In this document: piece after piece, positions 1-64,000 of the stretch | Position numbering within the stretch: position 1 is the stretch's first letter | Layout of the letters: the number at the start of each line of letters is the position of its first letter | DNA from: Pocillopora damicornis | Lineage: Eukaryota | Direction: 5' to 3' | Length of the DNA: 64,000 bases | Assembly: GCF_003704095.1 (NCBI RefSeq) | Contig: NW_020846501.1 | Coordinates: 1 to 64,000, forward strand | The notes under the pieces: generated by a model | Told to the model about the DNA's origin: nothing | The model's input: the letters and a program-made list of their open reading frames with translations, nothing else | Database searches by the model: none | Program-made: the position numbers and the translations under genes

Positions 1-612
1 GATAGGCGGTTTTATGACGCGGATAAACATGCAATCCGTACCCTGACAGAGGTTTTTGGGAGTAAACTATGGAAGAATAGTGTGGTGGCTTTAACCTTTG
101 CTAACTTTAAGACCAAAGATCCAGATGAAGAGAATGACTTAACTTACTTCTCGAATGAGAAGTACTTCTGGGAAAAAGAAATCGATGAATTCCTAGCCAA
201 TTTAAAGGTTGATTTACTAGTGCGTCAACAGATTCCAATTGTTCCGACAGGAAATTTTAAACAACTTTGCCTTCCCGGTTGTGAGAACTGGCTCTCAGAG
301 CTGTGGATAAAATGCTTCAATGTCATGAGTATTTCGTCAGGGTTAGCATTCTTCAAAATTAACGAGAGCCGTTTGAAATATCTAGACAGTTCTCCAGTCA
401 CCGCAAGCACGGCCACCGCAAGCACGGCCGCCGCTGCCTGTTCCTCTTACAATCCTGATGCTCATGAGGATATCCCAACAGAGATTCCTCAGAATCAAGA
501 GCAAGAAGATGGGCTGTTAAAGAGGCTTTGGAAGGCTTTCTTGGACGTCTATGAAGCAGCTAAAAACTTTGGTCATCGCATATTACGATTTTTTTTTTGC
601 CAAACGAGGTAA
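1..612 (+). CDS. AIG1/Toc34-like (GIMAP-related) GTPase, C-terminal part; 5' end outside window
   Basis: Frame is open from base 1: DRRFYDADKHAIRTLTEVFGSKLWKNSVVALTFAN...IPIVPTG...LPGCENWLSELW. The RF..D...I..LT..FG..LW....V.LT(F)A G4 region and the LP...W...L motif resemble Toc34/AIG1 GTPases. A 15-bp tandem repeat at ~400-429 encodes TASTA-TASTA. Stop at 610-612. Confidence 0.7.
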   Translation, partial: DRRFYDADKHAIRTLTEVFGSKLWKNSVVALTFANFKTKDPDEENDLTYFSNEKYFWEKEIDEFLANLKVDLLVRQQIPIVPTGNFKQLCLPGCENWLSELWIKCFNVMSISSGLAFFKINESRLKYLDSSPVTASTATASTAAAACSSYNPDAHEDIPTEIPQNQEQEDGLLKRLWKAFLDVYEAAKNFGHRILRFFFCQTR

Positions 613-819
613 TTCAAATGTCAACTAGCAAACGATTATGAACGAGTTTTCACACGAAAACCAATATGTTTTGCTCAGAGAACTTGAAATTTTTCTCACT
701 TTGCATGTGCTTAGAGAATTAAAACTGATCCTTTCCTGTAGCGTTAATATTTATGGCCTAGGGGTAGTCAATTCCACGAATTTTGAAAAGCACACGACAG
801 ATATATCTATCCGCTAATA

Positions 820-1158
820 AGGACCTTGAGCAAACGGCGAACCTAACAAAACAAAAGATCTCATGGGCAGAAGAATAGCCCAGCACGTGCATTTTAAATT
901 TTTGTACATTTCTTGGTTTTCCTCTACGAAACAACAACGTTAAATCACCAAAATTTGCGTCATGTGATGAGAACTGAAACCACGACGCAAATTATTTAAG
1001 TTTCCATCTGGAACTCAATGTTTCTTACAAACACTTTGCCGAAGTTGAGGTGTAGCACCGTAACGGTAAACACATCTAGCCATTCGCGAGATTCTAGTTG
1101 AAATTTTCAATTCATTTTTTAATCGACGGTATTGTCTTCCTGACTGCTCAAGTTCCCT
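820..1158. mobile_element. Non-autonomous DNA transposon (MITE)
   Basis: Terminal inverted repeats aggaccttgagca / tgctcaagttccct. A related degenerate copy lies at ~49725-50040 and a fragment at ~3329. Confidence 0.55.
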
Positions 1159-2373
1159 AGTGTACGTTGACATTTGACTGCCCCCACGGCTCGTGTTTCA
1201 CACCAGATCGTAAACGTAAACGATTCAATAATAACTCGCGCCTACACAGAAGTGGATTGTTTGTATTACAGAAATGACGACTTAATCGAACATACCGTTA
1301 TAAACTCTAAAAACGAGTTTTGAAATGAAAATTCGTGTGTTAAAGGTGAAGATCGATTGCGTTACTCCGTTTAGAATCATCCCCATCACAGGGGGAAGCC
1401 CAAATGAAGGCCATTGGCTGCCCTTAGTTCATTTTGTTAAACGATAAAAATACAGCTATATTTAATCTGAAATACCGTAAGGGTTTCCTTATATTGGTGT
1501 CGGGGAAAGGAATGGAAATATTTTATTACTTTAAACCATTCCTGTAAAAAAGAAAAAATTATAAAAAGGCAGGTTGATTACTTCTTGTTCCTTTTGGAAG
1601 CCTTATCTTAGAGGTAGAGTTTGGTCACGTTTCCCTCGTTATGATCGCGAAGTTGACATGGAAACAGTTGTTCAGTTTCTACAGTAATTAGAACTCGTGA
1701 TAGTGTCTTGGGAAAGCTATGTTAATAATTAAGTTAATTTGTTAATCCAGGAAGAGTGAATCTCTCTGGTAAAAGGTCACGTTCGACACCTCTCGTGCTT
1801 AAACATGTGATACCCTTCATGTTTCGCAATTAGATAGTTATTATGACTACCACGTAGCAACTTGGATGCGGTACTTGTGAACGCCCCTTCTTCGCCAACT
1901 TTTGTAATCATGATGTTGTTATGTAACGGTCTTCTAAGACAATTTTCTCTTAAGATACCCCTTCAGATGTAAATAATATTCTGTCAATAGGTTAGTTATG
2001 ATTTTTATATTACCAATCTCGTTTCTGTTTTGGCCGATCTCAACTGTAAGAATTAGAAATTTAAGGTAAAAAATGATTTTGTAACTGCGCAAATAACTCG
2101 AAGGCGCAGGAACTGTCATACGTAATCTAACATGATTCGCTGGCTGAGATAGAACGATGACGATACCAGAAGATTGACAGCCTAGTAGTGTCATCTGCAG
2201 TGTCACCTTTATAAACGGTGACCCTCGCTTTTCTCATTAGATAGAAGTTAGTCCCCGTTGTAACAACTTGAGAAGAAAAGAAATTAAATAAGAATCAACC
2301 AAACAAACGACGAATGTTAGAGATTTTACTTCTAAAAATTTGAAGATGTTCCTTGCATGACCCCTCGCTTAGA

Positions 2374-3860
2374 AACTGGGTGCGTGAGAGGGGCCTGGTC
2401 CCTCAGACGATGTCGAGGGACTGGAGCGATTAGTTGAATTTTGTCAGTGTGCATGTTAGTGCGGCATTCCCACTTAGTGATTTCTTTCCTTTTACGTTTC
2501 TAATTATATTTTTGTATTTTTGCACGCACATTTTTCTTATTGTTTTCGCCTTCTTTTCACTCACAGCGATTTGTATTCTGTTATATTTTTTCGCATAATT
2601 CTGCTGAACATTGGAGAGTCAGATTGCATTAGGTTAACATCGATTCTTTCACTGCGATCATCTTTTAGTTGTTCCGTCCTTCGTGCTCGCAAGTCACGCA
2701 ACGTTTGTAAGTGTCTTTCCTTTGCCCGATTGTATTTCCTCTGTTGTTTTGCGTTTTCCTATTCCTTCTACTTCGTAATAACTTGCAATAATTTGTTCCT
2801 TTTAACAACCACGATCAACCGTGATGTAAATAAATTTTAAAGCGTTCGCGTCTTGAAGCCTGACTTTGTTGGTAGTCACAGTGCAACTACACACTTTTCT
2901 GCGAAAATTCACTCTAAACATTCTAAAAGGAAAGGCAAGAACAAACTTGATCCCAATACTGCATAAAAAGGGTATGATTCTGTGCGTGTCATGTACTTAA
3001 CAGCGTCATTGAGAGCCGAATGTCATTAGCATATCTGGGGCCATACGATTTCGACATTTTAGGTCACGTCACACGTATTCATTTTCCGCTGAAATTTCAA
3101 GAAATTGTACTCGTGCCATATGCTGGAAGGTTTGTCTGCGATGGAACCCATAGCATATACACCTCATCCTTTTTCGATTCAGTATTTTCATGTTCTGTCA
3201 AATAAATATAAAACAGAATGTAACTCCTTATATTGGTAAATATTTTGGTAATATCTGATCGACACTTACTGATTTTCCAAATCAGTAAGTGTTCCGTGAG
3301 GTCATAGTGGCAGTCTTCAACCAATAATTAGGGACGTTAAGCAGTTAGCACTGCAACGCCGAGGAAGACGTCGATTTAAACATGAATACATATCAGACAT
3401 GGTTTGATGCTACTCTGGTTTACAGATTTAATGNNNNNNNNNNNNNNNNNNNNNNNNNNNNNNNNNNNNNNNNNNNNNNNNNNNNNNNNNNNNNNNNNNN
3501 NNNNNNNNNNNNNNNNNNNNNNNNNNNNNNNNNGAGAGAGCGAACGTCATCTACAACTGGGGGCGTGAGAGGGGCCTGGTCCCTCAGTCGATGGCGAGGG
3601 ACTGGAGCGATTAGTTGAGATTTTGTTATTGAGCAACTACACACTTTCCTGCGCAAGTTAACTCTGGAAATTCTAAAAGGATTTAGACAAGAACAAACTT
3701 GATCCGAATACTGCATAAAAAAGGTATGATTCAGTACGTGCCATATACTTAATGGTGTCATTGAGAGCCGAAATGTTATGAGCATATATGGGGCATCTCA
3801 TGTTATGTCACACATTCATTCTCCGCTGAAATTTCAAGAAATTGTATTCATGTCATAAGC
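2374..3860. repeat. Local tandem duplication: 2374-~3125 (interrupted by the solo LTR) vs 3555-~3860, either side of an N gap
   Basis: Shared gcgtgagaggggcctggtccctcag...gagcgattagttga and caactacacactt...gaaatttcaagaaattgta, with many substitutions between copies. Confidence 0.85.
2450..2878 (+). mobile_element. Solo LTR
   Basis: TG...CA termini, 5-bp direct flanks CAGTG (2445-2449 and 2879-2883), AATAAA at 2829-2834. Absent from the paralogous block at ~3620-3635, which is the empty site. Confidence 0.65.
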
Positions 3861-5157
3861 AGAGGTTTCAATTGAAATGGAAGTAAATTTAGCATGTAAG
3901 AGGGCAATTTCGGAAAGAGTAATCTGTCTGAAAGCGGTTTTTGTTCCTAGTCAATCACACTTCTGTGCGAATTGTTCAAGCTGCTAGTATCATTCGATAA
4001 CTCAACACAAACTTCATGGGTCAGCTTTATTACGCAAGATTCTTTTTCAAATGTGTGACCCTATGAACGCTTCGATAGAATATGGAGAATTCTGTGAAGA
4101 GAACTGAAAGGAAGAATAAATGAAACACATACTGTTGGGTGAAATTTGCACAAACCCTCGAGTTATTCAAACAGCAGTAACAGTACATCCTGGTACATCA
4201 TGGTCCTAGAGGTAATAGGGAAAATCCAGCCATGGGAACATGAGAGGTTGTTTGCCTGTCAGAAAAACACATTTGTTTGTAAGAAATGAATGATATATTA
4301 TGGTAATTAAACTGAGCAGAGTGCAATTTGATCTGCAATCATAGGTGTGATTTCAAAGTTGAACAAGCACTCAGTGCAAGTTTGATTTAAAACCACAAGT
4401 ATGGTTCAGACTAAACTTGTGCAACACAAAGTCTAATTACCACTTGATTACATCTATTTTGAAATTGCAAAATTCAGTCATTCAAATACAGGTTTTTGTA
4501 ATCTGTACAAATATTCAAATGATCAAGTATTTAGCTGGTTTGTAAAAAGTTGCAAAAGTGTAATTTGGTTGGTCACTTAAAACAAGTCTTGAAATCTGAT
4601 TGGTTGTTGTTTTTTTTAGTAAAGCTCTCTCATTGGCTGGGAAAAATTAATCTTGCTGTATCCTCCACAGGCTGGGAAAAAATATTATGAAATGTTTTGA
4701 TTTGTGATCAAATTGCACAAATGAGAGCCAAATCAGATTGCAGGATCAACAGTGCTTTCAAAATGGATATAATAAATTACTTATAGGTAATTCCAAAATG
4801 CATTGTCTTCTTTACATTATAGGGTTTTAACCTGTATATTGTACATAAATCTATTAGCAAATAGATTCCATATTGTTGTGGGTCTGTTCAGTATTAGATC
4901 ACAAAATGATTAAACATGTTAAAAGGTGGCAACAACAAGAAAAACTAACATGAGGCACAGCAACAACTTTTGGGACAATCTATGTATCTGATGATAAAGT
5001 GAATCTAAGTCCCTTTGGTAAAATAGAACTGTAGATAGATAGTAAGATGATTTTTATTTAATAAATCAATTAATTCATCGGTGTTTGTCCTCATTAAATC
5101 TTTTCAGGGCTGTGTGAATATGTTATGAGCCACTATTAGCCTAAGAGTGAGAAAATC

Positions 5158-8100
5158 ATGTCACAACAGGCGAGTGAAAGGGAATCAAAGCCTGAAAAAC
5201 TTATTGACACTATCAGGCATAAAATAGAGAAGAATGAACAGTTCTTTTCCTTGGAGTTTTATCCACCAAAGACCTTCAATGGAGCAACCAACCTTATGGC
5301 AATACTTGGAAGATTACATGAACAGTGTACTCCTCTCTTTTGTGACATCACTTGGAAACCATCTCAAGACCCTATGTCAGACAAGTGTCAGTCAGAGCCT
5401 AGCACACTGTTAGTTTCTGCGGCAATGATTGATGTATATGGACAAAATATTATGATTCACATCCCATCAGGAAACACAACAAGAAGTCAGGTGTTGGAGC
5501 ATCTTAATCGAGCTAAAAATCTTGGTATTAAAAGTGTTCTTGCAGTGAGAGGAGGTACTGCTTGAATTTTATGTGAGTCATTTTATGTTGGCCAGGGCTT
5601 CCTCTGGTATCTGTAGCATGATGTGACCATACGTATTACCATAAGTATTACAATAGACTGGTATAAGATGCCACTACCTCCTGAGGCTAGACCCCACTCC
5701 CCTATATCATTTCATCAGGCTTCCCTGACAATTCCCTTGTTCCCATTGATACTCCTGGATGGTGATAGCCACTGTGAGAGTGAACTGTCTTTGATACAAC
5801 ACAATGACCAGGCTGGGTCTTGGACCTGGATCTCTAGAACCTGAACTCTTGTGAGCTAACTTTTGGTCCGCAAGTCTCCCGCTGTTTTTCTTTCCAACAC
5901 AACGTAAGAACTCTGGAAAGGCTAGAACAAGTGATTAACATGTTAATTCTCCTGATAACATCCATACATGATCCAGCATACAGGTAACGAGAATACTCAA
6001 ACTTATTAGGTAGAAGTTGTAATCTTGATCTAACACCAAATTCTCATAACTTATTTGCAAGGAAATGTTTAGCAGCTGGAGGGGAGAATTAACAATCAGA
6101 TCTTGGTGTTAAAAGGGTTAACAGCTGAGTAACCACCATTAATTGATTACTCTAGGGAGATTCAGTAACAGTGCAGATTTATTGAGTTACTGATTAAAAC
6201 TTGAGAAAACTTTCACCTTTTGTCTAGCAGATGAAAGCTATGGTGAAGCCATGACACCAAAAGAAGATGGATTCGACTACACTGTGGACCTGGTTAAATT
6301 TATCAAAAGTGAATTTGGGGACCACTTCACAATAGGAGTGGTAGGTATGTAAAACCTTAGTGGGTATTCTTCTCTTCTTCTTTGACAATTGTATTCAAAT
6401 TGCTATGTTTATACATGAGTTAGTATTTCAATCTGCAGGTATGAGACTCCTGAGTAGTGAGTAAGAATTGGCACTCTTGGCGTTAGCCAGGATTATACAC
6501 ACCTTATCCGAAAGTTTTACTTATGATACTAGCAAGTATTTTGCGAGCTGTGCAGTATTTTTCTTTGCTCTGAAGGGGAGAAGAAAAATATGAGCAATGA
6601 GAACAAACTATTTGCTCGTAACTTATGTTAAATCATTGCATGAGGGATTTAGTTTTACGTGGGATGCCTGTCGCAGACCACGCTAAAAAATGGGATTGAA
6701 TATCAGCGTTGTGAGATTTGGAAATTAGCCACCTGCTTGTTAGCCACGTGCATGTGCCTCTCATTGAAGTTGAGGCCTATTGGCTGGAGTTAAAACTCGG
6801 ATGGGTGACCGCGCATCATACCCCGTGTCAATGACTTTTTTGTCTTTTTTTTTTTTCGGTTTCATTCCTGTTCCTCGAAGAAAATTAGTTATTTTCCGCG
6901 TTAAACCCGGGTGACTGTACATAACGACCAACGCATCTCTCGTTAACGCCATCGAATATGGCCTGCGTAGAAAACAAAGCTAAAGCCATTGAAGTGTTTT
7001 TATGGCTAACCAAAAAAAATCTGATGCGCTTAAAATTTTGTTGCGTAACCCTTTAAGCCCCGATATTGACATGTATATTCTCGTCACTGTTCCCCATATG
7101 TTTCTTATTTTACTGATCGAGAGAATTTGTTCAAACATCAAGACGTTTCATCTTTGGTAATCATTTCATTCATTCTCATGATCCGTACATTTGACCAGGC
7201 AGTGATATTGTGAAGAGAAATTAGATGCTGGTCACTACTGGGGCTTAAAGGGTTGAAAAGTTAAGCTTAAAAAAATGGAATAAAACCAAAGTTTAGATCG
7301 TTCAGTGCGGCCATTTTGTCCTCCACTCCTCCCTCGTATTTTTGCCCTGTTCTTCAGTGTAATACTGTGGCATATTTTGCGCCTTCTGTCGCCTTAATAT
7401 GGTAAAAAAAAAATTAACAGTGGAAACATTATGTGATTTATATTCTCATGTTCTAGGTTATTTGATGGCCTCCTCTGACGTTCACAGTTATGAAGAAGAC
7501 TTAAAACATCTTAAAGCCGAGGTTGATGCCGGTGCAGACCTTATCATTACACAAATGTTCTTTGAAGTTAAAACTTTCCTTAAGTTTGTTGACGATTGCC
7601 AGAGATATGGAATCAATGTTCCCATTATACCTGCCCTTTTTCCAATACAGGTTTGTAATAAGTTGTATTGTTAGATCACCCTTACGGTTCCGCGCGCGCT
7701 TTTATTGAAAAGCTTTAGACGAAAAATCCCCGTGCGAGAGCCGCACGCAGTGGCACGTGCAGGGCCCGAGAAACCTGTCCAGCCTCGCAAGATGCAAAAT
7801 GAAAGTATAAAATATGAAAAAAAAAGAGTGAAGGCTATATTATAAAATGCTTATTGACTAAGTTGGGTCGGGTCGGATGGGAAAATGTTTGGCTTTCCGT
7901 CATGACTAAGCTTCGCTCGATCCGTCCGTCATGGCCTCGATCCAAATTTGTTGTTCTCAGGCCCTCCTACTCAAGCAAGTAGTTAGTTATTTTTTAATAA
8001 ATCAGTGTCAAGTTTCGATTTCTACTTTGTCAAATCAATGCATGGTTAGCCTGTGAGCAGGCCCGCATGAGTGGTGTTAAGGCACCAGCGTTGCTCCACG

Positions 8101-11099
8101 CGCAAGAACGTTTGAGGCCTCGGTCAGAGCGAGCTAGAGAGGTACAACTTTGCGAAGGGTCTGACACTAATAATGAGCTAGACCCCGTGCAGACCTCGCG
8201 GGCGTAGAAACCCTTGTGGGGCTGCACTTCTTACGAGGTCTATGTATGACACAACTTTTAAAGTTATCTTTTTGGTATTCGATAGAACTTTAACTCATTG
8301 CGGCAACTGAAACGGCAATCCCGCGTAGAGATACCACAGTGGCTGTTGGACAAACTGGCTCCAATGAAAGATGACACCACTGCTGTCATGAATTACGGCA
8401 TCAAATACTCCACAGAAATGTGTAAGCAGCTGTTTGAAAGCGGCCACGTCCATGGTGTACATTTCTATACATTGAACAGGGAGACCTCCATCACAGAAAT
8501 TCTAGAAAAGATTGGAATGTCGCATAAGGAGGACGAACTGGATTCCGTTTCTATGCGGAGACTGCCTTGGATGCCGAGCCCCGCCCAAGCAAGGAGGGGC
8601 CAAATGGAGCTAGTTCGTCCGATTTTTTGGACCTCAAGACCTCGCAGTTACATGATCCGTACTTCAAACTGGGATGAGTTCCCGAACGGGAGGTGGGGAG
8701 ATTCTAGCGCAGCGTCATTTGGAGAATTAAAGGATTATCATTTGGTGCTGCTGGGTACAAACAAGAGTAAAGAGGAACTGTTGAACATGTGGGGACGCGA
8801 GTTGAACAGCCCTGAGGACGTGTTTGAAGTGTTTGTGTGCTATTTGAATGGAAATGAAAACAGGCATGGGTACAAGGTGGGTATTTCGTGAAATTCAGCT
8901 GNNNNNNNNNNNNNNNNNNNNNNNNNNNNNNNNNNNNNNNNNNNNNNNNNNNNNNNNNNNNNNNNNNNNNNNNNNNNNNNNNNNNNNNNNNNNNNNNNNN
9001 NAACTAGCATCAGAAACATTGCCTTTTGTCGATAAACTCGCCCATATCAACAGACACGGAATACTCACGATCAACAGCCAGCCAAACGTGAATGGTGCAC
9101 CTTCCACAGACCCTGTGTCGGGATGGGGGCGTCCGGGCGGATACGTTTTTCAAAAGGTGAACTCTGCTGATTGGTTGTCGCTAAACGAATTAAAAGTCTA
9201 TCACGACCGAACTAAATTTTTTTGTGACCAACATTAATGTGGAGGAGGGGGAAAGGGGAGAAATGGTTCAACAGTTTTGACATGGATTGTTGTTTTACTT
9301 TTAAACAAGCTTCTAATTTCTCCTTACAATATCACCCTAGAATCAAACATAAAGGTCTTGAGAATAAAGGAACTGATCACCAATTAAAGAAGCCCTTGAT
9401 TGTTACACAAATTCTCCTTGTCAGCACCGTGTGAACTGTATGGAGAACAGTATGGAGAATGTGCATACTGATGTTAGGACGTGGAGGATTCAATGAAACC
9501 CGTGCGAAGGTTTTCTAAATGGTATATGTATTCATGTTCCTACAGGCTTATTTGGAGTTCTTTACCAGTGAAGAAATAGCAATGTGCCTTCATGAAGTCC
9601 TTCAAGACTATCCTACCGTTAATTATCACATTGTGAACTTCTCGGTGAGTAATTTTAAATCTTTGTTTTGTCGTAGAGCAGTTTTAAACCAGAGTCCAAG
9701 TTATCAGAACTACCAGTCAGAACACACGCATCATCATTAACCAATGAGAACCCAGAGTAAAAACAGGCAACCTGCTTAAAGCGCGGGAAAACCTGGGTGA
9801 CCAAATTAGGATTGGTTTTAGTTTTGCATTTGATTGGTAGAGATGGTGGTGCGAGTTTCCAGGACCAATCGCAGAGCGAAGTAAAGCAAAGCCAAAGAAA
9901 TCCAGGATCAGTTTCCGTACTCAATTGAAAATTGCTTTTTTAGTTAAACTTTAAAATCTACGATGAATTTTTTTGCGTAGTAGTTTAGAGGTTCAGACGA
10001 GCTGCGCTCGGTGCTTTAAAGCGAATAGGAGATACCACCGAAGACGAAACTGTTAAAAAGAGAGTAAAGTTCCCCAAAACCCTTCCATTAATGTTTTTGT
10101 CGTATTTTAGTTGCCGTAAATTATGTTTCAAAGAAAACGACTTTGTCGCACGTCTAACGTCAGTTACTGTCACTGTCACGTAATTTAATCTCAGGGAAAG
10201 GAAGACGTGACAAATGCGAATGTGTACTCTTCCAATGCTGTTACTTGGGGCGTGTTTCCAGGATCAGAGATTCTTCAACCGACTGTAGTGGATCCTATTG
10301 CTTTCCAGTTTTGGAAGGTAAGGGTTTGACGCTTAAGGTGTTAGAAACCTGGACGAAACGAGAATACATTTTAGCTTATAAGAGTGCACCTAGATCGAGT
10401 AGAACGCCTTCACAACGGCCAATCAACAGAAAGGAAAAGACCCTGAAGAACCAATGAGAACCCTGAGCGCGGGAAAACGCGGGCGACCAAATCGTGATTG
10501 GTTTAAGTTTTGCATCTGATTGGTTGAGAGAGTGGAGCGAGTTTTCTGGACCCATCACAGAGAGAAATAAGGAAACACAAAGCAATCCCGCGTAACTCTC
10601 AACATTCGAATGAAAATTGCTTTATCGTAAAGCTAAAATCGAGGTTGGTGCGATGGCAAATCAGAATTAAGGAAAATGGCACAAGGAACCAATGAGATCT
10701 GAGCAAAGTATACACGCGCAAAGTACCTTGAAGGCGGGAAATCGCGTGATTAGCGAAAGGATTGGCTGAGGTTTTTCCAGACCTGTCGCAGAGCAGGTAA
10801 AGGCCGCTCTTGCACATGCGTCTATAGGGCGAGATTATTTTCACAAGAGTCCCTCTCTTTGTCATGATCTGTCAGTGTTCTTTATCGCTTTATTTTTTTA
10901 CCATTTTTAGGACGAGGCGTTTGCTCTCTGGAAGCATCAGTGGGGACATATTTATCCCGATAAATCTCGTTCACGTGGGATAATCGACACCATTCATGAT
11001 ACTTATTATCTTATTAACCTGGTGGACAATGATTATGTGGCTGGAAATATCTTATTTGATATTCTGGACATCGTGTTGAAAAAACTGGGCAAAATATGA
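5158..11099 (+). CDS. MTHFR: Methylenetetrahydrofolate reductase, eukaryotic type (catalytic TIM barrel + SAM-binding regulatory domain), divergent
   Basis: Exons 5158-5554, 6231-6344, 7457-7650, 8286-8876, (start in gap)-9156, 9546-9644, 10195-10317, 10911-11099; GT/AG sites and phases consistent. Motifs: [14 protein letters not shown]|[56 protein letters not shown]|[26 protein letters not shown]|DEAF. Confidence 0.95.
6758..6830 (+). repeat. 5S rRNA-derived fragment (5S pseudogene or SINE3 head) in MTHFR intron 2
   Basis: gaagttgagg...gttaaaactcggatgggtgaccgc resembles the 5S internal control region (box A GAAGCTAAGC; IE/box C GTTAGTACTTGGATGGGAGACCGC). Followed by a T-tract. Confidence 0.6.
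7045..7256. mobile_element. piggyBac-like MITE (CCCTTTAA termini)
   Basis: TIRs aaccctttaagcccc / ggggcttaaagggtt; same family as 32845-33054. Confidence 0.7.
9700..9937. repeat. Dispersed intronic repeat family (gcgcgggaaaac...gaccaa...tctgattggttgaga)
   Basis: Related copies at ~10410-10625, ~10660-10800, ~14190-14450, ~15850-16085, and inverted at ~24590-24780 and ~37190-37390. Confidence 0.7.
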
Positions 11100-12739
11100 T
11101 ATACTGCTGTACACTGGTGGGATCGCAAAATTAGTACGATTTGTCGTTTTTGCCTCGTTCAATAGCAAGATGAGGTTGTTGGGAAGTTCTTTTTTTTCAT
11201 GATTATGATGCAATGACATATGATCGACTTTTGACGTCAAAAATTTATAAACCTCTTACTAACCGAGTTCGAGGTCTGTACTCTAAGTTACGGACCACGT
11301 CACACGCGGGTCATAAAATCCGAGCGGAAAGAACGAGGTGATATGTGGTGGTTTGCGCTTTGAACAGAGACATAAATGTTGATCTCGATCTTGCAGGATC
11401 CTTACATTTGACTGACATGGGACGATTAGTAACAAATTAGGAAGATTAGTAGCAGTCTCCTTTTCGGTAAAGTCCTTCGCGCGTGTCAAAAATAATCAGC
11501 CCAGATAGAGAAATGATGTTAGTACGCCGCGCAGAACTTTGAAAGTGAGCTGCACTAAAAGTAGCACTCTCCGAGTTCTGCGCGGCGCGCTAACATCAAT
11601 TTTTTTCATCGCTGACTTTTTTTGTTTCGACTCGCACGACGGACTTCGCCGAAAAGACGTACCGCTTGTATTGTACAAATTAAGAACAGGAAATGCTATG
11701 TGATCTTCATTGAAAATTAAGCTAATTTTTACTGGAGGATCGTTTCATGAAAGCATCGTGAGAAATTCACTCGTTAATTTTTCAAAAGCAACATTCATTC
11801 ATTTCTTAAAAAAATATTACTTACACATGAAAGCGTGAAATGCTAGGCTGATTGTAAAAAGAGTAAATGGAAATTACCTTCAGAAACACCTTCACAAACA
11901 TCTAATATATATCCGGTTATTGGTAAAATGATAAGATGATCATGAACATACTTGAAGATTATTGAAATAAAGAGGTTCTAAAATAATTTGATTACAAGAA
12001 GTTCCTCCTTGATAGCTTGCGAGTAGGTCCTCATCAGTAGCGCAGCGTGACGCACATTTCTCCGCCCGTTGGAAGATTTTAGACGAGTTTGGGAGAGGTT
12101 TACCGGCACTAGTGCTAGATCCCACGCAGACGTCTTGCCAGCTCGCGTGCCCAAGGCCTTATAAGTTCCCGCAGGCAAAGAAACGCACATGCTGAAGCGA
12201 GTATCTACAAGGGCGTCCTCATTCTAAGCTTTGTCTTCGGTCAGTAAGTGATAGAGGACAACAGTGCGCATAACCGCTGAGCGAAAATAATACCCGTGAT
12301 TTTTCATGCCAGGCTCATTTCCCCGCTTGACTGCGTAAGCTGGGACTACTTGAAGTCTACAGTGAAGACCAAGGATCGTCAAACCTCTGTCGAAAAGATA
12401 AGGTGACAACTATAACGCTAACCACAGGGAAAATAAATAAATGATGTATGTGTGTCAGCAGGCATCATCTCCAGAACAATTTGTCAAAGTACTGAAAAGT
12501 TGCCAGTGGTCTGCGGCCAATAAAAACCTATGGTGATTTTAGCATCTTTCTTAGTTTCGCCTCTTTGGATATTCTCGATACTATACAGCAGTGTGTCAGC
12601 AAGCAAAAAAGTGCAGTACGATTGTAAATATCGTAAGCGTTGTCGCGTTTAAGTGCATTCGTCGCTCATATATAATGGTCTCTTCAGTCGCTTGTTTGTG
12701 TGAAAGTACCTAGTTTTTCTCACACATTGTTCTTGTGAC

Positions 12740-15700
12740 TCAAAGCAGGTTGATTGTAAACAAGTGATCGTCGCTAAAAGGTGCCTTTTCTATGGGAGTT
12801 TCTGCAAAAAAAAATAATGAGGAAACTTTGTCAGAAAGAGCGAGACAAAATGTCGTGGAATGATAAAATCTCCTCCTTTTAGTTTGCTGAATCTCGGGAA
12901 ATTAACTAACAAGCCTTGAATTTAATCAGCGAAGGCAGGCAGTGTTAGCTATCAGCCATTTATGAGAAGTCATAGGTTATCGTCAATTATGTAGTGACTA
13001 AAATCATTTTTATGTCTTTGAATAAACTGCATGAGCCAGAGAGAACTGGTCGAAAATACCTTGTCTACACTCGGGTCCAGTCCATCCAGGACGGCACTTG
13101 CATTTTCCGGTCAGCGGATCACACAGGCCTCCCTGGCCACAGGAGCAGCCCAATAAACAACCGGGACCATACTTCCCTCTACAAACTGAATTCAATTTGA
13201 GTTATCGATGACGGCTCCACGTAACAATCTCGTAATATGAAAGCGATGAGAATTTTTTTAATTAACCTTGGATTACGATTTGGTTTTGACCCAAACGGAT
13301 CGGTTGAGTGTAACTTAAAACCCTGTAACTCCCACGAGTGACCAAGACAGACTTTCTCTCACAATATAGTACGATATTAAACAGACAAGTTAAAAGAATA
13401 AAGAAAAATGTCAATTGGGGGATTATTAGTCGATCAAAAACAAAATTTCTGAACTTGGATGGCATTTTGAATTATTTGAATCATACAACAAAAGTGCTTC
13501 TTAAAAAAACGGTGTCGTAGAACAAGCTAATAGACAGATAGACTACCAGATAGACAGGTTGGAAGACTAACAGACAAACATAAATTACAGAATAATACAT
13601 TGAAACTAGTTAGAGTGATTTTAGCATCTAAAACAAACAAAATTAGCTTAGGAAAGGCGAAAAATGTTTTCACACAGCACAACTTCAGCAGTGGAAACAA
13701 TTTATATACGTATCTGAGCATAGAAGGAAAAAAAGGTTACTTCCCTACACAAAATCTAACAACAATAAACTCCCAAATGTTTAAATAGAGCTAACAGCAA
13801 ATAACACTTTGACCCCTACCATCTAATTTCTCCTTACACTGAATATCACCCCATATACAAACTCATGTTAGGGTGTAAATGGCGAGGAGATAATGATGAT
13901 AGTCAATGCGCAGCCGTAGAAGGAATTGCAATTCAGTTATGATATAACAAAGAACCTACCCTGATCACAGTCGCTACCAGTCCGCCCGCTCGGACACTTG
14001 CACTGTCCAGTAGCAGCATCACAAAAAGATGAGTTAGCGCATGTGCAAAGGAGCAAACATTCAAAGCCATATCGCCCCACCGGACATCCTGTCAGAAAAA
14101 TAAACAAAACGGACATCGTAAACTGATTGAAATCAGATTATCCACGATACGTTGTGAGTTTCGATTGCAATTTTTGATCGATAAAGCTCAGCCAAAATAC
14201 ATTCGCAACGACAAGTAAGAACAAATGTAAATACCTAAGGAGCCAATGAGAAATCAGAACGAAAACGAGCAAAAGATCTGGAGCGCGGGAAAACGTGAGT
14301 GACCAACAAACGGTTGGTTTTAATTTTACATCTGATCGATCGAAAGGGTGGTACGAGTTTACCAGCCAGCGAAGTAGAAAAAAACTAATGACATCACAGG
14401 TCGCTATCGTCACTCCGATGAAAATCGCACCTAAGACTGAGAAGACAAATTTTGATCCACCAAGGACAAGTTGCAAAGGGGGTGGGGGTGGGGGTGGGGA
14501 AAATACATACGTTTAGTGCAGTCTCTCCCAGACCACCCCGGAGCACAGGAGCACTGTCCCGTTCTTGGATCACATGACCCACCATTCATACAGGTGCAGT
14601 GTTTAGTACAGTATGCGCCATATCGGTCAGGAGGGCAACCTAATGTGAATTAAAAAATTAAAAAATGCAAAGACAACAACAAATACGATAGTTAAAACTA
14701 CTCAAACAATAAATGGAAAATTGAAGCTCAATAACGTAAAAGTTTCCACTCACGATATTGACATCTGTCCCCATACCACCCTGGATGGCAAAGACAACAG
14801 CCAGTGATCTTATCACATCCTCCTCTGTTTCTACACTTACATCTTTGTTCACAGTTCAGACCATAATTCCTAGAAGAGCATTCTGTGAAGACACAATCAA
14901 GAAGTAGGGCTCGTAGGGTGATATACCATTAATTGAGTTAAAGGGTCTTGCAACAGTGTTGGGCGACAAGTTGAAAGCTCAATAACGTTGCATTTACGAA
15001 AGGTATTAAAAAAAATGCCCATTCTAAAGCTTGGCCGGATGTTTGAGACAACAAACACCGTGCCAAGAAAAGAGGGTAACGTTCTTTCCAAATTGTCAGT
15101 CACTGCACACTGTTTTATCGTAAATTTGTTACATTATACTTCTTTAGCACATTACGCTAATCTTCGTTCCCAGGGTTCTCTTTCTTGTCGAAAACGTGAA
15201 AAAGGTGAACCACGCTTCCTTATTAGCTCACGATTTATTCAGTTGTTTTCACGATTTTACTACAACGCTTCGGTTAACTCCCATTCACAACTCTCGGCTT
15301 ATTCCAAAGAAACACACATTCAACGTCCCGTTGTAAACGCGTGGAACAGTGCCATATATGGGGTAATAAAACACGTGCCGCACACATGTTTGTTTGGTTA
15401 TGTATAGATAAACGAAATCACTTATCAATGTCAATCAAATTGAGAATAATTAACGTATCGTACAGTTTCCAACATTCTCGAGAGGAACAGAGAAAATCCC
15501 TGCGATGGAGGTTGGGATCCAGCGACATATTGCATATTAGTCTTTACGGGTTCATTAAGAACCAACAAAATGACCTGTTTTCCAGAATGTGTTTTAAGCT
15601 CAATCTAGCAGGCCAGTCGCTGAAGAGATGATTTTAAAATGCTAGCATTTCTAACCTTTTTCGCAGTTGGTCCCAGTCCATCCCAATCCACAGTGACATT

Positions 15701-18700
15701 TACCATTTACATTGTCACAGATGGCATCATTCTGGCACGTACACTCAAACTGACAATCTTGTCCAAAGAAACCACGGCGGCACACTATAAAATGACAGAT
15801 ACCTAGGTCTGAGCTTTTTAATCAGATGTCGTTACACATTACGTCACATCAGCCAATCAGAATGAAGATAAATTGCCGATGTAGCCGATGATAATTGAAA
15901 TACGTGATCAGCGTGAAGGGCGGGAAAACGCGAGTGACCAAGTGACGACTAATTTAGGTTTTACATCTGATTGGTTGAGAGCGGTGTCAGCTTTTTAGAC
16001 CAATTATAGAGCGAAGCTAAGCATAAGCAACGCTATCCCAGACTGCTTTCAACTTCCAATCAAATAAAAAGCATTTTCAAGAGGCTACCATTTTCTGATG
16101 TGAAGTCCAATAGTCTTACTGACGATATTCGACAAATAAATAATTTTCCTATACCTTTCTCGCAATTCACTCCTTGGTATCCCGGATAACAATGGCATTT
16201 TCCGTTCACGTGATCACAGACACCGTTGTAGCAAGAACATTTCTGCCGGCAACCAGGGCCGAACGTTCCCGATGGACAAACTTATGAAAGAAAATAAAGA
16301 AAAACAGTTATCATGGATGCAAAGATCACCTATCGTTAAGGACAACTAAAAGTATGTCTAAACAATGCTACTGAAAGCATCAGGCTGAGTGGAAAAACAA
16401 CTCAGTTCCGGAAAACTGCAGAAACATCATTAGTACTTTGTCCCATTTGTTTTTATATTCTGATCTTGCTCTCGTTGTTCTTGTAGAGGGAATGATCTTA
16501 AAACTTATACAAGTAGTCAGTGAAGCATCACACGCTGTTAATTGTAAGTATCTTCCGATTCAAGCGGTAGATATGCACCTTGCTTTTCACCTTTGAACCT
16601 TGAATCGATCCCACTCGTCTCTCTACTGTTTCAAAAATTAACGAGGGAAGCGCGCGAGAGGTGCGTGTACGGGAAAATGGGAAGGGTCAATTCTCTCTTC
16701 TCGTCCTCGTTCCTATAGTCCTTCAACGTTAGAAATGGAACTCAAATGAGAATTTTAAAGACATTTTTCCTTAACTTTACCGTGTTCACACTGACTTCCT
16801 ATCCAGCCTGCATCACATCGGCACTTCCCAGTCTCAGGGTCGCACTCGGAATTCTCTGAGCAAGTGCAGTTAAACTTGCAGTTGCGGCCATATGTACCCC
16901 TGCGACAGGCTAATATTATAACAAAATCTTATCTCAATGTAGCAGTTGCTATAGGCGTTATTGTTAGGAGTTAGCTAAAATAGGGCATCATTTAGGTAAT
17001 ACTGTAATATAGTAAATAAACTCGGGGGTCACATTTGACTGTGAAGTCTAATCTTTCGGCTGAGGGTAATCCTGAGGTGGAATATTGTTGGTAGCAGTGA
17101 CTAACGTTTCGTTAGCCTGAGCGGAAGTCCGGCTCTTGTAGACTGATTGGTCAGTTTAGTTATGACGTTTTTGGTTGTAAGACTCAAGTAATGTAAGTCG
17201 GTCGTGACTATCAGTGTCGATCCTTCGGTCGTTCTGTGCGGTTCGTTTGTAGTGTAAATGTTGCGAATAGGTCATTATATGGTGCTGGTAATTTTTACGT
17301 AAACCACAACTACATGCAGGAGACCGGTGCTGTTTCTACGCTTGGTTACCAAATTTTTTGCACTCTTAATTAATATCATGTACCATACGTACACTTTCGG
17401 CATGTTTTTCCGTGACTTCCAGGTTCACATAAACATTCTGCTGTGTATGGATCACACATCACTGAAGGAGGGCAGCTGCATCTAAGCGAGCAGTCAGCAC
17501 CGTGTCTACCAGAAGGACAAACTGTTTGGGAAATTTACCAAGAAAATTCTTCAGGAGTACTTTTAAAGAGTTTCAAAAAACCCTTCGTACATTAACGCTT
17601 AATGCAGGTCAGGGGGCTGAGGTAAAGTCGGCTGCGTGGTATGTGGTTTCTCCACCTGGAGCCTGACTCAATTTCAGTCGTGTAGAGTGATGAGGAGTAT
17701 TGCAACTTCCCCCCCCCCCTCACTGGAAGTGAGGCCAGCACACCGCAGATTGCCCCTCCTCAGCGTTTCATATGGGTTCCCCAGCAATTTGCCTTCACCC
17801 ATTTATGATCAGCCCGCTTTCTTCCCCCTTGATCTAGAGTAATGGAGATATGCACTGTGAGAGGAAAGAACATAGCTCAATGACTAGCAGGGGTCGAGCC
17901 CAGACCCTTTTAGTCTGAGGTCGAGAGCGCCAATAATCACGTCAGCCGAGCTCAAGTAATTTTATTTCATACCCACCTCGTTTACATTCGCCTGTCACAG
18001 CGTCGCACCTTTCATATCCGGTGCAATTACATTTTCTATTGCAATTTTCGCCGAAGAAACCCTTCTGACAACCTTTAAAGGAAAGAAATGGTAACCAAAA
18101 GTAAGGAGAGAAATTTTCTTACGAACGACTGGACATGTACACCGAAGGTTTTAATAATGTGACCTATCGTTCAATTTTGATTTAGTTCGGGATCGACTTC
18201 AAAAAGTTTCGCCGAGGACCGCTCAGCACATATCGATGCTACTGTATCTCTACTACAAAAAAAATGCATTTTCGCCACCGAAACACAACAGTTTGCAGCA
18301 AAAGTTCAGTCAGTGTGCAAGAATAAAAAATGGTGTGCAAAAATATCTCGTGCCTTTGTTGAACAGCAGTCTGTGAGAAAAGTTTTAAACTTAACCTCTT
18401 CTCTTGCATCTAATTTAGAGAAGAACCGCGCCGCTTTTAAACTTAAAAAAAATTCCGCTTATTTAGTCTGGTGTTGCTGCGGTTTCGCGCTATGGTGTCG
18501 GGCGTGAGTCGCGAATGTTCCAGATGGGCGTCGATGCTTTTCAGCTCAATCACCGTAGTGGGAAGGGGCTCTTACCCAAGCTCCTTTGTAATCATAATCT
18601 ACTACTTTGTCCTTCTAAAGCTGAGAGGAAGAGTGGGGCTCAGACGTATCCTTACCCACTCCCCCACATGCTCTGATTCTTACCTTTATCGCATTCTTTT

Positions 18701-21700
18701 CCAAACCGGCCAGCCTGACAAATACAACTTCCGGTCACATGATCACATGAGGCTTTTGCAGGACAAGAACACGAATTGCTACAGTTCACTCCATAAAATC
18801 CTTCAGGACATCCTGTTTATTGAAAAAAAAAAGGGAAAAAACTCATTTCAAGCCATTTGATTTTAAAAACATTAAAATGCTTGTTTTGTTTTCTCATTGC
18901 TTCTAATTTGTTTTATTTATAGTCGCCTGGGGGTCCCCTTGGGTTTGGGTTAGGGTTAAGGGGTGGGGTGGGGTCGAAGGTTTTGGTTATGTCTCGATTA
19001 AATTTATCTTATCCCTTAACAAGTCTCTGCAATATTCTTATAATCTCTAGTCAATGGCAGGTTATTGGCAATCAATATTCTTTATTCCCCATTTTGTACT
19101 CTATTAGCGACGACTGATCCCCACTCCGTTCCCCCTGAAAACAATTTAATCCTCACTTTGCTTAAATTATTTCATTCAGATGTACGGGCTGCGAACGACG
19201 AGTGTTTATAGCGAGAAAGCCTTAAAATTTTGCTCAGGTAAACCAACATAGCGCAAAAGCATTCTTGATTGAATTCAGTGAGGCAACGTAAGTGGTATTA
19301 TTGAGGTAGTCTGGATAAAGTGTTTACTTTTCTCACATGTCTCGCCGATCCAACCAGGTGCGCAGACACAAGATCCCGTTACGTTATCACAGGTTGCGTT
19401 GTGCTCGCATCTACAATGACACCTGCCAGTCACAGGATCGCATGACGAGTTTCCATGACAACCACACGACTGACTGCAATTCTGTCCAAAGTAACCTTGG
19501 GGGCAAGCTACGAAAATAATGAATAGACAACCATTAATGAGATCCTTTTCCAATGATAATGAAATCATGGAGCTAACCTTCATCACATCTCGGTCCCGTT
19601 GTTCCAGCCGGACACTGGCATTCTCCGGTATCAGGAGCACATGAGCTGTTGACGCAATCGCACCGCTGACCACAATCGGTTCCGTAGGTGTCTTGAGGGC
19701 ACACTACAGGGATAAAGAGAATCCTGGCTGTTAATTTTGGTTGCGTTTGTTTGTTTATAAGCATGCTCGAAACGAATTAAAACTGAATGTAAACAAAACC
19801 AAAACAAAAGAATTACATCGGCTGTCAGAAGAAAGGAAGCTGTCGCCAAAGAAATATTATGACTCAAAGAAGAAAAAAATCAAGCTCCTCGAGGGGAGTT
19901 GGGGAGGCAAACACGAGGGAACAAGGTGCAATTGCTTCATGTTTAAGGTAACGCAAGTTTTCGCGAGTACTTACGGATCGTGTGAATAAAAACACCAGCA
20001 AGATCCTAGATCACTTTCAACACTTAATGATAATCACAACATAATGACTTTCCTCAGGACGTGGCAATCCAAAATTGGGTTTGATTGTTGGATTGCTTTT
20101 AATTATGGCGTACATGACAATTTTTAGATTTGCCTCAGCACTGAACAAGTAGACGTACTCTCTTTGCAGTATTTCCCAGTCCTTCCCGCAGGACATTTAC
20201 AGGTTCCTTCCACTGGATCACATCGTGCATCCTCAAGACAGCGACACCGTTGAGCACACCTGTTACCATATGAACCTTTTGGACAAACTAAAATCAAAGC
20301 ACTTTTGTTAAGGAATAAAGTTGAGCCTGCAGCTTCTACTTGTGATAACCGACCACGTTCATTAAAACAAACGAGAAGATTTGCGCAACCAAAATGGCAG
20401 ACGTGACCTCAAATGGAAACAATATGAATCATATGAAATATCAGTTTGTACCTGTGTCACATTTGTTCCCAGTCTTCCCTTTTGGACAAATACACCTCCC
20501 GCTGACCGGATGGCAACGAGAGCCAGGGTCACAGTTACAGCGACTTCTACACTTTTTTCCAAACGTTCCTTGCTCACAGGCTGCAGAACAAAATCGCACG
20601 AGCGCATGAAGTTTACGCAGATCTTAGAAAACACTTAAAGACCCGTTAACTATAAAAATATTTCATGATGGCAAGCAAAATTTTATGCTCAGTTAGCTTG
20701 CAAGACACGGATGTTTTAAAGTGGCCCTAGAAAATCCTCAGAAGTTTACTTACCCTTCTCACACCTAGTTCCAGTCCTTCCCGCAGGGCAGATACATTCA
20801 CCGCTGACTGGATCACAACGGGATCTACCAGCGCATTGGCATTTGTTGAGACACTTGCGTCCATATGTTCCCGCTGGACAGACTAGAAAACGCAGAAACT
20901 ATTAGTAAGGTTATTCACGGATACAAAGCGAGAAGCTCCCAAAGTCAGATGATCAAACACACGGTGTAAGTAGCGTTGGACTAAAGCAGTCGATGTAAAA
21001 CCGTACTTACATCGGTCGCAACGCCTGCCGGTTCTTCCGTCAGCACAAACGCACGCTCCTGACATGGCGTCACACTTGATTCCTTCTGCGCAGTCGCAAA
21101 CTTGGTCACAGTTAAAACCGAACCGGCCCTCGGGGCATACTATTAGGGAAAGAAACAGCATAATCGCTCACAATGTCAGTATCTGAATAACTGCACGCTT
21201 ACCCCTCCCCCAACCCAATAACAGTTAACAGAGGACGAGCTAGGGTTAATGTTGAATTAGAGAAGTTGCTCAGAAACTGACATTGATCCAATTTTTTTCG
21301 GCAATATTCTACTGAAATAGATAATTAATATAACAGGGAAAGCTTACAACTCTGATGAGTTCCTGAGACAGATTAGGACCCTTTTTTTAGAAAATTTTCA
21401 TGATCACTATTTGTAAATGGCAGTAACACTCCAAGACCTCTACGGAGAGAAATGACAGGCTTTTCTTCACCTTCGTCACACCTGGATCCCATTTTTCCCA
21501 TGGGACAAATGCAGGAACCAGTCACGGGGTCACATGTCACACCACCACTGCACTGACATCGCTGACTGCATCCATGACCAAAAGTACCTTGGGCGCATAC
21601 TACATGAGGAAAGAGGAGAACGAGGGAATAAAAACTATATTTTCCAACAGTTTGTCATTTCAGCTGTCGTCGTACAAGCAGCATGTGTTAGTTTCTTGTA

Positions 21701-24700
21701 GTCAGCAACTCACAGCTTTACTGATAGCTTACGGAGCACAACAACAACAGATTGATACGTGCTCTACCTATATGAACTACGCGACAATCACGAACATTTC
21801 GAAATGACTTCGTCTTATACCATTAGTAGGTCGATATGCATGATATTTTGCGAGCAGTCCCTCATTTTCAGACGAGTTGAAGGGAGGGAGGGGGAAAAGG
21901 GGGGTTTGTTGAGGGTCTAGTCGTGCTAAACTCCTAGCAAATCTCTTGCTAGTGGGCGTAGCCTAGGGCCTCATATCTTTTCCCGGACGAAGAAACGCTT
22001 CTGCTGAAGGGCTAATAATGAGGGCAAAGTAAACCATAGAACATTCCTCTACACAACGCTTCAAGATACATGAAATTTCAGCAAATGTCGATGACGATAA
22101 CAATGAATCCCTTCAGGTATCAAAATAAGGATTGGCAATTCCGAGAACACCTAGCAAATTTTTCACACGCGTTTTCAATTAGCACCTTATGTTAGCCTAC
22201 GTTGACCTCTGGATAAATTGCACACCTTAAACATTTGTGCACAAAAACGGTAGCGTTAGATTTTGTAATTTTTGGGTCCAGTGGACTCCTCCATATTTGC
22301 CTAAGTTGATATTGCTAATTCTATAGGGATTCCATGACCATAAAGAATGCTACCATGCAGCTTTTTTGTTCCTTCTCCGAATGTCGATGCTTACTTTAAC
22401 AATGTAGATTTGAATGTTTACTGAATTTTTTTACGTTCTACATCACGTTGTCAGGATGGCCGAGCGGTCGAAGGCGCCAGACTCAAGGAGAAAGCTCTTT
22501 ACCATTAAGATGGTAGCAAAGTATTCTGGTCTCCAAATGGAGGCGTGGGTTCGAATCCCACTCCTGACACAATGTCATTTTTATTTTTTATTCAGTAATT
22601 ACAGTGCGGTGAAACCTTGTACCTAAAAGATGTCTTAAAAGCTTTTGATAGTTAAATATCTTTCACGGCATTTAGTTATCAAGATATAAAATAATAGGCA
22701 TGATCAAATTTTCAACTTTAGAGTATTTAGTGTTTTGATTGTTCACTTAACTCCAGTGGTCAGCTCATATTCCGTCTCACCTTATATGGAAATGTATTAC
22801 GCCAACTGGTCGGAGCTGCAAAAAGGCTCCAACTATCCAAAAGTTTAGGATTTAATAAAAAATTTATTAAAAATTATTCCATTCGCACTTGTTGGATACG
22901 AGATTGGTAATAGCCAACTAGGCACTACGCGCTTCGTTTACTGTTCACCAACTCATATCCATCGCGCACCCGTGGAGCTAAATAGTCTGTGGAGAGCGCG
23001 AGCTAGCGCGGGATGCGCTCGTAAGGTGCTTTCTCCGTGATTTTTCGATGGTTTTTCGGTTCATCTGTGCGTTTGTTACGCAAGCTAAATACTAATTTTT
23101 CAAGGCCAACTCCTTGTTGAATATCATAACAACTCATTGCGTACTTTACATACAGCATCCACCAGAAATTTTACGGAAGAAGTCTTTCGTTACCTTTCTG
23201 ACAATTTGGTCCAGTCAGGCCCGCCGGACACGTGACATCACACTTGCCGTGCACGTGATCGCAACGCACAGCTTCAGGGCAGTTGCATCTTCTTAGGCAG
23301 TATTTGCCATAAGTTCCATCAGGACATTCTATCAGAGTTCAGTACGATTTAAAAGAAAAACATGAGAAAAATAATGCTTTCCAAATGATAGATTGAAGAA
23401 CTTTAAATGGCGAGCCTGTTAGTTGGTATTTGATGTATTTTCAGTAAATGTAATGTAATGATAAAAATGAATGAAATAAGAAAAACGAAAAATTTCATCC
23501 CCGTAAGAAATTAACCAGGTTTCCGTGGTGTGCAACACTATTAAGAGTATTACTCTTCCTGAACAGTGAGCAAATCATCCGAAATCTCTCTCCAGCCTGT
23601 CTCTTCTGGGACAGTCAGCCGGTACTAACTGGATAAGGCAAATGTGTTTACTTCCTTCTTGCCATATATTTAACTTTGTAGTAAGATACATCTACCTTTG
23701 GAAGGTTACAATTCTATTACTTGGCACACAAAACCTGGTGCACAGGAGTAGGATAAAACTGAACAATTACAATCTGCTAATTGAATCATTTCATGATCTG
23801 AATTGGTCAGCAACAAGAATTCAAAAACTTCAGCTGAATCTGTCGATTTTTACGCTTGGGCGGAGGAAGCTACTGCACGGGTGAAGCGTCAAAGAAATAG
23901 ATCTGGAACCCAGCGGGCAGATCATAAAGTCACCACTGTTCTTTAGGAGTCATCCATGGGTCTTCTTTCGCCTGAAGTTTTTCTTTTCACCGAAAAAATC
24001 GACAGAATACCCGCAGTTTAACCCCTCTTTGTAACAAGTTACTAAACGAAAACTTACTGTTTGAGCAGTGTTTGCCTAGATAACCAGGCTTACAGTCACA
24101 TGTTCCATCCTTAGGGTCGCACCTTTCTGTATGATCAGCCAGGCACTTGCATTTTTCTCTGCACGCTGCTCCAAAGGACCCTGAGGGGCACCCTGTTAGG
24201 GAAGATTATTACAGTAAAACCAGCGGGCAAAAATCAGTTTCAACGCTATATTGAATGACATCTACCTTTAGAGCAGTGGGCCCCAAAGAATCCTGGGTCA
24301 CACTGACACGTGCCAGTTACCGGATGGCAAGGTTCCATGTGAACACATGTGCACTTCTGCTTACATCCTTCTCCATAGAAACCGGTGGGACAAGCTAGCG
24401 TGAAATGTTTAGAGAACGTTAGATATTTCACTTCATTACTATCAATGAAAGAGGAGACTGAAAACACGAAACCAATAAGGAAAAAGGGTAAGATTTGTAA
24501 TGAGACAAACTTAATGTGAGCCAAAGGAAATTTTTGATTTCTGTGGAGGGTGCGAACTCCAAGCAAAAGTAATACAACTAATACATGGAGCAGTTTTCAA
24601 TTAAGTATCAAAATCAAACCGTAATTGCTTCGGCTTTGCTTTACTGTGTTGTATGGTTGAAAGCTCTCGCTACTTCCTCAAAACTAAAGCAAATTACGAC

Positions 24701-27700
24701 TTGGTCCTTCGCGTTTTCCCGCGCTTCATACAGTTTAATTTTACCTTGAGTCCTTAGTAGCTTCTTGTGACTCTTTTTTCCACGAGAATATAAACTCGAT
24801 AGCTAACATATCATGGCGCGCAAATGACGCTTACTGTCCAACTACACAGCATGTATACTGTCCCATCACAATGTTTATTCACAAGCATGACTGGTGTGTC
24901 CTACTTGTGCTCAAATCTGGCTACTTTAAACCGATCACGTTCGAGAATTTTATCTTAGCTCTGACCATGCATTCATAAAGTCATCATCAGCAACACTTTA
25001 ACTAAATACTCAACATGATATCTACAGACATAGTAAAACAGTTTCCCGCTAAGCGGTCACGTGAAACTTACTTTCATCACACAGGTCTCCCAGGAATCCC
25101 GGTCGACAAGAACATGCACCAGTCACTTTATTGCACTTCGCATCATTTTTACACAAGCATTTAAATTTACAGTCCTTTCCAAATCTTTCCCCCGGACATG
25201 CTATCACAAGGAGATAATGATAAAAAATTGTAAGTAAAGTTTAATGCGCAAAGCTGAATTGCCTTCACGTTCTCTCATGAGAAGAAGAATACCACCTACA
25301 AATGGTGTGGAGGATGAAATATTTCAAATAGTGCTTAGCCAACGAGCAGGCCCTCATCTTTAACGTTACAGGGCGTGCGCTTTTCCACCGGCAGGAGGAT
25401 TTGAGACGAATCGGGGAGAGGTTTATCGGGGGCTGGCACTAATAATGTGTTAGAATCATTACAGGCCTCTCGCAGGCCCTATACTTCTGCGTGGGTGAAA
25501 CGCACCTGCTAATAATGAGGGGTAGTTCGCAAGCTTGACGGTACTTGTTGTTTCAGTTTAACTCCTAACTTAAAGCTACTTCCTTGTTTTAGCGTGCAAC
25601 CCAAAGAGGGAAGTTCCCGCACAATACCCAAGGCCTATGAAGAAATATATTATACTCAAGCTACATGTGTCCGTTTCATTTTGACTTTTCAGAAATGATT
25701 CTCCTTTCATACGATGCTTATCTCAGCAATAGACAGCAGAAACTACGACCAAATTTTCTTTATAGGAAATAGTATTTAATCCTCTTAGAATGCCAGCATT
25801 TGATGGCATCATACTCGTTTAAAATTCAACTGGGAATCTTCAAGTGTTTCATAGTATCCAGACGACCGGTAATTTTAAAGCTTATTCCGATTTCTTTGGC
25901 AGGAAGTGACTAAAAGTATTGTTATTCCCTTGAATTTAGTGCTGGTTTATCACATTTCATCCTTCAGCTTTTCGTTAGGTCGCCTTGATAATTGACCAGA
26001 ACCCGTTCATACCATTGGGCGAAGAAAGGTAACATGGGAGAAAAATGTCTTGTTCGAGAACACAAGAAAATTATGCCGGTTAGAGATCGAAGCCAGGCTA
26101 CTTGAACCCGATTACAGCGCAGTAGACATCAGGCTGCTGCGTTCAAGTTTCTATAATTTCATACTCACGATCATTGCATAAAATTCCAGTCCAACCCGGA
26201 GAGCAAAGACATTGTCCAATTCTAATGTCACACCGCGCACCATTTTGACAGTCGTCACATGTCATACGACAGCCAGGACCGATGTACCCCGGAGGACAGG
26301 CTGAAAGAGAAAAACAAAGGAGAGATGATTGGAAACTTAGACTATGGCGTACACGAACCAAAATCTAAGTGTTGTTTTTACTGGAACAGCTTCACTTTAT
26401 TTGTTGATGCTAAAGCACACCAGATATAGTTGTCCTTTCCTTTCAGTAATCTGCTGGTTTCTTTAAGATCCTTGTGCTCAAGTTTTGGTTGATGCGTTCA
26501 GACAGTTTAATCCGCGTTTCATCGATTTTTCAGAATCAGGTTCTGCACAAGATTCTTGATTTCATGCCTTTACCTTGGATTCCCTGTAGGTCTTTCCGGT
26601 GTGCAATGCTGGTGTCTTCAATGATTTCGGGACTTTTAGCTGGAAGCGCAGTGAAAATTTTTGATACTGCAGAGAGGAAAAAGGGTTAATTTGATAAAAA
26701 ATCTTTCATTCAAAAGTGAATTTTGTTATATATGTGTCTGGTCTGGCTGTAAGGGCAATCGTTAGTTTCCGTTAAGCGATCAGTCCTTCAGACCGACTGT
26801 TCATTCGCCAGTCAGTCATTTAGTAATCAGTCAGTCAGTTAGTGAGTCGGTCAGTCAGTTAGTCAGTCAGTTAGTGAGTCGGTCAGTCAGTTAGTCAGTC
26901 AGTCAGTTAGTTTGTCAATTGGTCGTTTGGTCAATCAATCGGTAAGTCAGTGAGTCAGTCAGTCAGTGAGTCAGTCGGTCAATCAGTTTGACTGGAGCTT
27001 GTCAATCGGTCAGTCATGAAAATTCAGTTTGTCGGTAGGCTTGTCAATCAGCCAGTGAGCCAGCTAATCAGCCAGTAGTTTAGTTGTGGTCAGCCAGGTG
27101 GTAGGTTAAACAGTCAGTAAGTCAGCCAATCAGTCAGTCTGTAAATCTGTTTTTCACTTAATTAGTCGGTCTGCCAGCAAGTCAGTCAGTCAGTCAGATT
27201 GTCAGTCTGTCAGTCAGTCAGTCACTAAGTTGGTCAGTCAGCCAGTCAGTAGGTCATCCAATCAGTCAGTCAGTAGGTCATCCAATCAGTCAGTCATTCA
27301 GTTAATCCGTCATTCACTTAATTGGTTAGTGTATTAGCCAGTCAGTCAGTCAGTCAGTAAATCTGTCAATCACTTAATTGGTCAGTCTGTCAGCCAGTCA
27401 GTCCTAAGACACACCACCGACATAACTCACCTTTGCAAGACCTTTGATCTGAATCTAAAACATAACCTGTTCGGCGACAAAAACATCGAAAAGAGCCGAC
27501 AGTATTTTGACAGCCTTGACTACAACCAGAAATGCCCTGAAATAAAGTGTATCAATTATTCACCAATAGCAAGCATCGTGAGTTGCGAGAAATGAGTTTA
27601 AACTTGCTGACTGTTTCTAGCATAAAACCACAGCATAAAATTGGAACCTCTGACGTGCCTTACCATCTTACACTCATCCAAGTCTACACATCGTCGTGGA

Positions 27701-30700
27701 TTCCCAAGCGCGCGTACGTAACCGTTTGCACATTCGCACCTACGAAATAAGTTTAGTAATTTTAATATACTCGGCTGACCAATTAAGGCCGAAAAGAGTA
27801 AATGAGGTAATGTCCAAAAATATGACAACGCTCACAGTGCATTTGCTGTGTAGTTAAACTTGGTCTTTCTAGGACAGAATATATACTCACTGCTTTTTTT
27901 TTTTTATTCAGAATGATAGACTTATGATACCTGTAGGATCCAAAAGCATTGATGCAGCGTTGTTGACACATTCCGTTCCGCACTGTGCACTCATTAAAAT
28001 CTGTAATAGACGAGTAGAAGACTAAATTATTGAGAACAACTCGTGGATTCATCAAACATGTAAGGTAACGTTTACTTTTCTTTCACAAGTTTGAGATTTT
28101 CAAACTCATCCAATCGAATTTCCTCCAGGTTTCACGTCATCAAGTTTCCAACCTAGTCCTCTTCGGTGTCCAATTAAGTGCCACCTCGAGTTTCCCTAGA
28201 TATTAGGGCGAGTTTGATTAGGGGTAACGAGTTGCAATTTTTTTAATAAGCGACCACAAATAAAATGTTTACCTTTTCTGTGGTATTCGTAAGCAACAAT
28301 ACCCGCGCAGTTGTTTTTAATTGAGACCTATCGTCATCGAAAAACTAAAAGTGTGCTTTCGTGTTTGTACATTGGTCTGCCATCACGCCATCTTAGAACG
28401 CAAAACCTCACATTAACCTTCTAGTGCCCTCGGTCACTCGTCACACCGGAGTGCGTGAAACTCTGAGGTTGTGCGGAGAAGCACTGAATCCGAAGATCTG
28501 AAAATCGATTCCTTATGGAAACTCAGAGTTTTTCCTTTTCCTACGTTTGTGATAAGACGAAAGCGTTTTCAGAGACATCCATGTTTTAGCTAAACCATTT
28601 CACAGGATAAGCTTCATAATATTATAATCATACAATATATACTAAATTATGCGCGCGTTTTGATCTGTTGTTACTTAGAGGACAGACGCATATATAACTT
28701 CACCATTAACAATATTTTGCTTTTTTATCACATAAAACAAATGGATTCCATGTTGCTGTGGATCTGCAAAGTAACAGATCACAAAAGACGTCAAAATGTG
28801 GTGAGAACATCACTAACATACTCGGCTGCGCCTCGTGTGTCAATTTTTTTTGTTCTTACCACATTTTAACGTCATCTGTGATCCATTACAGAACAGACAC
28901 TCGATAACATGGAATTAATTTGTTTTTTAGACAGTCATCCTGAGAGATCGTGAGAATCTCGGCTCCAATAACTGATGAATATTGGCAACTCTAAGAATCT
29001 TTTAGTAGAAGTAATAATCAAGAGACTTGTTATGACCGCAAGGCATAACACCTTTGTCATGAACAAACAAAGTAGAGTAGATTCATGCGAAACAATAATA
29101 TAGGATAGCATATAAAATAACAGAATCCGCGCTTTAACAAGACAGCTTGTCAGGACTGAAGAAGATCAGAAAATGTTATTTATGAAACACAAATAACAAA
29201 GACTTCGAAAACAATGAATCATGTTCAGTATTCAGTGCTCACGTTTGAAACATAATGTTCTCCAGAACCTGTGAACTGAGTTTCATGAGCGAAGGATACT
29301 TCTGACTGTCAGGGGACAAATTTTTACATAATAAAGTTTTTCATACTGAGCAGAAAAAGTTCTTCAAGAAATGATTCCACGTAGCTTTCTATTATCATTG
29401 TGATCTAAAGTTGGATTCGTCTTGCTGCGAGCATCATGGAACTCACCCCAGCCCCCAAGGCTGTATCGAGGTTATATCAGAAGTCGCAAAGAGTACTTCT
29501 TTGCCCTCCCCCCTCATAAGGCTATGTAATATTTTTGTAATCCCCTGTAATTGGTTAATTGGCCGTCAATTTTACGTAGTCCCTCCTTTATTTTCTGTTG
29601 ACTGATCCTCCCTTTGTTCTCCTTAAAACTATGCACCCATCCCCTCTCCTCAAAAAAAAATTCCTCCGATCTTCCCCCCCCTCCCCTTCAGGCAATGAAT
29701 TATGTCTCATTTCTAATCTAGTTTGGTCAAGGTCTGTATCATTTTTGAGTCCTGATGGCCTTTGTCGCCGTACTTGTCAGGTCGAAATTAATCCTTTAAG
29801 GCTAAAGAGTATCAAAATTAATCGACGAGTACATTTATTTTCTTCTCAGTCACGAGAAAGTGTTAACTCTTGGAACAATGAAACAGCCCCCGTTTTTTCA
29901 TTCCAACAGCGCAACGGCGGACCATGGAGACTTGCTTTGAAAAGAAATTATAATTTGATAGATACCATCAATTAGTCACAACATAATTACGTTTTCTCAG
30001 AGTTTGTCTTAAACATATCGTATTTCTCTCGACGAAGGCTTACCCATGATGAACGAAAACAAAGTATTATAAACAACAGAACATTTATCTAAGAGTTTTA
30101 ATAACACTAGCCTTCGTCAGCTGCCTGAATTTTAAAATAATCTATAAACCCTCTTGAAATGGGAGACATGACATGAAAAAGTTTTAAATGATTTCTTAGT
30201 CACTCGAAAGTAAACTGTTCAAACGAGGCTGTTAATCGAAGCCATGTCCGTTATGTAATGCCCTGTTCGCACCAACAAAACATGCTTAGTCAATCCAGGT
30301 GTCCCTGAACAAAATTCAACATTAGAAAACTGAAAAGCTGAATTTCACGAAGGGTTTAAGTTCTCATTAACGTTCATTTTTATTGTACCAAATTTGGAGT
30401 CGAAAAATGGGGTACAAGTCTATGAAGGAAGCACGACAGCTGTTTGCAAACGTCTACGCTTGGGGCAATATAACACGTGTTTTGAGTCCTGCAGGACCTT
30501 ACTTCAAGCAACTGCGTTTAACAAAACCCAGCTTCCGCTCAAATGAGCAAACTTGGTGTGACGACTGGCATGGATTTGATTTTATAAACCGACAAGTAAT
30601 TGTCATCGAGCGAAAGCAGAACCGTCTGTCAGCTTCTTATGGTTTGATTTGATTCAGAAGTAGTTTGTACGTGCACATATGGCCGACAGAATTTCCTCTT

Positions 30701-32162
30701 TGGCATCCTGTCACACTAAACTCCTAGAAACATTACTGTATACAGAGAAACTTTAAAGAGCAAGTAACTGCACGAAACAGAGAAATACTAGCTCTGAAAA
30801 AGACTAATTTCAAGTGGTGAAGTCTTTTTTTTTTTTTTAAGGAAAAAAAAAAAAAAGAGCGTAAGTAGCCTTCCTCGAGGCAGCGCAAGCCTCGAAGTTT
30901 CATTGGTTGGCACCAAGTTAGCTTTGATTTTCAGTGAATCTCCTATTTCCTCCCATTTTGATTTTACTCATGCGAGACCAGAGACCAGGTCGTGTGCAGC
31001 TGATACAAGTCATGACTTCAGTATATCAAGCTGAAATTCTATGTCAGATAAGTTACAGCTGCGAAGAGATTATACGCTGTAACCTCAGGAGCCTCGTAAT
31101 CCTTAAGGTAATTATCTTAAGAAAGATAATCACGGGATAACGCTACCTGCAGAAAGATCGTTTGACAGAGAACAGGGAAGAAATCCCTCATGAAAGGTCT
31201 AATGTTTCTTAAAACGCCTAAAGGGCAAACATGTAGAAATAATTATTACAATTCCACATAGCTTCAGTTAAAGACATTCCTGTATTGTATCAGATGATTC
31301 TTGAAATATTGACTCGAGTTGTGGAAATGGACTTCGCTTGAGATCACAGTCTAAAAACTCCTCTTTTCAATCAATAGTTGATAATATGAACGATAAATTG
31401 GCGTTGTGGAGACAATCTTATCGCGACTTATATAGCTATACTCAATTCATAGCTTGTCATGTCTTGTTATCATTACAGTTTTATAACTTTCAAGAACGAT
31501 TGCCGCAAGAATAATATGATCTACTGACAATTTGACTTATCGCGCGCGAAATTAAGCCCCCCTGCTATTTTATGCTTGCGGTTTACTGAGATGTCAGTTC
31601 AGCGCTTCTAATAATTAATAAAAACAATCACGTTTTCCGTTCCTTTAAAGTGCTTAAAAAAATGAATTTAAAGAAGCGAGGAGTCTTTATTTTTATCCGA
31701 TGCTCAATTAGAACAAGGAAAACCGACTTAGTGTCTCAAGTTGCCATCGAGGAGAACAAACGGAAGATGTCCGCATTACACTGAGACACGAGTAGACATT
31801 CATGATTGGGTCAAAGAAATATTCTGTTGACAGAGTTTAGCACGCAAAATAGGTTGTTCTTAATGTTTTTCCGAAGTCAGCAATGTTAGTGTTCATAATG
31901 CTTGGCAATGTGGGACTTTTTAAAACGCTTTCCTATTCTAAAACATACTACAAGTAGTGAAATTTCGAAATCACTTATTATACAGCTTACCTCTGCATTG
32001 GCAGCGATTCACAAGCCTGAATCCTCTTCTACAGATACAACGAATTCCTCCCAGAGTGTTTATACATCCATGCTGGCAACAAGATCCGTCGAATCCTAAA
32101 CATTCCACCAAGACGTAAAGAATTACCACAAGCCTTATGACGCTCTTACGAAGAGAATTCAT
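12740..32162 (-). CDS. Secreted multiple-EGF-like-domain protein (MEGF6-like), ~1100 aa, 27 coding exons
   Basis: Exons (minus): 32162-31991 (signal peptide + EGF), 28000-27931, 27739-27664, 27536-27431 (Ca-binding-type EGFs), 26666-26574 (linker), then 21 phase 1-1 EGF/laminin-EGF exons: 26300-26169, 25200-25072, 24394-24266, 24192-24058, 23328-23194, 21599-21471, 21139-21011, 20882-20754, 20580-20452, 20287-20159, 19703-19578, 19507-19328, 18812-18684, 18072-17977, 17521-17393, 16909-16781, 16280-16155, 15784-15656, 14639-14511, 14088-13960, 13185-13060. Last exon 12801-12740 ([20 protein letters not shown]). No TM helix seen. Confidence 0.9.
17060..17135 (-). mobile_element. Degenerate Penelope-like terminal repeat remnant
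   Basis: Minus strand gacttccgctcaggctaacgaaacgttagtcac keeps the GAAACGT half of a PLE hammerhead; the CUGA.GA core is missing. Confidence 0.35.
22450..22569 (+). tRNA. tRNA-Leu(CAA) with 36-nt intron (22488-22523)
   Basis: GTCAGGATGGCCGAGCGGTCGAAGGCGCCAGACT-CAA-G [intron] TTCTGGTCTCCAAATGGAGGCGTGGGTTCGAATCCCACTCCTGACA. Acceptor stem pairs, long variable arm present, T-tract terminator downstream. Lies antisense inside a MEGF intron. Confidence 0.95.
26800..27403. repeat. Degenerate (AGTC)n tetranucleotide satellite, ~600 bp
   Basis: Long runs of cagtcagtcagt with recurring cacttaattggtcagtctgtcagc sub-units; intronic. Confidence 0.9.
28640..28925. repeat. Dispersed repeat with internal inverted symmetry
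   Basis: gattccatgttgc...agatcacaaaagacgtcaaaatgtg...gtcatctgtgatc is also present at ~34815-35075 and partly at ~4860-4990. Confidence 0.65.
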
Positions 32163-32844
32163 CTTTCCACCAGTTTTGTGCCAAAGTTTAGGGCTAAGTG
32201 GTTACCGAATCAATGTAACCGACAAGTGTGTTGTAGCTGTCTTCTCTAGACACGCAAGCCGGAAATCGACAGATGCCCTAAATAGATTCATCAGATGAAT
32301 GCTTACTTCTGAAACCTTAGCCCTCTTTTAAACTAAACAGACCCGACAATTGTCAGCTTCGTGTACAAAAAACATAAACACTGCAACACCCCTTTGAAGT
32401 GCACCGATTTGCGCCAAACAGCCTCAGTTTACGGAAATCGATGTATTTTAAAAGTAATTCTTTTTTCTAGCGGGTTCAGGCTGCCGCAAATGTGTCTTGC
32501 AAATGCATCACGATCATCCCTGGCGCTAATTGACGATTTAAACTTTGACTGACTGAAGTCTTTGAAGTTTTCAAACACCGCGTAATGAAGAAAGAACTAC
32601 CCGCAGGTTTATGCAATTTGTCCGACACTGAAAATATTTTCTCCACATGACAGACTTCCGTAAGGGAACCGAAACGCAATATCCATCGACAGCACAAGAG
32701 AGCTGTATCCATGTTCTCACCCCAGCTTATTTACCCGCTGCCGAGGTGAGTGGGGGAGAGGGGTGGTGCGGCGGATGTTTCTAGATCATTTACTGATCAA
32801 ACTGAATGGATTCCCCAAGGAGGGCTCTCTTTGTATCCTTGTGA

Positions 32845-33054
32845 TTAACCCTTTAACTCCCATGAGTGACCAAGAAAGAATTTCTCCTTACAATATCAAT
32901 GCAATATCAACCAGATAAGTGATGAGAATAAAGAAACTATCAATTTAGGGATAATTAGTTGATCCAATGCTAAATTCTCTGAACTAACATTATAAGAATT
33001 GTGTGGTTGACAGTAAGGAGAATGACAAATTTGATCTGGGAGTTAAAGGGTTAA
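32845..33054. mobile_element. piggyBac-like MITE, complete, with TTAA target duplication
   Basis: TTAA|CCCTTTAACTCCC ... GGGAGTTAAAGGG|TTAA, 210 bp. Related copies at 35520-35733, 34427-34640, ~5935-6121, ~9310-9495, ~13314-13460, ~43078-43250, ~54258-54468. Confidence 0.85.
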
Positions 33055-33264
33055 GTTATTGGGAATAGACCAGGGATTCTTTATCTCTAGAAAAAAGAGG
33101 GGGGAGGGGTGGTGTAGGAGGATTTGAGGAGGATCACTTGGTGTTTAGGGGGAGCGAGAGGGGATCAGTCGGCGTTAAGAGAGTACAAAGGAGGCCACAA
33201 TTGAAAATTGACCGCCAATCAAAATATTGATGTTAAAGACAAATACTACAACCGTAGGTAATAA

Positions 33265-34113
33265 TGTTTCCCAGATCGATATACCAACCAGCGACTTTGC
33301 CAAAACTTAATTTCTTGCATCCTTACGACCTTCTATGGCAACTTGCAGAATTTTGAAGGCGTATTCTGTGGAGAGGGCGCCAAAAATGTGAAGAAAATGA
33401 TGGCTGCTTCCTATGATATCGAATTTTCCTGGCAAGAGTCGTTCCATAAATCAACTCGCCCACGATTGAGTAAAAGCAGCGACATCAAAAGTATGTGATT
33501 AGCAGCTCATTACGGGCGATGAAGGATTGGCATGTCGTAACAGCGTGACAGCTGTTTATAGTCACGCCAACTGCAAGAGATAACAGTGTCCTACCAGCCA
33601 ACGAACACTGGAATTATGCGGATCGCCGAGCCGTGCTATACTCTAGCAGAATAAGAAAGTTGTCAGGAAAGACAAACTGGCACCGATGATCGTGTAAAAC
33701 AATGCAGATTCGAAAATTCTCCATCCGGTTCGGGTGGGTCGATTGTCGAAGAACATCACTTGACCGGAGGTGTAGGTGTAGATTCTAATATCGGCATAGT
33801 CAGAGAAGTAGAAAACTCTGTGCAACTTTTCCGACTATGAGTTAAATGTATGAGCTGTAGCACTCAACGCGCAGATTGTGATGCTCCGGATAGCCGATGG
33901 TAACATTGGGTAATAAAAGTCTTGTTTCGGCGAGGGCAAACTTCCTAACTCAATACTCAAGACCACGGAATACTGCACGATAAAATAAAAACACACCACG
34001 ATATGGCTCCACATATTAAAAGCCTCATTATTAATGTAGAAAAGGCTTTGTAACATTCCCAGGTGCTGCTGTAAGGCTTCCGATACCGCTAATAACGAAG
34101 GCTCTTTGGAAAT
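33265..34113 (-). pseudogene. PAQR pseudogene, duplicate of 47752-48885
   Basis: Colinear with ~47865-48737 (e.g. gaagaaaatgatggctgcttcctatgatatcgaattttcctggcaagagtcgttc is identical). Carries deletions, in-frame stops and no 5' end. Confidence 0.92.
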
Positions 34114-34116
34114 TAG

Positions 34117-36019
<1,903 letters not shown>

Positions 36020-36347
36020 CCAGATATATGGTGGTTTGATGTGAGGCAAGTGATGCAAGTCCTGCTTTGGATGTCAGAAGACAGTCCCAACATTTGATAT
36101 TTTATTTGTTATAAACTAAGGAAGTGTATATTTTGTAGATCAGACAGGGGGGTGAAGTCATTATGACTTACTTTATTGATCTTGCTCTAAACCACAAGAA
36201 AGCAGACGGAAAGATGTTGTTTCATTTGACTTATGCGCGCACACACACACAATCAGATCATCTCTCCTGAGGTACGACAAAGTGCAAGTTTGTAACTTGC
36301 AGTATGAATGATAATCTTTTCATTATTGTTGAGTCATATTACTCTTT

Positions 36348-36562
36348 GGGTAATATAGTATTATCAGTTGATAACATAAATTGGCCACCGTAAAGAGTTT
36401 GAAAGCTGACGTTTCGAGCGTTAGCCCTTTGTCAGAGCGAAGGACTTGGGGCTAACGCTGAAAACGTCAGCTTCCAAACTCTTTACGGTGGTCAATTTAC
36501 GTTATCAACTCTGTTGCTGATACTATATTACCCTGTTATACTCTCCCACTGACGCAGCACCA
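36348..36562. mobile_element. Penelope-like element terminal repeat in inverted arrangement, with hammerhead motif
   Basis: Inverted arms 36348-36427 and 36449-36533. Minus 36438-36405 reads GCU-CUGAcaA-A-GGGC(UAAC)GCUC-GAAAC-GUC-AGC, a minimal type I hammerhead layout with G8>A. Confidence 0.65.
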
Positions 36563-36782
36563 AAGCATGGAAAACAGATAAAAAAGTTGATCTCAGCTTT
36601 TTGAAGCCATATGTTTTCCGTTGTATTAAATGGAGAGTTCTGCAGAGTCGCATCATACAATCATGATTGTAATGAAAGGTTCTTAAAAATTCTGCAAAAT
36701 GAACCACAAATATATTATCACTTGAAGAAGTGTGTTTTATTGTCATAAGTCGAAGGAATAGTTTCTTTGCTAAACACGTATT

Positions 36783-39700
36783 TTATCTTATATTCTTCCA
36801 ATTTACATCCGCGAGACCTTTTGGCGCGTACTGCTGTTGCGGAGGACTGGGTATAGGTATTTTCCAACCATCGTTCAGAGCATTGTTGGCCGACATGATA
36901 GCACCCTCAGAGTACCCCCGATAGGGATGATACGCGCTACCAATAACGTAGATCTCCTCTCCTGCAATAGGTCTCTTTGCCCATTGGGTGACTTGCTTCA
37001 TGGAAACGTGGCTTCCAGGTTTCTGTAAGTACCTTGAAATAAAGAAAGCGTATTCGGGATGGTCTGGGAGACTTGTTTTTATGACAGAACTGGAGTCGAA
37101 GTAGAAATTTTCCTTTTTAACCCAGTGTAAGATTTCACAGTTCTTTTATGAGTGTCCAGAATAATCCACATTTACATTAGTTTTGGTTGACTTCACCTTA
37201 TGATTGGTCGGAAAAAAACTTGTGTCACACATTCACAACCAATGGCGACCTGATTAATAATCTTTTCCTGACTCAGGAAATTCACTCATTACAACATTGA
37301 GTTTCATCGGCTCGTTTCATTCTTTTCCTTGGCTCTGATTGGTCATTGAAATAGCTTTTGTCTGTTTTCACGACACTCAATCAAAAGAAGAGATAGGTAG
37401 TCTGACGCAATGACAAGAGGGAAAAGAACACACTTCAAATGCACGACAGGATTGCTAGGTAATTGTTAATTTAAAGTACTACCCTTTTCAGTAATGATTA
37501 CAATGGCTGGCCTTCAGAGAGAATTCTCTTACCATGCACCTTCGTTCCAATACTGATACACTGTGCTCAGAGGTTTGGGGATTTTTCTGTTAAACTTGTA
37601 TTCCAAGGCGCGGTGAATTTCTCGGTCCATAACGTCTTTTGGTAATTTGAGGATCTCGCCCCATTTTTCGCCACAAACACCGTCCGTGTAAGCTACGTGA
37701 AGAACTGCCTCGCCATTTCGACCGCTCCCGCTGGTAATAAACGAGACAATTATTGAAAAGATAGGAATTTTTAAACTCGGTATTAAAATTAATAGAAAAA
37801 AGATAGCTTTTTCGCCTTGTCACAAGGCTGGAACCCATGAGGAATCGAACCCCAAACCTTTGGAAAAGAGGAAAAAAATGATTATGTTGTATCGCTTTAG
37901 AAACAAAATTATTCTAGACCGATAGAAAGCAGGGAAGTTTGCATTTTAATAAAAACCGCTCTAATTAGAGATTGTTTTACGTTAGTTACACGAATGGTAG
38001 TCGTAAAATTTAGAAAGCTAACTATTTCTCTTTTCCAATTACTTTTTTTTTCTTTTTTTTTTTTACGGAGCTTTGATATATATTGATGAGAATATACAGG
38101 TGTATCTTGTCAACAAGCCCCACCTATGTGGTAACGTCCATCCAAGACAATCACTGTTGGATAAAAATCTCTCCATAGGGTACAACTTGTCCTTCACATT
38201 CGTGATTTCTTCCCACCACGCCGTGGGGTACACTGCAGCCCCCTTAAATGCTGGGCGGGGTAGGATGGACTGAAATTCTGGTGCACGCTGAATCTGTTCC
38301 GCTACGCTGCCGCTGACACTTCCAAACGCACCCGGAGGAGCAGCCACAACTAATTTCCCAACGCTTACTTCGTATTGTGAAGTTTTAAGGGCGAACTGGT
38401 TTGTTTGTTTGTCTATTGATAGAATCTTGTGGTTATCACCCGTGAAAATTTTTGTGCCCAGACCTCTTGCCGATTTGGCCAAAGCCTCGATGAATGCCGA
38501 CATCCCTCTTAAAGGACGAATCTCTTTTCCTGTAAGTGCAGCTAGTTGTTCGTAGAATTCTACCACGCCTTCTGGACTACCGTCAAGGTCTCCATCATAC
38601 CCAAAAACGTCGAAATAAAACCTGGAACCTTCAGGTGTTAAATAGTGCTTCTGGAATGTTTCGAACGTTGCGAAATTGTGGACTTTATCGACATGTTCTT
38701 TTCTGAGTAGATAGTCCAACATTTGCGAACAAGTCATGTCTTTGAATTTTCCTTGAGTTAGAGCCGGGAATGATTTTCTTTTGATTTCATGCTCGTCCCG
38801 TGCGAAGAAACCTCTAGTTTCTGTTCGAGGATTTGAGTAAAAGTTCCAGTCTTTGTGAGGAATGTTTAGTCTGTTGAGGATATTCCTATGAAACAAAAAA
38901 TTTTGTGCACAATTGAAATTCAAATCGTCTCAATTGCACTACTAGCAAGTTGAACCCAAGAAAGAGAAAAAAAATTTAAGACTGTCCACGAGCTAAGTGG
39001 TCAACCAGCCGGAGCTTATTCCAGTTTCCATAGTGTTATGGCATAATCTAACCCACGGGAAATACTACCATTCCACAAACTCAACTACTTTATTAAACAG
39101 CAAATAATTTTCTTAACAAGGAGCAGTTCCCAAAACCAGTACAATACTTATCGTTCATAACCTTCATTAAGCCCACCACAGTCTATATCCCAGCTCACCA
39201 CTGGCACAATCTCACTGGTGTCTCCAAAGTTACCGGCCTTGGAATGAGCAATCTTCCGCAGTAACTCTCTCTCGGTACAGCTTTCAAAACAGTCGTCGCT
39301 CCGACAACAACAACTCCTACTACTTTTACGTAAGTGAGTCTTTATATTTATTTACAAAGTGTTCTGGAGCATTCTAGAGGCTCACATAAAAACTATTTTA
39401 GTAGTATTACTTAACAATTGCGTGACTTGATGAAATGTTTTAGAAAGTGCTTTGGTATGAAAGTCAGCATGACTCAGCAGTCTGGAGATTTCTAAAGGCT
39501 TACATTTACAACAATTGCTCATAACAATAGAATGAGGCGACTAGCAGTATAAGTACTCCCCCCTGGAGCAGTATAAGTACTCCCCCCTCTCCCCCGACAT
39601 TCCATCAGGCCTCCTGGCCCGACATATCGCCGTTACCCGTTCATACTCTTGGGTTAAAAGAGGCACAGTTAGGGTAAAGTATTTTACCCAAGAATACACC

Positions 39701-52900: not shown

Positions 52901-53983
52901 ATGGTAGACAGACAGCGAAACAGCCTTAGCACCACAGCTGCCAACAATAATAGTAGCTTGACAGTTGGTGCAATCGATAATGACAGGGTCATTTTTGAGG
53001 AAGAGGAAATGCCCGGGGGACTTCGAGAACCTTTCATCAAGTCAGGATACCGGCGAGCTTACAGCACGCCTTGGCAGTGCTTGAAAAGCCTTTTCTACAT
53101 CAATAATGAGAGTGTTAACGTGTGGAGCCACATCATAGCGGCACTATACTTCGCCGTACGCTATGGAACGGCTGCATCTACTCAGGTGGACTCAATTTTA
53201 GATCCTTTCAATTTGCCACTTTTGGCCTCAGCCATGGGAACTGTAATTTTGTACTCTTCCAGTGCAACTGCTCATCTTTTCAACTCCATTTCTGAAAGAG
53301 GATACAAAATCTGCTTCTTTTTCGACTACGCAGCGGTCAGTTTTTACACATTCACCTCGTGCCAAGCTATGTTCTTCTATGCTCGGCCAGTGAACTCTCA
53401 GTGGAGGATCTTTGAATCGCCAGCTTTTTACCTGAGCCTAGCAGCCCTGTTTTCGTTTCTTGTGACCTACGGTTGTTGCAAAACGGATGCTGCAGTCAAC
53501 AAGTTCAGCACTTTTTTGCGGATGTTATCAGTAATCGCCGCTTGGATTCACAGTACCTTACCAATTCTGGTTGGCGCGACTCTTTGCACCTGTCACGTAA
53601 CTGACAAGAGTTGTTGGTCCTCTTCCGCCTGTAGCAGTTTACCCGTTAGATATTACCTGCGTCACGCATTTTACACTTTTCTGGCGGGTTTCATGTACAG
53701 CACCAGGCTACCTGAACGCCTCATTCCTGGAAGATTTGATTTGGTCGGGAACAGTCATCATTTTCTACACGTCTGTGTTGCCATAGGAACAGAATATGCC
53801 TTCAAAATGGTTGAATTTGAAATCAACGCCCGGAAAGCCAGGGGAATGTTGGAAGAGACAACCGCGTACGTGTCCATTCTCAACACCTTGGTCGCGGCCA
53901 TATTAGTGATGTTTTTGAACGCTTGTATTGCATTCTGGTTTTCTATTACTCTTAAGCAAAAGGAAAGTTCTCATAAAAACTAA
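52901..53983 (+). CDS. PAQR family receptor (membrane progestin receptor-like), 360 aa
   Basis: REPFIKSGYR, NESVNVWSH, SATAH, DYAAV, PERLIPGRFDLVGNSHHFLH. A splice acceptor ends at 52862 just upstream of the ATG at 52901, so the ORF-track extension from 52601 is intronic. Confidence 0.92.
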   Translation: MVDRQRNSLSTTAANNNSSLTVGAIDNDRVIFEEEEMPGGLREPFIKSGYRRAYSTPWQCLKSLFYINNESVNVWSHIIAALYFAVRYGTAASTQVDSILDPFNLPLLASAMGTVILYSSSATAHLFNSISERGYKICFFFDYAAVSFYTFTSCQAMFFYARPVNSQWRIFESPAFYLSLAALFSFLVTYGCCKTDAAVNKFSTFLRMLSVIAAWIHSTLPILVGATLCTCHVTDKSCWSSSACSSLPVRYYLRHAFYTFLAGFMYSTRLPERLIPGRFDLVGNSHHFLHVCVAIGTEYAFKMVEFEINARKARGMLEETTAYVSILNTLVAAILVMFLNACIAFWFSITLKQKESSHKN

Positions 53984-54879
53984 CCTGAGAGCATGAATTG
54001 GTCTCTTTAGAACTAAGTGACTAAGAAAAAAATATTTTATTTAGGAAAACATGCTTGCAAAAGAACCAAATGAAATAAACCTGTCCAACAGAATCTAAAA
54101 GCTGCGAGGGGGTATTTGAGAATGTAATGTAAAACGCTTTCAGTTTGTGCGCTAAGCAATGCAAAAACCGCCGTTGGTGACCGTGTGGGATTGTATCTGT
54201 GATGTGAACTATCTTAAGTTCTTTACTGTCGGCTCTGAGGCTTTGTCATAACCGTTTTTAACTCCTTAGCCGCAAAGAGTGACCAGCATCTAATTTCCCT
54301 TTACAGTATTATCCTTGAATTACGCATTAAGGTTATGAGAATAAAGGAAATGAGCACCAACTAAAGAAGCTATTGATTTTTCAACAAATTTTCCATTTCA
54401 GTGCCATAGGAAATGTACAGAGAACAGTATGGATGATATGTACACTAAAGCAAAAGTGTAAGGGTTGAAAATTGGCCCTACATTGACACTGTCCCTTTAT
54501 CGTCTCGATCAGCCCTATGTAGCCACTTTTTTTGCCCCAAACACATAGCTTACCTGTTATTCCGGTTCAGGTAGATTTTGCCCCACTACAAGGTCGCCCC
54601 CGTAACGACGAGTTCGCCCCAAATCTTCAGATCGTTTCGTAAGAATACGACTTGGAAGCTCTGGGGGCGAACTTGTTACATTTGATAAGTTGAAGATGTC
54701 GAGGTGGGGGGCGAAGTTGTACGGGGCGTAATTACTATAGGGAGAAACCTTCATACACCTCTATTCCTCCCATAAGCCCAGTGGCTTCCTGGGTCTCCTC
54801 GCCTTCTAGCTATAACCGCTACAAATAAATTTTTGTATTGTATAAATAAGGCAAATAAAAGATGATAAAGGATGATTAC

Positions 54880-55110
54880 TGTGTACCGCGCTAGACTTCG
54901 ATTCGAGATGTATGGGGTCGAGCCCTGACTGGGTCATTGATTTGTGTTCTTGGGTAAGACAGTTTACTCCCACAATGCCTCTCTCACCCAGAAGAATTAA
55001 CGATGCCAACCAATGACCAGGGACACCTAATGACATTCTGGGGTGGCACGCTAAGAGAAAAGCCCACCTTCTCATCAAGGATTAGCGTTGTTCAACTCTT
55101 AGCCGCTCAT
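54880..55110 (+). mobile_element. tRNA-derived SINE-like fragment
   Basis: gcgctagacttcgattcgag...gggtcgagccctgac (B-box-like) followed by tgtgttcttgggtaagacagtttactcccacaatgcctctctc. Related inverted remnants at ~5690-5840, ~17700-17930, ~26000-26130, ~39600-39730. Confidence 0.5.
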
Positions 55111-57498
55111 ACATGGAATTGTGGGCCATATTCTTGAGAGTTTCTCTCTCCACCTCAGTCCTACATGTGCACAGATGTATGCATGCTTTAACCACTGTTA
55201 AGGGGTATCCACGTGACGTTACGAGGCTTTCGCCAACCATTGGGAACGTACTTTATTGATGGTAGCTCAAAGAGAAGTTTCATCTGTCTCTGAAAATAAT
55301 TTTGAACTGCCCGACTAGTACGAAGGCAGCTCCTTCCAGTCTTTGGATATGTAATCATAAGAAGAGAGATTCTCTCTTTCGTAAGTCTGATTATTCATAT
55401 CACTTACGCCGTAGCCTGTTGCGATTCTTCAATCCAGTTTAGCTAATGAAGCAGTTAAATCAATGTCGATGTACTAGAAAAAGTCAATTTAAGGAAGTGA
55501 CTAGACCATGAAAATAACTTCAAGCTCAAGTTTTTCCTCTAAATTTGTGTTAATATTAGAGCGCTCTTTTGTTTGTGCTTCAAGTTTCGAAGACCCTCAG
55601 GTTTTTCGCCTAAGCTTGCATATATTTGCTCACTTACTGAATAAAATGTATATTGCTTTGCATAACAAACACATCATTACGTTTGGATGTAAGGTTTTAT
55701 ATTGAACGAAATATATTCCGTTCACGAACTCTCTAAATTGAGCAGTTTTTGCAAAACTAGAATTCAGGCAAGGAAAGTTCTCTTTCAATCAGTTTTTCTC
55801 CGAACAATTGAAAGAAAAACTTGAGAATGCCGGGATCGGTAGGTCTCTAGCTCAGTCATTTCCTCAGAAAATCTGTCTTGCTTTGGATTTCTCTTGATAC
55901 TAAAAATGTCCACAAGAAAGAATTATCAAAATTTCATTAAACTTAACGCTCAAATATTAAACCATCAGTGTTTTTTTTTTCTTCTGTCACGGTCAGCAAA
56001 GAGCGTAGATGACAGGATCAAAAATTCACGATCACCTTAGGTTTCCGTGTGTGTTTCTTCCCAGGTATGTTATTTGTTCATGTTTGCCTGTTCTATATTT
56101 GTTGACATTTTCTGCTCAAAAATCTAATCAACTTGGCAACACTTAGTTTCATTCCCCCCTCCTAGACTTTTCAAGTTTATTTTTACAAAAATATGAAGTT
56201 TGAAAACGAAGGTTTGATCGAGGGTCTCAATGTGATTACCCGTTGGCCGTAAAAATGCTAAAATTTAGCTGATAGGCTTTAAAATTGAAAAATTGTAACC
56301 GCTAGTCGTAAAAAAGTTAAACGTAAAAATTTTTATTTCAATCGCAAGGGAAAAGAATTAAACGTTAGCCGTAAAATGGCCAAAATTTTAACCGTTAGCG
56401 TAAAACCCATCATCCCTTTGAAATCCTTGTAATCCTGCGAATCAACAATTATTAAATTTAGGCACCAGATGTTTTCGAGCTATGAAACGCTCTTTGTGAA
56501 AAGAAGCTAGCAACACAGCTACTTTACCTTAAAATTAATTTCCCTCACCATCTTAAGAAATATGCTCGATTTACACAAATGGTCATGCACCGAGTTATGG
56601 GGTTCATTTGAATTATATAGGAACTGGCCTATTCACAGAAGAACCAGTACCGTCGGTGACGGACATGTTAAGGCGAGGGAAGGTTTCGAAGAATCAGTTC
56701 CAAAAGTTTGGTCTTAAAATTTACTGTTTTTTTGATAATTTCTCACATATTTTTCCTTTGCCTAGCAATTTGATTTTCGAGTTATTTGATGAAAAGCAGT
56801 TCCCAGGTCTACTAATTGTTAATTATTTTCACCGGAGCCTAATTTCTTGATAATGGAATGGGTATATATGGCAGGACTTTAATTTCGCGAATTGGCCACA
56901 AATATGCATTAAAGGGAAATTAATTTCGCAAAATTGTCAAATTACTTATCTGCATTAACAAACAGTTAGTCTTAGAGTTGGCACAACTGCTTTTAATTTT
57001 CCATAACAATAGTTTCCAAAACCATATTAAAACAAAACGGAAAACCTTTTGACACGTTCCTTTGCAACAAAGCGGAGCTGTACAAGAGTACATAACACAG
57101 CCTATTTGCGATTTCAGCTTTAGGACATTGTCAATTTCTTCGAATAGATTCTCCGGAGGAAGAGATTACTCACGGTTTGCTACCCTAGAAACTCCTGCTT
57201 TGTCCAATCTTTTGGCAACGTAGCGCTTTCCCACATTGTAAGCCAAGTGTAATGATTTTGCGTGCTTAATTTTCGCTAAAACTCTTTCATGTGGGTCTTA
57301 AACTTCGCTATTTTTTGACAACCGTGAAATCGCGAAAATTAAGTCTTGTGAAAATAAATACGCGAAAACATGTCGTCCATTGTAAATAATAAAAAAGTCA
57401 TTAGTTCACAGCCATCATATTTTTTTTATTACTTTGTTTTTAGATCTGATCGACAAGTAATCATCTCTTTGAAAAAATTCAGTGCCTGACGCAAACAT

Positions 57499-58578
57499 AT
57501 GGAGGACAGCTTGCGCAATCGCACTAAAAAAATCAAGGAAATCAAGAAAATGATAAACCATCACGAAAAGAAGTTGTTCAACGATGAAGAGACGACTGAG
57601 TGGCATAGGGAACCGTTCATCAAGTCTGAATAACGAAAGCACAACAGTACGTTTTGGTAGTGTTTAAAAAGCCTCTTCTATTTACACAACCAAAGTTTTT
57701 AACGTTTGGAGTCATATCTTGTTGTCTTTGTATTTTCTTGTTCATTTTTCCCAGACCTTAAGCGAGGACACTCATCCGAACTTTGATCCTTTCAATTTAC
57801 CAATGCTCTCTGCTGGAATCGGAACAGTAACTGTGTACCTCACAAGCGGTTCAGTGCGTCTCTTCAACCCAATGTCTGAGAAGGCCTACAAAACCTGTTT
57901 CTTCTTCGACTATGCGGGTATCAGCCTAATGACCTTCACTTCATGCCAAGTATTGTTTTTTTACACCCGACCTATGAATACTGGTTGGATGATCTTCGAG
58001 TTTCCTTCTCTTTTCTTCTCAGTAGCAAGCTGTCTCAGCTTTCTCGGGACGTACCTCTGTTGTAAGACTAATGCTATCAATAACGTGTTCAGCACATCTC
58101 TGCGCGCAGCTGCATTTCTCGCGGGTATTTAAACACGACAGAGCCTTATTTGGCGAGTGTGGTGTTTTGCAGTTGTCACGAGGATGACACGTGCTTAGTG
58201 TTCTCTGCCTGCAGTAAATTATCCCGTGGTTTCTACGTTGGTTACGTGGTTAATATGATTCTATCCGACCTCCTGTATAGCGGCAGGTTTCCAGAGCGTA
58301 TTTTCCCTGGAATGTTTGATTTAATTGGCCAAGGTCACCAACTCATGCACGTTTTATCTGCCATTGGAACAGAATTTGCCTACAGGATGATTGAACTGCA
58401 CAGGAAGCAAGCACAAGAGAGTGCAGTAAAAATGGTGGCTACAGTGAGTCGTGTTTTATTGTTTAACACCCTGATGCTAACTATTTTTATGCTTGTGTTG
58501 AATGCGGGTATCGTCTTGTGTTTTGGATTAGCATCTGGTAGTGATAGTATGGATAGCATGGTTGAGCCTGCTGAGTGA
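57499..58578 (+). pseudogene. Third PAQR paralogue, pseudogene
   Basis: REPFIKSE*RK...W*CLKSLFYLHNQ, a frameshift before NVWSH, a stop/frameshift at ~58130-58150, SxxxH His lost (SGSVR). PERIFPGMFDLIGQGHQLMH is retained. Confidence 0.9.
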
Positions 58579-59350
58579 GGTACCACCAAGTGGCTGGAGT
58601 ATCATGTTAAAACATCCTGATGCTATCTATTTTAATTCCTGTATTAAACTTAGGTCTCGTTAAATGGTCTGGATTGGCTTCTGGTGCTGTTGCCATGAAC
58701 TCGGGTAAAACGTGCGGCTGAGCCAAGGGCATTGAAACTAAGGAAAACAAGGAGTGGTACATTATTATTTAGGATCTTGGTGGCGGCCATTCTGATGCTT
58801 GTTTTAAATGTGGGTTTTATCCTATGGTCTGGTTTGGCATCTGGTGGTTATGCCATGAACCACGCAAGCTTTCCGGGCGAGGCAAGTGTTTCCTGACAAC
58901 TGTAAGTTACGAAAACAATTTTTTGGTGCATCTTTGTTGAAATCCTGATGCAATTCACTCTGATGCTTGTTTTAAATGAGGATCTTCCCTTGTGGTTTGG
59001 ATTGGCTTCTGATGGTGGTACCATGGGCTCGGGTAGGACGCTCCAGTGAGTTACAAGTGCATCCCGCCGATTGCAACTCACGAGAACGAAGTGGTTTGTT
59101 TAGTCCTTTTTTAACTACATGAAAGTAATCGCTTTGATGCATATGGTGAAAATAGGTCTGCTCGTCTGGTCTGGATTGGCTTCTGCTGACAACTCCATGG
59201 AGTTGTCAGCAGAAGCCAATCTAGACTCAAGTAACTCAAGTACAACCCTTGAACCCTTTTTGTGTATCCTCGTTCAACATACTGCCTGTCTTGAGTGTCG
59301 GTCTTACTTTGTGGTTTGGATTGGCCTCTGGTGGTAATACCATGAACATG
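58465..59350 (+). repeat. Six tandem degenerate copies of the PAQR last TM helix (LMLVLNxGxxLWxGLASGGxxM)
   Basis: GLAS codons start at 58525, 58671, 58831, 58999, 59173 and 59318 (spacing 145-174 bp). Confidence 0.85.
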
Positions 59351-60429
59351 ACTGAGAGAAATAGACCTTTCTCCAAAGTAGGGAAAAACTGGAAGCACTT
59401 TTTTTTTTGCTTCGTCGTGTTTACCATCACTTGTTGTTTCAAGAGCGGCTTAGGCCAAATAAAAATATTCAATTCTTTTCAATAAATTTGATTTGACCCA
59501 AAAACGAGGTCCGTTTCAAAATAGCATTTAAACAAGTGCGTTAGATCAAATTCGAATGTACGATAAAAGGCACCTGATTTATCCACCAAAAGCTTTTCAG
59601 GATAATCTCAGCAGAAGATCACGGTCAAAGTAGCGATAAAGTTCAATGCGTTAACATCAGTTTAACTTTAGACCACCATACCGGCCTAAATAAGTCCAAA
59701 GTATGGAAATTACCTTTATTCGTGCCAACCTTCTAAATTTTTGCTTGTTCTTATACAATGATGGTTTATTCATTCTCTTCGAACTTTTCTCTAATCACAC
59801 CAAACAAATATTTTGTGGTTTCTAACTCTATTAATTTTGTAAGTACAAACAGTACTGTTTTATACGCGAGAAAAATCGCAGTGGAAACACGTGCACACGA
59901 AAGCGGAGCAAAAAGATATTGTTTGAAAAAAGCCATCCATTTGGCCTGCAGATCTTTGGGTTCAATTCCCACTTGATTGAAACTAAAGAAAATCCATTTA
60001 GGCAGGAAACATTATTTTGGTTGATGAAACTTGAACTTGGAAATAGAAAGCGGTTCTGTGTATACTTAGCCTTTAAAAGATGGCCTTAACGGTGGATTTT
60101 TTAAAGTCGTAATAGCGGAAAAAGAGTATGAATGCAATTAATTTAAGTTCATATCTCGCTTAGTGTGCTCTTTCAAAGTTGTCTCTTTATCAGAAATTGT
60201 CGTTCTACAACTCTTTTTGGTGTATTTCTCCTATTCAAACTTTTATTAATAGTCTAACCAAACCTACATTTTGTGGCTTCCAAAATATTAACACTAATTA
60301 CACAATTGAGAATTATGATAGTATGCGCGAGGAAGGGCCAAGAGGAAAAAAATGCTCACCGCAACGAAAACGATACCTGAAACAGTGAAAAAAATTCCTA
60401 TGGGAAGTAAAACTATATTTGAAGCGCGC

Positions 60430-60894
60430 TGAAGATCCCACACGCGAAAGAAATAATTCAGACCACCATCACCGCTGTCTTCAGGTTCCTACCAGCTATA
60501 AAGTTTGAGTATTGCATCGTAAATTTAATCGCCATGAGTCTCTCGAATGTAACCAGCATCAAATGAAGACAGGGGGCTGTTGTCAATACAGCCAAAGTAG
60601 AAGAAAAGAAATTTTCAAGCGTACCGGCACTGTAACTAAGACTAAGTAATAGGAACATTGCCCACAGGATGTACGATATATGGCCAAGGAGACCAGTTGA
60701 TGCGTCAGTCACCGCTTAACACAGGACGGCAAGATGTTTCTACTGGATCGGGGTCGAGTGGTCGTTTTCACGGACTTTATCACCAGCACGTTGGGGAGAA
60801 TTGTGAAGGGGCGAGCGATGCTGGTAATCATGATGGGGACAATGAAACTAATCTTTAGAGGGACATAAGCTGTGTCGCCTTCTGTACCGGCCAT
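60430..60894 (-). pseudogene. Rhodopsin-class GPCR pseudogene (N-terminus to TM4)
   Basis: PFTILPNVLVIKSVKT...NIL (TM1-2), frameshift, then TDASTGLLG...HLMLVTFERLMAIKF (TM2-3, E/DRY-equivalent ERL), stop after TM4. Confidence 0.8.
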
Positions 60895-62009
60895 CCTGAT
60901 AGCATTTGTAGATTAAGCTTGGAGTAGTTATGCATTTTGAGTTAAATATCCAATAAAGATCAAGTGAAACTTTAAGCACAATGCCTTGGGTCTCAGCTGT
61001 AGTCTGGAGGCTTTTACAGAAACGATCCACTCCAGTGTGCATGTGTTTCCACTTGTCTTTTTCTCGCCCATGATTTACATTATTCTTAATTGCGTAATTC
61101 ATGAGATTGTTTATTTTGTCGGAAATAAAAAATAGAAAAAAAAATCAATAGTTATGCGAGGGATAATCGCACTCTATTCATTGCAGTAAATTTGCTATAG
61201 ACTTGGAATTCACCATGGAAATAATGGAAATGTACTCTAAAAGTACGAAAATTGAAAGTGATTTTGATACATATTATTAATGTTAGGCTCAACGAAAGTA
61301 CTGACAGCCGGTTATTCATAGTTTCGTTGTATCCTATGATCTTAGATAACTGATTGAGTAATTTTTGTCGCAATTGAGTAAAATTGCTGAGAATCAGATT
61401 TCACGGAATCTAGTTTTACTTTTGTATGGCTATATACCTAATTTAATTTTTTCACCAAACCTTCAAAACGTTTCGATAAAACAATGGAGAGCCTTGATAT
61501 GTACATGTCGTAATTGTTTTCTTAGTAAGCTGGGCATTTTAATAACGTTCCTTGTTTTCACACCTGACTGTTGTATTATTTGCACAAGCATCAATATGAA
61601 AGATGTAACTGAACTTCTGAGGGAATTCTTTCCTCGTGCACTGCTCCATTTTATCTTTAAATCATACAGCTGGTATCCGTTATGCAGAAATACATACATA
61701 GATACATATATCCTTTATTTCAGGTAAAGTAGGACTATTACAGTACATGATCAGTATATGGCTATTTCAATATATGATCTGTTTTCGTACACTATCTTTT
61801 TCGGATTTGTTTACTTAGTTTCCCCGCTATATACCTCTGAATTATTGGATGCAAGGCATGGATCCTTTTTCTAAATAGAAGCTTTCTTGTTTCTTTTTAC
61901 CTCCAGCATTAAATCATTCCCGTTGAATCAGCAAGCGAGTTTAACATGGAACATGAAAGTATAAACACTTCATGATGGGAAAAACATTATAGAGGACTGA
62001 GGCAGAGAA

Positions 62010-62200
62010 AAATTTTGCAAGTGAAAAGGAATACCGCTCAAACAGTGAAAAGGGAAGGCCCTTTTCTCTTTGGTTAGTCCTTCCATTGCTTCTTGGGACA
62101 ATAGCCGTCCTTCTATTTTCCTTTGTTGGCGGCGTGTTTCATGATGCAAAATCTCATATGAGAAGGCAAGGAAATAATACATGAAATAACGACAAGGCCT
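62010..62200 (-). pseudogene. GPCR TM5/ICL3 fragment from another tandem copy
   Basis: FLAFSYEILHHETRRQQRKIEGRLLSQEAMEGLTKEKRA resembles the TM5-ICL3 of the same receptor family, but lies upstream of the TM1-4 piece. Confidence 0.55.
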
Positions 62201-64000
62201 GTCATAGAGCGTGATGCGTAATACATTTTCCCTCCCCGAAAAAGTTGTCTGTTTTTTTTTATAAATATTTCTCTCCGATAACATCACAAATAAAGGAGCT
62301 GGTTTTTTTAACTTTTTGATTGATATAGATTTTCTCAATACGTGCCCTGTGTGATAGCATTCCCTACCAGCCAATCAAATGACGGTATCTAATAACAATT
62401 AAAACATTCAAATTTTCTTTATTTAATTCAAAGTCACGTTGAAATTTGGAGTAATCGCGAGTACAGTGTAAATGAAACAATTTCGACTGATGGCCAATTG
62501 CCAAACATGTTAATAATTTTACATAGAGTAAATTATCGAATCACGTCTTCTGATCAAAAATGTAATTTCATATAAAAAATGACTAAGGAATTTCGTTTAT
62601 CGGTGGATGGAAAAAAGGCCAGAGTAAAATCTAGATATATTTNNNNNNNNNNNNNNNNNNNNNNNNNNNNNNNNNNNNNNNNNNNNNNNNNNNNNNNNNN
62701 NNNNNNNNNNNNNNNNNNNNNNNNNNNNNNNNNNNNNNNNNNACATCTCTGTCGCCTTCTTTTCTGGTGATGTTTGTAGTGTTTGTAAAACTAGCCAAGG
62801 AAAAGTTTACCATGTCGAATTGGAATCCCAAATGTGTTTTTACAATTTAGTAAGTTTTGCTACATTACATTTATTTTAGATTTGCATTGAAATGAAATTT
62901 GTTTTATCAATTCAGTTGACGTCTTTTTTGGCTTAGCGCATGGGCTTAGAGACAAGTATCTGCATCGGAGCTTTTTTATCGCCATTTCTGTGTAAATTAC
63001 TGTGAGTTAAAAGCTCATCAACAATTAGAAACTTTTATTCAAAATATCAATTTCCTTGACACTGGTGTTAGGCCTTTCCTGATTGTGCTCGGCAACATCT
63101 CAGCAACTTCTGACGTTTGGAGCAACGTTTTGCCGTTCCAGCGACCTAGAGCAATTTTTTGCCTTTTAGAGCAATTTTTGAGCAAAATATAAGTTTAGTT
63201 TAAGGCACATGTCAAGACAAAAAAGTCAAAGATTTCATAGAAAACTTCAATTTATGCGAATTTCGTGAACGTTTGTCAACCTTTTGAACACATAACCTGT
63301 AACTTGCAGGTCTACTGCGATCCTTATCTAAGATTACAACGGACAATCGGCGGAAATAACCTTCGAAAAGACGTCAAACGAACCATGTGTTTCGTTCCGT
63401 TAGACTTAAGAGTATTTTTTAAATCAGTGTAATATTCAGTGCGCTGTGGTACGTTTTTAAATTTCAATTGAAGTAATAAGCAAAACCCCTACCTTTTCTA
63501 TTCAATATTCCGGAATTTAAATCAACTTAACAGAGATGGAAGACCAAGAAAGAAAAAATACAGTCTGAGCACAGCCACTCTGAAAATCATTTCAATCCCC
63601 TTTTTTTTAAATGAGTGTTAATGATGCAAACGAAAATTACATCGAGAAAACGTTGTTTACCAGATTACGGGGGTTTTTAGAGTTTTTGAAATATCTAGAT
63701 AGCGTCATTCTAAATTATGGAAATTTAGTCGGCCAGCTGTGGCATACATACCCTTGAAATCTATTCTTAACTTATCTTTCCTCTGATTGCCGTTCTGTTT
63801 AGTTTTATTCCTTATGATAGTCTGGTGTTTTGGTTACAGAAAGCACGTTGAAAATCCATTTGATGTCCTGAATTAATGAAATTACCTAAATTTCAGTTAT
63901 ACAATTATCTGAATAGGAATCGAATTCCCAAAATCAGATCCCAAGTCTTTATTTTATTTTAATAGTTTTTATTCGTATTTGCATTTCATCGCAGACAATA

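What the first reader, a model, noticed from the sequence alone, without database searches (positions are those of the whole stretch)
58465..59350. PAQR whose last transmembrane helix was amplified six-fold: fossil of an extended ~12-TM receptor
Seen: after TM7 of the third PAQR come five more units of LMLVLNxGxxLWxGLAS(G)xxxM separated by polar linkers. Units 1, 3, 4 and 5 share one frame; units 2 and 6 are offset by 1 nt. The GLAS codons differ only synonymously (GGA TTA GCA TCT / GGA TTG GCT TCT / GGT TTG GCA TCT / GGA TTG GCT TCT / GGA TTG GCT TCT / GGA TTG GCC TCT) while linkers are highly diverged, which is the pattern expected of past protein-level selection. Stops fall in the linkers, as expected for decay, and the PAQR body is also broken. 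Known: PAQRs normally end shortly after the 7-TM core. Inference: an ancestral PAQR with five extra tandem TM helices, an architecture I do not recognise, possibly intact in related corals. Alternative: a run of small single-TM peptides.
Basis: partly seen in the sequence, partly recalled or inferred. Interest (0 to 1): 0.72.

Follow-up and report, generated by a model that had tools for sequence, protein, structure and literature searches.

The report
Copied tail of coral receptor gene
Six head-to-tail copies of the last ~150 bases of a coral membrane-receptor (PAQR) gene are really there, but every related protein found has a stop codon after the first copy, so the other five are likely untranslated, decaying leftovers and not the fossil of a giant receptor.

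Summary
The six units are real, with the coordinates, frames and GLAS codons reported, and occur once in the genome. The repeated helix is not TM7 but the predicted eighth helix that marks class II PAQRs. The gene body is broken in this allele but intact in relatives (358 aa). All 55 retrieved proteins reaching unit 1 have a stop there (49 end; 6 were called with TGA read as Trp). No PAQR-plus-repeat protein was found in four searches. Units 2 and 4 carry an in-frame TGA at the same codon as unit-1 alleles, so the copied segment most likely included the stop. Weak residues remain: no stops in the helices (P~0.1), a synonymous excess among alleles (P 0.09), a conserved 21-nt block (P<0.01), and a 28-bp hairpin antisense to that block. 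Best reading: amplified gene tail decaying in the 3' UTR (0.55); former 13-helix receptor 0.2; small downstream peptides 0.15.

The parts
57499..58578 (+). Class II-type PAQR coding sequence, broken in this allele (stops at 57631 and 57658, frameshifts near 57696-57700 and 58121, His-to-Arg at the SxxxH motif, 57858)
   Evidence: intact 358-aa alleles P0060/P0061/P0068; Pfam HlyIII 83.8 bits, cut-off 26.2; lesions differ between samples
58441..58578 (+). Unit 1: predicted eighth helix, 12-13-residue tail and the gene's stop codon (TGA 58576-58578)
   Evidence: AlphaFold2 helix 322-357 of P0060; stop shared by 55 of 55 proteins
58590..58721 (+). Unit 2, frame shifted against unit 1; ATG 58620 to TGA 58719-58721 would give a 33-aa peptide
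58747..58896 (+). Unit 3, best-preserved helix; first in-frame stop 58894-58896; ATG 58795 would give a 33-aa peptide
   Evidence: variable among alleles
58915..59049 (+). Unit 4, helix carries Gln, Glu, Asp and Pro; TGA 59047-59049 at the same codon (+18) as unit 2; ATG 58948 would give a 33-aa peptide
59086..59250 (+). Unit 5, most diverged; its tail is replaced by an inverted copy
59168..59227 (+). Fully paired 28-bp hairpin with a 4-nt loop; its 3' arm is antisense to the conserved 21-nt block of the units
   Evidence: z = -9.3; the only such hairpin in the 64-kb window; Rfam miRNA models only below their cut-offs
59251..59352 (+). Unit 6, with an internal deletion; in frame with unit 5 in common alleles that have 5 more bases near 59251-59256
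59458..59486 (+). Two AATAAA hexamers (59458, 59481), candidate poly(A) signals
   Evidence: one poly(A) RNA contig covers 59257-59536; function inferred
52901..53983 (+). Intact neighbouring PAQR, the likely parent of the duplicate; single eighth helix, no repeats

Best explanation
The last ~150 bases of a class II-type PAQR gene (its predicted eighth membrane helix, a short tail and likely its stop codon) stand in six tandem copies; the protein ends after copy 1, so copies 2-6 likely lie untranslated in the 3' UTR and are likely decaying without selection. Inferred order: the 53k PAQR duplicated and the copy evolved fast; one duplication copied the copy's 3' end; unequal crossing-over or slippage raised the downstream copy to five; these diverged by about 0.1-0.4 substitutions per base each; an inverted duplication later made a hairpin in unit 5; the receptor itself is now broken in some alleles and intact in others. 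Shown: the repeats, the shared stop, intact and broken alleles. Predicted: the eighth-helix identity. Inferred: that the stop was part of the copied segment, the UTR position, neutrality and the order of events.
For: Stop after unit 1 in 55 of 55 retrieved proteins, including P0015 at 70% identity (many are fragments or near-identical alleles). The 6 called through TGA run out of frame before unit 2. In-frame TGA exactly 18 codons after the Trp in units 2 and 4 and in 19 unit-1 alleles; P0015's tail aligns with the 12-residue form. No PAQR-plus-repeat protein: 13 hits of 7,997 candidates cover at most 43% of the query; 91 hits in 1.84 billion representatives, none joining body and repeats, longest 465 aa; 0 of 1,569 candidates over 627 aa (weak). 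Codon-model dN/dS among units 2-6: 0.83-0.87 whole unit (p 0.47-0.57), 0.76 at -18..+11, with 0.2-0.4 rejected and 1 not, against 0.26 in intact homologues. Helix hydropathy 1.72 observed, 1.67-1.78 expected under neutral decay. Alleles delete or damage units: P0198, P0200, P0075, P0226. No pyrimidine-rich AG acceptor before any of units 2-6; an RNA contig reads unspliced across the unit 3-4 stops.
Against: A 21-nt block is conserved beyond neutral expectation (4 of 21 columns vary; P from under 0.0003 to 0.009), which this reading leaves to chance or gene conversion. No stop in 140 core codons (2.4-2.9 expected, P 0.07-0.11). Helix dN/dS 0.59-0.61 (p 0.10-0.12); simple counting gives 0.47 against 0.85 and 1.05 in shifted frames. 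6 of 12 listed allele differences in units 2-6 are synonymous, 28% expected (P 0.09; from 40 of 139 rows shown). Four of five downstream units share unit 1's frame in common alleles. The tail alignment has a second register in which units 3 and 6 read Glu and unit 1's stop would come from a 4-nt duplication; it needs 4-5 indels against 2, counted by eye. UTR position rests on two short contigs in 1 of 4 RNA runs.
Confidence: 0.55

Rival explanations
1. The units were once one open frame giving a PAQR with 13 helices (8+5); a later stop after unit 1 cut it back and the rest decayed.
For: Units 1, 3, 4, 5 share a frame and unit 6 joins unit 5 in frame in common alleles (P0073 cluster, 62 members); single alleles join 2-3 (P0191, P0206) or open the 4-5 linker (P0210, P0220). 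No stops in cores, helix dN/dS about 0.6, conserved W-x-G-L-A-S-G block. Tail truncation by a new stop occurs in the family (L024).
Against: No long protein. Same-codon TGA in units 1 (alleles), 2 and 4. Stop shared with a 70%-identical orthologue. Hydropathy no better than neutral. The unit 4-5 frame match has two stops inside it, so it cannot have been kept for an open frame. P0191's join looks derived: its close relative P0071 and the window both have the shift. About 7 repairs are needed over five linkers, about what random linkers would need (rough estimate, not simulated).
Confidence: 0.2
2. Units 2-6 are small downstream reading frames on the PAQR mRNA that are translated into single-helix membrane peptides resembling helix 8.
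For: Units 2, 3 and 4 each hold an ATG-to-stop frame of 33 codons; units 5-6 form a 100-126-aa frame in most retrieved alleles. Synonymous excess among alleles arose after the stop was fixed, so if real it cannot come from a fossil protein (P 0.09). Three weak tests lean the same way (Fisher, by hand, P about 0.03; post hoc).
Against: Alleles carry charged or helix-breaking changes in the helices and deletions of whole units; ATG positions differ between units and Met is ordinary in helix 8; unit 4 has Glu, Asp and Pro in its helix; no family match; gene callers list such short frames mechanically.
Confidence: 0.15
3. The array works as RNA: the unit-5 hairpin gives a small RNA that pairs with the conserved block in each unit and silences the gene's own mRNA, as proposed for cnidarian miRNAs born by inverted duplication of their targets.
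For: The 3' arm is antisense to exactly the block that is conserved; a 22-mer from 59206-59227 pairs with unit 2 at 20 of 22 and unit 4 at 21 of 22 positions counting G:U. Model: PMC7713132 (passages read).
Against: The arms differ at one position, so the hairpin may be much younger than the units; loop of 4 nt and stem of 28 bp are short for a miRNA precursor (recalled); unit 1 pairs poorly (13 of 22 Watson-Crick); no arm sequence in the cnidarian and three-coral miRNA tables of PMC13343488 (file cut when stored); alleles change the block or delete the hairpin's 5' arm.
Confidence: 0.07
4. The units are alternative ends reached by splicing, stop read-through or selenocysteine insertion at the shared TGA.
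For: TGA at the same codon in three units; a donor-like GTGAGT at 58443 before unit 1.
Against: No acceptor-like site before any of units 2-6; no joints in the gene in 4 RNA runs (sparse cover); frame is lost between units 1 and 2; TAA and TAG stops also occur; no SECIS family among 9 Rfam matches at E up to 5 over 57300-61500.
Confidence: 0.03

Closest known systems
Class II PAQRs (membrane progestin receptors, PAQR5-9; mPR-gamma-like genes of cnidarians)
   Same: HlyIII domain plus one extra helix C-terminal to the 7-helix core, the feature that defines class II (PMC3236824, passages; model). Cnidarian mPR genes are expanded (7 in Nematostella, PMC6604198, passages).
   Different: Five degenerate extra copies of helix 8 follow the stop; the gene is fast-evolving (45% to its neighbour, which is 65-71% to orthologues in other corals) and broken in some alleles. 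Ligand not tested; orthology to a vertebrate mPR not tested.
Adiponectin receptors AdipoR1/2 (class I PAQR)
   Same: Best solved-structure matches by sequence (E 3e-17) and fold (E 1.7e-10, TM 0.78-0.83 on the target); SxxxH, Asp and HxxxH positions kept in intact alleles.
   Different: AdipoRs have seven helices; the coral protein has a predicted eighth; the window allele has lost the SxxxH His.
Partial (3'-end) tandem gene duplication
   Same: A gene fragment copied head to tail behind its parent; a known class of mutation (general knowledge; search listing only).
   Different: Short (150-nt) unit, six copies, old enough to be 58-77% alike, yet still legible in frame; no description of this case found.
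Cnidarian small-RNA precursors born by inverted duplication of their target (PMC7713132)
   Same: A nearly perfect hairpin made from the sequence it would target.
   Different: Here the hairpin lies inside the would-be target transcript; no small-RNA evidence.

Membership tests
PAQR / HlyIII (PF03006) | Pfam HlyIII above the curated cut-off | tested here: met
   P0060 83.8 bits against 26.2
PAQR / HlyIII (PF03006) | Seven-helix core with the AdipoR fold | tested here: met
   AlphaFold2 pLDDT 91, seven long helices 64-307; Foldseek top 8 hits all AdipoR1/2. A model, not a solved structure.
PAQR / HlyIII (PF03006) | Three conserved motifs (ExxNxxxH, SxxxH, HxxxH; consensus wording recalled, HxxxH also in PMC3236824) | tested here: met
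   N68, W70, S116, H120, D137, H280, H284 conserved in the 68-row alignment; first Glu is Gln in this gene; the window allele has Arg for H120
Class II PAQR | One additional membrane helix C-terminal to the core | tested here: met
   Helix 322-357 = unit 1; definition from PMC3236824
Class II PAQR | Phylogenetic placement with named mPRs (PAQR5-9) | not tested
   No tree with named vertebrate sequences was built
Class II PAQR | Progestin binding or lipid hydrolase activity | not testable with these tools
   Needs an assay
   annotated non-Pocillopora genomes could not be searched as DNA
   0.59-0.87, p 0.10-0.57; 0.4 and 1.5 rejected, 1 not
Downstream small-ORF peptides | Translation of the short frames | not testable with these tools
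   No ribosome or peptide data
miRNA precursor | Stable hairpin | tested here: met
   28 bp, z -9.3
miRNA precursor | Precise 20-24-nt products from the arms | not testable with these tools
   Not among listed coral and cnidarian miRNAs; Rfam scores below cut-off; no small-RNA reads laid
Selenoprotein | SECIS element downstream of in-frame TGA | tested here: not met
   No SECIS family in Rfam scan of 57300-61500; a divergent SECIS could be missed

The most novel reading that the evidence does not exclude
The PAQR mRNA is polycistronic: behind the receptor's stop it carries a row of small frames, each a copy of the receptor's own eighth helix, translated into 33-residue membrane peptides that tune or compete with the receptor, while a hairpin born inside the array yields a small RNA that targets the array's shared 21-nt block.
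Probability: 0.12. Interest if true: 0.7.

Novelty: new member of a known kind. Interest (0 to 1): 0.28.

Why it matters
On the best reading it matters little: it shows how a redundant receptor copy collects tail duplications and loss-of-function alleles, and warns that simple synonymous counts in repeats overstate selection. If the small frames are translated, it would be a receptor that makes peptide copies of its own last helix from its 3' UTR. If the 13-helix ancestor were found, it would show that the PAQR fold tolerates large helix additions. The hairpin is a ready test case for the proposed birth of cnidarian small RNAs from their own targets.

Tried and rejected
Loop charge alternation: linker charges alternate acidic and basic (by eye), which first looked like a continuous membrane chain; with helix 8 ending in the cytosol (inferred from the model and the basic tails of paralogues; topology recalled) the pattern is the reverse of the positive-inside rule, so it was dropped. 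Nei-Gojobori dN/dS of 0.47: includes the functional unit 1 and ignores transition bias; replaced by codon models. The all-column stop test is not used: the simulated start sequence itself held a stop. One search had a misaligned unit 5 and was redone. Serial spawning of copies from the working gene end: the tree puts units 2-6 together against unit 1 (bootstrap 68), so it is not favoured, though weakly. Few indels in cores against many in linkers: most allele indels lie in base runs, which cores largely lack, so not counted. Unit profile over 77 loci: one weak hit outside the array (8.6 bits); it also missed helix 8 of other corals, so its reach is short. ESM Atlas on the unit 5-6 frame: best 0.79, uninformative. 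Array outside one RNA run: no cover in 3 of 4 runs, which proves nothing. Earlier scan notes: nothing. Papers: 'Pocillopora' with 'progestin' gave 0; listings showed no PAQR with a repeated helix (titles and abstract starts only); sequence words of the hairpin gave one unrelated paper.

Full report
Observation. The six units exist as described. Cores are 58-77% identical in DNA. The motif pattern has 5 matches in the 234-Mb genome, all here, control 0, and the stretch matches only itself and its own inverted piece. Contigs from 4 of 4 other samples cover the whole stretch without joints. The only named close relatives are Pocillopora proteins.

Setting. The window holds four PAQR loci: a broken one at 33199-34224 (-), intact ones at 47752-48885 (-) and 52901-53983 (+), and this one at 57499-58578 (+). 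A scan of metagenome contigs gave 55 loci. For the 20 best, each is closer to the 47k or 53k gene (mostly 65-73%) than to this gene (at most 51%), and the 15 whose 3' ends I printed end without repeats (6 to 4,000 bases of downstream DNA). This gene is 45% identical to the 53k gene. I infer a lineage-restricted, fast-evolving duplicate of the 53k gene; only one locus reached far enough downstream to have shown a syntenic copy, so absence elsewhere is weakly tested.

Which helix. An AlphaFold2 model of the intact allele P0060 (68-row alignment, pLDDT 91) has seven long helices up to residue 307, the last carrying the HxxxH motif, and then an eighth at 322-357, which is unit 1. Its closest solved structures are AdipoR1/2. 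One extra C-terminal helix is the stated mark of class II PAQRs (PMC3236824, passages read). So the amplified helix is helix 8, and an extended form would have had 13 helices.

The gene body. This allele has stops at 57631 and 57658, frameshifts near 57696-57700 and 58121, and Arg for a motif His. The 58121 shift, the 57658 stop and the His change are absent from 4 of 4 DNA samples; the 57631 stop is absent from 1 of 4 in the rows shown. Full-length 358-aa alleles exist. RNA contigs cover parts of the body in 4 of 4 runs from 3 studies, with both repaired and broken alleles. The gene is thus polymorphic for loss of function.

Is there a long form? Of 55 retrieved proteins that reach unit 1, 49 end 16-19 residues after the Trp and 6 were called with TGA as Trp and run out of frame before unit 2. 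They are not independent: many are fragments or near-identical alleles, and one or two come from this locus itself. The most distant, P0015 (70%), ends at the same place. Searches with the read-through frame found no protein joining body and repeats: 13 of 7,997 candidates at 212-676 aa, 91 hits among 1.84 billion representatives, 0 of 1,569 over 627 aa (weak by the tool's own note), 20 of 1,695 under 212 aa. The short hits are mechanical gene calls on single or paired units in close alleles.

The stops. The first in-frame stop lies 18 codons after the Trp in units 2 and 4, and in 19 unit-1 alleles with the 12-residue tail; P0015 aligns with that tail length, and the 3-base difference is seen as an allele in 2 of 4 samples. 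Without gaps, three units therefore end in TGA at one codon. A second register exists in which units 3 and 6 read Glu and unit 1 gained its stop by a 4-base duplication; by eye it costs 4-5 indels against 2. I take the copied stop as likelier, not as shown.

Selection. With unit 1 left out and transitions modelled it is 0.83-0.87 for whole units and 0.59-0.61 for the helix, neither different from 1 (p 0.47-0.57 and 0.10-0.12), on three tree shapes. For codons -18..+11 it is 0.76; 0.2, 0.3, 0.4 and 1.5 are rejected, 1 is not; intact homologues give 0.26. Units 2-6 group together against unit 1 (bootstrap 68). In 4,000 neutral simulations per setting, hydropathy matches (1.72 against 1.67-1.78), the lack of core stops has P 0.07-0.11, and only the 21-base block around the motif is conserved beyond chance (P under 0.0003 to 0.009). 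Among listed allele differences in units 2-6, 6 of 12 are synonymous against 28% expected (P 0.09; from the 40 of 139 rows shown). Protein alleles carry Asp, Lys or Pro in the helices, change the motif, or delete units, so strong present constraint is unlikely. The weak signals all lean one way and are the main case against my reading.

Transcript. One of four RNA runs has a 151-base contig over 58830-58980, unspliced across the unit 3-4 stops, and a 290-base contig to 59536, past two AATAAA signals; nothing is laid from 59537 to 60300. This fits a 3' UTR but DNA carry-over is not excluded. No acceptor-like site precedes units 2-6 and no SECIS was found.

Hairpin. Unit 5's tail is an inverted copy of its own motif region: 28 pairs, 4-base loop, z -9.3, unique in the window. 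Its 3' arm is antisense to the conserved block and could pair well with units 2 and 4, poorly with unit 1. Cnidarian miRNAs are proposed to arise this way (PMC7713132, passages read). No arm sequence occurs in the supplementary miRNA tables of PMC13343488 (searched; file cut when stored; main text passages). Its near-perfect arms suggest it is younger than the units, so it probably did not cause the block's conservation.

Mechanism and verdict. Most likely the end of a redundant class II-type PAQR gene, stop included, was copied once and then amplified, leaving five untranslated copies that decay (0.55). A former 13-helix receptor (0.2), translated small peptides (0.15), an RNA role (0.07) and splicing or recoding (0.03) remain. 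I found no description of this array in the searches (listings only), which cover open-access papers alone. The main gap is DNA behind P0015 and from other pocilloporid genera, which I could not fetch. Interest 0.28.

Noticed in passing
window 33199-34224 (-) and 34229-34361: A fourth, broken PAQR resembling the 47k gene (7 stops in the match), with a 65-bp two-copy tandem duplication at its 5' side.
   Followed up: no
window 59168-59227: Fully paired 28-bp hairpin whose 3' arm is antisense to the array's conserved block; candidate young small-RNA precursor.
   Followed up: partly
window 57499-58578: The gene segregates intact and several broken alleles; both kinds appear in RNA contigs.
   Followed up: partly
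window 47752-48885 (-) and 52901-53983 (+); L026: The head-to-head pair of intact PAQRs is kept in another coral contig.
   Followed up: partly
window 59353-59387: A 35-base piece right after unit 6 is shared with other contigs that continue in unrelated sequence, likely the end of a dispersed repeat (loose ends in 3 of 4 runs).
   Followed up: no
window 58465-58536 against 58774-58800: Unit 3 keeps the LVAAIL stretch of the 53k parent's helix 8, which unit 1 has lost; possible ancestral state or conversion.
   Followed up: no
P0042, P0070: Public gene models at this locus invent introns around the lesions or fuse it with the 53k gene.
   Followed up: no
P0251: A 485-aa phage-capsid-like protein is clustered with the 33-aa unit-3 peptides, apparently a clustering artefact.
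   Followed up: no
G000 C3714, C3105, C2777 (L005-L009, L012, L014): Other PAQR genes of this genome also come in close pairs, one partner broken on C2777; none shows the repeats.
   Followed up: partly
window 5140-9237 (+) and 36783-38929 (-): Exons resembling methylenetetrahydrofolate reductase and an amine-oxidase-like flavoprotein (recognised from recall of the translations).
   Followed up: no
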